DNA from: Halieaceae bacterium
Lineage (GTDB): Bacteria > Pseudomonadota > Gammaproteobacteria > Pseudomonadales > Halieaceae
Assembly (NCBI GenBank): GCA_902613175.1
Contig: CACMGJ010000001.1
Span: 37,569-101,568, forward strand
DNA: 64,000 bases
Reading direction: 5' to 3'
The translations under genes were made by a program, and so were the position numbers. Below, in pieces: positions 1 to 64,000 of the stretch; position 1 is the first letter of the stretch; each line of letters begins with the position of its first letter. Below the pieces are notes generated by a model. That model ran no database searches. It worked only from the letters and a program-made list of their open reading frames with translations, and was not told the DNA's origin.

Positions 1-2
1 AC

Positions 3-3138
<3,136 letters not shown>

Positions 3139-3139
<1 letters not shown>

Positions 3140-3843
3140 TGGCTCATGTGAACTACCAACAGCGTCGCCAGCAGATCCAGCATTACTTCGATCGCACGGC
3201 CGCGGACGTCTGGGCGCGATTGACCTCAGACGAACCCGTGAGTGGCATTCGTGAAACGGTGCGCTCGGGTCGCGAGGAAATGCGAAATACGTTGCTGAGT
3301 TGGTTGCCTGAGAACTTGTCCGGTCGGCAAGTATTAGACGCGGGTTGTGGCACCGGCGTTATCTCTATCGAGCTTGCAAAGCGTGGTGCTGAAGTGATCG
3401 CCGTTGATCTGTCACAGTCCCTGATCGAGCTCGCAAATGAGCGTTACTCGACGATGGACGAGTACCACCGTATTCAATTCATTGTCGGTGATATGCGCCA
3501 ATTAGAAGGCCAGCGCTTTGATCATGTGCTAGCGATGGACTCAATTATTCATTACGCGGCCCAAGATGGGCTCCGGACGCTTGAGACACTCGCGGACAGC
3601 GTTGATGAGTCGATGGTGTTTACCTTCGCTCCGAAGACCTTGCCACTGGCGGCAATGCACGCCGTCGGAAAGTTGTTCCCTCGAAGTGATCGCGCGCCGG
3701 CCATCGAGCCAATAGCTCCCGCTGCTCTCCTGAAATCACTCGGTAACTCGACTGAGTTGACTGACTGGCAAGTGGGTAGAGAGCACAAAGTTTCAACGGG
3801 CTTTTACACTTCTCAAGCAATGGAGTTATTCAGAGAATGCTGA
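3139..3843 (+). CDS. bchM: Mg-protoporphyrin IX methyltransferase
   Basis: YFDRTA...W, VLDAGCGTG SAM motif, MDSIIHY, FPRSDRAPAI. bchHLM context. Confidence 0.96.
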
Positions 3844-5267
3844 TTTCGCGCGAGCAGTTTATGGCGTTGACCGCTCGAATTAACGAGCGATATCTGCCAT
3901 GGCTGAACGTTGTTCAGGGTGATCTCACCCTATCTCGTCTCGCGCGCCTGTCACTGTTCCAAGTGTCTGTTGGAATTTGTTTTGTACTGCTGAACGGTAC
4001 GCTTAACCGCATCATGGTGGTCGAGCTGGGCCGAGCGGCATGGCTGGTGTCGGCGATGTTGGCACTACCACTGTTACTCGCGCCGGCTAGGGTGCTCATT
4101 GGTTATCGCTCCGATAATCATCAGTCCTTCTTAGGCTACCGGCGACTCCCCTATTTGTGGATGGGAACCATGGGACAGTTTGGTGGACTTGCACTCATGC
4201 CATTTGCACTCGTCCTTATGACATCCGCCGATGCTAGTGCCTCGTGGATGGGCTTCGGCGCATCACTGGGAGCTTTATTGCTCGTCGGCGCGGGCATGCA
4301 CACTACGCAGACCGCTGGCCTTGCTTTAGCCACTGATTTGGCCTCTGAAAAGACGCGCCATCAGGTCGTGACAATGCTCTATCTGATGTTATTAGTGGGC
4401 ATGGTGATTGGTGCTCTCGGATTCTCGTTGTTACTCGAGCCCTTCAGCTATTTCAGGCTAATTCAGGTCATTCAGGGGTCAGCATTGGTTGTCGCCGGTC
4501 TCAATATTGTGGCCATGTGGCAAATGGAGCCTAGACGGCCCGATCTGACAAGCTTCGAGCTATCGCGACCCAGTTTTGGACAGTCGTGGAGGGCACTATC
4601 CGCAAACCCTGGTGCGCAACGACTGTTAATTGCAGTGGCTTTGGGAACGCTGGGCTTCAGCATGCAGGAAATTCTACTGGAGCCCTATGGTGCTGAAGTA
4701 TTGGCGATGTCCGTCAGTCAGACTACGCGCCTCACCGCCATATTCGCGGGTGGTATGTTGATCGCAATGGCACTGTCGGCACGATATCTCGGTCGCGCGG
4801 GTGAACCCATTCGGCTGGCTGCGTACGGTGCTGTAGTTGGGGTGTTCGCGTTCGCGGCTGTCATTATGGCCGGTGCCTTTGACTCCCTTACCTTGTTTGC
4901 TGCTGGCACGTTGCTAATCGGTATTGGCAATGGATTGTTTGCTGTCGGTACGTTAACGGCTGCCATGTTATTGGCAGGCGCTGCCTCTGCCGGTCTCGTG
5001 ATCGGGACCTGGGGTGCGGTTCAGGCAACAGCCGTCGGCTGTGCCGTGTTCCTAGGTGGTGCGCTACGAGATATGACGGAAGCCCTGATACAGGGCGGCA
5101 TGATCAGTCAGCAATTGTCAGGCCCCGCGACACCTTATGGCGCGGTTTATCACCTCGAAATAATTATCTTATTCGCCTCGCTCGTTGCATTGGGACCATT
5201 GGTGCGGCGGCTAGGCAATGACAAGGACCAACCACTCACAATGAAACTTGCTGATTTCCCGAGTTAG
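3837..5267 (+). CDS. lhaA: PucC/LhaA-family LH1 assembly membrane protein (BCD MFS)
   Basis: RLSLFQVSVG, GTLNRIMVVEL, GLALATDLA, LLEPYG, WGAVQAT. Lies between bchM and puhA. Confidence 0.92.
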   Translation: MLISREQFMALTARINERYLPWLNVVQGDLTLSRLARLSLFQVSVGICFVLLNGTLNRIMVVELGRAAWLVSAMLALPLLLAPARVLIGYRSDNHQSFLGYRRLPYLWMGTMGQFGGLALMPFALVLMTSADASASWMGFGASLGALLLVGAGMHTTQTAGLALATDLASEKTRHQVVTMLYLMLLVGMVIGALGFSLLLEPFSYFRLIQVIQGSALVVAGLNIVAMWQMEPRRPDLTSFELSRPSFGQSWRALSANPGAQRLLIAVALGTLGFSMQEILLEPYGAEVLAMSVSQTTRLTAIFAGGMLIAMALSARYLGRAGEPIRLAAYGAVVGVFAFAAVIMAGAFDSLTLFAAGTLLIGIGNGLFAVGTLTAAMLLAGAASAGLVIGTWGAVQATAVGCAVFLGGALRDMTEALIQGGMISQQLSGPATPYGAVYHLEIIILFASLVALGPLVRRLGNDKDQPLTMKLADFPS

Positions 5268-5291
5268 AAACCACTGCCAGGAGGACACACC

Positions 5292-6050
5292 ATGGGTACT
5301 GGAGAATTTTACTTAGACTTTGCAGCGATTGTATTCACCGTTTTTTGCGGTGCATTCGTATACCTCGTGCTCTACCTTCATAAAGAAGGTAAGCGCGAAG
5401 GTTTTCCGCTTCGTCACGACGGACGGGTTGATAACTATAGCACCGGTGTAGGCGGTCTTCCGGATCCAAAAACCTACAAACTCGCACACGGTCAGGGCGA
5501 GCGCACAGTTCCCGGGCCAATGCCGGATCAGTATGAGCTTAAGGCAAAGCCCACACATGCTCACCCCGGAGCGCCCCTCGAGCCCACTGGCGACCCCATG
5601 GTTGACGGCGTTGGGCCAGCGGCATACTCAATCCGTCCCGAGCGTCCGGACCTTACGGTTGACGGTGCGCCGCGAATCGTACCGCTGCGCGTCGATAGCG
5701 ATCATAAGGTCCATAAAAATGATCCTGATCCTCGCGGTAAGGCAGTCTACGGCTGTGATGGCGAGCGAGGTGCGACGGTTGTTGATTTATGGGTCGATCG
5801 TGCTGAGCCACATTTCCGTTATGCAGAGCTGGATGTTGGAGACCGACGGGTGTTGCTTCCTATGACGCTTGCTCGTGTTAAGACCGATGGCTCTGTTCAC
5901 GTTAAATCGATCCGCGGCGATCAGTTCAAGCAAGTACCGGGCTTGGCTAATCCTGATCAGGTGACATTGCAGGAAGAAGATAAGATCGTAGCGTTCTACG
6001 GTGGCGGTACACTTTACGCGATGCCGGATCGCCAAGGCCCTTGGCTATGA
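5292..6050 (+). CDS. puhA: Photosynthetic reaction centre H subunit
   Basis: Single N-terminal TM followed by EGKREGFP; GAPLEPTGDPMVDGVGPAA, DLWVDRAE, VTLQEEDKI..YGGG. RBS CAGGAGG upstream. Confidence 0.97.
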   Translation: MGTGEFYLDFAAIVFTVFCGAFVYLVLYLHKEGKREGFPLRHDGRVDNYSTGVGGLPDPKTYKLAHGQGERTVPGPMPDQYELKAKPTHAHPGAPLEPTGDPMVDGVGPAAYSIRPERPDLTVDGAPRIVPLRVDSDHKVHKNDPDPRGKAVYGCDGERGATVVDLWVDRAEPHFRYAELDVGDRRVLLPMTLARVKTDGSVHVKSIRGDQFKQVPGLANPDQVTLQEEDKIVAFYGGGTLYAMPDRQGPWL

Positions 6051-6670
6051 ATGAGTACGAGTACGAGCCCATTGCTGGGCTCCCTGGGGACTTGCCAGGG
6101 GGAGAACACGTCCTTTGGCAGGCATCCCCTAGTTGGGAGTCTTTGGCGAAGCGCGTATTTCAGGTCTACACGGCGTCACTTTACTTTGCCGTGTTGATTG
6201 TTGGCCATGCTGTCTACCGGATCATGGATGGTGCGTCGGTATCGGTATTGACCGGCACATTGACGTGGCAAGGTGCCTTGGCGTTGACCGTCATTGGTAT
6301 TTTGGCCTTCATGGCGAAGCTTTACGCTGAGACCACGATCTACACCATCACTAACCGACGTTTGGTTATCCGCTCGGGTGTGGCGTTGCCGATGATAGTG
6401 AACCTGCCATTAACCAAGGTGGAGTCGGCAGGATTGCGCCGCCTCCGAGACGGTACGGGAGATATTACATTCCTGCCGTTGGAGGGCACGAAAGTTTACT
6501 GGCTCATGCTTTGGCCACATGTTCGACCTTTCAATTTCCGACGAGTGCAACCATTACTCAGGGGAATACAGGATCCTGATTCGGTCGCACGTCTGCTGGT
6601 TAATGTCATTGAGGAAATGCGCGAAACGTCGAACGATGAGCTTGAAGCGACAGAGATCGCTGCGGTTTAA
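6047..6670 (+). CDS. puhB: Photosynthetic complex assembly protein PuhB
   Basis: EPIAGLPGDLPGGEHVLWQ, TIYTITNRRL, LWPHVRP. ATGA overlap with the puhA stop. Confidence 0.92.
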   Translation: MNEYEYEPIAGLPGDLPGGEHVLWQASPSWESLAKRVFQVYTASLYFAVLIVGHAVYRIMDGASVSVLTGTLTWQGALALTVIGILAFMAKLYAETTIYTITNRRLVIRSGVALPMIVNLPLTKVESAGLRRLRDGTGDITFLPLEGTKVYWLMLWPHVRPFNFRRVQPLLRGIQDPDSVARLLVNVIEEMRETSNDELEATEIAAV

Positions 6671-6704
6671 CAGACGCTAGTTCACAACTAGCTAGGGGGA
6701 TAAT

Positions 6705-7184
6705 GTGGGTTGGCCCGGATTGTTATTCGGAGTGCTTCGGCACCCTATCTTTTTATTGCTAGCGTTAATTGCACTGGCGTGGTCACTCATTGCCGTCAAT
6801 GACCAGGGCTACCAAGGCCCGCCACAAAAACCCGATGTGCAGATCGTTGCTAGCGTTACCTTGAAAGTCGTTGATGGTGACGCCGGTGGTGTGATGATTT
6901 TTCCGTCGAGTGTCGCTGATCCTATTGTTCAGTATGGTGCGGGGGAGGGTAGTTTCTTCCGCGGTGTCATGCGAACCCTTGTCCGTGAGCGTTCTGCTCG
7001 TTCCATCATCGACAAGCCCGAATTCGTTCTCGAATTAACGTCCCAAGGTGGTCTGATTCTGGTCGATGAACTCACCGGCTACTGGATAGCAATAGAGGCG
7101 TTCGGTCCTGACAATTACCGTGAGTTTCGATCGATTTTTGATAAGGCTCGCGAATCGTCACTGGTCGTGGCGGATAGAAACTAA
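6705..7184 (+). CDS. puhC: Photosynthetic complex assembly protein PuhC
   Basis: N-terminal TM, GSFFRGVMRTLVRER, AFGPDN motif. Follows puhB. Confidence 0.88.
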   Translation: MGWPGLLFGVLRHPIFLLLALIALAWSLIAVNDQGYQGPPQKPDVQIVASVTLKVVDGDAGGVMIFPSSVADPIVQYGAGEGSFFRGVMRTLVRERSARSIIDKPEFVLELTSQGGLILVDELTGYWIAIEAFGPDNYREFRSIFDKARESSLVVADRN

Positions 7185-7976
7185 GTGATGTTTTGGCCTG
7201 CTTTAGTCACCGCTGTGTCCTCATGGTGGCTACTCACAGGACTCGCCCTGTTGTTGGCTCATCAATCGGGGCAACGTGCTCGCGCCGGATTTATGTTGGT
7301 CTCGGTACTAGCACTGTCTGCCTTACTCTTAGTACCCTTTACGGCAAGTTTAGAATCCCCGATGGCAGCAGCGATCGGATTTATTTTAGGGTTGGTCATT
7401 TGGTGTTGGTTAGAAATCAGTTATCTGCTGGGTTATGTGAACGGGCCCAATCATCAGCCCTGCCCCCCACAGCTTACAGTCTGGGATCGTTTCAAACGCG
7501 CTGTCTCGACAACGATCTATCACGAGGCTTGTGTGGTGGGCACGGTTGCGTTTCTTGCTCTGATTAGTGTGTCGGAACCCAATCCCACCGCTTTCTACAC
7601 GGTGACTGTCCTCTGGTTAATGCGGTGGAGTGCCAAGCTCAACTTGTTTTTCGGTGTTCGGGCGTTCAACGAACGCTGGTTACCAGACCACCTGAATTAC
7701 CTGGTTTCTTATTTGAGAACCGATCGTTTGAGTGCTTTCTTACCCATCTCGACCGCAATCGGGTTTTTTGTCACCTACCTGATTTTTGAAAACGCAACGA
7801 CTGTCCCGGACCTCACACAGCAGCTATCGCTTTATTTGGTCGGGAGTTTGATGCTGTTGGCGTCAATTGAGCACTTATTTCTTATGTTTCCAGTAAATGA
7901 GGCTGCATTATGGCACTGGGCCCGTGCCAACGAGCCGCAATTGCGGGCAGTTCGGGTCGAAAAAGATGAAATCTGA
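7185..7976 (+). CDS. puhE: Photosynthetic complex assembly protein PuhE (DUF3623)
   Basis: WWLLTG, WLEISYLLGYVNGP, MRWSAKLNLFFG, IEHLFL. Multi-TM protein in the puh operon. Confidence 0.88.
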   Translation: MMFWPALVTAVSSWWLLTGLALLLAHQSGQRARAGFMLVSVLALSALLLVPFTASLESPMAAAIGFILGLVIWCWLEISYLLGYVNGPNHQPCPPQLTVWDRFKRAVSTTIYHEACVVGTVAFLALISVSEPNPTAFYTVTVLWLMRWSAKLNLFFGVRAFNERWLPDHLNYLVSYLRTDRLSAFLPISTAIGFFVTYLIFENATTVPDLTQQLSLYLVGSLMLLASIEHLFLMFPVNEAALWHWARANEPQLRAVRVEKDEI

Positions 7977-8010
7977 GCGCTTCTTTTGTCTTATTTTCGT
8001 TTAACTTTCC

Positions 8011-8039
8011 TTGACGAGTTATATTTCGAGGAATAGTGT
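8011..8039 (+). promoter_or_regulatory. Putative sigma70 promoter for the hemN-like gene
   Basis: TTGACG (8011-8016), 17 bp spacer, TAGTGT (8034-8039), in an AT-rich intergenic stretch. Confidence 0.35.
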
Positions 8040-8171
8040 AGGCGCTTGGGAATGCGTTTTGTGTTCCCGACTGACTGGTGCTCCTGTAGCGCTTCCGTTT
8101 GCGGTCTTCGGTCGACGACACCGGTGAACCCAGCCAGCGACTAACGCGGTACTGAACGGGGTGCGTACTAC

Positions 8172-9485
8172 ATGACATGGTTGAATCAAAAGCCACCGGG
8201 CTTAGATGACATCTTTGATCGACATGGTAGCCCACACGCAATAGCGGGGGAGGCCATTGCGGTGGTCGACGAAAATGCGCATCTGTCTCTATCGAACGCA
8301 TTGAGAGAGAGTGAGGCCACAACGGCCGCGCTCTATATTCATATTCCATTTTGCCCTAGTCGCTGTCTTAGCTGTGATCACCTCACCATTGTCGAACACG
8401 ATCACAAGGTAATGGATCGCTACCTAGCTGACCTGCACGATGAGTTGGCGTTAATGGCAGGGCAGTCAGGATTATCTTTACAGATAAACCGTATCCATAT
8501 CGGAGGGGGCTCGCCGAACTATCTTGACGACGTTCAACTCGCTAGGCTCATGGCCTCCATTCACGGTGCCTTTGATGTAACGGCGGTCGCGGATATCTCG
8601 ATGGAAATTAATCCTAGACGGACCTCCCGTTCACAGTTGGATTTAATTCAGGGCCTCGGTGTACAGCATCTGCATCTGGAGGTCCGAGACGTCGATGCTA
8701 ATGTGCAGAGTGAGCTCGGTAGAACGCAGTCATTTAGTCTCTTAGAAGACGTTTTTAGCATGGCGCGAGATATGAAATTCGCCAGCGTCAACATGGATTT
8801 GGTTTTCGGCCTTCCAGGTCAAACGTCTAAGTCAATCAAAAACAGCGTTGCGATGATCGCCGAGTTGGCGCCGGATATGTTGGTATGTCAGCAGTACACG
8901 CGACGACCTCAACAATTTCCTCATCACGCGGCGCTTGCTGATGATGCCATGCCCGGTTTGGCCGAGAAGCTTGCGATATTTAATGCGGTGGCGGTGGGGC
9001 TCGAAGATGAGGGTTATGAGTGGATTGGGTTAAACGCATTTGTTCGACCCGGCCATGAGTTCAGTGCAGCGCAAGCGAATGGCACATTGAGGTATAGCGC
9101 ATTTGGGTACAGTGAGACAGACGTTTCGCAGGTCCTCGGTGCTGGATTGGGTGCAGTTAGTGAAGTTGGCGGCCTTGTGGCGCAGAACTTTGTTGATATC
9201 GACGCGTGGCAGATTGCTATCGGTCAAGGCCGTCTCGCAACCCAAGTAATGATTGAGACTAGCGAGTTTGAAGTTGCGCGCCGTTCGGTTATGCGTCGAT
9301 TAATGTGTAACAGTGAGGTGCCAATTTCCTCAGTTCACCAACCAGATGTGTTAACCCTCATAGAGTCTCTAGAGAACCAGGGCTACACCGAACAACGAGA
9401 TGCTCACGTCTATCTAACGGAACTCGGTAGAATGGCACTGCCACATTTTTGGTCGGATTCTTCGCCAAGATTTCGCTGGTTGTAA
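8172..9485 (+). CDS. HemN-like radical SAM protein (divergent; coproporphyrinogen dehydrogenase activity doubtful)
   Basis: LYIHIPFCPSRCLSCD (CxxxCxxC), IGGGSP, NMDLVFGLPGQT, GYEWIG. Several HemN signature residues are changed (see findings). Confidence 0.8.
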   Translation: MTWLNQKPPGLDDIFDRHGSPHAIAGEAIAVVDENAHLSLSNALRESEATTAALYIHIPFCPSRCLSCDHLTIVEHDHKVMDRYLADLHDELALMAGQSGLSLQINRIHIGGGSPNYLDDVQLARLMASIHGAFDVTAVADISMEINPRRTSRSQLDLIQGLGVQHLHLEVRDVDANVQSELGRTQSFSLLEDVFSMARDMKFASVNMDLVFGLPGQTSKSIKNSVAMIAELAPDMLVCQQYTRRPQQFPHHAALADDAMPGLAEKLAIFNAVAVGLEDEGYEWIGLNAFVRPGHEFSAAQANGTLRYSAFGYSETDVSQVLGAGLGAVSEVGGLVAQNFVDIDAWQIAIGQGRLATQVMIETSEFEVARRSVMRRLMCNSEVPISSVHQPDVLTLIESLENQGYTEQRDAHVYLTELGRMALPHFWSDSSPRFRWL

Positions 9486-9497
9486 GCTTTGTAAGCC

Positions 9498-10070
9498 TCA
9501 GGCGCGTAGAGGTATCTGCCCACTAAATTCGTCTTTAATACGTTGCCACTCCATGGCAAACCAGGGAGTCGTCTGCATTTTGTCATCATAGAGCCATTCA
9601 TCCACCGTATTGATGGAGACCCATGTGGTCTCTGCAATCTCGGTAGGGTTGAAGTCTGACTGGGGTCTACCGGTCACGTTTCCAATAAATACGGAGCACA
9701 GCTCGTGTTCACTGCCAATATCATTGAACATGGCGTGATATTGAAACTTGAAGAGGAATGTCAGTTGAGACTCTAAGTTGAGTTCCTCTTTGAGGCGGCG
9801 TTTGGTTGCTTGAGTCAGGGATTCTCCGCGTCTGGGGTGGCTGCAACAGGTATTTGACCAGTACTCAGGCCAAAGTGGTTTAAGTGAACTTCGTTGCTGA
9901 AGCAGCACCTCGCCCTGATCATTGAATAAGAAAATCGAAAACGCTCTATGCAAAACACCATTGCCACGATGCGCAGCCGCTTTCTCCTCAAAGCCTATGA
10001 CAACGTCATCGCTATCTACGAGCATCAGTGGCTCGTTGTCGAAGGATACGATGTCGGATGTCTCTTCCAT
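9498..10070 (-). CDS. idi: Isopentenyl-diphosphate delta-isomerase type 1
   Basis: LHRAFSIFLFN, LLQQRS..K, WSNTCCSHP, RRLKEEL, EHELC, TPWF. Confidence 0.95.
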   Translation of the reverse strand: MEETSDIVSFDNEPLMLVDSDDVVIGFEEKAAAHRGNGVLHRAFSIFLFNDQGEVLLQQRSSLKPLWPEYWSNTCCSHPRRGESLTQATKRRLKEELNLESQLTFLFKFQYHAMFNDIGSEHELCSVFIGNVTGRPQSDFNPTEIAETTWVSINTVDEWLYDDKMQTTPWFAMEWQRIKDEFSGQIPLRA

Positions 10071-10121
10071 AACGTAAGTTTAAAGCGGTTTTGCTGTGTG
10101 CGTCAGGTAACAAAAGGCAAT

Positions 10122-10263
10122 AAAAAGACCCACTCCTTGGGGAAGGATACGTGAACTGAGCAATTCGGGCGGAGATCGGCGATCGTAGCTCTGGGGGCAG
10201 GGTGATCGCGAAGTCCCGATTGGGTTCACATCGCAGCGTCTGGGGGCAGCCGGTGCGTGGGTC
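10122..10263. ncRNA. Candidate structured RNA: three-armed junction with identical GGGG/CCCC tetraloops downstream of pufA
   Basis: Closing stem GACCCAC(10127-33)/GTGGGTC(10257-63). Arms: TCCTT-GGGG-AAGGA; GTGAAC...CTG-GGGG-CAG...GTTCAC; CGCA...CTG-GGGG-CAG...TGCG. A U-tract follows on the minus strand. Confidence 0.5.
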
Positions 10264-10264
10264 G

Positions 10265-10296
10265 AAAACATCAGGGCCCTTTTTAAGGGCCCGATT
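10265..10296 (-). terminator. Hairpin/terminator after pufA
   Basis: GGGCCCTT-TTT-AAGGGCCC inverted repeat ~15 bp after the pufA stop, followed on the minus strand by TGTTTT. Confidence 0.6.
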
Positions 10297-10308
10297 CTAT
10301 GACGGTAC

Positions 10309-10512
10309 TTACTGCCGTGAGGGAGGGAGTGCCTCCGCCATGGCCGCAGGTGCTGCATATGGGCCATCGATCCAGTTGTACTTCGCAGAGCTCAACAGGA
10401 CGAAGTGGATCAGCAGTGCCACTGAGAACAGGAAAACACCCTGCGCTACCAGTACCCGACGTGGATCAAAGACCTTCCAGATCCTTGAGAAGGGCTGTAA
10501 TGTTTTTGCCAT
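10309..10512 (-). CDS. pufA: Light-harvesting complex 1 alpha subunit
   Basis: [25 protein letters not shown] (BChl-binding His), YNW. RBS GGAGA. Confidence 0.95.
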
Positions 10513-10585
10513 TTCATTTCTCCATTTGTATTCACGACAAGCCCGTCAAGCCGGACAGTCGCTTGGTTAAGGTGATAGCCTCGGA

Positions 10586-10738
10586 TTACATTCCGAACCA
10601 GGGCTGCCACATCCATACAAGTATGTGAGCTCCGCTTGCGATAGCCACAAACGTCCACATGCCTTTTTCGTAAGACCGCATGAACTCGCTAGCTTCGCTA
10701 GCTGTGAGTCCTGACATGCCTACATTTTCGTCACTCAT
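10586..10738 (-). CDS. pufB: Light-harvesting complex 1 beta subunit (50 aa)
   Basis: MSDEN..SGLTASEASEF...AHILVWMWQPWF. GGAGG RBS just before ATG at 10738. The track ORF to 10879 is an over-extension. Confidence 0.92.
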   Translation of the reverse strand: MSDENVGMSGLTASEASEFMRSYEKGMWTFVAIASGAHILVWMWQPWFGM

Positions 10739-10969
10739 GGTTTTACCTCCCATGTAGTAGTTCGCGATCTGTCGCAGCTCGGTAATCAATACCTTGATAC
10801 GACGTCCTTCACCGGAATTAGGGTGGAAACACCTTGATTCCGCTGATCTTCCCGGAGAGATGTCTGTGTAAGCACGCATCCCCAGGGAGATAAGTCCACA
10901 CTGGTGTGTGGTTACGAGGGCAGGGCAGATGCCCTCGCAGTTTTATTCATTCACTCTCTGTCGAGTTAT

Positions 10970-12064
10970 CTATTGGTCGCCACCTGTCGCCATGTCAGCC
11001 ATATCACTCGCCTCAGGCATTTCGGCCGCTTCGTCAGCGGGCGCTTCAGGCTCTGGTCGCGCAAGACGAGCAAGGTTTGGGTAGTCCTTGATCATGTTGG
11101 CGCCCAGTAGGGGTTTGTAAGCACCCTGGTGGCAGGTTTCGCAGTTAACTTTCTGCGCATCACCCAGCTTTCCAAGACGGTGAGGCGGTAGCCAGTCGGT
11201 GGTGGGATCAACGTAGTCGTTGTTCATCTCACGGACCATTCGAATACCATGCCAGGCTGTCGCGCGCTGAGGAGAGCTTTCCTCCCAACGTGAGAAGGCG
11301 CGCGAGTTGTGGCAGTAGGTGCAATTCACGCCTAACGCACTGGAGAAGTGCATCATTAGGCTATATCCCCACTCAGATTCTTTGAGTGATACACCGCCCT
11401 CATCCCGCAGCGCAGTTGTGCCCGCATGACGCCCGTTTCTTGCGTCGAGTAAGTAGGGTGTGAATGGGTCAACTGGCAACGATGACAATCCCGCAGCGAC
11501 TGAAGAAACGTTTTGCATCTGGTTCTTCATGCCACCTGCGACCGTATGGCCGGGATTGATGTTCCAAACGTACTCAGGCACGTTTTTCCCGCGGTGGCAG
11601 GTATAGCAAGTGACACCCGCGCCGCCGACGTGTTGGCTCCAGTTCTCGTTGGCGTTCTGAGTCATCTGGATCATTACGCGCGCTACCTTTTTGGTGTAGA
11701 GCGTGTCCGCCGCGAATCCTTCACCCGCAACGTGACAGTAATTACATCCTTCCTCCGGTGAGACCCACTCGGTAATGGCGGCCATCAGACGTGTGAACTC
11801 ACCCACCGATAGGTCACCAAGAACCTGAACGTTTTGATAAACGTCCTTGGACTTAGGTCCGACAGCGGGAACCGCGGGCAGGGCCTCTGGAACGATATTG
11901 TTTGCGTCCAGCTCGTTCAGGGTGTCGGGATTGTAAAGACCCTCCATCCCCGTGCCGCGGTAGCCCCATTGAGTTGATTCGGGTGGTGGCATTTCACAGC
12001 CACCGAGCAGTAGCACCGTACCCAGACCAACAGTTGCAAATAGTTTGGTCGTTAGCGTTTTCAT
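10970..12064 (-). CDS. pufC: Reaction-centre tetraheme cytochrome c subunit (lipoprotein)
   Basis: Lipobox LLLGGC; GYRGTGM; four CxxCH motifs (CNYCH, CYTCH, CTYCH, CETCH). Confidence 0.97.
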
Positions 12065-13035
12065 TGTGCACCCTCAGTCAGTAGTGGATCGACGACCGCT
12101 TCGCCAATCATTGGATAGGTGGGTACGAGACCGTGCTTCATGCCCCACAGATACCAGTTTTCTACAACGGTTCCCGTGAGGAGGATGCCGATACCGCCCG
12201 TGACACAAGTCAGCACACCGAACCACCATGCCCACTTGTGGATGGATTCCATTGAAGCGTTGAAGCCCATGGTCCATCTCCAGAAGAGGGCACCGCGTTC
12301 TGCGGCTGTACCACGATCGGTGATTTGATCGATTTCACGGTCTGCGCCATATCGGCTAGTCGCCAAAATTGTGGCCCCGTGCATCGCAAATAAGACCGCT
12401 GATCCGTACAGGAAGAAGATGCTCCACATGTGGAATGGGTTGTAGAACAGATTCCCGTAACGCAGTGAGAACGCAGCAGTCCAATCTAGGTGAGGGAAAA
12501 TCCCAAAGGGCACCGCTTCAGACCAGCTCCCCATCAGAACAGGGCGAATGAAGCCCAACACAAGATAGAGCCAAATCGCTGCTGCGAAGGCCCACGCCAA
12601 GTGATTTCCCATGCCGTAGTTTTTGGCGAGTGCGAACGTGCGCCACCACCAGAGCATGATCGAAAGTGTTAAAAAAGCACCCGCTATCAGCCACCATCCG
12701 CCATCATTAAGTGGTGGAAAAGAGAGGCCGTACTGGGGTCCAGGAGGCTCAAGTGCTAACCAAAATAGTTGGCGAACAAACTCAATAACATCCCAATTGA
12801 CCGAAGCAAACATATTCAGGCCAATGATTAAGAACGCAATGGTACCTGTAAAGAGCGCTGCTACACCTAATGGCCCAAGGTATATGGGTCCAATTTGTGC
12901 GTCACCTAATTTCCCCATCAGATAGCTGTGGGTGAGAATGCCCGAGCGATCATCGTGTGTGTTCTCTACGGGGACGCCCGCGTAGTCAGGTGCAGATACC
13001 TGAACCGTTGTGAAGATATTTTGATATTCCATCAT
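12061..13035 (-). CDS. pufM: Reaction centre M subunit
   Basis: [64 protein letters not shown]. Confidence 0.99.
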
Positions 13036-13051
13036 CGTAGTGGTCCTCTTA

Positions 13052-13876
13052 TCAGTACCAGATAGGCAGCGTTAGCCACCAGTTCCACCATTCAGGCCAT
13101 CCGCGGGTCCAAAATGGACCGCTGATGACGATGCATACAGCACTCCAAAATGCCGCCGAAACAGCCACAAACATGCCCAGGCGGTGAATGCCCAGAGCGC
13201 CAATGGAGTAACCAATGTCGTCGCGGAAATATGTGTTCTCGTGCTCACCTGTCTTAACCGTTTCACCTTCCCTTGGGTTGGTGGCCATGAGAATCAATGA
13301 TCCATGCATGGACAACGCCAGAGCGGTCGTGAAGAAGAAGGTCACCGCGAGCATATGCGCTGGGTTGTAATGGAAGTGCAGGAATTGATAGCCGACGTTT
13401 GACACCCAGTCGAGGTGGCTCATGATGCCGTAGGGGAAACCATGACCCCAGGCTCCGAGGAGCATCGGACGAATAATGACCAGCGTCACGTAGGCCAAAA
13501 CAGCGAAGGAGAAGGCGAAGGGAACATGCAAGCCCATACCGAGTTTTCTCGATATTTCGACCTGACGCAAAATCCACGAAACAAAGGCACCTGTGGCACA
13601 AATCGTAATGATTTGCCAGAGTCCGCCCTCCTTTAACGGAGCCAAGCCCAACCCGTAAGACAGATCAGGTGGCGCGATATTAATGCGCCAGATATTCCAC
13701 GTGTCGCCTAGGGCTGCACCGTAGAAAATTAGCGCTGTTCCAGTGACGGCAAAGAACAGGGTCGTAATCCCGAAGAATCCGACATAGAACGGCCCTACCC
13801 AGAAATCGAAAAGATCTCCGCCGAGAAGGGTGCCCCCTCGGACTCGATACTTTCTCTCAAAGCTCATCATCGACAT
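13052..13876 (-). CDS. pufL: Reaction centre L subunit
   Basis: [56 protein letters not shown]. Confidence 0.99.
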
Positions 13877-13952
13877 TGCATACTTCTCCCTTCAGAGCGC
13901 ATTGCGCTCCCTTCTTCCAGCCCGCGGTGACTACTTGGGCTGATTTATCTAT

Positions 13953-13974
13953 CTCCAAGCCCGAAAGCTTGGAG
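13953..13974 (-). other. Intercistronic hairpin between pufQ and pufL
   Basis: CTCCAAGC-CCGAAA-GCTTGGAG perfect 8-bp stem ~10 bp after the pufQ stop, with no U-tract. A stabiliser or processing role is inferred. Confidence 0.5.
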
Positions 13975-13984
13975 CCACACTTCG

Positions 13985-14191
13985 TTAAATTCTCATGAAG
14001 GCGTAGGGCGCAACGCTGTGTGCTGCACGCTTAGCCTCCTGCCAACAGTTAAGTTCGTGTTGCCGCACTAACTTCACCCGCGTAATCACCGCCTGCCCCA
14101 AAAACCACACGAATACCGTGATAAACAGCAGACGAAACTGCAGGTGTTCCCAGACAGTTTTACGCTCTGTATGTCGCTTGCTTGTGGTCAT
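13985..14191 (-). CDS. pufQ: PufQ-like small membrane protein (68 aa)
   Basis: One TM segment and a C-terminal EAKRAAHSVAPYAF resembling the PufQ tail. Sits between bchZ and the puf structural genes. GGAGGA RBS before ATG at 14191. Confidence 0.65.
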   Translation of the reverse strand: MTTSKRHTERKTVWEHLQFRLLFITVFVWFLGQAVITRVKLVRQHELNCWQEAKRAAHSVAPYAFMRI

Positions 14192-14244
14192 GCTTCCTCC
14201 CGTCATCGATGTTTGTCGTGCCGTGTTGTTGTAATTAGCGTTCC

Positions 14245-15693
14245 TCATGCAACACCCCTCAGCTGAAGGTCATGGCCTGCATTGAGTACATGTATGTCCG
14301 TTACGGAGTCCGAGTCATCGGCTCGAGCCGCTTGCTCGGCGCTATCCCGGAGACGCTTGGCTGCAGAGATGCGAACCAAAACGGGTTGCTCTTCAATGAT
14401 CTGATCAAGAAGTACTTGCGCTTCGTCTAGCCAGGGAAGGCTGGCGCGCGTCGGTGTCGCAATTGTTTGATCAAGGTCAGTGCCTAAAGGCAATATGTTG
14501 AACAGGGCATCAAAGAGTGCGTTGCATACTTCTTGAATAAGATAGCAGGCGCCTGCATAGCCCATGAAGGGTGTGCCCGTATGGCGACGGATAATCGTGC
14601 CCGGCAGCGATGCGGGAATAAACATACTCCGACCGCCAGCCTCGGCCACATACATACGCTCGTTATAGCCACCAAAGACAATAAGAGGACCTGTTCGGTA
14701 GATCGCTTCTCTCACTTCTTTGTTGTCAGGTTTTACGCCCGCTTTTCGCGAATAGTGGAAGGCGCAGGGCAATCCCAGATCCTCCTCTAAGAAGTGACGG
14801 AGTCCGCGTGTGTACGTCTCGGTTGCGACAACGCCAAAGTTGGCTGTTGCGAAGAAGTCTTGAGTGACTGAGCGCCATAGATCCCACACGGGCTTTAGCG
14901 TTGTCATCTTTTCTTGCGCGATAAATGGCTCTGGGTCGATGTCCAGTAGCTCACCTAGCTTTTGCAAGAATTTCGTCGTGCTATCAAGCCCAATAGGTGC
15001 TTGAAGATAGGGTTTATCCAGGGCTTCACATAGTTTTCTGCCGAATTCTCGATACATGCAGATATTGACCGCGGCATCGTCTAGCTTCGGAATCTCATTG
15101 AGGTGACACCCCAATGGGAAGACCATGTTCACCTCAACTCCCATGCCTGCGAGGAGTCGCTGAATCTCGGCGAGATCTGACCAGGTGTTGAAGTAACCGT
15201 AGGCGGGTCCAATGATATTGACCTTCTTGGTTTCCGCGTTAGCGTCAGATTTTTTCGCTTTGCGCTTCTTGGTCGCACCGTACTGCTCCCAAAGCCAAAC
15301 CAGTGCACGATCGGCACTTTGCCATTGATCCTCGTCAATTGTGCGGGGGAGGAAACGTTTGATATTCGTATCTTCGGGCGTTACCCCACCACCAATCATT
15401 TCGGCAATAGAACCCGTTACCACAACCGATGGCTTCTTCGGGTCAAGCGTATGATGAGCGCGTCTCAGTGCGCCTTCTGTTCCATGCTGTCCCAGTTCCT
15501 CTTCAGCGAGCCCCGTGACAACAATAGGGAGTTCGTGTGGTGGTAGGCCATCTGTGTAATGAAGCACCGATGTGACCGGCAGGTTTTCACAACCCACAGG
15601 TCCATCAATGATGACTTGCAGCCCTTTTACAGCTGTGAAGACATAAACAGAGCCCCAGTAACCACCTGCGCGATCGTGATCAAGTACAAGCAT
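14245..15693 (-). CDS. bchZ: Chlorophyllide a reductase subunit Z
   Basis: Starts [14 protein letters not shown]; [10 protein letters not shown]; TAATG coupling to the bchY stop; C-terminal PCP_red-like WLDEAQ...[11 protein letters not shown]. Confidence 0.97.
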
Positions 15694-17150
15694 TAGCAGG
15701 TACCTCCCACGCCAGTTTTCGCGATTATTTCCGGGGTCCATACACCACTGGTTGGGCCTTCACCCACACCCTCAAAGAAAGATTCCATTGCGATCATGCG
15801 CGGCTGATTCGCTAACGCACTGTTGATCACTTGTGCTACTGATCCTGCGCCCGCTGCACCCATGAGTGGGCGCGCAGAGATCAGGTTCGTAAAATACAAG
15901 CTTGGGATTGATCGCTCTTTCGCTTTTTGTACGATTGGTGTCGTTCCTATCACAAGATCGGGCTTAAAGGTTTCCATCGCGATGAGGTCATCCTCTAGCG
16001 AGGCTCTGAATTTGACAGAGACACCCTTACTTTCGAGCCATTCGGCATCTAACGCTGAAAATTCGGTTTTAGGGCAAGCTGAGCCAACATAGGAAACGTC
16101 AGCACCGCTCTCTATCAATAGTCTTGCTACAAGAAGCTCAGAGCCTTCGTAGCCTGATAGCGTAATTTTGGCGTCAATGGGGTTGTTATCCAGTGCGGCG
16201 CGAATAGCACTTTTTTGCGTGCTGATTGCGGCGTCGATGGACGCGCGATCGGCACCCAAGAGTTCGCCCATGGCTTCAAGCCATGCGGCGGTACCTTCAA
16301 CACCGACGGGTGCCGAGCCTAACAATGGTCGTCCTGCAGCCCTAAACTGACGTGCTGTGGCCGCGTAAAATGGGTGAATCATGGCCGCTGCTTTGCAATC
16401 GAGTGCGCCATAAAGCTCGCGCCACTCTCGAGTAGGAACGACGGGGCCTGCTGCGGCGTCCAGTGAGTCCAGCAGGCGATCGATGGTGATCGCATCGACA
16501 GGGAACATTTCGCCCACAAGCGCTACGGTCGGCTTATCTTTTTGAGATTCACTTTGGACGGGGCGTGCAACGGGACCCGCTTCGATTTCACCCCGAGCGT
16601 ATTCCAGCATGGCGCCAGCAAGTACATCTTTGGCCTCAGCGTGAGTTGGGACTCCGAAGCCAGGAACATCGATGCCCACAATTCGCACACCATTGATTTC
16701 CTTGGGTAAAAGATCAAGAGGTACGCCTGACGCGGTTGGCACACACAAATTAATGATAACGACCGCGTCATTAGCTTCAGGGTCGGCAAGATCATGAGCG
16801 GCTTCGCGAATATCCTCGAAGAGCTTTCCCGTCACGAGGGACTCTGAGTCGAAAGGAACGTAGCCAACGGTCCGCTTAGCGCCGTAGAAGTGCGATGTAA
16901 AGGTCAGACCATAGACGCAACAGGCCGATCCTGACAGAACCGTCGCCGTTCTGCGCATTCGCAGACCGACACGTAAAGAGCCAAACGCAGGGCACATGCT
17001 CTGGGGTTGATCGTGTGGGCCCTTGGGATAATCCTCGGCAAACTGCGCCATGAGCTCGTTCTTGCCCGCTGCCGTGGCTGCCGCTGCCAATTGCTCGGCA
17101 CTCGCGTGACAACCCAGGTCCTTTGTCTCGATGATGTCGGCGTCAGACAT
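15693..17150 (-). CDS. bchY: Chlorophyllide a reductase subunit Y
   Basis: [46 protein letters not shown]. Start probably 17150 or 17156, overlapping the bchX end. Confidence 0.96.
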
Positions 17151-18141
17151 TGTCATAGACGACCTCGAGAGACGGTTTGTTGAGTGTTTCGACGCTGCAC
17201 AGATCCGCAAGCGTGGCGGGTTGTAGAACGACGTCCCGACCCACCTCATCGCTATCGAATAGCCCCAAGAGTTCATCCTGAGTCATTGGCATCGGTCGGT
17301 GGGGCGAGGATTCGGCAGCATTCTGTGCCAATTCGGCAAAAAGAGAACCCCATTCACCATCAGGGTGCCCAATAATCTCGTAGCTCGCGCTTTTGCGGCG
17401 AATATCTTCATTTGCGGGGATGGATGCGAGTTCTGGGATTCCGACCGCCTCGCAAAATGCTTGCGCTTGACCCGTCCCGTCGTCCTTATTGGTGACCATG
17501 CCGGCAACACCCACATTACCACCGAGCTTACGGAAGTACTCGACCGCGGAGCAGACGTTGTTGGCTACATACAATGATTGGAGGTCATTCGACGCGACAA
17601 CAATCACTTTTTGGCACATGTCACGGGCGATGGGCAGACCGAAGCCGCCGCATACGACATCGCCAAGGAAATCGAGCAGTACGTAGTCGAAATCCCAATC
17701 GTGGAATCCAAGCTTTTCTAATGTTTCGAATCCGTGAATGATTCCACGACCGCCGCAACCTCGGCCCACTTCAGGACCACCCAGTTCCATGGCGTAAACA
17801 CCATCGCGCTTAAAGCAAACGTCTTCTACCCGGCACTCTTCACCAGCTGCTTTTTTCGCCGAGGCGGTTTCAATGATGGTAGGGCAGGCTTTTCCACCGA
17901 AGAGGAGAGAGGTGGTATCACTTTTTGGGTCACACCCAATAAGCAGTACTTTCTTGCCTTGCTGGGCCATCATGTAGCTTAGGTTGGCGAGGGTAAAACT
18001 TTTACCAATTCCCCCCTTGCCGTAAATAGCGATGATCTGTGTCCCTTCAGCGTTATCCGCTGATGTGGCGAGAAGGTCTGCCCGTTCTCCACTCGCCTCG
18101 AGTCCTGGATCATATTCAGTTGCTGTTGCAATCGTGCTCAT
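17143..18141 (-). CDS. bchX: Chlorophyllide a reductase Fe protein
   Basis: [40 protein letters not shown]-terminal SLEVVYDNV. Confidence 0.97.
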   Translation of the reverse strand: MSTIATATEYDPGLEASGERADLLATSADNAEGTQIIAIYGKGGIGKSFTLANLSYMMAQQGKKVLLIGCDPKSDTTSLLFGGKACPTIIETASAKKAAGEECRVEDVCFKRDGVYAMELGGPEVGRGCGGRGIIHGFETLEKLGFHDWDFDYVLLDFLGDVVCGGFGLPIARDMCQKVIVVASNDLQSLYVANNVCSAVEYFRKLGGNVGVAGMVTNKDDGTGQAQAFCEAVGIPELASIPANEDIRRKSASYEIIGHPDGEWGSLFAELAQNAAESSPHRPMPMTQDELLGLFDSDEVGRDVVLQPATLADLCSVETLNKPSLEVVYDNV

Positions 18142-19088
18142 GTCGATCTCCAGTCGATGACCATTTTTAGGCAGCGACTGTCATTAAATGCTCGGTCGTA
18201 GGCGTGAGTGGCCCGAGTTGCTGGCATGACATCTGTTATCAACTGGGAAAAATCCAGTGTGCCATCGGACGCCAGTCGTGCTGCTTCTTTAAGGTCTTGT
18301 GGTTGCCATTCCGCGCTTACTAAGAGATTGATTTCCCTCATAAATGCGGGTGGAAAGTCGAATGTAACGGCAGACGAATAGAAGCCAGCCATCACGACCG
18401 TTGCGCCTGGTTTGCAACGAGCGATCATTTGATTCAGCGCATCGGCGCTACCACTCACGTCGCAGACCACCGAATAATCATGTCTTGGATCTTGGGTCGT
18501 GTCGTAGACGGTATAGTCGAGCCCAGATGGCCTGCGCGCAGGATCTCTCTCCCATACTGTGGGCGATGTGCCGTGAATGACGCGTGTTAGCCGTGCGAGT
18601 AGCTGCCCAAGGACACCGTGACCAACAATAAGGTCAGGCGGGCCTATATGTTCGCAGCGACGAAGCGCATGCAATGCAGTAGCGGCTAACGCAAGTAACA
18701 CACCGTTGGGGCCCAGCTTCTCCGGTAGAGGGATGAGCCGATCATCGGGGCAGATAAGGTGTCGCGCGCTTCCGCCGAATAAGTTCTTAGCATCGGTGAA
18801 TCCGACGCTGCCGGGGGCAAACACATAGGTACCGGGCCGTAAGGCTGATCCCTCGGGAGACTCCAAAACCTTCCCCACCGTTTCGTAGCCTGGAATCAAT
18901 GGGTAACCAAGACCCGGGAAGGGTGGCATCCGCCCGGTCAACATGAGTCGCTCGGTGCCCGTGCTAATACCGGACCAGTCAGATTCGATGAGGCATTCAT
19001 TGGCGGCGGGCGCACGCAAAGAAGCCTCACGGACTTCTAGCGTCCCTGGCTTCTCGAAAATAACCGCTGTTGTCTTCTTATAGGTCAC
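18138..19088 (-). CDS. bchC: 3-hydroxyethyl bacteriochlorophyllide a dehydrogenase
   Basis: WSGISTGTER, MPPFPGLGYPLIPGYE, LLALAATALHA, GHGVLG, CLKMVIDW. Confidence 0.96.
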   Translation of the reverse strand: MTYKKTTAVIFEKPGTLEVREASLRAPAANECLIESDWSGISTGTERLMLTGRMPPFPGLGYPLIPGYETVGKVLESPEGSALRPGTYVFAPGSVGFTDAKNLFGGSARHLICPDDRLIPLPEKLGPNGVLLALAATALHALRRCEHIGPPDLIVGHGVLGQLLARLTRVIHGTSPTVWERDPARRPSGLDYTVYDTTQDPRHDYSVVCDVSGSADALNQMIARCKPGATVVMAGFYSSAVTFDFPPAFMREINLLVSAEWQPQDLKEAARLASDGTLDFSQLITDVMPATRATHAYDRAFNDSRCLKMVIDWRST

Positions 19089-19154
19089 GGTCGTATGGCC
19101 TCAATTCCTAGCAGAGTGCGGGCTAGGCCTGTTTAGAAACAGTTACTCATTATA

Positions 19155-19198
19155 TGTAATATTAATAATACATATAAAAGTGTCAATAAAAAATGACA
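19155..19198. promoter_or_regulatory. Tandem PpsR/CrtJ boxes upstream of bchC
   Basis: TGTAATATTAATAATACA (19155-72) and TGTCAATAAAAAATGACA (19181-98). Both are exact TGT-N12-ACA, 8 bp apart. Confidence 0.92.
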
Positions 19199-20337
19199 TT
19201 TGGTCTTTTTGCCGTAATCACACGGACCAGAGCTGGAATGTGTGTTCGGTTTTCTTTAATTCCCTGAAAGCCGGCGCGCTTGAGGGCAGCCGTTAATTCC
19301 TTACGGGTTCGAGGTCTGCCGCTACCCATTGCCCAAAGATAAAACCCAAAGTAGGAGTGCCCAATCGCTTCGGCGTTACGTGTGCCCGCCATTGGCTCCG
19401 CAATAATGAGCTGACCTCCATTCGGTAATGCATCGAAACATCGGCTCAGGAGGTGATCTACTGGTGCATCATCGTGATCATGGAGAATGCGGACTAAGCT
19501 GATCGTGTCGAAGCTTTTAGGGATTGGGTCCTCGAACATGTTTCCGGAAACGACTTCCATCTCACCCCGGTGGCGGGGCGAAATGGCTGCTATGACCTGA
19601 GGCAAATCGAAAACGGCAGTCGAGGCATAGGGGAATCGCTCCGATGCCAGTCGCGCGAACGTGCCGGTTCCGCCGCCAATATCAAGTAATCGCTGTCCCG
19701 GTTTGAGCTTAATAGCGTCTAAAATATGGTTTGCGATGAGGTGTTGTGAATCCGCCATCAATTCGCTGTAACGGGCAGAAGCTATTGGGTCGTTATGGAC
19801 GCCATCGACGTACGGCCAATAGCCACGGAGTGCCGCCCCTTCTCGCGCTCTAAGTAAGTGCGCAGGATCAGCCATATCTCGGTATAGTAGGTCGTGGTGG
19901 CGAAGCATGCTTTGCACGCCTGGGTTTCCGTGAATTGACGCCCCGAGTTCTCCCAATGTCCACGTGTTGGGCTCTACTTTCTGAAGAAGGTCAATGGCCG
20001 TCGCGGCTTTTATAAGCGTTAATGCGGCATCCTGCTCGAGGTCGCAAGCACGTGCGATTTCGTCGAGCGTGGCTATTCTGTCTTTCAGGCACTCGAGTAA
20101 ACCTAGCTTGTAAGCCGCGCTGAGCGTCTGAGAGTAAACAAAGCCTGCGAGAATGTGATGAAGGTCGGTCGCCCGTGTACGTGCGATGGATTGTGCTATT
20201 GGCAACCTTGCAGCCCATTTCTGGAATGTGTTGCTTCGAAGCATCCGGTTTCGCCACAGTAAAAAGCGGGCGTAGCGACCCGAGGGTCTGTCTTTTGAGT
20301 CGGCGTACTTGGGCTCGGTTGTGGAGGGTATGGCCAT
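19183..20337 (-). CDS. crtF: Demethylspheroidene/hydroxyneurosporene O-methyltransferase
   Basis: FQKWAARLP, AGFVYSQ, LLDIGGGTG, LVRILHDHDD, YFGFYLWAMGSGRPR. Confidence 0.95.
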   Translation of the reverse strand: MAIPSTTEPKYADSKDRPSGRYARFLLWRNRMLRSNTFQKWAARLPIAQSIARTRATDLHHILAGFVYSQTLSAAYKLGLLECLKDRIATLDEIARACDLEQDAALTLIKAATAIDLLQKVEPNTWTLGELGASIHGNPGVQSMLRHHDLLYRDMADPAHLLRAREGAALRGYWPYVDGVHNDPIASARYSELMADSQHLIANHILDAIKLKPGQRLLDIGGGTGTFARLASERFPYASTAVFDLPQVIAAISPRHRGEMEVVSGNMFEDPIPKSFDTISLVRILHDHDDAPVDHLLSRCFDALPNGGQLIIAEPMAGTRNAEAIGHSYFGFYLWAMGSGRPRTRKELTAALKRAGFQGIKENRTHIPALVRVITAKRPNVIFY

Positions 20338-21227
20338 TACGCGGCCACTTGCGCAATCTTCTCGGGTACAAATCGGCTAGCCTGTGCGCGCACCAACTTC
20401 TGGAGCATGTCGTGTCCAGCGCACGCTGGCATGCTGTCCAAACCGGCCTCAAGGCATTCCTTTAGTCGTGCCACGGCTCCCTCGAGCCCTAGTTCGCGAA
20501 CCGCGCTCGGCCGATCAAGCTTCACATCGATACCGGTTGGCTTGCCCAATGTGTCGGGATCGGAAACAGCGTCCTTAATATCATCCGCTACCTGATAAGC
20601 CTCGCCAATGCTCGCTCCCAGATTAACCCATGGTCCGGGATCTACGCCCGCTGCCGCTGCGCCCGCGCATGTGGCGGCAACGAACAGCGCGCCTGTTTTT
20701 GCTCGGTGATAGCGCGATAAATCAACCCGCTGTTCGCATTCCCAGGCTTGACCTGCGCAAATGCCGTGTGGAGCGCCAACGCCCCGCGCAACGATGGTCA
20801 TGACCAGAGGTACTCGCTCTGCCCGCACAGCCTGCACCGCGTGAGCGGACAGTGTTTGGAATGCGGCTACAATCAGCGCATCACCGGTTAGTACCGCGAT
20901 TCGCTCGCCAAATTTCGAATGAACCGACGGTTTGCCGCGTCGCTGCGTCGCATCATCGAAACAAGGGAGGTCGTCGTGGACGAGTGATGCGCAATGCAGC
21001 AGCTCGACTGCGGTGGCTGCCGCATTGGCCAGTCCCACGTCACTGGAGTTATTGGCCAGCGCGACGGCTTTACAAAGCTGAGGCCGGACACGAGCACCGC
21101 CCGGAAAAACGGCATAATTCAAAGCCTGAGCGAGTAAAGGTGGGCATTGCGCAGTTGCATGTTCTGCCATTGCCTCTTCTATGTATTGCTCGCAGTCAAG
21201 TAGCGTTTTTTCCATGGCGGTCACCAT
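20337..21227 (-). CDS. crtE: Geranylgeranyl diphosphate synthase
   Basis: VFPGGARVRP, SLVHDDLPCFDD, YHRAKTGALF, YQVADD. Confidence 0.96.
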   Translation of the reverse strand: MVTAMEKTLLDCEQYIEEAMAEHATAQCPPLLAQALNYAVFPGGARVRPQLCKAVALANNSSDVGLANAAATAVELLHCASLVHDDLPCFDDATQRRGKPSVHSKFGERIAVLTGDALIVAAFQTLSAHAVQAVRAERVPLVMTIVARGVGAPHGICAGQAWECEQRVDLSRYHRAKTGALFVAATCAGAAAAGVDPGPWVNLGASIGEAYQVADDIKDAVSDPDTLGKPTGIDVKLDRPSAVRELGLEGAVARLKECLEAGLDSMPACAGHDMLQKLVRAQASRFVPEKIAQVAA

Positions 21228-21236
21228 TTTTTAAAG

Positions 21237-21279
21237 TGTTGTATTATTTATACATATTATTTGTCTATATTTCTTGACA
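21237..21279. promoter_or_regulatory. Tandem PpsR boxes in the crtE/crtC divergent promoter
   Basis: TGTTGTATTATTTATACA (21237-54) and TGTCTATATTTCTTGACA (21262-79). Both are exact TGT-N12-ACA, 7 bp apart. Confidence 0.9.
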
Positions 21280-21328
21280 CACTACGCCGATCTTGCGCAC
21301 CCTGCAAGCAATGTGCGGGAGAATTGCC

Positions 21329-22336
21329 ATGGAGCAATCATTGCTGTCTACGTCGGGAGGTTTGGGTTTCGATCTGCCCGTCTCAAAAAACGGCTATCGT
21401 TGGTGGTATGTCGACGGTTTTAGTGACTGTGGTGCGCACGGCGTAACGCTGATCTTCTTTATTGGTACTGTCTTTTCTCCGTTTTATGCCGCTGCAAGAA
21501 AGAAAGGTCCGACAGACCCAAGAGACTTTGTTTGTGTTAACGCCGTGTTTTACGAACCACAGCAAAAGCATTGGGCGATGACCGAGAGGCGGGCACGCGA
21601 CCTTCAAACCTCGTCTTCCATGCTTAAGATAGGTCCTTCATCAATGTCATTTGACGGTGAGTCGCTGACTGTCGATCTTGATGAGCGGTCAGCCCCTTTC
21701 AGGCGAGCCATCAGAGGGAAGGTCGTAATTGATATCCCCGCGCATACCGACCGGTGTTATGCGCTGCATTCAGCGGGTGAGCATCGATGGTGGCCAATTG
21801 CGCCCACGGCGCGTGTGAAAGTTTCACTGGACGCACCGAGTGTGAACTGGGAAGGATCGGGCTACGTTGATACCAATGGTGGCACGGTGGCGCTGGAAGA
21901 TACCTTCACCGATTGGCATTGGTCTCGTGCGGAAATGGGTCCCGAACACTGCCGAATCGTTTATGAAGCCCATGCCAGAGACGGTGAGACCTGTCTGATG
22001 ACGCTGTTCGGCGGTCCCAAAACAGGTATGGCGTCTGAACATTCGCCGCCGCGTCGTGATTTATCAGGTGGCCCAATTTGGCGGGTTATGCGGCCTGCGA
22101 GAAGTCATCAGGGTTTCAGCGTACAAAAGACGCTTGAGGACACGCCCTTTTACACCCGAAGTCATCTACACGATGCGTCGGGAAACAGTATCATGCATGA
22201 AAGCTTGGACCTGGAACGTTTCTCAGCGCCCTGGGTTCAGCGTCTGTTGCCCTTCAGAATGCGAAAGATCTTCTACGGTCTAGCGGATGCGAGCGATTCG
22301 CGCGTCACGGTCCCTTTCTCTAAGAGTCTCAAATAG
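21329..22336 (+). CDS. crtC: Carotenoid 1,2-hydratase (hydroxyneurosporene synthase)
   Basis: GYRWWYVDGFSDCG, FIGTVFSP, WAMTER, HRWWPIAP, GYVDTNGG, EDTPFYTRS, HESLDL, LPFRM. Start placed at the ATG after GGGAGA. Confidence 0.93.
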   Translation: MEQSLLSTSGGLGFDLPVSKNGYRWWYVDGFSDCGAHGVTLIFFIGTVFSPFYAAARKKGPTDPRDFVCVNAVFYEPQQKHWAMTERRARDLQTSSSMLKIGPSSMSFDGESLTVDLDERSAPFRRAIRGKVVIDIPAHTDRCYALHSAGEHRWWPIAPTARVKVSLDAPSVNWEGSGYVDTNGGTVALEDTFTDWHWSRAEMGPEHCRIVYEAHARDGETCLMTLFGGPKTGMASEHSPPRRDLSGGPIWRVMRPARSHQGFSVQKTLEDTPFYTRSHLHDASGNSIMHESLDLERFSAPWVQRLLPFRMRKIFYGLADASDSRVTVPFSKSLK

Positions 22337-23332
22337 ATCAATAATCCAGAGCGTTCTTACCTTGAAAGGATCGGACTTAATGGCAGGTGCTATGCCACCT
22401 GACGCAACCACTGCATCAATTAGAAACTGATTTTGAGGTAAGGCGGGTGTGTCTAGTGCCTCGCTCCTGGGCTGTGCGAAAGCGATAGCCGAGGTCAGCA
22501 GAGCGAATTTTTTCTTGGTGTCTACTATTGCGCGTTGATCAACCGAGTTATAGCCATGCTCACCTACTTTCTGACCAATGGCGGCGTAAAGCTTTCTCGC
22601 TGCACGGATGCCCGGTTGATACTTTCTAGGCAGTTGCGCAATGCCATGGTCCGCGCGTTTGTAAAGCCAGTCCGCGCGCTCGAGGAGTCGTTGGGTTACC
22701 ACGCCAACACCCTCTGAATAGGCCGGATTTGTCAACAACTCGTCGGTGTCCACGCCTTCTGCCTTCAGCTCGTCCATTGGGAGATAAATTCTACCCAGCT
22801 GCGCGTCTTCACCCACATCTCTAGCGATATTGGTCAGTTGCATGGCGGTACCCAAGTCGGCAGCTCTTGCCAACGTCTTGGCATCTCGAACGCCCATCAG
22901 TACTGACATCATTACGCCCACAGCTCCGGCGACACGGGCGCTGTAGTCATAGACATCTTCAATCGAGTGATAGAGCTTCCCTTCAGCATCCCAGGCAAAA
23001 CCTTCAAGTAACGCGTTCAGTAGCTCTCTTGGCATTCGATAGGTGTGAACAATTTGCGTCAGGACTCGATCGGTCGCTACATACTGCGGCTTTCCTTCGT
23101 AGATGCGGTCGAGTCGATTGTGCAATAGCTCCAGTGCGCGCTTCGGGTTTTCCCCTTCATCCACTAGGTCGTCGGCTTCTCTACAGAAAGCGTAGAGGCC
23201 GCAGGCTGCGTGCTGCATCACGGAGGGCAGCAAATGCGACGCAAAATAAAAGGAGCGTGACCCATTGGATAGCTGCTGCTTACATAGCCCCATATCGGTG
23301 CTGGGAGTCGGTAAAAATTTATCGACTTGCAT
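22280..23332 (-). CDS. crtB: Phytoene synthase
   Basis: GSRSFYFAS, LYAFCREADDLVD, ARVAGAVG, AMQLTNIARDVGED, GRIYLP. Confidence 0.96.
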   Translation of the reverse strand: MQVDKFLPTPSTDMGLCKQQLSNGSRSFYFASHLLPSVMQHAACGLYAFCREADDLVDEGENPKRALELLHNRLDRIYEGKPQYVATDRVLTQIVHTYRMPRELLNALLEGFAWDAEGKLYHSIEDVYDYSARVAGAVGVMMSVLMGVRDAKTLARAADLGTAMQLTNIARDVGEDAQLGRIYLPMDELKAEGVDTDELLTNPAYSEGVGVVTQRLLERADWLYKRADHGIAQLPRKYQPGIRAARKLYAAIGQKVGEHGYNSVDQRAIVDTKKKFALLTSAIAFAQPRSEALDTPALPQNQFLIDAVVASGGIAPAIKSDPFKVRTLWIIDLFETLRERDRDARIARIR

Positions 23333-24848
23333 AGGTGGGGGCTTCAATCAGTCCGTCAATGACTTTGGCGGAGGAGAGCACGGCTGGCATACCGGCTCCA
23401 GGGTGAGTGCCAGCGCCAACCAAATAGAGCCCGTCAACCTCTTCGCTTTTATTGTGAGGTCTGAAGTAGGCGCTTTGGGTAATGCGTGGCTCCAGCGAGA
23501 ATCCCGCACCTTTCACCGAGTTGAGGCGATTCTGGAAGTCGAGGGGGGTCAGCATCAGCGATGTGGCAAGGTTAGCGCCCAAGTCAGGCAGTCCTGTTTC
23601 CTCGAGGCGCTTCTCAACAGCGCGCCGGAATATCTCGGCGTGCGTTGTCCAGTCGGTTCCAGAGTCCAGGTGCGGCACCGGCACAAGGGCGTAAAACGCA
23701 TCGCAACCCTCCGGCGCCATCGACGGATCGGTCGCGGTTGGTCTGTGCAAATACAGACTGAAATCTTCGGTGGGTTTTTTGTGCTTGAAGATATCCGTTA
23801 GCAGACCCTTATAACGTGGCCCAAGAATGATTGAGTGGTGGGGTATATCGGGGTAATGCTTTTTGGTGCCGAAGTACCAAACAAATAAGCCGTTAGAGTA
23901 ATGCGCTTTGTCAATCTTTCGATCAGTCCATTTGCGTTTGGGTGTTTCCGACAGCAGGTGTTTGTAGGTCCACGCAGAGTCTGCATTTGATATGACGAGA
24001 TTAGCAGCGATGTGCTCACCTGACTTGAGGCGCACGCCGGTGACCTTTCCACTGTCTGTGGTGATTTGGTCAACCTCAGCATTCAGCCGAATATCGCTCC
24101 CTTGTCCACGGATGAGGTTGCCCAGCGATTCGACAATACGCCCTGTGCCACCCATGGCAGACCAAACGCCACCAGTGACCTCTAGGTGAGAAATAAGGGA
24201 ATACAAGCTGCTGGCGGTATAAGGGTTGCCACCAATGAGAAGAGGGTGAAAGCTTACAGCCTGCCTTAATTGCTCGTTCTTGATGTACTTAGAGACCAGC
24301 GAATAAACACTTTGATCACCACGTAACCTCACTAAGTCAGGTGCGAAGCGCATCAGCTGAGCAAAGGTGCTGAAGGGCTTATCGAGCAATGCAAAACCGA
24401 CTTTATGCCGCGCTTCGCTGGCTTTTAAATAGCGCTCGTAGCCTTGAGCATCGGCTGGGTTGTACTCGAGTATCTGACGTAGGTTTTCTGACTTCTCGCT
24501 TGAGTAGTCAAAAATTCGCCCGTCATCAAAACGGATTCTGTAGAACGGATCCATGAGCCGAAGATCAACGTCATCACTCATCTTCTTGCCACAGAGTTCC
24601 CAGAGCTCTTCAAATAATTCGGGGACCGTGACAATGGTGGGCCCGCCATCGAAGGTGAAGCCGTCCTGTTTATAGGTGTAGCCTCTTCCTCCCAGCGCAT
24701 CGAGCTTTTCAAGAAGCGTGACGTTATAGCCTTTGGCTGCAAGACGAATCGCAGAGGCGAGGCCGCCGAAGCCACTACCGATGACAATGGCTTTTTCATG
24801 TGACTCAACTTGCTTGAGGGTATCGAAGTCTGGATGCGCTGTGTTCAT
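23319..24848 (-). CDS. crtI: Phytoene desaturase
   Basis: VIGSGFGGLA FAD motif, FTFDGGPT, FHPLLIGGNP, SLYLHRPTATDP, YFRPHN, LVGAGTHPGAG. Confidence 0.96.
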   Translation of the reverse strand: MNTAHPDFDTLKQVESHEKAIVIGSGFGGLASAIRLAAKGYNVTLLEKLDALGGRGYTYKQDGFTFDGGPTIVTVPELFEELWELCGKKMSDDVDLRLMDPFYRIRFDDGRIFDYSSEKSENLRQILEYNPADAQGYERYLKASEARHKVGFALLDKPFSTFAQLMRFAPDLVRLRGDQSVYSLVSKYIKNEQLRQAVSFHPLLIGGNPYTASSLYSLISHLEVTGGVWSAMGGTGRIVESLGNLIRGQGSDIRLNAEVDQITTDSGKVTGVRLKSGEHIAANLVISNADSAWTYKHLLSETPKRKWTDRKIDKAHYSNGLFVWYFGTKKHYPDIPHHSIILGPRYKGLLTDIFKHKKPTEDFSLYLHRPTATDPSMAPEGCDAFYALVPVPHLDSGTDWTTHAEIFRRAVEKRLEETGLPDLGANLATSLMLTPLDFQNRLNSVKGAGFSLEPRITQSAYFRPHNKSEEVDGLYLVGAGTHPGAGMPAVLSSAKVIDGLIEAPTYASR

Positions 24849-24884
24849 CTTATTAGACGTCTTATATGTCAAGATTATTTGACA
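24842..24884. promoter_or_regulatory. PpsR box pair upstream of crtI
   Basis: Exact TGTCAAGATTATTTGACA (24867-84). A partner TGT-N12-ACG (24842-59) lies 7 bp away and overlaps the crtI start. Confidence 0.85.
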
Positions 24885-24915
24885 GTCTATCACCGGTTTT
24901 CGGATTACACACCCG

Positions 24916-25779
24916 TTAATTCAGCCGTTCTAAAAAGCGAAAAAACTCCCCTGTGATGCGCCCCGGATCTGCTTCGTGAATCAAATGCCCGGCATCGTCT
25001 AACGTCACGGCAGTAGCATTGGGAAGTTCTCGCGTCGCTCTGTGCGCGCGAATAGCGGGAACAATGTGATCTTTCGCGCAGCCAACGAGGTGAATGGGTG
25101 TAGTGAGGTGAGGTAAGTCCCTCGCAAGTTGTCCTAATTCCCAGCCTCCCATCATCCTCAACGTACCTGCGATATGCTCGGGCTGTGAGATCAGTGTGGT
25201 GTAGCGTTGAATCATGGGTTCGGAAATTGTTGCTCCGGTGTCGCGCAAAGCTCTGCGAACATCGGACTCGCCCGTTCCTCGCTGCGCGAGGAACTGAGCT
25301 ACGCGAGGTGATCGGCTCAGTGCTCGTGCGGCTTTGAGCATGATGGGCTCAATGAAGGCTCCGAATGGCAGAAGTGCCCCATTGATCGACAGTAATCCGC
25401 GAGGGTCAATATGCCCATCTAGGCACATTCGTATGCCAACGGCGGCGCCCGCAGAGTGTCCGATGACATAGTCAGGATGGAGCTTTAATTGTTTGCACAG
25501 TGCAGAGATGGCGCCAGCCATCGCGGTCAGAAGGTGTTCTCGCTCCTCGATGGGTGGCGTAAACCCTTGCCCAGGAAGATCGACGAGTAAGCACGTGAAT
25601 TGATGGGATAGGTGCTCGGCGAGGCCTGCCATCGAGTGGGTGGAAGATCCCGTTCCGTGCAACAGTAAAATCACGGGGCCAGAGCCAATGCGCTGGATGT
25701 GCCAAAGTATTCCGGCACAATGAACGAACTCGCTGTGTTCTCTCAGCGGCCAGTCACTGGGTAAACGGTCAGGCCCCAT
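24916..25779 (-). CDS. bchO: BchO alpha/beta-hydrolase (Mg-chelatase-associated)
   Basis: DWPLREHS, LLHGTGSSTHS, DLPGQGFT, GHSAG nucleophile, GHLIHE. Directly follows bchD. Confidence 0.9.
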   Translation of the reverse strand: MGPDRLPSDWPLREHSEFVHCAGILWHIQRIGSGPVILLLHGTGSSTHSMAGLAEHLSHQFTCLLVDLPGQGFTPPIEEREHLLTAMAGAISALCKQLKLHPDYVIGHSAGAAVGIRMCLDGHIDPRGLLSINGALLPFGAFIEPIMLKAARALSRSPRVAQFLAQRGTGESDVRRALRDTGATISEPMIQRYTTLISQPEHIAGTLRMMGGWELGQLARDLPHLTTPIHLVGCAKDHIVPAIRAHRATRELPNATAVTLDDAGHLIHEADPGRITGEFFRFLERLN

Positions 25780-25786
25780 GGTTTCT

Positions 25787-27595
25787 TTAGCCTACGTTAA
25801 GCGTTCTAATGGATGTGTTTAACGATTGCGCTGAGGCGTTTGGTAGTGGCAAGTAGGTCGCATCCAGCGCTGAAGATAGCTCTCTTGCCCGAACACTGGG
25901 TCGAACTGCGGTATCAACGAGAACGCCTTTAATGTGAGTGTTAGCGAGCAGCTTCGCGGCTGATAGCGCGTCTTCCGTACCTGCTGACCGGCTTTTCGTA
26001 CCGTCCCGCGCAACATTGGCGGCGCCATCGGTCAGGAGTACGTAACTTGGCGTCGCCCCTGTCGCGGATACAGAAAGCGCCAGCTCATGTGTTGCTTGAA
26101 GCGCGGCTGCCATCGGCGTTCCGCCCCCTCCGGGTAGTTGACCTAAAGTACGCTTAGCCCTGACCAGCGAACGCGTGGGTGGTAGAAGGATCTCTGCTGT
26201 ATCGCCTTTGAAGGCAATCAAGGCCACTTCTGTTCTATGGGAGTAGCAGTCAGCGAGCAGCAGTTCGATTGCGCCTTTAGCTTCTGACATGCGCTGATGC
26301 GCACTGCTACCTGAAGCGTCTACCGCAAAAATCATCACGCTGGACTTACGCTGATCAAAGCGTTTCACGCGGATGTCGGAGGGTTCAATGTAGAGATTGG
26401 TTTTACTCTTTTCTGAGGTATCCCATGTTGCTCGTGCCGTTTGAAACGGCGCAGCACAGCGCAGCGTGGCGGGTATATCGATGCGATGCCCCCGTTTTAC
26501 ATCGCCACGTCGCACGCCCACTGGGCGACCGCGTTGTTTGTCCTGAGCAAGCTCGCCAGCATTGCCGCTTTTACTATGACACTGCCGGCTTTTCTGAGCA
26601 CGCTTCAACAAAATAGCCAGTAGGTCTTCAGGCAACTCAGCCATCGCGGCCTGAACCAGATCTTCGTGGTCCTGCTCCTCATGTTGCTGGGTTTGTTGCT
26701 CTGGCTTATCCGTGTCTTCTTTATTGTCGTCGGACTGTTCTCGACGCTGGGGCTCTGCTCGTGGGGTGGGTAATTGCTGAGCTATGGGTAGGAGTACCAG
26801 CCGAATGAGGGGATACATAACCGCCTCGTCGCTGATGGGTTTACCACTTAGCAAACTCAGGGCTTTGGCGATGTCGACGGCGAATTTCAATGTGCGAGAG
26901 GAGTGTACTCCCATGGACGCCGCAAGTTCGGCCAGTCGTGTAAGGTCCTCATCCGGAACCGTCGTGTGAGACAGCTGCGATTGTGCCGATTGGATGTCTG
27001 ATCGAGCGTAGCGACTGTCGTCGACACAGCGGATGCTGATCTCGTCAAGATTGATGCTGAGGCCTAGCCGTTCGATTAGCCCAGCTGGTGGTGATTCTTC
27101 ATCGATGCCTTCGTCCAGCGCGATAACAGTAATTGAAGCGGGGCTGGTATGGCTGATGCCATCTCGCGCCATGTGGACTTCACCTATATCGAGGGCGGCG
27201 CACCAATGTCCTGTATATTCTTTGGGTAGCCGCTCGGCCATTGAGAGCAGCACTACTCGCTGATGGCATTCAGCGAGCACGCCTTGTGCCAAAACGGGCT
27301 TGCCGTGTCGCATACTCTCGGTGATATCCATACCGCCCAGCAGGCGTTCGGTGGGTGTGTTACTGGGTACTCGACGGGCTGGTGCTTCAGTGAAGCTGTC
27401 CAGTAGAGCGAGCCAGTAATCTCTAACGGGCCCCGGTTGTGCACAGACGCGAATACCACCGGCTTTGTGGCGCAGGATAGCGACCAACGCCGCAGCTAGC
27501 TCGGCGTCATGCCATGCATTCGCGGCCTCGGCCTCGGCCTCAGGCGAGAGCGGCTTCAATAGCGCGTTCGACGCGGGCATCGGCACTGGATTCAT
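25787..27595 (-). CDS. bchD: Magnesium chelatase subunit D
   Basis: RLLGGMD, AMAERL-type AAA domain, acidic linker, ATLRCAAPFQ, vWA VDASGSS, LPGGGGTP, LTDG.ANV. Confidence 0.94.
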   Translation of the reverse strand: MNPVPMPASNALLKPLSPEAEAEAANAWHDAELAAALVAILRHKAGGIRVCAQPGPVRDYWLALLDSFTEAPARRVPSNTPTERLLGGMDITESMRHGKPVLAQGVLAECHQRVVLLSMAERLPKEYTGHWCAALDIGEVHMARDGISHTSPASITVIALDEGIDEESPPAGLIERLGLSINLDEISIRCVDDSRYARSDIQSAQSQLSHTTVPDEDLTRLAELAASMGVHSSRTLKFAVDIAKALSLLSGKPISDEAVMYPLIRLVLLPIAQQLPTPRAEPQRREQSDDNKEDTDKPEQQTQQHEEQDHEDLVQAAMAELPEDLLAILLKRAQKSRQCHSKSGNAGELAQDKQRGRPVGVRRGDVKRGHRIDIPATLRCAAPFQTARATWDTSEKSKTNLYIEPSDIRVKRFDQRKSSVMIFAVDASGSSAHQRMSEAKGAIELLLADCYSHRTEVALIAFKGDTAEILLPPTRSLVRAKRTLGQLPGGGGTPMAAALQATHELALSVSATGATPSYVLLTDGAANVARDGTKSRSAGTEDALSAAKLLANTHIKGVLVDTAVRPSVRARELSSALDATYLPLPNASAQSLNTSIRTLNVG

Positions 27596-28556
27596 CCATC
27601 GGGTCGCGTCGCAGACGGTGTCTCAATACGAATAGAGCGACGTATTTCAGGTGTTGCAACGTAGCTGCATCCTTTGATTCGAGTGCAGCGAGGGCTCGCG
27701 CGCTTCGTATAAGCGTGAGCTCACCGCGTAGGCCGTCAGTGCCCAGCTGGAGGCACAGCTCGGCGGCTTTTTCGAGCACGTTGGAGGGTACATCGACAGA
27801 TTCGACGACCTCTCTTGCGGCATCAATCTTGCGGCGAAGTGCGCCCTCTTTTCGGGCAAATCGCTTGCTAAAACCTTCAGGGTCATGATCGAAGGCGTCG
27901 CGTAACTTTATGATCTCGACACGAGTCGGAATATCCCTGGGTGTTCTGACATCGAGCGATAGACCAAAGCGATCCAGCAGTTGGGGGCGCAGCTCGCCTT
28001 CTTCTGGATTACCACTTCCCACTAGGACAAAGCGTGCAGGGTGCCGAACGCTCAACCCCTCTCGCTCCAACACGTTTACGCCGCTTGCCGCAACGTCAAG
28101 AAGGGCATCGACGATGTGATCCTCGAGCAGATTAACCTCATCGATATACAAGAATCCGCGATTGGCTGCCGCTAACAGGCCGGGTTGAAATGCCTTCTCA
28201 CCGTTGTGAATGGCCTTTTCAATGTCCAGCGCCCCAAGTACCCGATCTTCGGTGGCACCCAGGGGGAGGTCTACAACGGGAATGGCGATTTTCCGTGTCT
28301 TGAGCGCATCCGCCGACTGGCATCGGCTACATAAGCCCTGTTTGGAGGCCTCGGGATTGCAGTTGTAAGGACAGTCTTTAACTGCGTTGATTTTGGGAAG
28401 CAGTTGAGCCAGCGCACGAATAGTTGTCGACTTGCCCGTGCCCCGCTCGCCAAAGACCAATACACCACCAATGCTCGGGTCTACGGCCGCTATCGATAAG
28501 GCAAGCTTCATATCATCTTGCCCAACGATCGCCGTAAAGGGATACGCTACGGTCAT
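27540..28556 (-). CDS. bchI: Magnesium chelatase subunit I
   Basis: YPFTAIVGQ, GERGTGKST, LYIDEVNLLEDH, GNPEEGELRPQLLDRFG, GLRGEL. Confidence 0.97.
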   Translation of the reverse strand: MTVAYPFTAIVGQDDMKLALSIAAVDPSIGGVLVFGERGTGKSTTIRALAQLLPKINAVKDCPYNCNPEASKQGLCSRCQSADALKTRKIAIPVVDLPLGATEDRVLGALDIEKAIHNGEKAFQPGLLAAANRGFLYIDEVNLLEDHIVDALLDVAASGVNVLEREGLSVRHPARFVLVGSGNPEEGELRPQLLDRFGLSLDVRTPRDIPTRVEIIKLRDAFDHDPEGFSKRFARKEGALRRKIDAAREVVESVDVPSNVLEKAAELCLQLGTDGLRGELTLIRSARALAALESKDAATLQHLKYVALFVLRHRLRRDPMDESSADARVERAIEAALA

Positions 28557-28622
28557 GATTACTCCCCCAAAAAGGCTCAATTGATTTGAGCTCTCCGACG
28601 CGGGTTTTCCGAATCGGATTAG

Positions 28623-28640
28623 TGTCGTTTTATTTAAACA
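28623..28640. promoter_or_regulatory. PpsR box in the bchI / hydrolase divergent promoter
   Basis: TGTCGTTTTATTTAAACA, exact TGT-N12-ACA. A second TGT starts 7 bp downstream (28648) but lacks ACA. Confidence 0.8.
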
Positions 28641-28695
28641 CATAATTTGTCAAATTTTATTTATTTTTTTTTGAGGTAATTGGTCTGCAGCGGAT

Positions 28696-29601
28696 ATGCC
28701 GCGTATAGAGTGTGATGGTTTTGGGACGGCCTTTATGCAGCAATTAGACAAAGCAATCGAGAGCGATGGAGCCTTGATCAAAGGTGCCGGTGACTACGAG
28801 GTTTACTGGTACTTCGATACCGAATCGGAGGGACGTCCACTGCTGTTTGTTCATAGCGTCAACGCGGCGCCCAGTGCGATAGAGCTCAAGCCTTTATTCC
28901 AGCACTTCAGGGCATCCAGGCCCGTATTCGCACCAGATCTCCCGGGTTTCGGACGGTCAACGCGCCGTGTGGGCACAATGACAGCTTCGGAGTTTGCAAA
29001 AAATATTGCCTCTATCATTGATGAGATAACCCCAAGTGCGCCGCCCGATGTGATCGCCTTATCCCTGGGGTGTGAGTTCGTCGCTCGGGCTGTGGTCGAG
29101 TGCGGTGCCGCAGTGAGAAGTTTGACGCTTATTTCGCCCACGGGTTTCTCTCGTCGTCAGCCGCCAACACCACAAGCCCAAAGGCGCTTGAAGCGGCTGT
29201 TTGATTTTGTTGGTTTTGGACGTGGTGCATTCAAACTACTGCGTCTGGAGCGGAGTATTCGCTACTTTTACGGTATGAACTTCTCGGGCTTTGTTCCCAA
29301 TGAATTGGTGACTTACGCCCTCAAGACGACGCGTCAACCTGGTGCATATGAGATGCCGCTGCAATTTCTTTCAATGGGTTTGTTTACGGCGAAAGCTACC
29401 GAGTCTCTGTATTCTAAGCTCGACGTTCCGGTGCTGGTGTTGTTCGACAAGGACCCCAATGTTTCATTTGAGCTGTTTGAGGAATTTGAGACAAATCCTG
29501 CATGGCAATTTAAGCGGATAGCGCCAAGTCTGGGTATGCCACAATGGGAGCACCCGGAGGAGACGGTTGGTGCTATCGAGGCATTTTTTGGGGCTCTCTA
29601 A
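28696..29601 (+). CDS. Alpha/beta-hydrolase fold protein, atypical catalytic motifs
   Basis: FVHSVNAA, APDLPGFGRS, ALSLG elbow, PVLVLF, GMPQWEHP. Confidence 0.8.
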   Translation: MPRIECDGFGTAFMQQLDKAIESDGALIKGAGDYEVYWYFDTESEGRPLLFVHSVNAAPSAIELKPLFQHFRASRPVFAPDLPGFGRSTRRVGTMTASEFAKNIASIIDEITPSAPPDVIALSLGCEFVARAVVECGAAVRSLTLISPTGFSRRQPPTPQAQRRLKRLFDFVGFGRGAFKLLRLERSIRYFYGMNFSGFVPNELVTYALKTTRQPGAYEMPLQFLSMGLFTAKATESLYSKLDVPVLVLFDKDPNVSFELFEEFETNPAWQFKRIAPSLGMPQWEHPEETVGAIEAFFGAL

Positions 29602-29658
29602 GTCCCGTTCAAAGCCCCGTTCAAAGCCCCGTTCAAAGCCCCGTTCAAAGTCCCGTTC
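29599..29658. repeat. 12-bp tandem repeat x5 (aaagYcccgttc)
   Basis: taagtcccgttc aaagccccgttc aaagccccgttc aaagccccgttc aaagtcccgttc fills the gap between two convergent stop codons. Confidence 0.97.
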
Positions 29659-31142
29659 TAGGCCACGTCGCGTTGGATACGATGTGCCGCGATCGAGCCA
29701 GACAATGTCGCCATCGGCACGCCGGGCCCTGGGTGCGCACTACCGCCCGCAAGATAAAGCCCCTTGACCCGACTCGCGGACGATGGACGGGTGAAGCTAG
29801 AGAACATCCCATGGGATACTGCGCCGTAAAGCGAGCCGCCACTCCCCGGAAAACGTTGGTGCCAGTTATCGGGGCATGTAGTGACACAGTCCTCTTCAGA
29901 AAAGGCGAGGTTTAAACCCCCGCGACTGAGTACATCCAGTGCGTTCCTGCGCTGTTGATCGAGTTTAGAGCGGGTCCATGCGCCATGGTCGCCATCTGCC
30001 GGCGCGTTTATGAGTAATAACAGTCTTTCCTTGCCCTCGGTCGAAAGTTTTCCGTTGACGCGATCCTGGGCGCAAACATAAACGGTGGGTTCATTGCAGA
30101 CAGATCTGGATTTGAAAATCGTAGTGAACTCGCGCTCGTAATCCATGGCAAAGAACACATTGTGATGATCGAGCTCGAATCCAGAGGTGTTGGCGTTAAT
30201 GCACCAGGTGATAGCGGAGAGACCGCGCTCCCGTCGCTTTCGCGTGCGTGTCGATTTCACGACATCATCGCCCAAAAGCCCGTCACTTAATGCTGCTGTG
30301 TCCCCATTGAAAATAATGGCATCAGCGGCCAACCTCTCGCCTGATGCAAGCGTGATACCTGTCGCCCGTCCGTTAATGCAGTTGATCTTTCGGACCGGGC
30401 TTTGATAGTGAAACTGTGCGCCATGCTCTATCGCAAGTTCAGCAATTGCATGGGCTAGCGCCCGCATGCCGCCGTCGACACACCACACGCCCTGCCGCTC
30501 TACATGTGCAATCAGCATCAAAGTTGAAGGGGTCGATAGTGGTGATGAGCCCACATAAGTGGCGTATCGACCGTAAAGCTGCTTCAGCCGCGGATCTGAG
30601 AAATAGTTACCGAGTGCACTCCAGAGCGATTGGTGCGGCGCTACCGCTAGGCTCTGTAAGCCGCCATCTCGCAATAACCGGTAGCCGAGTCGTATCGGTG
30701 AGGGTTGCGATGTGGCCATGAAGTTATCGCGGAGTAGGTTGTGGACAAGCTCTCCATCATCACAAAATCGGCGGTAGCCCTGGGAATTGCGTTCGTCTGA
30801 GAATTCGGCGATTGCCTGGGCTGACTGATCTGTGTTGTGAAAGAGGTCCAGATGACTTCCGTCCGTCCAAGCATGACGGGCGAGCCGACGACTCTCGGTC
30901 AAACGAACCCGGTCATCAAAAACAGCACCTGCGCGCTTAAACAACTCATCAAATACCCAGTACATGGTGAAAACGGTGGGGCCGCCGTCGATGCCTATGT
31001 CACCCACCTGCCGTTGGTGTATTTTGCCGCCAGGCTCGGCATTGGTCTCGAACACATCGACTTTCCAGCCTGCAGTTGCCAGGTCGACTGCAGCCGATAA
31101 TCCGCCAGCGCCCGCACCGACAATGATGGCTCGTTTTGTCAT
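29658..31142 (-). CDS. crtD: 1-hydroxycarotenoid 3,4-desaturase
   Basis: IVGAGAGGLSAA, IDGGPTVFTM, ARHAW, QLYGRYATYVGSSP, LSAITW, HHNVFF, EPTVYVCAQDR, GGSAHPGPGVPMA. Start ATG is coupled (TAATG) to the upstream gene. Confidence 0.92.
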   Translation of the reverse strand: MTKRAIIVGAGAGGLSAAVDLATAGWKVDVFETNAEPGGKIHQRQVGDIGIDGGPTVFTMYWVFDELFKRAGAVFDDRVRLTESRRLARHAWTDGSHLDLFHNTDQSAQAIAEFSDERNSQGYRRFCDDGELVHNLLRDNFMATSQPSPIRLGYRLLRDGGLQSLAVAPHQSLWSALGNYFSDPRLKQLYGRYATYVGSSPLSTPSTLMLIAHVERQGVWCVDGGMRALAHAIAELAIEHGAQFHYQSPVRKINCINGRATGITLASGERLAADAIIFNGDTAALSDGLLGDDVVKSTRTRKRRERGLSAITWCINANTSGFELDHHNVFFAMDYEREFTTIFKSRSVCNEPTVYVCAQDRVNGKLSTEGKERLLLLINAPADGDHGAWTRSKLDQQRRNALDVLSRGGLNLAFSEEDCVTTCPDNWHQRFPGSGGSLYGAVSHGMFSSFTRPSSASRVKGLYLAGGSAHPGPGVPMATLSGSIAAHRIQRDVA

Positions 31143-31888
31143 TAGGTGGGTTGTACTCGTCGTACGGGCGCCATGACAGCGCGCTGGTGGTAGATGATAA
31201 GAATCAGTCCGGTGACGAGCGGAATCGCCCAGAGACCGGGCGTCAGCGCAATCTCGGGGAGCAAGCGCACCGCACCAAAGGCGAAAAAGGCGGTATAGAC
31301 AGAAATGCCGGCGCCTACCAAAGATTTGATGTGCTCCTTGATACGTGCTTTGGGTGATGAGGGTTGTCGATAGATGAACCACAGGTTTGTGGCAACGGTA
31401 GCGAAACCGACGAAGGCGATGCCCATCATCATGGGTTGATTGAGCTCGATACCGCGAATAAAGCAGTTCGCTGAGGTCGCCGTTAAAACAACCTGAAGTA
31501 GGAGATTGTGCCAGGCGCCGTTCTTTTTATGATCTCGCTTGTTACGCATGCAAAGCCAACCATGCCACGCAAGATTGATGGTGAGTGTCGCCAAATAGAG
31601 CATCATCCAGCCAAAAATCCCCGAGATCATCTCGGGCTGCCGAAATACCTCATGGGTGGACAGGTGAGGATGGGTGCCTATTGGGTCGGCCAGCGTCGTG
31701 ATAGATATACCTGTAGCAACCAAGCCGGTGGTGAGCATGCTCGTAATAAAGATGTTGCCTGCTTGTCGATGCAGTACACCGCCTTTCTTGCCGGCAATGG
31801 GAATCCAAACAGAAATGAGTCCGACCGTGCCGGTGATGATGTGCATGATCACCAGCGATTCGAAGATGCCATGGGTCGACAGGGTCAT
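31142..31888 (-). CDS. Multi-pass membrane protein, DUF2306-like
   Basis: About six hydrophobic helices. H..TG...KKGG.LH..AG pattern and EHIKSLVGAGI..YTAF. GGAG RBS before ATG 31888. Confidence 0.7.
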   Translation of the reverse strand: MTLSTHGIFESLVIMHIITGTVGLISVWIPIAGKKGGVLHRQAGNIFITSMLTTGLVATGISITTLADPIGTHPHLSTHEVFRQPEMISGIFGWMMLYLATLTINLAWHGWLCMRNKRDHKKNGAWHNLLLQVVLTATSANCFIRGIELNQPMMMGIAFVGFATVATNLWFIYRQPSSPKARIKEHIKSLVGAGISVYTAFFAFGAVRLLPEIALTPGLWAIPLVTGLILIIYHQRAVMAPVRRVQPT

Positions 31889-31912
31889 ATCCGGTCTCCA
31901 TACTGTACGTAG

Positions 31913-31930
31913 TGTCAATACTATTGGATA
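31913..31930. promoter_or_regulatory. Degenerate PpsR-like box in the DUF2306/P450 divergent spacer
   Basis: TGTCAATACTATTGGATA (TGT-N12-ATA, one mismatch) with an internal palindrome CAATA-C-TATTG. Confidence 0.45.
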
Positions 31931-31936
31931 GTTTTC

Positions 31937-33313
31937 GTGGATGAAACACTTTACATACCACCAAAGCCCCACTCGCTTCCAGCGGTTGTCGCTTTAATCC
32001 GCTCGCTTTGGAAGGGTGATGGCAACTTATTAGAGTTGTTACCTGCCGAGGCCTATCACTTTGAAGTGGGCCATCTAGGACGTTCACGCCGCGGCACCGT
32101 GCTCTTCAACCGGCCCTCAGCAGTGAAGGAGATCATGCGCGACGCCCAAGGCGTATTTCCCAAGAGTGACCTCATGGTCGGTGCCCTGGATCCACTCATT
32201 GGTGAAAGCATGTTTGTCACTGATGGACCGAAATGGCGTCGGCAACGCGCGATGATTGATCCCGCTTTCAGCCTGATGCGACTGAATGTGGCTTACGGTG
32301 CCATGTGCGCCGCGACCGATGATCATGTCGCCGCTATCGATCAGCTAGCTACTGACGACACGCCGTTTTCCCTTGACCTTGCGATGAGCCATCTCACAGC
32401 CGATGTGATCTGCAGGACGGTGTTCTCTACACCGTTAGCATCCGATGTCGCCAAGGAGGTATTTGACGATTTCACGCTCTTTGAGAAGTCTGTGGCGCAA
32501 GTCGATATTTTAGGGATGATCCTAAAACCTGCATGGTCTGAAACAAAACAAACGCCAGAGGTCCTCGCTGCCTGTAAGCGTATTCGTCATCACATTGGCG
32601 CACTCATCGATACTCATTTGGATGCAGAGGCCGGTGAGTACAACGACATTGCATCGGCAGTGATTGAAGCGAAAGACAAAGACACAGGTTTGCCGTTTAC
32701 CCGCGACGAGCTGATTGATCAGCTGGGTGTGTTCTTCCTTGCCGGCCATGAGACCACTGCGAGTGCGTTGACATGGGTTTTTTACATTGTGGCTGAGCGT
32801 CCCGATTGGCTTGCGCGGTTGCGAGAAGAAATCGATCCCCTGATGGGCGATGGGCAACTTACGTTCGAGGAGACCAAAAAACTGCCGTTGACGCGTGCAT
32901 TTTTCAAGGAAGCCTTGCGCCTTTATCCCCCGATCACTTTCGTACCGAGAGTGGCTTTGGAAAAAGTCGAAATCGAAGGCAAGAAGCTGCCGCGTGGTGC
33001 CTTAGTCATGATTGCCCCCTGGACGCTACAGCGGCACAGCAAGTACTGGGATGAACCTCATGCGTTTATTCCTGAGCGGTTCTTGCCTGAGAATGAGAAA
33101 ACGCTGAATACAGGCGCGTATATCCCGTTCGGGCAAGGGCCGCATATTTGCGTGGGTGCTGGCTTTGCTCAGGTGGAGAGCTTGCTTATCATGTCCCAGC
33201 TGATCAGCCGCTTTGACTTTGAACTACTTCCCGATCAGACCGTTGTCCCTGCGGCGCGTTTGACGACGAGGCCCGCGGAACAAGTCATGATACGAGTGCG
33301 GCATTGCTCGTAG
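31937..33313 (+). CDS. Cytochrome P450
   Basis: I-helix FFLAGHETTA, K-helix EALR, PERF, heme motif PFGQGPHICVG. GTG start. Confidence 0.95.
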   Translation: MDETLYIPPKPHSLPAVVALIRSLWKGDGNLLELLPAEAYHFEVGHLGRSRRGTVLFNRPSAVKEIMRDAQGVFPKSDLMVGALDPLIGESMFVTDGPKWRRQRAMIDPAFSLMRLNVAYGAMCAATDDHVAAIDQLATDDTPFSLDLAMSHLTADVICRTVFSTPLASDVAKEVFDDFTLFEKSVAQVDILGMILKPAWSETKQTPEVLAACKRIRHHIGALIDTHLDAEAGEYNDIASAVIEAKDKDTGLPFTRDELIDQLGVFFLAGHETTASALTWVFYIVAERPDWLARLREEIDPLMGDGQLTFEETKKLPLTRAFFKEALRLYPPITFVPRVALEKVEIEGKKLPRGALVMIAPWTLQRHSKYWDEPHAFIPERFLPENEKTLNTGAYIPFGQGPHICVGAGFAQVESLLIMSQLISRFDFELLPDQTVVPAARLTTRPAEQVMIRVRHCS

Positions 33314-33680
33314 GCTGTAACTCACTAAGGGCTCGGGTGAGCTTCTGATCAAACCGCTCCACTTGGCCCTCGCAGGCCATTAATGCTGACGTATCAAGCA
33401 GCGTACAAAGGTATCCATGGTCATCTTGTTTGATTACACAAGGAAGCGGGGTAGGGAGTTGAGCGATCATTTCATCAGAGATTTCATTGCGGTGAAGCCA
33501 CTCCACCTCGGGTCGATCCTCGCAATAGCTTCGCCATGCCCGTTTTCCGAACGGGTTTAAACCGTGTGTGATGTCGCAGAGAGCGCAGCTTCGTGTGCCC
33601 GTCAGCTTACTGACGGCGTAAGCCAGCTCGCCAACGACAGAGAGATCAGCATCGTAGATCGCCAGAATTCGTTCATGCAT
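33285..33680 (-). CDS. Conserved hypothetical protein with CxxC (thioredoxin/DCC-like)
   Basis: YDAD...SCALCDITHG...WLHRNE...LPCV. Co-oriented with, and 7 bp after, the upstream gene. Confidence 0.65.
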   Translation of the reverse strand: MHERILAIYDADLSVVGELAYAVSKLTGTRSCALCDITHGLNPFGKRAWRSYCEDRPEVEWLHRNEISDEMIAQLPTPLPCVIKQDDHGYLCTLLDTSALMACEGQVERFDQKLTRALSELQPTSNAALVS

Positions 33681-33687
33681 GCAGACG

Positions 33688-34575
33688 TTACGCGCGCCTT
33701 AATGTGTCAGATCGTAGGTCGGGACCGTCATGACTCCACCCAGGCGCCTTGAATATGTAGTTGACCTTATCTCGCCAGCGCTCTGCGCGTCGTACGTCCC
33801 GCCACATCGATCTGTATTCTCCAAAGGCCACCTTAAGCACTTTGTGAGTTTCAATATTTTTCGTGAGGCCGTATTTCACGGGCTCCTCAGGAATCTCCTC
33901 CGAGAATGTGCCAAATAAGCGATCCCAAATGATGAGCGTTGCACCGTGGTTTCGGTCCAGATAGCGCACATTAGAACCGTGGTGGACTCGGTGATGCGAC
34001 GGGGTGTTGAGGATAAATTCAATCCATCGAGGGAATTTGTAAAAGGCCTCGGTATGGAGCCAATACTGATAAATGAGACTGACGCTAAGCATGGTGACAA
34101 TCATGGCTGGGTGGTAGCCAAGCAGCGCCAACGGCACCCAGAAGGGGTATTTGAGGATGCGCTCGCCGACGCCCTGGCGTAACGCTGTTCCAAGGTTGTA
34201 GTACTGGGAACTGTGATGCGACACATGCCCCGCCCACAGGAGCCGAATTTCATGATTGCCTCTGTGAAAGCTGTAATAGGTGAGGTCGTCAAGGAAGAAC
34301 AATAGGACCCACCAATACCAACTGGTATCGATGACACCTTTAAGAGGGGAGACAGAGTAGGCGACAAACATGAGTGAAATCCCAAGAAACTTGGGGATGA
34401 GATCGACGAAAACGGTCAACAGCATGACTCGCATACTGGCCCAGAAGTCGACTGACTCGTAGTGTCGGGTATGGCTTCGGTAGGCCCAGATGACCTCGAT
34501 AAACAGTGCCCCAAAGAAAAAGGGCAGGGCCACCATGACCCAGTCGTCCTGCATTACCGCTAACACGTCATTCAT
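33688..34575 (-). CDS. Fatty acid hydroxylase/sterol desaturase family protein (alkylglycerol monooxygenase-like)
   Basis: His boxes YYSFHRGNH, WAGHVSHHSS, YWLHTE, TPSHHRVHH; WDRLFGTF; C-terminal PGW. Confidence 0.9.
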   Translation of the reverse strand: MNDVLAVMQDDWVMVALPFFFGALFIEVIWAYRSHTRHYESVDFWASMRVMLLTVFVDLIPKFLGISLMFVAYSVSPLKGVIDTSWYWWVLLFFLDDLTYYSFHRGNHEIRLLWAGHVSHHSSQYYNLGTALRQGVGERILKYPFWVPLALLGYHPAMIVTMLSVSLIYQYWLHTEAFYKFPRWIEFILNTPSHHRVHHGSNVRYLDRNHGATLIIWDRLFGTFSEEIPEEPVKYGLTKNIETHKVLKVAFGEYRSMWRDVRRAERWRDKVNYIFKAPGWSHDGPDLRSDTLRRA

Positions 34576-34725
34576 GATCTGTGCTCCCAGAGTGCCCGTG
34601 TGTTTGTTTTATAGGGCGTTTGCGATTGCATAGAGTGTAGCCGAATTATTAAAGTCACGGTGGTTAACAAGCGGTCGTTAATGACTGGCCGTCCCTACAA
34701 CAATAACGTTAACGAGGAGACCATC

Positions 34726-36009
34726 ATGGCAGACCTACTGGCAATGTCCGCAGACATCATCGATGGGCGTGTGGCACCCAACGAATTGGGCCCCTTAAAC
34801 CGCATTAACCATCAACTCTCCGAACTAGCCAACGACTTGGCCGTGGTCGAGGCATTTTCGCATTGCATTGTGTTCAAGACCGATGACGGTCTGGTGACGT
34901 TTGACACCTCAAATGAGCACGGTGGCAAAAAGTGTGTCAGCGCAATTCAGTCGTGGACACATGACCCTTTCAATACCGTTGTCTTTACGCATGGACATAT
35001 TGACCACGTGGGTGGCTGTGGCGCGTTTTGCGAGGCCTACGAGGGTCGTAAGCCGAGGATTGTGGGTCACGAGAACGTCGCCACGCGTTTTGATCGTTAT
35101 CGAATGACGAACGGCTATAACCATGTCATTAACGAGCGCCAGTTTGGGCAGTTCAAACGGCGGGGCTACGATCTCGCGGGAGCATCACACTTTTTACCAT
35201 TGGCAACGCCCAACCCCGACGTGACCTACAGTAAAAACTTAACGCTTTCTGTGGGCGGCCTGGAGATTGAATTGAATCATGCGCGGGGAGAGACCGACGA
35301 TCACACCTGGGCATGGATCCCCAAACACAAGGCGATTTGTGCTGGAGATTTCTTCATTTGGGCATTTCCCAATGCCGGCAACCCCCAAAAAGCGCAGCGC
35401 TATCCCAGAGAGTGGGCGGCTGCATTGCGGGATATGGCGTCACGCAATGCCGAGCTTTTCCTCCCAGCCCACGGGCTGCCCATTTACGGCAAGGACCGAA
35501 TCCGCAATGTGCTTAATGAGGTGGCTGAGGTACTGGAAACTATAGTGGAGCAAACCATTGATCTCATGAATCAGGCTGCGTCCCTTAACGATATTATCCA
35601 CTCGGTGTCCGTGAGATCAGAGCTTCTTAAGAAACCTTACTTGGGGCCCACTTATGACGAGCCAGAGTTCGTTGTGAGGAATATCTGGCGTCTTTATGGG
35701 GGGTGGTATGACGGTAATCCAGCACAGCTTAAGCCTGCCCGCGATGCGCTACTGGCGAGCGAACTGGCAAGTCTGTCAGGTGGCGCGTTGAAGCTGGCAC
35801 AACGTGCCCGCGAACTGGCCGAGACCGATGCGCGACTGGCGTGTCACCTGGCAGAATTTGCGATGCAGGCAGAGCCCGACAACAAGGCTGTCCATGCGCT
35901 GCGAGCCGAGGTTTATCAACGGCGTCGTGAGGGCGAGACGTCACTCATGGCCAAAGGTATCTTCGGCTCGGCCGCGAATCAGTCAAAGCAGCAGTCGGAT
36001 AGCGATTAG
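34726..36009 (+). CDS. Alkyl sulfatase-like metallo-beta-lactamase with dimerization domain
   Basis: THGHIDH, HARGETDDH, FPNAGNP, LPAHG, RLYGGWYDGNPA. GAGGAG RBS before ATG 34726. Confidence 0.88.
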   Translation: MADLLAMSADIIDGRVAPNELGPLNRINHQLSELANDLAVVEAFSHCIVFKTDDGLVTFDTSNEHGGKKCVSAIQSWTHDPFNTVVFTHGHIDHVGGCGAFCEAYEGRKPRIVGHENVATRFDRYRMTNGYNHVINERQFGQFKRRGYDLAGASHFLPLATPNPDVTYSKNLTLSVGGLEIELNHARGETDDHTWAWIPKHKAICAGDFFIWAFPNAGNPQKAQRYPREWAAALRDMASRNAELFLPAHGLPIYGKDRIRNVLNEVAEVLETIVEQTIDLMNQAASLNDIIHSVSVRSELLKKPYLGPTYDEPEFVVRNIWRLYGGWYDGNPAQLKPARDALLASELASLSGGALKLAQRARELAETDARLACHLAEFAMQAEPDNKAVHALRAEVYQRRREGETSLMAKGIFGSAANQSKQQSDSD

Positions 36010-37376
36010 GTTTGAGCGGGGCTCGCGGTTATCTGTCGACGCCAAGCGCCACCCTTCATGGACGCTGTGACAATGACGGTGTAGGCAAACATCCCACTGA
36101 CAGCGCCAATGAACACACCTGTCATACCCATATCCATGGGACCTAACAGAAGGAATGCAGTTCCTATCGCGACAATTGGACGTGCAATGAGTGCTGCCAC
36201 GGGGCCACGCATGGCACCCGCGCCCTGAGAGGCAAAGTAAAGTGCCCATCCGACCCCGTGTATGGCAAGGCACGGACCGACAATTTGAATGAACCCCTTG
36301 GCGGTCTCGTAGACCATTGGGTCATCAGTAAAGACAGGTATCCAGACGTGAGGGAAGATAGCGAGCAGAGTACCTATGACGCCCCCGAGAACAAACGACA
36401 TGCCTGCTCCCGTCCAGCCAATTTCTTCAGCGCGATCGGCATTGCGAGCACCAATGCTCATGCCGACTAACGATGTCATCGTCGCGCCGATGCCGAAGAT
36501 GAGCGACGACATTAAAAATTCGATACGCGAGCCAATCCCGTAGCCAGCTAAAGCCTCTTCACCGAACTGGCCTACCAGCCCGGTCAGCACCAAAATAGTG
36601 GTGACGGTTGAGATAGGCGACAGCGAGGCCGGAAGGGCGACGCGGCCAATGTCCTGAAAGTGATGCTGCCGTAGCTCGAGTCGCGAGAGCCGCAAATTAG
36701 CCGGTAGTTTAGCTTTCACTAGGCGTAGGAGGATGACCACCGCCATCACGGCACTGGTCGCAATGACGGATACCGCCGCACCAAATAAACCGAGCTTAGG
36801 AGAGCCAAAATATCCCAGCACTAAGGCGCCAGATAGCGGAACTTGTATGAGTGAGCCGACAATCATCATTCGAGCGGGATAGCGCATGTCGCCCAGGCTT
36901 CGAAAAATGGAGCTCGCAACCCCCATGATCCAAATAGTGACACTGCCACCAAACAGCATGGCGCTATAGGCAAATGCCAACTCAAGAATCTCGCCGGTCC
37001 CGCCCAAGAGGGATAGGAAAAACCGCCCAGAAATCAAAAATGCGATTAGTAAGACGATGGGTCCAAGAACAGCCAAGATAAGACCGTGCCACATCAGCTC
37101 CTCTGCACGTGCCTGATCTCCCGCGCCTAATGCTCGGGCGATGGCTGATGATACGGCGTTTCCTAAAGCACCAACCGACAACATTTGCATCAGCATCAGC
37201 ATTGGGAACACGAGGGCCATCGCAGCTAGCGGTGTACTGCCTAGCTGTCCGACATACCAGACCTCGGTCAGGCTGACAGTAGACTGCACAATAAACGCCA
37301 CACTGCTAGGTATGGATAGTTGCGTCAGCAGGGGAAGTGCAGGTGAAGTCAGGAGGTATTGCGTGCGTTGATCCAT
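36006..37376 (-). CDS. MATE family efflux transporter
   Basis: About 12 TM; LAAMALVFP, FRSLGDM..PA, ALAGYGIGSRIE, ASQGAG. Confidence 0.9.
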   Translation of the reverse strand: MDQRTQYLLTSPALPLLTQLSIPSSVAFIVQSTVSLTEVWYVGQLGSTPLAAMALVFPMLMLMQMLSVGALGNAVSSAIARALGAGDQARAEELMWHGLILAVLGPIVLLIAFLISGRFFLSLLGGTGEILELAFAYSAMLFGGSVTIWIMGVASSIFRSLGDMRYPARMMIVGSLIQVPLSGALVLGYFGSPKLGLFGAAVSVIATSAVMAVVILLRLVKAKLPANLRLSRLELRQHHFQDIGRVALPASLSPISTVTTILVLTGLVGQFGEEALAGYGIGSRIEFLMSSLIFGIGATMTSLVGMSIGARNADRAEEIGWTGAGMSFVLGGVIGTLLAIFPHVWIPVFTDDPMVYETAKGFIQIVGPCLAIHGVGWALYFASQGAGAMRGPVAALIARPIVAIGTAFLLLGPMDMGMTGVFIGAVSGMFAYTVIVTASMKGGAWRRQITASPAQT

Positions 37377-37611
37377 AGCGCACCATTACGGCGCATGTGG
37401 CGCGTTGGCACAAGTCTTTTCTGACCTGTCCAACCGAATTTCCTCTGGGCAAAAGCGCGATAGCAAGATGCGCCGATGTTATTCACTCAAGCGAACATCC
37501 CCGTAGATAAAAAAACATACTCAAAGTTCAATTTTCGCTGGTTTGTTGGTGCTAAGCGGGGCCGAGGACCTGCCCCAGCACCGCTTATTCGGCGGTCGTT
37601 AGACAGGGCTG

Positions 37612-38778
37612 TTAGCTGCCTAGATCGAAGGTTAGGCCGGCGTTCGCGACGAGTCGCTCGATCAGCTTCTCACCCATGGCGGGTGCAGGGGTGTAAACGC
37701 CTCCCGGTAGATCTGGGCAGTCGTGAACGATGCATAGCGCGCTCTCGGCAATCATTTTAGATGTCGAGCCATAGCCTGGGTCCATATCGCCGGTGACGGT
37801 CGCGTCGATGCGGCCTCCCTCGTCGTTTGTGCCGATAAACAGCACGTCATAGTGACCTGCCTCGCGGCTCTCCTTGGAGGGACCTTCGCCCGGCTTGGGG
37901 ACGTCATCGCCTTCTAGCGGGTTGCTGCTTGCTACCATCTTGGCCACCGCTGCGCCTTGTTCGCCTGGTCCCGTTACCATCATTTCGTCGTACTGAAAAT
38001 CTTCGCCGTAGAGGTGGTTCAGCATGGCATTAGAGCGGTGCACGTTTTTGGTGTTAATGGGTGCCATGATGAAAGGGGCGACCCATGAGCCGACGACTTC
38101 ATCCTCATACGGTTTGGCATCGGATGGCTGCTCGGGACCTTGAAAGCCATTAGCCAGTGAAAAGGGGTTAGCCAGAATTTTGATAAGGCCTGGATTAGTT
38201 TTAAGTGCAGCCATCGTAGCGCCTAGGGACGCCGCTGTACCGCCAGAGAACTCACCGTTCATAGCGCGAACGCGACCGCGGACGCGGGGCATGGGCTTAC
38301 CCGTCTGAGCTATGGCTGCTTTTTGAAGAAAGTACACACCCAAGTCAAAGGGAATCGAATCAAACCCACAGCTGTGAACAATGCGTGCGCCAGAGGCCTC
38401 CGCAGCTGCCTGATGCGATGTAATCATCTCGTGCATCCAGCCTGGCTCTCCTGAAAGGTCGACGTAGTGTGTCCCCTCTTCAGCACAGAGCTTAACCAGT
38501 TCGGATCCGTAAAGTTGGTAGGGGCCAACGGTTGTGCAGATACACCGCGCTCGTTTAACCATCGAACGCAGTGAGTCAGAGTCGCTGGCATCGGCAGTCA
38601 CGAGTGGTGTTGTGCTGGGTGCGCCTACTAAGTCTCTTACTTCGGCCAGCTTTGCTTCATTTCTGCCTGCCATGGCCCAGTTGGCGCCGTCGCCGTGGGT
38701 TTTTCCCATGTACTCCGCCACAAGGCGGCCAGTAAAGCCGCTTGCTCCGTAGATAATGACGTCAAATTCTCTGCTCAT
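37612..38778 (-). CDS. Saccharopine dehydrogenase-like / trans-acting enoyl reductase family oxidoreductase
   Basis: IYGASGFTG, AGRN, TTVGPY, YVDLSGE, CGFDSIPFD, SGGTAAS, DPGYGSTSKM. Confidence 0.88.
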   Translation of the reverse strand: MSREFDVIIYGASGFTGRLVAEYMGKTHGDGANWAMAGRNEAKLAEVRDLVGAPSTTPLVTADASDSDSLRSMVKRARCICTTVGPYQLYGSELVKLCAEEGTHYVDLSGEPGWMHEMITSHQAAAEASGARIVHSCGFDSIPFDLGVYFLQKAAIAQTGKPMPRVRGRVRAMNGEFSGGTAASLGATMAALKTNPGLIKILANPFSLANGFQGPEQPSDAKPYEDEVVGSWVAPFIMAPINTKNVHRSNAMLNHLYGEDFQYDEMMVTGPGEQGAAVAKMVASSNPLEGDDVPKPGEGPSKESREAGHYDVLFIGTNDEGGRIDATVTGDMDPGYGSTSKMIAESALCIVHDCPDLPGGVYTPAPAMGEKLIERLVANAGLTFDLGS

Positions 38779-39123
38779 ACCTGATTCCATTGGTGCATTA
38801 GTTGTTGTTTGCATGAATAGCTAAAACGCGACCGATGAGGCATCAAGTCGCAATGGGTCGTGAGTATACGGGGCTAGCAGCTAAATAACCTCAAACTCAA
38901 AAAACACGCGTTCTTTGGTGAGTTGATGACTACCGGGACCGCAAAAATAGTGATCTAGCCTCGTAAAATGAGACTTTATTCGCATTTTGCAAATCATATT
39001 GCAAAAAAATGGTGCCGGAATAAAACTTCTTGTTAGGGTCAAACCGTACGGATTCTAACGACGCGTATCGCGTGGCCGGTCGTAGGATAGACATAACGAG
39101 CAAATGAGGAGAGGCGTGCTCCC

Positions 39124-40830
39124 ATGAAACATTCCTTTATTGCATTGGTGTTGGTGTCGTTCATGTCAGCCTGTGGTGGCGGAGGCGGTGGAAGCTCACC
39201 CGCTGACCCCCCGGGCTCGGGCGGCGGCTCAGATTCCGGTGGTGGAAGTGGCGGAGGAGGGTTGACGGGACCAACAGAGCCGACGGCTGAGGACTATCGC
39301 GACGCAGCGCTTATACTCGATATTGGTACCTTTGGTGCCCGCTACAGCGATGTTGAATCCGTAGCAGAGAGTGGCGTTGATGCCTGGCTTGAGGAGCAGT
39401 TCACGATGCCCATCAGCCTGCACGAACCCATTGTTCGCCGTTATGGCGCACAGTACGGCTTTAATAATAAAGACAGTCCGATTCCCGTAGGGCAATTCCG
39501 GCGCTTTGCTTTTTTTGAGAATGCGCTAACGGCTCCCGACCAACTGAGACAAGTCACGGCCTATGCGCTAACTCAGCTATTTGTCGTATCTCAGACCGGT
39601 GTTCTGGGTAACAATCCGTTAGGTCTCTCCAATTACTACGACACGCTACTCACTCACAGTTTTGGCAATTACCGCGACCTGTTACGTGCCGTTACGCTTC
39701 ACCCGGCGATGGGCTTCTATCTTAGTCATGTCAATAATGCGAAGACCGACGAAGATGCGAATACTTTTCCCGACGAGAACTATGCACGTGAGGTCATGCA
39801 GCTCTTCACCATCGGGTTGTATGAGCTGAACCCTGACGGTACCCGGAAGTTGGATGCAGATGGTCAGCCCATTCCCACCTATGACAACACGGATATTCGG
39901 GAATTCTCCAAGATTTTCACTGGCCTCGCCTATGCGGGCGATGCTGGCCAGGAACCGCAGTTTGGCCGCAACAGAGCGGTTCTTCATCTGCCGATGGTGA
40001 TGTTCGACAACTACCACGAGCCCGGAGAAAAGTACTTGCTCAATGGATTTTTGGTGCCGGATGGGCAGACTGGTATTCAGGACATCGATGATGCGGTTGA
40101 TAATTTATTCAACCACCCTAACGTGGCGCCATTTGTCAGTAAGCAATTGATTCAAAGGCTAGTGACCTCAAACCCGTCGCCAGATTATGTGAGCCGTATT
40201 TCCGCTGTCTTTGCTGATAACGGCGATGGCGTTAGAGGTGATATGAAAGCTGTCATCCGAGCCATTCTTACGGACGTCGAGTTAGCCGAAGCTTCGCGCG
40301 TCAGAGAACCGTTTCGGCGGTTCCTCGCAGCCAACCGAGCGCTCAACGCCGCGCCCTCCGAGGGGACTGACATTGGTGTAACCGGCTTCTTTGCGCAAAA
40401 CGCAACGGGCCAGATGGTGTTAACCGCCCCCAGTGTCTTCAATTTTTACTCACCGTTTTATCGGCCGCAGGGCGGGCAGGGTTTGGTGGCCCCTGAAATG
40501 CAGATTACGACCGAAGACACAATCGTTGGAGTGACAAATTTGATGGCTCAAGTCCTCTACGGCGATCGTCCGATGCACAATCACTCGCAATTACCAGAGA
40601 TGCGACTGGATCTGACCTCAATGGTGAATCTTGCAGATGATAAGGAAGCGTTCCTCTTGCGCGTCGAGCGGTTGTTATTTGCCGGGACCATGAGTGAGCA
40701 CACGCGTTCTGTTATCTCTGGCGCGTGGGATGAGGCAGCAGGTTCTAGTCCCGCAGATAGGGTAAAACTGGCCTTGTATCTCGCGCTCAGTGCGCCTGAT
40801 CAGGCGGTAGCAGAGAGGAATGCACTATGA
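39124..40830 (+). CDS. DUF1800 family lipoprotein
   Basis: Lipobox MSAC then G/S linker. DQLRQ, FGNYRDLL..VTLHPAMG.YL, PDENYAREVMQLFTIG, LVTSNPSP, APSVFNFY. Confidence 0.9.
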   Translation: MKHSFIALVLVSFMSACGGGGGGSSPADPPGSGGGSDSGGGSGGGGLTGPTEPTAEDYRDAALILDIGTFGARYSDVESVAESGVDAWLEEQFTMPISLHEPIVRRYGAQYGFNNKDSPIPVGQFRRFAFFENALTAPDQLRQVTAYALTQLFVVSQTGVLGNNPLGLSNYYDTLLTHSFGNYRDLLRAVTLHPAMGFYLSHVNNAKTDEDANTFPDENYAREVMQLFTIGLYELNPDGTRKLDADGQPIPTYDNTDIREFSKIFTGLAYAGDAGQEPQFGRNRAVLHLPMVMFDNYHEPGEKYLLNGFLVPDGQTGIQDIDDAVDNLFNHPNVAPFVSKQLIQRLVTSNPSPDYVSRISAVFADNGDGVRGDMKAVIRAILTDVELAEASRVREPFRRFLAANRALNAAPSEGTDIGVTGFFAQNATGQMVLTAPSVFNFYSPFYRPQGGQGLVAPEMQITTEDTIVGVTNLMAQVLYGDRPMHNHSQLPEMRLDLTSMVNLADDKEAFLLRVERLLFAGTMSEHTRSVISGAWDEAAGSSPADRVKLALYLALSAPDQAVAERNAL

Positions 40831-42182
40831 TGAATCGACGACGTTTTCTGCGAAATGGTTTAGGCAGTGCGGTCAGCATGACCATGGCGACAACCGTGCC
40901 GTTTTCATTGTTGGAGTCGGCCCGAGCAGTTGCCTCGGAAGAGTACCGTGCTGTTGTCTGTGTATTGCTGGCTGGAGGAGCCGATAGCTTTAATATTCTG
41001 GTGCCGCGGTCGGAGCTCGCTTATAACCGCTATCGAGCAAGACGGTCCGATTTAGCACTGAGTCAAAACGATCTCTTGCCGTTGGAAGGCGAGCACGAGG
41101 GCGTTCAGTTTGGCTTGCATCCGGCGATGAGTAGTTTGCAACAACGCTTTAATGCGGGTCAGGCCACCATGGTGACCAACGTGGGCCCTTTGGTTGAACC
41201 TACGACACGAGCTGCCATCGATGCGGAAGCGGTGACCTTGCCGCTTGGGTTGTTTTCTCACTCTGACCAGATTCTTAGCTGGCAAACGGCGACACCCGCC
41301 AATCGCGCGGGCACGGGATTTGGCGGTCGACTCATTGATGCGCTCCCCAGAGCCAACACAGGCCTGGCGCTCGCGGGCAATATCTCGCTGTCAGGAAATA
41401 ACTCTTTTCAAGCGGGTGCTGCCACAGGTTCCTATGCGATCAGTGCGAACCGGGGTGTGCAGTCAATAACCGGCTTTGACAACGAGCTTTTCAAGCGCTC
41501 CTTCGAGAGCTTCATGGCGGATAGTAGTGCGTCGACCTTGCAAACGGTTTACCGAAACAAATTACAGTCGGCGATTGACGCGGGCGATGTTTTTTCTTCG
41601 GCGCTCTCGCAGGCGACTACGCTAAGCACACCCTTCGCCGAGGACTCTTTTTCGTCCGCTATGAAGCGTATTGCCGAGCTTGCCAGCGTGCATGAGCAGC
41701 TTGGGGTTAGCCGCCAGACCTTTTTCGTGACCTTTGGCGGCTGGGACCACCATGAAGACACCCTTGGCCAGCAAGCGACAATGCTGCCCGCGTTGGATGC
41801 GGGTCTGGGTCAGTTTCAATTGGCATTGGAGGAGCTGGGACTGTCAAACCAAGTCACCACGCTCACGATTTCCGACTTTGGCCGAACACTGACGTCCAAT
41901 GGCAGAGGGTCGGATCATGGCTGGGGCGGCAATGCCATGGTGATGGGCGGTGCCGTGCAAGGTGGTCAGCTATATGGACACTTCCCCGAGCAAGTCGAAG
42001 ATAATCCACTCGATTTGAATCGTGGCCGTTTCCTGCCCACGACAGCAACCGACGCCATGTATGCAGAGGTTTCGAGGTGGATGGGTGTGGCTCCTGAGTC
42101 GTTAGAGTCGGTCCTACCGAATTGGGCGAATTTCGAGGGTAGCGCTCAGGGAGCGGGTCTCACTGGCATGTTAGCAGGCTAA
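40827..42182 (+). CDS. DUF1501 family protein (Tat-exported)
   Basis: RRRFL Tat motif, LAGGADSFN, GLHP, LFSHSDQ, GGWDHH, SDFGRT, GSDHGWG, GRFLPT. Confidence 0.9.
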   Translation: MMNRRRFLRNGLGSAVSMTMATTVPFSLLESARAVASEEYRAVVCVLLAGGADSFNILVPRSELAYNRYRARRSDLALSQNDLLPLEGEHEGVQFGLHPAMSSLQQRFNAGQATMVTNVGPLVEPTTRAAIDAEAVTLPLGLFSHSDQILSWQTATPANRAGTGFGGRLIDALPRANTGLALAGNISLSGNNSFQAGAATGSYAISANRGVQSITGFDNELFKRSFESFMADSSASTLQTVYRNKLQSAIDAGDVFSSALSQATTLSTPFAEDSFSSAMKRIAELASVHEQLGVSRQTFFVTFGGWDHHEDTLGQQATMLPALDAGLGQFQLALEELGLSNQVTTLTISDFGRTLTSNGRGSDHGWGGNAMVMGGAVQGGQLYGHFPEQVEDNPLDLNRGRFLPTTATDAMYAEVSRWMGVAPESLESVLPNWANFEGSAQGAGLTGMLAG

Positions 42183-43033
42183 TGTCGGGCACTGACAAGC
42201 CAGAAGTTGGCCTCGAAACGGACCCCTTTACCGACTGAGTAGAACTCCCCGAGTGTCTCATAGACCGCCGTTTTGGCTTGCTCACTCAGAGTAGGGTCGC
42301 TTTCGGCGATTAATGCGGCGGCTGGGCCAATCTGTATCAGCTCCTGAAACAGGTTGTCGAAGGAGCGATCGGCGCCGGCTGACAGTTCTACCTGTAGCGG
42401 CTCAACAGTGACCTCGGTAAATCCCGCCTCACTCAGGACACTGTAGGTCCGCTCCTTGTCCGATAACCCAAAGGGGCCGGGCGCTCCGGGCTTCGCCGGT
42501 GGCGGAGGTGGCAGGACGGTAAGCGCCGCCTGCATGGGAGCGGTAAAGAAAGGATTTAGCGCGGGGCTTTGCCAGCATACGAATCCTAGCTGACCCTTCG
42601 GTTTCAAGGTCGAACGTAATTGGGTGAAGGCTGCCGTTGGGTCTGCGAAGAACATGACCCCAAACCGGGAATAAATTGCGTCGAATGACGCTTCGGGAAA
42701 CAGCGATTCACTGGCATCGCCCAACCGGAAAGACACATTGGCTTGTAGCGATGATTGATTGGCTGACTTTAAATCCTCAGCCAGCGCCAACATAGGCTCC
42801 GAAATATCAACCCCCGTAATGGTGCAGGATGGGTCGAGCCGAGAGGCCCAGTCGAGCGTCTGATTGCCACAACCGCAACCCACATCAAGTACTTGCGCGC
42901 TCGACGGTAGGCTGAACAAGTCCATACATCGATGCCCTGGCTCTGAGAGCAGCTCTTCCAGCAACGAGTTATGTCTAACCCAGCTGGCTCCGGCGCGGCC
43001 ATTCCACATGTCTTTTTGTAATTGATTATCCAT
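42179..43033 (-). CDS. Class I SAM-dependent methyltransferase
   Basis: WNG..G..W, VLDVGCGCG, GVDISEPML, SRFGVMFFADP, PGPFGL. Confidence 0.9.
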   Translation of the reverse strand: MDNQLQKDMWNGRAGASWVRHNSLLEELLSEPGHRCMDLFSLPSSAQVLDVGCGCGNQTLDWASRLDPSCTITGVDISEPMLALAEDLKSANQSSLQANVSFRLGDASESLFPEASFDAIYSRFGVMFFADPTAAFTQLRSTLKPKGQLGFVCWQSPALNPFFTAPMQAALTVLPPPPPAKPGAPGPFGLSDKERTYSVLSEAGFTEVTVEPLQVELSAGADRSFDNLFQELIQIGPAAALIAESDPTLSEQAKTAVYETLGEFYSVGKGVRFEANFWLVSARH

Positions 43034-43115
43034 GGGGTTATCCCTAAGCTTCATGATGACTGTCGACGATGTTTCGCAGTGTGAGTGTTACAGAGAGTGT
43101 TGCAAAGAAGACACC

Positions 43116-43727
43116 TCAATTCCCAAAAATATAGCTACTGACGTCACTGAGTCGCTCTAAATCATCCTTCGAATCAATATCCCATCCTGCAGATTTCATG
43201 GGAACAATCGCCACCTGTTTTGCTGGATCGGTCAGAAGTTTTTTAGCCCCATTTTCAGCATTTAGTGTTAGCAGATCGGGATACCAGGCGCGAGAAAATA
43301 CGGCCGGTGGGCCTACAGTCTCGCTGAAGCCCGCGCAGGCGCTCCCACGGTCCACAGCTCGTGCGATAAGGGTCTCGAGTTCGCTGGTCGAGACCAGCAC
43401 CTGATCGGCCAAGAGCACTAACAACTGATCACAGTCGTCAGACAGGAGCTCGCAGCCGAGCCTGATGGAGCTACTCATTCCTGATGACCAGTCGGGGTTG
43501 TGAATGAGCTCAGCGCCGGTCACGACACCCTCATCGTTAGCTGTCGCAATGGCCTCATGATACCTGCCGGTCATGACAATAAGTCTCATAGGTCGAAGAG
43601 GGAGCGCAGCATCGATCACATGTTGCAATAGCGGTCTCGTGTGGAATAAGGCGAGCTGCTTGCACGCGCCAAATCGACGCGCTTCACCCGCAGCGAGAAT
43701 AACAATGCCTAGCCGAGGCTCAGTCAT
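43116..43727 (-). CDS. Molybdenum cofactor cytidylyltransferase-like nucleotidyltransferase (MocA family)
   Basis: ILAAGEARRFG..KQL, NPDWSSGMSSS, LADQ, GPPAVF, GAK, DIDS. Coupled to xdhC. Confidence 0.85.
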   Translation of the reverse strand: MTEPRLGIVILAAGEARRFGACKQLALFHTRPLLQHVIDAALPLRPMRLIVMTGRYHEAIATANDEGVVTGAELIHNPDWSSGMSSSIRLGCELLSDDCDQLLVLLADQVLVSTSELETLIARAVDRGSACAGFSETVGPPAVFSRAWYPDLLTLNAENGAKKLLTDPAKQVAIVPMKSAGWDIDSKDDLERLSDVSSYIFGN

Positions 43728-44776
43728 TCCTGCTTAGCGGTCGCGCCAACGGAAGCAGGGCCAAAGATCGCATCATGACACTTGGCGATGACGGAGAGCG
43801 CTATGCTTTCGGGCAGCTCGCCGCCGATATCAAATCCGGCAGGACCATCGACACGAGGCTGGTATTCTTCATCACTGAGACCAGCTTCGATGAATACTTC
43901 CTCTCTGCGGTGAGTGGGACCGAGAAGGCCTACATAATCAAGACCGCGACCGGCGACAGCTCTAAGACTCTGGGCATCCATGGGTACGCTATGAGTCATC
44001 AGCATAGCGGCATTGACCGCGGCATCCCGTACCCATTGCGCAAGCTCCTCGACCGGACATCGCAGTCGATGGTCTGCCATAAAGAAAAATTCATCTCTCG
44101 CATTGGCGGGTCGCGGATCCCAAATAGTCGTTTCCCAACCGAGTTGATTGGCTAGCGCGACCATTGGTTGTGCATCGATGCCACCGCCTGCGATTAGCAA
44201 ATGAGGGGCCGGCGTAATATGCGAAATCAGCCAGTTTTCACCATCTATTGCGTCTACTCGGCTTTTCTCACGCTTGCGCGATAGAACTGATTCGACGGCG
44301 TATTGGCTCGGAAAACTCAGGGCTCCCGGTGCAGGAATGTGTTGCTTTAGATGTCCGCTTTGGCGTTTAGCCAATGAGCGTTGAATGTCGAGCAGGCCCT
44401 GATAATTGTTCTCGGCATTAACTGGTTCTAGTAAGACGTGAACGACACCACCGCAACCAATACCGAGTCGATATGACAGATCATCTTCATCATCGCCGTC
44501 ATATCGAATGCAAACGGGGATACCCGAGGCCATGACTTTGCGCGCGTTGAGCCTTATGTCCGCTTCTAGACAGCCGCCACTTAATAGCCCCAGTTGCTCG
44601 CCACCCGAGCTGATCAGACTCATTGCGCCGGGTTTTCGGTAACTCGAGCCTTCGGTTTTGTAAACCGTGCCTAAAATCCACTCGTCTGTGTCGCGTTGGA
44701 GTTCCCAGCGCGAAAGCATTGCCGCTAGCTGCATCGTCATAACCAGATCCCCTGAAGCGATGGGTTGGTCTGACAA
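43724..44776 (-). CDS. xdhC: XdhC/CoxI family Mo-hydroxylase maturation protein
   Basis: GSSYRKPGA, LSGGCLE, GIGCGG, MTHS, YVGLLGP, GPAGFDIGGELPESIALS. Confidence 0.9.
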   Translation of the reverse strand: MSDQPIASGDLVMTMQLAAMLSRWELQRDTDEWILGTVYKTEGSSYRKPGAMSLISSGGEQLGLLSGGCLEADIRLNARKVMASGIPVCIRYDGDDEDDLSYRLGIGCGGVVHVLLEPVNAENNYQGLLDIQRSLAKRQSGHLKQHIPAPGALSFPSQYAVESVLSRKREKSRVDAIDGENWLISHITPAPHLLIAGGGIDAQPMVALANQLGWETTIWDPRPANARDEFFFMADHRLRCPVEELAQWVRDAAVNAAMLMTHSVPMDAQSLRAVAGRGLDYVGLLGPTHRREEVFIEAGLSDEEYQPRVDGPAGFDIGGELPESIALSVIAKCHDAIFGPASVGATAKQE

Positions 44777-44821
44777 CGGATGACTCGGTGGGTAAAGTGG
44801 CGACGATGCTTCATGGGCGCA

Positions 44822-45481
44822 TTAGCGTGATGACGAGCGGATACCCTGGAGGATGTAGCCCGCATTTTTTTCAAAGCGCACTTTCATATCGAAGTAACCC
44901 ATGAAGGTTGCCACGTCCTCGGGAAGCGCCTCAGTCTCGATCACCGAATCTGAGGAGCCGTCGTAGGATCCTGTCAACAGTGCGGATATGCCACTTAACG
45001 CCTCGAGCGTTTGTTCGAAGCTCATTCCGAGCGGCTCAGAGAGTTCTGTGACCATGGTGTGAAAGTGAGTAGCCATGATGCGTTTAGAGGTTATCAACGC
45101 GTCAACTGAAATATTCTGCTCGATGACGGTGCCCAGTCTGGCGTGCAGTGCCAGGAAAATCGGGTCCGATAGGCTGGTCTCATAAAGATGCGATACAAAG
45201 TCAGTATCTGAGATGCCAGGAGAGATGCCCACGACAATATTGTTACAGAAACGCTCAAACTCCTGGCTGTACAATGACAACAGCACCTCTTCCTTGGTGC
45301 CGAAATACAGATAGAGTGTGCCCTTAGCAACGCCTGCGCGCTTCGACAGCAGTCCCATGGAAAAGCCTTCATAGCCCGCTTCCATGAACAAGACCTTTGC
45401 AGTAGCGAGAATGGTCTCCCGCCGATCGCTTTTTTGCTCGGGCGTTCGCGCTCGCTTGATGTGGGTGATAGTTGGTGCCAT
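44822..45481 (-). CDS. TetR family transcriptional regulator
   Basis: RARTPEQK, HTH AGVAKGTLYLYFGTKEE. Confidence 0.92.
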   Translation of the reverse strand: MAPTITHIKRARTPEQKSDRRETILATAKVLFMEAGYEGFSMGLLSKRAGVAKGTLYLYFGTKEEVLLSLYSQEFERFCNNIVVGISPGISDTDFVSHLYETSLSDPIFLALHARLGTVIEQNISVDALITSKRIMATHFHTMVTELSEPLGMSFEQTLEALSGISALLTGSYDGSSDSVIETEALPEDVATFMGYFDMKVRFEKNAGYILQGIRSSSR

Positions 45482-45499
45482 TCCCGAATAGTAACTTTG

Positions 45500-45543
45500 T
45501 TGACAAATGACCGCCAGTCATTAAATTAACTGACTGAGGGTCA
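45500..45543. promoter_or_regulatory. Putative TetR operators overlapping a sigma70 promoter
   Basis: TTGACA (45500-05); AATGAC-N5-GTCATT (45506-22); TAAATT (45522-27); second TGAC-N5-GTCA (45531-43). Confidence 0.7.
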
Positions 45544-45669
45544 AAAAGATTAACCCAAGTCCAATGATGACCGTATGTAATCGTACGTAACAGCAACATG
45601 CGACCAATTCGATCATACTGTCGGCACCACTAAGGCACTCCAGACGCCTAGACATTGAGGAACGAGTGA

Positions 45670-46161
45670 ATGACAACCTTTACGCTTAATGGGGAAATAC
45701 GGACGGTTGATACTGATCCGGAAACACCCGCGCTCTGGGTCATCCGAGAGCAGCTCGACTTAACCGGTACTAAATTTGGCTGTGGGATGGCGCAGTGCGG
45801 TGCCTGCACTATCCATGTGAATGGACGGGCGCAACGTGCCTGCATCACACCCATCGCCTCCTTGGAAGGTGCCAGCGTCACCACCATCGAGGGTCTAAAA
45901 GGTGCAGACGGATCGCTTCATGCGCTTCAACAGGCGTGGATTGATCACCAGGTTCCGCAGTGTGGCTACTGTCAGTCGGGTCAGCTGATGTCGGCGGCGG
46001 CATTGCTTGCCGATAACCCAAATCCATCGGAAGCCGATATCGACACGGCCATGCGAGGTAACGTCTGTCGTTGCGGTATGTATGGACGGATACGATCAGC
46101 GATCAAGCAGGTAGCGGGTGCGTCCTTCTACGATGCGATGGAGGGTAGTCAAAATGGGTAA
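45670..46161 (+). CDS. Mo-hydroxylase small subunit, 2x[2Fe-2S] (IorA/PaoA-like)
   Basis: [30 protein letters not shown]. Confidence 0.93.
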
Positions 46162-48430
46162 GTGGACCAGACGTGGTGTCCTTTCAGCCGGTGTTTTAGG
46201 TGGAACCGGACTGGTTATTGGTATTGCCGTTCGCCCGGGCAACCCGACAGAGACGGCGGGACACCTAGTAGCGGGCGAAGGGGAGAATCTCCTACATATT
46301 TATTTAAAGATCGATTCTGAGAATCGTGTGACAGCGATTTTGCCTCACTCTGAAATGGGGCAGGGCGCGCAAACCGCTCTGACCCAAATGCTGGCGGAAG
46401 AGATGGATGCTGATTGGGATCTCATGCGCTTTGAAGAGGCGCCAGCCAGTGCCGAATACGCCAATATGGCGTTGGGGCGAGGCTACCTATTCAAGGGCGT
46501 TGATTTCCCTGATGTAGTTGTGCCGACGGTTGACGGTCTGATGTTGAATATCGCGGATGCCATTGGCATGCAGGTTACTGGCGGTAGCATGAGTATCCGT
46601 ACCACCGGGCAGTATTTCCTGCGCGCAGCTGGCGCCTCGGTTCGCGAGATGCTGGTAAAAACCGCATCGAAGGCTTGGGGTGTGCCCGAGAGCGAAATTC
46701 GTGCGGCTGAGAGCATGTTGTATCACGACAGAAGTGGCCGATCGGCCCCTTATTCGGAGTTTGCGGCGGCCGCTGCGGAGATGACGCCGTCATCGACACC
46801 CAAGCTTAAGAAAACGAGCCAGTTTACTGTCATGGGGCAGAGCAAGCCTCGTCACGATGTCCCATCAAAAGTAGACGGTACGGCGATGTTCGCCATGGAT
46901 GTTAAGCGTCCCGGTATGGTCTATGCCGCCGTAAAGCGTACCCCAGTTGCAGGTGGCACGCTGAGGCGCGTGGATGACAGCGCAGCGCGCGCGATGAAAG
47001 GTGTTATCGATGTGGTCAAAGTGGGTCCGTCGAGTGCTGCAGGGCTGGTCGGATCGTATTCTGCGGGAGACACCATTGCAGTTGTCGCTGATAGCTATTG
47101 GAGGGCGGAGAAGGCGCTTGCGGCACTGAAGCTCGAGTGGAATACCGAAGGCAAGGAACGCGTCTCAAGCGAATCCATTTTTGAGCAGTTCGACCGGGAT
47201 ATTACGGCAGGTATAGACCGAGCCAATGATGTTGCCATGGGCGATGCCACTGCGACGTTTGATAGTGCGGCCACGGTACTGACCGCTGACTATCGCGTGC
47301 CGTATCTGGCGCACACCTGTATGGAACCGCCGAACGCAACAGCAGAGGTCTCGGCAGACCGGGCGGAGATTTGGGTCGGTTGCCAAAACCCTCTGGGTTT
47401 CCGGCAGCATCTGGCCGCCAGCCTAGGCCTGGATGTTGAGCAAGTGACGCTGCACAACTACTTTATGGGCGGTGGTTTTGGTCGAAAGAGCAATGCGGAC
47501 TATGCGTTGCAGGCCGCTATGATTGCTCGCCAAGTGGGTAGACCGGTTCAGATGGTTTACTCCCGTGCGGAGGACATCAAGCAGGACTTTTATCGGCCAG
47601 CCGTTCAAAGTCGATTCAAGGCGGGCCTCGATGCCGATGGCAAGTTGGTCGCTTGGCAAAATACCTACGTCGATAAACACGAGCCTGTGGAGGCGCCGCT
47701 CATACCTTATGCTGTCGCTGCGCAGGATATCGGGCATGTTGCTAGCCCCACTCATGTGCCGTTTGGTGCGTGGAGAAGTGTTGATCACTCTCAGCACGGC
47801 TTCTTCACGGAGTCATTTGTTGATGAGGCAGCCCACGCCGCAGGCAGAGATCCTTACGAATTCCGAGCAGAGATGCTCAAGGACAAGCCCCGTCTATTAG
47901 CGGTCCTCAATCGGGTCGCGAAGGAGGCCGATTGGGGGCGTCCGATGGAAGAAGGACGCGGGCGCGGTATCTCTTTGCAAGAGTCATTTGGCTCTATCGT
48001 GGGTCAGGTCGTCGAAGTGACCGTGTCGGGTGGAAAGACCTGGGTTGATCGGGTCGTCGCTGTAATTGACGCAGGTTATGCGGTGTCCCCCGATGGTATA
48101 AAGGCGCAAATCGAATCAGGTATTATTTATGGTCTCAGTGCAGCGATGTACGGCGAGATTACTATCGAAGATGGCGCTGTGGCGCAGAGTAGTTTTGCGG
48201 ACTACGACGCTATTCGAATGCACGATTCCCCCGTTATTGAGACTCACATTATCAACAGTGGTGCCGAAATGGGTGGCGCAGGTGAACCCGGCACGCCCGG
48301 GGTGGCTCCGGCTTTGGCAAATGCCATTTTCGACGCCACAGGTAAGCGCGTGCGTACGTTACCTGTTATCAAGGCCGATCTGCGAAATGATGCTGAGGCG
48401 TCGCCTGCAGTAGCAGCACTGGGTGCTTGA
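46154..48430 (+). CDS. Mo-hydroxylase large subunit (IorB-like aldehyde/isoquinoline oxidoreductase)
   Basis: [48 protein letters not shown]. Confidence 0.92.
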
Positions 48431-48453
48431 GATCTAACGGAAACCTAGAAAGG

Positions 48454-48480
48454 AAAAGCCCCCACTATGGGGGCTTTTTT
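48454..48480. terminator. Bidirectional intrinsic terminator
   Basis: AAAAGCCCCCA-CTA-TGGGGGCTTTTTT between two convergent genes. Confidence 0.9.
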
Positions 48481-48549
48481 ATATAGGTAGCTTTTGCCCA
48501 GATGGCCTGTACGTGGCTTTTATCTGGAGGAACTGTCGGCTTGGCGCGG

Positions 48550-50760
48550 TTAGACGATCGTAAAGCCTTCGTTGCTAATAGGCAGTGCTCTGATGCGCTC
48601 ACCGCAGGCATCAAACACAGCATTACATACGGCAGGCGCCAGAGGCGGCAGTGCCGGTTCTCCTGCACCGGTAGGCCGGTAGCCTGAGTTCAAAACATCA
48701 ACATGCACCCGTGGACTTTGCGGCATGCGCAACAGGGGATAGCTGTCGTAGTTACTCTGCACCACAGCTCCATTCTTGATACTGATGCGCTGTGCAGCCA
48801 TGGTACTCAAACCATCGACGACTGACCCCTGCAACTGGTTCTCAAGTCCCGAAAGGTTGACCACCTGACCGACATCGGCCGCAACCCAGACGTCGTGCAC
48901 GGTAATATTTTTGCCGTTGACGCTGACTTCAGCCACCTCAGCGATGTGACCAGAGTGGCTTAAGAAAAAGGCAAGCCCCAAGCCATGACCCTCGGGTAAC
49001 TTGCGTCCCCATCCAGCCGCTTTAGTCACAGCTTCAATAGTCGCGCGTGCTCTGGCCGTATTGAGACTGGCCATGTCACCTTCTTTTATCCATCCTTTGT
49101 CACCAATCGCATTGAGCAAGAAATCGCGGTGATCCTGTCCCGCCTTGTGCGCGAGTTCAGCGATAAACGATTGCACGGCAAAGGCATACACATTGGAGAT
49201 CGGCGCTCGCCAGGCACCGGTTGGTGTTTGAGACTTAACGAAGCTTTGCTCTACCGCTACGTTGGGTATGACCTTGCCCGGGAAATCGTAGGGTCTGTAA
49301 CTTGCACCGTAGTTGGCATTTTCCCCATCTGCTGACGCGGCAGCCACCAGGTTTTTCCAGCCGACTAATTGCCCGTCATCGGTTACGGCTCCTTGGAGTC
49401 GGTAATAGGTGGGCGCTCTGAAGTAATCAAAAGCCATGTCATCTTCACGTTTCCACTGGAGTTTGACCGGTGCTCCAACACGTCGTGAAATCAGCGCAGC
49501 TTCGAAGATGTACTCGTTGGATAATCGCCGCCCAAAACCGCCACCGCCACGGAGTTGATGAACGGTAATATTACCCGGCGTTACGTCGAGTAATTTTGCG
49601 AGATTTGAGGTGATGAAGACCGGTGTTTGACTGCTAGTCCACACTTCAACGGCACTGGTTGCCGCAGACACAAGTACGCCTTGAGGCTCTAACTGTGCGT
49701 GCGATACAAAATCGGTTGAATAGGTTGAATCGGCCGTCATTGCCGCGTTTGCGAAGGCTGCTTCCACATCCCCTGCACGCTCGATTTCAGCCTCGACTCT
49801 CCCCGCAGCGAGGGCAGCAAGCGCCTCCGCCTCAATCACATCCGAGTCATCTTGCGACGCGGCTGATAGGTCCCAATCTACTTTTAAAGCTTCGCGTGCT
49901 TTGAAGGTTGACCATGTGTCCTTACCCACAATAGCGACCCCGCTTTGAATCGCGTGAGATTTTCTAATGTCAAAGTTGTAGGGTCCGGGCGTCCCATCAA
50001 GTATGAAGGCATCAATAACTCCCGGTAGCGCTCTAACAGCTTCTAGGTTGGCCGATTTTGCGATGCCGCCAATCGACGGACACTTGACGAAGCTCGCATA
50101 AACCATACCGTCGACCTTCGCATCGATACCAAATATCGGTTTGCCCGTGGCAATGCCCTCCGCTGACGCGTTCGAAATACGTTTGCCGAGCAAACGATAG
50201 TCTGCGGGCGCTTTGAGTCGCACGTCCGCCTCATCCGGTACCGATATGAGTGAAGCCGCGGCCACCAGATCTTTGTAGTGAGCCGACTTGCCCGAGGGGC
50301 CATGCCAGATCATCGAGTCAGCCGTTGTGAGTTCGTCGCGCGGCACATTCCATTGGGTTGCCGCCGCACGGCATAACATTTCCCTCGCCGTTGCTCCCAT
50401 TTTTCTCATTTCATCCCAGCGCATGGGGATAGACAGAGAGCCCCCGGCAAATTGCATACCGTATTGCTGCTGAACGGGCGCCGCCTCGCATTGGACATCT
50501 TCCCACTTAGCGTCGAGTTCCTCTGCCACAATCATGGGTAAAGACGTATTAACGCCTTGGCCTACTTCTGGATTCGGACCATAAATGGTGACGCTGCCAT
50601 CCGCATTGATATTCACGTAAGCGTTCAGGGTTCCCGATGCCTCGGCTGATGCCAGAGACATCATCGAAATGCTGCCTGTGGACGAGAGGGCAAGACCCAG
50701 TGAAATTTTGAGAAAGTCGCGTCGATCGGTATTGGCGATCGAATCGGATGGCTGATTCAT
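48550..50760 (-). CDS. Second Mo-hydroxylase large subunit (IorB-like), Tat signal
   Basis: RRDFLK...AEA signal, PEVGQG, AGGSLS, HAQLEP, GGGFGRR, GAWRAP, GAGEP. Confidence 0.92.
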
Positions 50761-51263
50761 GCTGACAACTCCTCTGCTTCCATGGCGTTATAGAAGAGAG
50801 CAGAGGCGGTCATTGCACCGCTGGCCGCTTTAATCGCCGACTTAATACGCACATAGGTACCGCAGCGGCAAAGATTACCCGCCATGGCTGCATCTATCTC
50901 ATCATCGGTTGGGCTCGGATTTCGCTCAAGGAGTGCGGCTGCTGACATAATCTGGCCTGCCTGACAGTAGCCACACTGTGCGACATCATGGTCAATCCAT
51001 GCCTGCTGAACGGGGTGTAGTGTCGCCGTTGCCAATCCTTCAACCGTAGTAACGACGCGACCTTCAAGTGCGCCGACTGTCAGCTGACATGAACGAACGG
51101 CGAAACCGTCAAGCCATACAGTGCAGGCACCGCATTGGCCCACGCCACAGCCGTATTTGACGCCCTGAACTCCCGCATGATCGCGCAGGGCCCAAAGCAA
51201 GGGCATTGCGGGATCAATACCGTTAAACGAATGGTCTTTCCCGTTGATGGTGATAGTGGTCAC
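50757..51263 (-). CDS. Second Mo-hydroxylase small subunit, 2x[2Fe-2S]
   Basis: [35 protein letters not shown] start. Confidence 0.93.
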
Positions 51264-51439
51264 GTGAGTCCGCCTAGTTAGTTTTCGTTTGATTCAATAG
51301 TGGCACAAATCGCCTTAAATAAAAGGTGATGACGTCCCAATTGACGCAGGTTGGTGTGATTATTAGAGCAACGTTAGGGGCTGCTGGTTGGGGACTGCTC
51401 GAGGGCCTTTCCTGAGACCAACTAACGAAGGGGGGGACA

Positions 51440-54400
51440 TCAAAGCTCGGTAGCAGCTTCTAGCTCCTGCTCGAGCTTCAGCCGAGAATCCGCTCGTGGT
51501 TTGGAGAAGCGTGCGACTGCAAGGTAAATGACCGGTGTCAGAAACAGTGTGAAGAATGCCGTGAGACCCAGACCACCAAAGACGACCCAGCCCACAGCCT
51601 CGCGCGCTTCAGACCCGGGGCCCGAGGACAAGATAAGCGGGAGTGCACCGAGCACCGTTGAGATCAGTGTCATTGCAATCGGCCGGAGTCGAATGTTTGC
51701 GGCATCCTCAATGGCATCTCGCACACTGGCACCCGCATCACGCCGCTGATCGGCAAATTCGACCAATAGAATGCCGTTCTTAGCGATTAACCCAATGAGC
51801 ATAACAAGTCCGACTTGTGAATACACATTGAGTGACGTCCCAGTGATGAATAGCGCGAAGATCGCCGCAGCGAGGCCGAATGGCACAATGGTCATGATGA
51901 CGAGCGCTGAGGTCAGGCTTTCAAACTGCGCGACCAGCACCAAGAACACAATCAAGAGTGCGAGACCGTAGGCGTAGAGCGAGTCTCGCTGAGATTCGCC
52001 CAAGCGAGCGGCCTCTCCCTCCGGGGCAACGGTAATGGAGCTGGGGACAACTTCGTTGGCTAAGGCCATGAGATCGTCCACGGCGGTTTGTAAGTCCACC
52101 CCTTCAACGGTTTGCATATCAATACTGATGGAGCGCCGCTGATAGAGCCGCCGCAATTCATCGGGAACACCTTCCTCGACGACGGTAACAAGCGATGCCA
52201 ACGGGATAAGTTGACTGGTTTGCGAGCGAACGAACAGGTTCACCAGATCATTTGGGCCCTGAATACGATTCTTTCCCGCTTTCAACACAACTGGGATCGA
52301 TTGATCTCGCCCGTTTAAGTCGACGACCCGAACGCCATCAACCATGACGCGCAGTGTCTGAGCTAATTCGTCGATGGATACGTTGAGATCAGCCAGGCGT
52401 TCTCGGTCGATTTTGATGGCTACCTGGGCTTGCGAGGGGGTGTAGTCGATACGTGGATTATCGACGCTATCCAGCCGCTCTCGAATGGCATCAGCATAGA
52501 CACGAGCTGCCGCGTAAATCTCTTCGTATTCACTGCCAAGCAAAACAAACTGGATGCCACCACGCCAGCCACCGCGCATATTGAGACTGTTGCTTCCGTA
52601 AACACGAGCGGTAACGCCAGGTAATTGGCTCAGTTGTGGTTGAATCTCTGCTGTAAGTTCTTGCTGTGATATGTCACGTTCATCCCACGGTTTTAAGGTG
52701 CCCACGACGTAAATGATGTTGGCGTCCCAGCGGCCGGCGACGGTATAAAGCCGCTCGATGATTCCCGAATCCAAATAGGGCTGAAAAATAGCTTCGATTT
52801 GATCGGATTGGCGCTCGGTATATGGAAGGCCTACGCCTGCAGGTCCTCGCGCGAACATATTCAGCGTGCCCCGATCCTCGGTCGGCAGCAACTCGCTGTC
52901 CAACGACGTGTAAACACTGGCGGCCGCTGCTGCGATACCCATCGATACAAGCACCGACGTCACAGGGTAATTTAGAACCGAGCGCAAACCACCGCTGTAG
53001 AATCGCTGGAAAATATTGGGCATGTCTGATTGGCCAGTAACGGCAGACTCAGATTTCCCCAATCGCGCCATTAGCGCGGGCACCAATGACAATGCGACAA
53101 ATGACGAAATTGCTACCGCCACGGTTAGAACCAGGCCGAACTCTCTGAATAGTCGTCCTGAGGTCCCTGGCAAAAAAGCGATTGGGACAAAGACAGCAAC
53201 CAGAACCATCGTCGTGGCGATAACGGCAAAGAACACGGACTGTGTCCCGAGGACAGATGCTGCGCTGCTCCCCTCGCCGCGTTTCTGTCGGCGCTGGACG
53301 CTCTCAAGCACCACAATGGCATCATCAACGATAAGACCCGTAGCCAGAACAAGTGCTAGTAGTGTCAGGATATTAATGGAGAAGCCCAGAATCCAGCTTG
53401 CAGCGAGTGTGCCTAGTAGTGAAATCGGAATGGCAATTGCTGGAACCAGTGTAAATCGCCAGCTTCCGGAAAAGAGACGAATCGTCAAAATCACGATCAG
53501 AACGGAAAATGCCAAGGTGCGTAAAACTTCAGATACTGCGCCATTGATGAAGACGGCCTCGTCGGAAATGACCTGCAGCTTGATGTCATCGCGCTGGGCA
53601 TTGAAAAGCGCGACGGCTTGATGCGCACCCTTTGAAATTTGAATCGTATTCGAGCCCGCTTGCCTCACCACGCCAACGCCCAGCACTCGCTGACCATTCA
53701 GGCGGACCACTGATGTTGCATCGTCAGGGGTATAGGCAATGCGTGCGACGTCTCGAAGTCGGACTTTGTCAGTGATAAGAAGATTGCCAATGTCGGCTTC
53801 CGACTCGACAGCAGCATCTGCGCGCACCAGCAACGTCTGATCGCTCGTCCTGAAGCTACCGGCTGGCACATCTAGCGGCGCCTGAGCCAGTACCGAACGT
53901 ATGTCGGTCACTGTCAGTCCATAGGTGCTCATGCGACCTGGATCTAGTTCGACCCTCAGTATCTGTCGACGGGAGCCAAAGAGCGGGACGTCAGCCACAC
54001 CCGGCAGTGAAATAAATGCTGGAACCACATCGCGCTCAACGATGGTCGCGAGGTCCTGCTCGGATATACCGTCCGCCAGCACAGCGATGCGCATGATTTC
54101 CTCGGCATCTTCGTCAGACTTAAAGACGGCTAACTGTTCGACGTTATCCGGCAGCTGACGCTGAACTCGACTAACAGCCTCCCTGACATCGGCGGCGGCT
54201 CTGTCCACATTGGCACCGGGGTCAAACACAGCACGAATACGGGAGTTTCCCTCTTCACTGTTGGAGTTCACCTCTTTGACGCCACTTACGCGCGCAACGG
54301 CACCCTCAAGAATACGCGTAACTTCCCCGTCCATTGTCTCTGGGGATGCTCCGGGCAGGTTCGCGCGAACATTGACAACAGGTTCATCGACGTCAGGTAA

Positions 54401-54538
54401 TTCTCTCACCTCAATGGCGAAAATCGCCACAAGACCTGCGATTGCAATTAATAAGTTGATGACTGTGACGAGCCATGGGCGCTTGACACCCAAAACGGGA
54501 AGGCCCGCACCGGCTAGGGTGTTGAGAGTGACTTTCAT
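51440..54538 (-). CDS. RND (AcrB/AcrD/AcrF family) efflux permease
   Basis: PGASPE, GLIVDDAIVVLE, GLIAKNGILLVEFA, RLRPIAMT. 1032 aa. Confidence 0.95.
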   Translation of the reverse strand: MKVTLNTLAGAGLPVLGVKRPWLVTVINLLIAIAGLVAIFAIEVRELPDVDEPVVNVRANLPGASPETMDGEVTRILEGAVARVSGVKEVNSNSEEGNSRIRAVFDPGANVDRAAADVREAVSRVQRQLPDNVEQLAVFKSDEDAEEIMRIAVLADGISEQDLATIVERDVVPAFISLPGVADVPLFGSRRQILRVELDPGRMSTYGLTVTDIRSVLAQAPLDVPAGSFRTSDQTLLVRADAAVESEADIGNLLITDKVRLRDVARIAYTPDDATSVVRLNGQRVLGVGVVRQAGSNTIQISKGAHQAVALFNAQRDDIKLQVISDEAVFINGAVSEVLRTLAFSVLIVILTIRLFSGSWRFTLVPAIAIPISLLGTLAASWILGFSINILTLLALVLATGLIVDDAIVVLESVQRRQKRGEGSSAASVLGTQSVFFAVIATTMVLVAVFVPIAFLPGTSGRLFREFGLVLTVAVAISSFVALSLVPALMARLGKSESAVTGQSDMPNIFQRFYSGGLRSVLNYPVTSVLVSMGIAAAAASVYTSLDSELLPTEDRGTLNMFARGPAGVGLPYTERQSDQIEAIFQPYLDSGIIERLYTVAGRWDANIIYVVGTLKPWDERDISQQELTAEIQPQLSQLPGVTARVYGSNSLNMRGGWRGGIQFVLLGSEYEEIYAAARVYADAIRERLDSVDNPRIDYTPSQAQVAIKIDRERLADLNVSIDELAQTLRVMVDGVRVVDLNGRDQSIPVVLKAGKNRIQGPNDLVNLFVRSQTSQLIPLASLVTVVEEGVPDELRRLYQRRSISIDMQTVEGVDLQTAVDDLMALANEVVPSSITVAPEGEAARLGESQRDSLYAYGLALLIVFLVLVAQFESLTSALVIMTIVPFGLAAAIFALFITGTSLNVYSQVGLVMLIGLIAKNGILLVEFADQRRDAGASVRDAIEDAANIRLRPIAMTLISTVLGALPLILSSGPGSEAREAVGWVVFGGLGLTAFFTLFLTPVIYLAVARFSKPRADSRLKLEQELEAATEL

Positions 54539-54556
54539 CCGGTTTTCTTGTGCATT

Positions 54557-55705
54557 TTAGCCGCGATCAGCCTTTTCACTTTTTGATGAGTGTGCTGTTG
54601 CTTTTACTGCGTTGATATCTTTGATCTTCATTCCAGGGCGAACACTTTGAATGCCCTCGAGAATCACACGTTCACCTTCAGAGAGTTCACCACGGATCAA
54701 CATACGACCGTCGACGCGGCGCACCATCTCCACCGGAGAGCGCATGGCGCGATCACCCTCAGCCGACCAGACATAGGGACCGTCTGCACCCCATTGAACC
54801 GATAACTCAGGCACACTAAGGTATTCACCTTTCTCGATAGACGCGTCAATTTCAAATGCCATACCGGGGCGAAGATTGTCTAGGCTGTTGTCGATCGCCG
54901 CACGCGCTCTGAAAGCGCGCGTGGCCGAATCCACTCGGGAATCCACAGCAACAATTGTTCCTGAGGTGTTGTCGTCTGGTGATTCCCAGTGACGGGCTTG
55001 AACTTCAAGGTCCATCACGATCTTACCGATGAAGCTCTCGGGTACCGTAAAATCAACGAGCAGAACGCTTCGGTCGTCGAGCGTAGTTATAACAGTTGAG
55101 GTGTCAACGCGATCACCAATTTCCACATCAGTAATGCCGATGCGCCCTGAAAACGGCGCCATTACTTGACGGCGAGAGAGTTCTACTTTTGCTTGTGCCA
55201 GACGAATCTCAGCCAGATCAACGTTACTTTGTGCAGTATCAATCGTGCTTTGAGGGATATTCGCCTCACTCGCATTGAGGGAAAAATAGCGCGTTAGCGT
55301 TCGTTTCGCTTCCGCCAGTTCGACCTCCGCCTGTCGTACGGCAAGGGCTTGGTCGCGATCATCCAATTTGAGAAGTGTCTCGCCTTTTAACACGGGTGTA
55401 TCAGGCGCCAACTTTGCGAATGTCACAAACCCAGAGCTCTCTGGATATAGCGTTACGCTCTGGCGAGCTCGCGCTGTCCCGACGGATTTTATTGAATCAA
55501 TAAGCGGTGCACGCTCAACAAGTGCGGTTACGACGGGTAGCTCGCGCACACCCCATGAACCGCGTGATCCGGGTGTTTCCTCATCAGGGGTGTCTGAGCA
55601 ACCCAGCATGAACGCGCATGCCAGCAGAGCTGACATACCTGAGAACCGCATAACCGCGCGAAAAATGAACATCTCGCGAGTATATCCGAGATTTCGGAAT
55701 GGCAA
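54557..55705 (-). CDS. RND periplasmic adaptor (MFP); true start probably downstream of 55705
   Basis: Lipobox-like MLGC, APFSGRIG, FTVPE, RVDSATR, LRPGM. Confidence 0.9.
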   Translation of the reverse strand: MPFRNLGYTREMFIFRAVMRFSGMSALLACAFMLGCSDTPDEETPGSRGSWGVRELPVVTALVERAPLIDSIKSVGTARARQSVTLYPESSGFVTFAKLAPDTPVLKGETLLKLDDRDQALAVRQAEVELAEAKRTLTRYFSLNASEANIPQSTIDTAQSNVDLAEIRLAQAKVELSRRQVMAPFSGRIGITDVEIGDRVDTSTVITTLDDRSVLLVDFTVPESFIGKIVMDLEVQARHWESPDDNTSGTIVAVDSRVDSATRAFRARAAIDNSLDNLRPGMAFEIDASIEKGEYLSVPELSVQWGADGPYVWSAEGDRAMRSPVEMVRRVDGRMLIRGELSEGERVILEGIQSVRPGMKIKDINAVKATAHSSKSEKADRG

Positions 55706-55760
55706 TCTTTTTATTTTCAGTTTTCGGCAATGCCAAAGTCGACAAAGACGCGACCGTTAC

Positions 55761-57305
55761 TTACAGGATGACCTCTATGAGGCGAGGGCCTTTCTCCGCC
55801 ATTGCCTCGGCCATCGCGCGATCCAGTGCTTCAACTGTATCGACGCGCACCGCTGCCATTCCCATACCTTTGGCGATATCGGTCCACTGAATCGCTGGAT
55901 TGGTTAGATCGAGTAATGACAAGGCCGTGGGTCCCGGTTTTTCCACACCGACGCGCGCAAGCTCAATATTTAGTATGGCGTACGATCCGTTGTTAAGAAT
56001 CAACACAGTTACGTCGAGATCCTCGCGCACCATCGTCCATAATGCTTGGACCGTGTACATCGCCGATCCATCAGCTTCTAAGCCAACCACCTTTTGATCG
56101 GGACATGCGATGGCAGCACCAACTGCCATAGGCAAACCTGCTCCGATAGCCCCACCCGTAAGCGTTAACCAATCGTGTGGCGCTGCATTGCCGGTCATGA
56201 GAAACGCCCCAAGCCCATTGGTTGCGCCCTCGTCGACGACAATGGCGTTTTCAGGGAGTCGATTGGCAATCACCTTACCAAGCTCTACCGCATTGATAGG
56301 GCCGATTTCCAGGGCATGTTCGACTCTTTGTGCAACTTTCGTCACCTGTTCTGGCGCCCCGAGTGCATTGGCAATGCGCGTCAGGGTATCGATAGCATCG
56401 ACACTGTGGTCACCCATTTGAAGCAGGCTCGCCCCTTCAGGTGACAGCCATCCGGGTTTACCGGGGTAAGCAAAGAAGGATACGGGTGGCTTGCTGCCGA
56501 CGATGACAAGGGTATCGAGTCCTTTTAGGTGTTCCGCGGCCATTTCGCCGAAGTAGGGCAGGCGTTCGGTCTCAACGCGCCCGACGCCTCGCTGTTGACG
56601 CGTAAAGAAGGTTTCGGTGATCAGACGAGCGCCCGTTGCCTCCGAAATGCGCCCCGCTTGAATGAGGCCTGACTCGCGCAGAGCATGACCGCCCATGAAT
56701 AGGGCTGCGGAGTCACTGTTCTGAAGTGCTTCGGCTGTCTCAATAATCTCATCGTCACTCAGGGTTTTAGGCGCTGGAATATCAGGGATATCCACGTCAC
56801 CACCTGCGGGATCCCAGGCATGGTTTGCCGGGGCCACAAAGGCGGTGACATTACCGGGGTATTCCATGCTGGCTTGCCACGCCTTCAGTCCCACCTCGGG
56901 CAAGTCGTCCGGACTGGTTGACATCCCTGTCCAGGCGCAGACAGCTGAGGTAAGCCCATCGATATCAGATGTAAGGGGTGCATCCAATTCCAAGTGGTGC
57001 GTTGCGTGATCGCCAATCATGTTCAATACGGGCACTCGTGCTCGGGATGCATTGTGCAGATTGGCGATGCCATTGGCATAACCCGGTCCAAGGTGAAGTA
57101 GCGTTAGGGCTGGCGTGTCGGTCATCCGCGCAAATCCATCTGCAGCACCGGTAACGACGCCCTCAAAGAGACCTAGTACAGCTCGAATTCGGGGTTCTTT
57201 ATCGAGCGCGGCGACGAGCTGCATCTCGGACGTGCCAGGATTGGCAAAGCAAGCGCTGACACCAGCGTCCGCGAGTTTCTTTATGAGTAAATCTGCGCCA
57301 TTCAT
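55761..57305 (-). CDS. ThDP-dependent enzyme (acetolactate synthase large subunit-like)
   Basis: FANPGTSE, LFEGVVTGAADG, LHLGPG, TGGAIG, ADGSAMY..QALWT, LNNGSY. Confidence 0.9.
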   Translation of the reverse strand: MNGADLLIKKLADAGVSACFANPGTSEMQLVAALDKEPRIRAVLGLFEGVVTGAADGFARMTDTPALTLLHLGPGYANGIANLHNASRARVPVLNMIGDHATHHLELDAPLTSDIDGLTSAVCAWTGMSTSPDDLPEVGLKAWQASMEYPGNVTAFVAPANHAWDPAGGDVDIPDIPAPKTLSDDEIIETAEALQNSDSAALFMGGHALRESGLIQAGRISEATGARLITETFFTRQQRGVGRVETERLPYFGEMAAEHLKGLDTLVIVGSKPPVSFFAYPGKPGWLSPEGASLLQMGDHSVDAIDTLTRIANALGAPEQVTKVAQRVEHALEIGPINAVELGKVIANRLPENAIVVDEGATNGLGAFLMTGNAAPHDWLTLTGGAIGAGLPMAVGAAIACPDQKVVGLEADGSAMYTVQALWTMVREDLDVTVLILNNGSYAILNIELARVGVEKPGPTALSLLDLTNPAIQWTDIAKGMGMAAVRVDTVEALDRAMAEAMAEKGPRLIEVIL

Positions 57306-57477
57306 TACCGCTAAACCCCTAATGCGTTTTTTTATCAGTCCCCAGTATACGCATCAACATAGGCGTATATAGGTGCTGTTTATTCTTGGAGATTATTATC
57401 TATGACATCTTATCTATTACATTGCGGCATGACACCACGTTAGCCAGAGCACACTCACTGCAGGTCGTGGCCAAGTC

Positions 57478-58398
57478 TTACAGCTGGAGCGATAGTGCTG
57501 GTTTGCCGGAACGATCCGCTCGATAGATACCCCAATGTTTCTCCGGTTCCAGCGGATGGTCCGATCCCTTCCAGTTTTCGTCGAAGGCTTCGAAGATATA
57601 AACCAGTATCTCTTCTTCCTCTGCCCACTCGAGCAACTCCCGCAGATAAGTCTCTTGAAATAGCTCACCCACGTTCTCTGGTGGGATCCCTCGTCCGTTC
57701 GACGCTGTGGCCCAGCCAGCCTCGGTGATGATGACCTGCTTATTTGGGTAGGCGCTCTGAACCGCATCGAAGTTATCGCGTGTGTACGCCATTGCCTCGG
57801 CTACTGTTTTGTATTCCCACACCGGGTAGGTATGAATGGCAATGAGATCCAGCTCTTCAGCAAGCCCGGCGAGCTTATCTAGCCAAGGCACATAATTTTC
57901 GCAGAAAGTAACAGGTTGAGAGATGCGTGCTCGCAAAAAAGCCGCATACGCTGTCACGGCCTCAGGCTCGATAAGATGGTCAGTCCAATCGACGGTCGCC
58001 TCGTTGCCCACGGATACGATATCGACAATCGCGTCATAGCGATTAGCCCACGCCACGGCACGCTCCAGCTCCTGCAGGTTGTTGATGCGGTTTTTCTTTA
58101 AGGTCTCATCACTGTAAACACCGCCCCACGGGCAATTAGGGTTGTTCACCTCTGCACCGATATATGCACCAAGCATGACTGTGAAGGGAAGGCTCTCGCG
58201 TTCGATGACCTTCAGTACTCGTTCGGTATGCAGATCACAGGCGTAGACCCGAAGGGCATCCCAATATCCCTCGAGAAGCCTCAAGTCCTCCAGGATTTCC
58301 GACTCCGAGGGGAAGACGCCCGCATCAGGGCTTTGCCCATCTCGGAATCCCGAGTAGCAAATGGCGCGTTTATAGGGCAGGCGTTTCGTCTTATTCAT
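57478..58398 (-). CDS. Glycoside hydrolase family 17 protein (no signal peptide)
   Basis: AICYSGFRDGQSP, SVGNEA, IHTYP.W, ITEAGW, FEAFDENWK, EKHWG. Confidence 0.9.
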   Translation of the reverse strand: MNKTKRLPYKRAICYSGFRDGQSPDAGVFPSESEILEDLRLLEGYWDALRVYACDLHTERVLKVIERESLPFTVMLGAYIGAEVNNPNCPWGGVYSDETLKKNRINNLQELERAVAWANRYDAIVDIVSVGNEATVDWTDHLIEPEAVTAYAAFLRARISQPVTFCENYVPWLDKLAGLAEELDLIAIHTYPVWEYKTVAEAMAYTRDNFDAVQSAYPNKQVIITEAGWATASNGRGIPPENVGELFQETYLRELLEWAEEEEILVYIFEAFDENWKGSDHPLEPEKHWGIYRADRSGKPALSLQL

Positions 58399-59303
58399 AA
58401 CAGGTGTGAGTACTTAAACTTTTCGTTTTCATCCCACAATCCCCAGTGGGCACCAACGTCACCTTCACCGGCTTCGCCAGATACTTTCCATTCTTCATCA
58501 AACGACGCGAAATAAAACATCTCCACGTTGTCCTTTGCAGCCCACTCCATCGCTTTTAAGAAGTATAGGTAAGCTCCCTGTAACGATGACTCAGCTCCGT
58601 AAAAGTTTCCACCTGAACTTGGCCAGCCAGTCTCCGAGATGATGACGCGCTTTCCGTTCGCAACTTTTTGTACTCGACGATACATGTCCTGCATATAGAG
58701 CGTTGCGTAGGGCAGAGCACAGCCTTCCCAGAACGGATAACAGTTAGTGAGGAGGACGTCGCAGGCTTCTGTCACTTGCGGCCGGTCCTCGAACTCATAA
58801 TAGGCATCTACATAACCCATAGGAACATTGGAGGGGAGTCGCTCTCTGACCTCGGCCATGAAGTCGAGGAGTTCGGTCTCTTCCAGATCACCGCGGTAAA
58901 GAACTTCGTTACCTACTGCGGCGACATCCACGGCTCCCGTTTGCGCGAGTTCGATCAATTTATCGACTTCATTCCTGTTCTTATCCGCATCCTCGCCAAG
59001 CCAGGCGCCAACAAGCGTGTTTAAGCCCATGGCTTTGGCTACTTGCGGGATGTGTTCATTGCCCTGAGTGGTAGAAAAAGAACGAATCCAGTTGAAGCGA
59101 GGCGCCAGAATTGTCATCCGATGCTCGATCTGCTCGCGTGTGAGTTCATCACCTGGTTTTTGACCCTTGGTGTAAGCGCTGAAGGAAATGCCATGCATCT
59201 TTTCTTCGAGCAAAAGCTCGAGACGGATATCTAAATCGAGCTCGCTCGCGCTGCGATTATTTTGCCCAATTAAATAATGGTGTTTACCTGTCCGCTTACC
59301 CAT
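58395..59303 (-). CDS. Glycoside hydrolase family 17 protein (no signal peptide)
   Basis: WIRSFS, AVGNEV, NCYPFWEG, ISETGWPS, FDEEWK, GAHWGLW. Confidence 0.92.
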   Translation of the reverse strand: MGKRTGKHHYLIGQNNRSASELDLDIRLELLLEEKMHGISFSAYTKGQKPGDELTREQIEHRMTILAPRFNWIRSFSTTQGNEHIPQVAKAMGLNTLVGAWLGEDADKNRNEVDKLIELAQTGAVDVAAVGNEVLYRGDLEETELLDFMAEVRERLPSNVPMGYVDAYYEFEDRPQVTEACDVLLTNCYPFWEGCALPYATLYMQDMYRRVQKVANGKRVIISETGWPSSGGNFYGAESSLQGAYLYFLKAMEWAAKDNVEMFYFASFDEEWKVSGEAGEGDVGAHWGLWDENEKFKYSHLL

Positions 59304-59629
59304 GTGTCTCCTCGAGTCTTTTGCCGTGTACGTGGTGATGGAGACGCGATGCTAAGCAAGGATGCTGTTTCAGACATCTTCAATACGACGAGATGGCGCA
59401 TTCACTGGTTAAGTTGGATGAACCTTGGTATCGCTGGGCAGGGTGGTGTTTTAGCATAACGTCCCGAGTTGAGAGGGATGTAATCAAACACGATTACGAT
59501 CCTCCGTCCGTCAGTAGAACTGATACGCCGACAATTAGGATAAGCGGCGTCATGAGAGTAGGGCGGTCGACTGTGCGTCGACTTCATCGCTTCACAGTTC
59601 GAATATCACGAAAGTAATGATTGAGAGAT

Positions 59630-62600
59630 ATGACTAACGAAACGCTGTATTTGGGTGCCAATCCGCTTAATACTTCTGCCACTGCCGTAGAGGGTGACTA
59701 CGTCACCCGTGATGGCGAATCTTTTTATCGTATTGCCAACGTCGACGGCATGGATGATTTCTTCATCAGTGTCGTAAGCGATTCCAATCATTGGATGTTT
59801 ATCTCGACACGCGGCGGGCTATCTGCCGGCCGCACTGATTGTGACAGTGCCCTGTTCCCGTATTACACCGAAGATAAAATTCGCGACAACTCAGATAACA
59901 CGGGCAGTCGAACGATCGTCATTGCCGATCAGGGTGGCAAGCGGATGCTGTGGGAGCCTTTCTCTCGCTCTCACACAGGCATCTACAGCATCACGAGAAA
60001 CCTCTACAAGAATGTGCTCGGTGACAAACTCATTTTTGAAGAGACCAATCACGATCTTGGTCTCCAGTTTAGTTATTCATGGTCGACCTCGGATCGGTTT
60101 GGCTTTGTGAAGCAGTGCACCATTGCCGCTACTGGGAATGCCAAATCTACAATCGAGATCCTCGATGGCATCGAGAATCTGCTGCCTTATGGCGTGTTAG
60201 CCGGTACGCAAAACGAGCTGAGCTGCCTTGTCGATGCCTATAAGAAAACTGAGTTGGTGCCCAACTCGGGCCTAGCTGTTTATGCAATGAGTTCGATCCT
60301 ATCGGACAAAGCCGAACCCAGCGAGGCGCTGTCAGCAACGACCGTTTGGTCGTATGGGGTCCAGGACGCAAGTTATCTCATCAGTTCAAACCAGCTGAGC
60401 CAGTTTAGATCTGGCGCCGCCATCAGCGAAGAACAGGAGGTCTTGGGGCGACGAGGAGCATATTTCGTTCACCAGACATTTGCGCTAGATGCTGGTGCTG
60501 AGCGTGGCTGGGGAATTGTGGCCGACGTCAATCAAGGCCCGGCAGCCGTCAGAGACACTGTGTCATTGATTCAAAGTGACACCGATGTGTCCGCCTTGAT
60601 TGCAGACGATATCGAGCTCGGTTCCCGAAATCTTGAGCGCCTGATTAGTACCGCTGATGGCATACAGATGACGGGTGACACGCTGAGCGCCAATCACCAT
60701 GCGTCAAATGTACTGTTTAACATCATGCGCGGCGGTTTGTTCATTGATAACTACGCCATCGAAAAACCCGATCTCATGGCTTTTTGTGCCGAATGGAATC
60801 GCGCGGTCTTTGACGCAAACACGCCTTTCTTTGATCCGTTACCAGCGCGCATGACCTATCACGATCTTGACGCGGCTCTGGCAGGCAATACGGATTTGCA
60901 GCTCGAGCGTCTGTGCAGAGAATATTTACCGCTGAGCTTCAGTCGTCGTCACGGGGACCCATCGCGGCCGTGGAATCGATTTGCCATCAAAGTGAAAGAT
61001 GACAAAGGCAACAAGCTTCTTAACTATGAGGGCAACTGGCGCGATATTTTCCAAAACTGGGAAGCGTTGAGTTCCTCCATTCCGTGCTTTGGCGTGAACA
61101 TGATTTCAAAGTTCGTCAATGCGACGACAGCCGATGGCTACAACCCCTACCGAATTACGCGGCAAGGAATCGACTGGGAGCGCCCGGAGCCTGAAAACCC
61201 CTGGGCGAATATTGGGTATTGGGGTGACCACCAGCTCATTTACTTACTCAAGTTGATCGAGCAGTCCGTTGCCCACAATCCCGTAGCATTAAAGTCAATG
61301 ATGTTCAGTGACGCTTTTGCCTACGCTAATGTGCCGTACCGCATTAAGTCATACGCCAGCATTCTGAGTGACCCCTACGACACGATTGAGTTTGACGAGG
61401 ATCTGGATCGCGTTATCGATGGCCGTGTTGAGGCGATGGGGGCGGATGGTCGTTTGATGCCCGCGCCGAACGGTGAGGTCTACCAAGTCAACCTCGCCGA
61501 AAAGATCCTGGTCACGCTGCTGTCCAAGATAGCCAACTTCATCCCGGATACGGGTATTTGGATGAACACCCAGCGACCCGAGTGGAATGATGCGAATAAT
61601 GCACTCGTAGGGACCGGTGTTTCCGTTGTGACCCTGTGTTACCTCCATCGTTTCTTAAACAAGGCAGTGCCGTTGTTCTCAGAACTCGAGCAGGACTCGG
61701 TGCAATTATCTGCAGAGGTTGCAGCGTTTATGTCAGACGTAGCCTCTGTACTCGAGGCGCATCAGGGATCAATCTGCAAAGGACCGGTCTCTGATGTCGT
61801 CAGAAAAGAGGTGATGGAAGCCCTTGGAACAGCGGCGGAGCGGTACCGTCAAGGTATCTACGATCGCGGTTTCTCAGCGTCGAAAAAGTCGGTAAGCCTC
61901 GCCAGCGTAGTCGATTGTCTATCCCGTGCACGTGACATCAGTGCCATTAGTATTCGATCTAACCGTCGGGAGGATGGCCTTTACCACGCCTACAATCGCA
62001 TTGCAGTGCGCGACGAAGGTGTAGAGATCAAGTATCTCTACGAAATGCTCGAGGGTCAGGTTGCGGTGTTGAGTTCAGAGCTTTTGGAAGCCGATGAGTC
62101 ACTCGCGTTGCTCAAGACGCTACGTGCATCCTCTCTCTACACTGCGCGACAGCACTCGTACCTGCTCTACCCCAACCGTCAGCTACCGAGCTTTATGGTG
62201 CGCAATCTGGTTCCCGGCGAGTTCGTGAAATCCTCGACGTTGATGACCAAACTAGTTTCCGCTGGCAACACGGATCTGATTGAAGTTGATGGATCGGGTC
62301 AGGCGTTTTTCGCAGGAAAATTCAATAACACGGCTTCCGTGGCGGCAGCTTTGACAGCCCTTGCAGAGGATGGTTTTGCAGAGGACGTCTCGGCAGAGCG
62401 AGCTGCGATCGAGACCTTGTTCTCTGACCTGTTTGATTGCGCAAACTTTACGGGCCGCTCGGGTGGCATGTACGCCTACGAAGGGCTGGGCTCTATTTAC
62501 TGGCATATGGTGTCCAAACTGCTGCTCGCCGTGATGGAAACGGTCAAGCAAGCGGAGGAGACGGGTGCATCTGCAAAGGTATTAGCAGGCTTACAGGCTG

Positions 62601-63097
62601 CTTACTACGATGTGCGTGAGGGTATTGGTTTTAACAAGACGCCAGACGTCTATGGTGCCTTCCCAACTGACCCGTATTCTCACACGCCTGGCTTCGCGGG
62701 TGCTCGTCAGCCGGGTATGACGGGACAGGTGAAAGAGGAAGTGCTGACACGTCTCCTCGAGTTGGGCGTAGAGGTTGCGGACGCCCGCGTGAGCTTCAAG
62801 CCATCAGTGCTCCGCCGATCGGAGTTCTTGGGATCTTCGGCAACGCTGCGCTACTTCGATACGGCCGGCGCCTCGCAAGCTGTCGCATTGGAGGCCGGCG
62901 AGCTGAGCTTTACCTACTGTCAGGTGCCGGTTGTTATGGCGCTTGCTGATTCGCCATCAATCACTTTACACACCGCTGACGGTGCTACGGAGTCTGTTGC
63001 GGGGAGCGTGTTGACTGCCGAGCAATCAGAAGCACTGTTTAAAAAGACGGGACAGTATGTGCGCCTCGATGTGCGGGTCGCACAGGTCATGGATTAA
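59630..63097 (+). CDS. Beta-1,3-glucan phosphorylase, GH149-like
   Basis: ~1155 aa. WMFIS..GGLSAGR, ALFPYY, EYLPLSFSRRHGDPSRPWN, YEGNWRDIFQNWEAL, DGYNPYRI, QRPEWNDANNAL, YEGLGSIYWHM, FPTDPYSHTP. Family recognised from motif memory and GH17 context. Confidence 0.82.
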   Translation: MTNETLYLGANPLNTSATAVEGDYVTRDGESFYRIANVDGMDDFFISVVSDSNHWMFISTRGGLSAGRTDCDSALFPYYTEDKIRDNSDNTGSRTIVIADQGGKRMLWEPFSRSHTGIYSITRNLYKNVLGDKLIFEETNHDLGLQFSYSWSTSDRFGFVKQCTIAATGNAKSTIEILDGIENLLPYGVLAGTQNELSCLVDAYKKTELVPNSGLAVYAMSSILSDKAEPSEALSATTVWSYGVQDASYLISSNQLSQFRSGAAISEEQEVLGRRGAYFVHQTFALDAGAERGWGIVADVNQGPAAVRDTVSLIQSDTDVSALIADDIELGSRNLERLISTADGIQMTGDTLSANHHASNVLFNIMRGGLFIDNYAIEKPDLMAFCAEWNRAVFDANTPFFDPLPARMTYHDLDAALAGNTDLQLERLCREYLPLSFSRRHGDPSRPWNRFAIKVKDDKGNKLLNYEGNWRDIFQNWEALSSSIPCFGVNMISKFVNATTADGYNPYRITRQGIDWERPEPENPWANIGYWGDHQLIYLLKLIEQSVAHNPVALKSMMFSDAFAYANVPYRIKSYASILSDPYDTIEFDEDLDRVIDGRVEAMGADGRLMPAPNGEVYQVNLAEKILVTLLSKIANFIPDTGIWMNTQRPEWNDANNALVGTGVSVVTLCYLHRFLNKAVPLFSELEQDSVQLSAEVAAFMSDVASVLEAHQGSICKGPVSDVVRKEVMEALGTAAERYRQGIYDRGFSASKKSVSLASVVDCLSRARDISAISIRSNRREDGLYHAYNRIAVRDEGVEIKYLYEMLEGQVAVLSSELLEADESLALLKTLRASSLYTARQHSYLLYPNRQLPSFMVRNLVPGEFVKSSTLMTKLVSAGNTDLIEVDGSGQAFFAGKFNNTASVAAALTALAEDGFAEDVSAERAAIETLFSDLFDCANFTGRSGGMYAYEGLGSIYWHMVSKLLLAVMETVKQAEETGASAKVLAGLQAAYYDVREGIGFNKTPDVYGAFPTDPYSHTPGFAGARQPGMTGQVKEEVLTRLLELGVEVADARVSFKPSVLRRSEFLGSSATLRYFDTAGASQAVALEAGELSFTYCQVPVVMALADSPSITLHTADGATESVAGSVLTAEQSEALFKKTGQYVRLDVRVAQVMD

Positions 63098-63115
63098 CTT
63101 GTTGCTCTTTACAAC

Positions 63116-63140
63116 AAAGCCCGCGAATGCGGGTTTTTTT
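63116..63140 (+). terminator. Intrinsic terminator after the phosphorylase
   Basis: AAAGCCCGC-GAAT-GCGGGTTTTTTT. Confidence 0.88.
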
Positions 63141-63261
63141 ATGTGTGTTGCAAAAGCGGATCGATGCAGTTCTGCGCCGCTTGAGTCTTGGCGGTCTGTG
63201 AGTCTTCTTACCAGTATTCGGCGACAAAAACTCGGGTCATGCCATTAGCGATCAGACGGTA

Positions 63262-63999
63262 TTATGCCCGTCGGGAATCAAGCTCTTCCCTGATGGCAGC
63301 GACTGCCTCCTCGTTGAGGTCGTAGTTCCACATCGCCCAAATGCCTATCGAGGTTCCCGTTGCAGGTACCAGGATAAAGGCTGCTCGAAGACCGTTGAGT
63401 GCGTCCTCGGATTGTACGGCAACATTCTGATCAAATCCGACGAATGCCAAAATGAGACCGCTCAACAGCCCGGCGAAAGCAGCACCGAACTTCACCATCC
63501 ACCAATAAATAGCACCAAAGAGCCCCTCGCGCCGCTCATGTGTTTCGAGCTCGTCCAAATCACAGATATCAGCGGTTATGGACATCATGATGGTAAACAA
63601 GCCGCCGATGCCAAACACAAAAAGTGGGATTGGAAGAAACATCAGGTAGGGGTTCTCGGGAGAGAAACTCCACCAAAACATAGCGTATCCTGCCAGCGAC
63701 ATGCTTTGAGTGATCAAGAAGGTGCGGTGCTTTCCGAGTGTCTGCGCCATGTAGTTGACGATCGGTATTACCAGGAAGCAGGTGAAAAGCGCCGAAATAC
63801 TGCCAAACAGTGCTGGCCAGTTACCGGCTGCAACTGGATCGCCGTTATTCATGTAGTAGACGATGATGAAAAATGCGAAACCGGCGACGCAATTATAGGC
63901 ATTGAAGATAAAGAAGGTCGCCGTGCAGATCCGCTGAAATGGCTTGTTTTTTAGGGTAACACCAATACCTTTGAAAAGCTCTACGAAGGTTTGCGCCAG
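63262..63999 (-). CDS. MFS glycoside-pentoside-hexuronide (GPH) sugar transporter, C-terminal part (truncated by window edge)
   Basis: SITADICDLDEL....RREG.FGAIYWWMVK.G motif. Frame stays open to the window end. Confidence 0.88.
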   Translation of the reverse strand: MAQTFVELFKGIGVTLKNKPFQRICTATFFIFNAYNCVAGFAFFIIVYYMNNGDPVAAGNWPALFGSISALFTCFLVIPIVNYMAQTLGKHRTFLITQSMSLAGYAMFWWSFSPENPYLMFLPIPLFVFGIGGLFTIMMSITADICDLDELETHERREGLFGAIYWWMVKFGAAFAGLLSGLILAFVGFDQNVAVQSEDALNGLRAAFILVPATGTSIGIWAMWNYDLNEEAVAAIREELDSRRA

Positions 64000-64000
64000 T

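Follow-up and report, generated by a model that had tools for sequence, protein, structure and literature searches.

What is the DNA element between pufA and idi at the end of the puf operon in this Halieaceae genome: an RNA of the photosynthesis operon, a leader of the gene that follows it, or a repeat? Within the window, by which we mean the whole stretch of 64,000 nucleotides analyzed, the minus-strand order is pufL, pufM, pufC, pufB, pufA, a GC hairpin, a U-rich linker, the element, a U tail, and idi. A sequence-only reading had proposed a structured RNA with C-rich loops where the operon ends, and our analysis supports this for a single-copy RNA in which one C-rich loop is conserved. What lies between pufA and idi, on the minus strand that carries puf, is a genuine RNA structure, conserved in a genus that we take to be Luminiphilus. 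It is a new genus-wide structured 3'-UTR RNA, likely with a terminating and regulatory role, and the three-loop form seen here is a local elaboration of it. In transcript order, the features are as follows.

10586-10738, minus strand: pufB, LH1 beta (Pfam PF00556)
10309-10512, minus strand: pufA, LH1 alpha (Pfam PF00556)
10274-10292, minus strand: GC hairpin directly after pufA, terminator-like by scan and bridged by a high-depth RNA contig
10264-10273, minus strand: U-rich single-stranded linker, a putative RNase E site
10122-10263, minus strand: the element, a four-way-junction RNA (closing stem P1; arms P2, P3, and P4) with a U tail, from folds, homologues, and covariation
10257-10263, minus strand: P1 5' strand, GACCCAC, its GACCC core nearly invariant across the genus
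10233-10256, minus strand: arm P2, the 5' hairpin, with a C-rich loop in the near clade only and free sequence elsewhere
10149-10231, minus strand: arm P3, the long central arm, its stem strongly covarying
10187-10202, minus strand: P3 apex CCCUGCCCCCAGAGCU, 16 invariant nucleotides, a candidate seed whose conserved C-run is mostly unpaired
10188-10198, minus strand: perfect complement of the sdhC ribosome-binding block, inside the P3 apex
10134-10147, minus strand: arm P4, the 3' hairpin, with a C-loop here and often a UUCG-type loop in homologues
10127-10133, minus strand: P1 3' strand, GUGGGUC
10117-10126, minus strand: U-rich tail after P1, a likely intrinsic terminator or Hfq tail
9498-10070, minus strand: idi, isopentenyl-diphosphate isomerase, downstream of the element (NCBIfam NF002995 / TIGR02150, above cut-off)

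The motifs that had drawn attention to the locus are where they were reported to be. On the plus strand, GACCCAC lies at 10127 and GTGGGTC at 10257, TCCTTGGGGAAGGA at 10134, and the helices of the long arm at 10151 and 10224 (GTGAAC/GTTCAC), 10165 and 10215 (TCGGG/CCCGA), and 10179 and 10204 (GCGATC/GATCGC). The repeated 11-mer TCTGGGGGCAG, at 10190 and 10239, has only these two copies in the 1.9-Mb assembly, both inside the element. Folding gives the proposed three-armed shape on each strand: the plus strand reaches -60.1 kcal/mol (z -2.91, with 2 of 200 shuffles equally good) and the minus strand -48.8 kcal/mol (z -3.67, with none of 200). The element starts 46 nt past the pufA stop codon, and pufA is adjacent at all sufficiently long loci except one. 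A scan of 9400-11200 found no sigma-70 promoter of the element's own, and blastn and nhmmer found no second copy in the assembly, which is 59% complete. Rfam 15 returned no match across the window at the gathering threshold and none for 10050-10330 at E ≤10, in line with the suggestion that the RNA is undescribed.

The operon around the element shows several further features. One RNA contig of high depth has its start at 10876, and between pufC and pufB there is a GC hairpin (10915-10937), which suggests a separate start or processing site for pufBA near 10876-10937. The pufB leader carries an invariant 16-nt block with an in-frame ATG upstream. Between bchZ and pufL, at 13985-14248 on the minus strand, is an open reading frame that we assign as PufQ-like; it has no Pfam or NCBIfam match, and tblastn finds homologues in other genera at 31-43% identity. 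At locus L074 (genome G091), pufBA directly follows the pufQ-like gene with no pufLMC between them, and no pufC match occurs between pufM and pufB at L072, L080, and L091.

The case for a conserved structure rests on homologues of the region. A DNA search recovers it in 31 of 36 same-genus genomes and in none of 24 genomes of other families. When 41 pufA-idi spacers of the genus were folded, 40 gave a closing stem P1 enclosing exactly three arms, that is, a four-way junction, and the U tract with which the element had been said to end on the puf strand is present as a U-rich tail (at least 5 T in 8 nt) in 37. The central arm carries a C-rich loop in 38 of the 41 by scripted call; the exceptions are L026, where a four-C central loop is visible by eye, L020, which has a five-arm fold, and L048, where the C-loop is on P4 only. 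Three identical tetraloops had been described, which is true of this sequence but not of the genus, as all three arms carry a C-loop in only 13 of 41 homologues, those of near clade A. A C-run hexaloop, NCCCCC, describes the loop across homologues better than a tetraloop does. What relatives conserve is thus one C-rich loop on the central arm, while the threefold display is restricted to a clade. P3 alone bears the C-loop in 23 of 41 homologues, and among 54 distinct metagenome variants, 36 carry a single C-run.

Covariation had been proposed as a check on the regions downstream of pufA, and it is strong among the Luminiphilus homologues. A covariance model trained on nothing but seven sequences of the distant clade C recovers 33 of 37 loci over their full length, with the hand-set boundaries and always on the puf strand. 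In a 24-sequence alignment fitted to this model, whose members are kin and not independent, 40 of 47 pairs show double-sided changes and 90.7% of cells are paired. None of 500 shuffles of the fitted alignment reaches the observed pairing, and slid partners are 34-46% paired. Unfitted within-clade alignments agree, with 4 of 45 and 11 of 47 pairs compensatory. The 16-mer at the P3 apex is invariant in all 11 rows from clades A and C plus L013 (G036) while its stem covaries, and the whole 30-nt apex, stem included, is identical in clades A and C. The apex C-run is mostly unpaired (probability 0.38-1.0 per base). The pairing probability of P1 is ~1.0 in four of four homologues tested, with no competing fold, and junction and arm sequences vary freely among homologues.

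The same comparison decides the strand. It had been cautioned that the wobble pairs fit the plus strand better, and the lower raw energy does lie there, but the z score is better on the minus strand and the comparative data pick the puf strand. With each of four clades folded on both strands, the puf strand has the higher covariation term and fewer non-canonical cells in all four; in clade C, structure conservation is 0.90 on the puf strand versus 0.70. UUCG-type loops are often found on P4 of homologues, a qualitative statement given that the census counted sequences twice. On the basis of the clade covariation, the U tail, and the UUCG-type loops, we consider the question settled for the C-loop strand. 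A plus-strand RNA with GGGG loops is rejected, its covariation term being lower in four of four clades. A count of G-U versus A-C columns was discarded as strand evidence because the structure had been predicted on the puf strand, which biases it.

Among 150 genomes of the family, the model is significant only at pufA-idi of the genus; it misses three divergent genus members, and its reach is therefore limited. Seven matches outside the genus (E 0.04-0.73) have neither puf nor idi beside them and seem fortuitous. When the genome collection was scanned with a sequence pattern, 112 loci came up, 52 of them beside puf and/or idi. All 52 have three arms and lie directly upstream of idi; the other 60 have no such context and look like chance, as do three viral matches. 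Of 78 metagenome matches to the apex, 67 are flanked by pufA and idi and 10 miss one neighbor at a contig end; idi is next downstream in 75, and the remaining three contigs end too soon. At one metagenome match (L441:440-743), foreign sequence runs into the element, and the joint falls precisely on the U-rich linker ahead of P1; this may reflect either a faulty assembly or a chimera formed at a processed 5' end. Genomes G022, G293, and G309 have two copies on separate contigs, with puf/idi context where checked (G022 and G309), and are likely mixed strains in bins.

A simpler relative of the element is found in sister genus g48, where a single hairpin with a TCCCCC loop and a covarying stem follows pufA in seven of seven genomes. 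These long hairpins (L049, L051, L054, L055, and L071-L073) lie ~25-60 nt past the pufA stop codon and are probably the minimal form of the Luminiphilus element. No C-loop follows pufA at any of 18 loci of the remaining genera. In a PufL/PufM/BchZ tree of 31 genomes, one branch (support 96/92) splits the loop-bearing from the loop-less lineages, and for this reason the data fit a single origin of the loop.

RNAs that use C-rich seeds, such as 6C RNA, RsaE, and RNAIII, pair unpaired C-run loops with G-rich ribosome-binding sites. They come from unrelated phyla, whereas the element has no Rfam match and its pairing is only predicted. Several features of Hfq-dependent 3'-UTR sRNAs are found here, namely a stem and U tail at an mRNA 3' end (37 of 41 homologues) and a conserved, accessible seed, and an Hfq gene is present in five of five genomes. 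Closer in position is PcrX of Rhodobacter sphaeroides, described as an Hfq-associated sRNA from the puf-operon 3' UTR with proposed RNase E release (PMC9438474, PMC8625941). By that description, the element is likewise at a puf transcript 3' end in an hfq-bearing host. However, PcrX follows pufX in a pufQBALMX operon and targets pufX, pairing with its own puf mRNA, whereas the order here is pufLMC-BA with no pufX at the locus, and no conserved puf site occurs across 24 genomes. The loops recall the cuckoo/CcsR RNAs of Alphaproteobacteria, which are described as having variable stems, a conserved C-rich loop motif, and a varying number of loops (PMC4615179, PMC8625941), with CcsR1-4 derived from a 3' UTR (PMC8625941). 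Both display C-rich loops on free stems. As there described, however, cuckoo RNAs have CCUCCUCCC in every loop of two to four adjacent hairpins and are associated with a DUF1127 gene. The element has NCCCCC(A/G), mostly one per RNA, on hairpins that a closing stem gathers into a four-way junction, and its host is a gammaproteobacterium; a search of five genomes found no DUF1127 (PF06568) or CcaF1-type protein. The element thus resembles PcrX in position and cuckoo/CcsR RNAs in its loops, yet fails the membership features of both. In Rhodobacter, a pufBA 3' hairpin is described as stabilizing the LH1 message, whose abundance exceeds that of the reaction-centre message (PMC10253847). The element shares with it a structure at the LH1 message 3' end and, weakly, the same depth step, but here the structure is at the operon end, follows an ordinary hairpin, and is a 130-140-nt multibranch fold with a sequence-conserved loop.

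Expression was read from assembled metatranscriptome contigs of four runs (X1, X2, X9, and X10), which carry no strand, ends, or levels and in which relatives pile up at the conserved element. With that qualification, contig depth in X1 and X9 is ~600-1400 over pufA and the element versus 5-8 over idi, and it drops beyond the U tail. A contig of X1, 10189-10876, runs from pufB through pufA and the hairpin as far as mid-element. Depth is flat in X2, and in X10 neither pufBA nor the element is covered by a contig. These contigs weakly suggest that an abundant pufBA RNA has the element as its 3' end. In X2 and X9, the contig ends at 10263 were rejected as RNA ends, as the assembly graph branches there at strain differences.

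If the apex is a seed, what would it bind? No target common to the whole genus was found. Across 24 genomes, 20 kb of photosynthesis cluster hold no conserved complement of the apex, and the idea of a PcrX-like photosynthesis sRNA fared poorly, with no conserved target at puf, puh, or bch ribosome-binding sites. Among loci with an exact complement, 30 of the 44 in clade C and 30 of the 42 in clade B were inspected, and they revealed no common ribosome-binding target. In a genome-wide ranking of 1683 initiation regions, with opening costs included in the energies, three regions stand apart: an rseP-like gene (a name that is our own interpretation of its sequence) at -19.1 kcal/mol, a Na+/H+ antiporter-like gene at -18.2, and sdhC, identified by TIGR02970, at -17.9. 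The next is at -14.9, and the pufB initiation region ranks 382.

The sdhC ribosome-binding site, rank 3 of 1683, contains an 11-nt perfect complement of the loop. Of 96 genus genomes, 25 have this block, GCTCTGGGGGC, among them every one of the 19 known to belong to clade A or G036, in which the adjoining spacer is variable. It is present in 0 of 30 clade C genomes, listed by a sequence pattern used for clade C only, despite their identical loop; G-to-A differences are seen. Other clades lack the site too. A random C5 loop finds a perfect 11-mer match to at least one initiation region in 9% of trials, and invariant blocks of at least 11 nt occur at pufB and sucA as well (3 of 23 genes). The sdhC leader also folds into a hairpin that sequesters its own Shine-Dalgarno sequence, so the block could be conserved without any sRNA. 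A nested cofold of element and sdhC leader does not form the loop duplex, though such folding cannot model loop-loop pairing. We regard sdhC as the best local candidate target, by predicted pairing. Its short leader (L101:728-790) forms an imperfect hairpin that buries both the GTG start and the Shine-Dalgarno sequence, and this leader might itself be regulatory. Genomes G230, G265, and G005, considered as non-phototrophs with the sdhC site, carry bchH and have contigs broken near puf, and provide no counter-example.

Other candidates were set aside. The pufQ coding region pairs best in this genome and one close relative, is weaker in a second, and is absent elsewhere. A near-perfect complement at the hemN ribosome-binding site is found in G002, G007, and G006 only, and the G-run Shine-Dalgarno occurs in loop-less genomes also; a hemN count of 11 of 21 versus 1 of 16 was thrown out, as automatic start picking had overlooked visible sites. 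At the hemN starts in L092 (G002), L210 (G007), and L094 (G006), the complement is to each genome's own, different loop, and hemN is possibly a further lineage-specific target. The sucA site is conserved, yet it is a self-hairpin and ranks 115. There, in clade A and G036, the Shine-Dalgarno sequence (G000:C21 ~16633-16655) lies in a small conserved hairpin whose GGGG loop mirrors the element loops, and a loop-loop contact is conceivable.

The reading that we prefer, tentatively and short of calling it probable, is that this 3' end has two uses: P1 and the U tail would terminate and shield the pufBA RNA, and the central C-loop would be a seed for GGGGG-type ribosome-binding sites with lineage-specific targets. 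From the observed structure, strand preference, conservation, location, and copy number we infer a course of termination, processing, Hfq use, and targeting. Transcription would pass through the first post-pufA hairpin; P1 and the U tail would stop most transcripts, leaving idi little expressed; the folded domain, resistant to nucleases, would persist, and an RNase E cut in the U-rich linker may release it. The C-loop, probably with Hfq help, would then block GGGGG-type Shine-Dalgarno sites that differ by lineage, sdhC being the best candidate here. We think it unlikely that the RNA is dedicated to cross-talk, its C-loop shutting the sdhC ribosome-binding site during LH1 synthesis and lowering succinate dehydrogenase, with the loop triplicated after the target was gained.

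The main rival, doubtful to us but a serious contender, is that the element acts only in cis: the junction would terminate and stabilize pufBA mRNA and set the LH1:reaction-centre ratio, and the C-loop would be a protein site or a tertiary contact rather than a seed. The absence of a common trans target in the clade-wide tests, the sameness of the 30-nt apex, including its stem, in clades A and C, and the RNA contigs that link the element with pufBA all agree with this, and in Rhodobacter a 3' hairpin is described as stabilizing pufBA and setting the RC:LH1 ratio (PMC10253847). On the other hand, loop-less genera manage with a plain hairpin (C-loop in 0 of 18), no DUF1127/CcaF1-type protein is found in any of five genomes, and an exposed C-run that shifts arms (in L048 it is on P4 alone) and that one clade has in triplicate resembles a base-pairing module. 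An attenuator or riboswitch in the idi 5' leader, with the junction controlling read-through from pufA to idi, is improbable. Its attraction is that the element lies next upstream of idi in 52 of 52 genome-collection and 75 of 78 metagenome matches and ends in a U tract, and that pairing of the C-loop with the G-rich 3' strand is conceivable in principle. However, linkage to pufA is equally tight, so this context does not discriminate; P1 forms with probability ~1.0 in four of four homologues with no competing fold, the junction and arms vary freely, unlike a ligand pocket, and only 6 of 24 idi initiation regions have a G-run of at least four.

The three near-identical loops, here and in 13 of 41 homologues, had also led to the proposal of a multi-loop RNA that titrates a protein by a CsrB-like logic. 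This is weakened by the same count, a single loop being the commonest arrangement (P3 only in 23 of 41; one C-run in 36 of 54 metagenome variants), and the loops on the RNA strand read CCCC, not GGA; we regard it as a poor prospect. A mobile repeat of the REP/MITE type, a small ORF, or a chance structure is scarcely credible. There are terminal inverted repeats, and some frames are open in the near clade, but the element is single-copy, with one locus per genome and model matches among 150 family genomes at pufA-idi only, neither of two clade C sequences has an open frame, and covariation is strong. These alternatives are effectively refuted.

We found no prior description in OM60/NOR5 phototrophs in the literature, where supplementary marine metatranscriptome sRNA lists could hold the RNA unnamed. 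The element adds a well-supported, uncatalogued RNA family to these organisms, with a series that runs from the single loop of g48 through the Luminiphilus junction to the triplicated loops of one clade. Even if it acts in cis only, the element, as a covarying multibranch terminator or stabilizer whose C-loop is portable, offers a clean model of the gain of seeds and targets by 3' UTRs. Aerobic anoxygenic phototrophs are described as lowering respiration in the light (PMC12654162). If the predicted pairing is true, an RNA that is made along with the LH1 message and blocks a message of the respiratory chain would tie photosystem synthesis directly to lower respiration in a marine aerobic phototroph.
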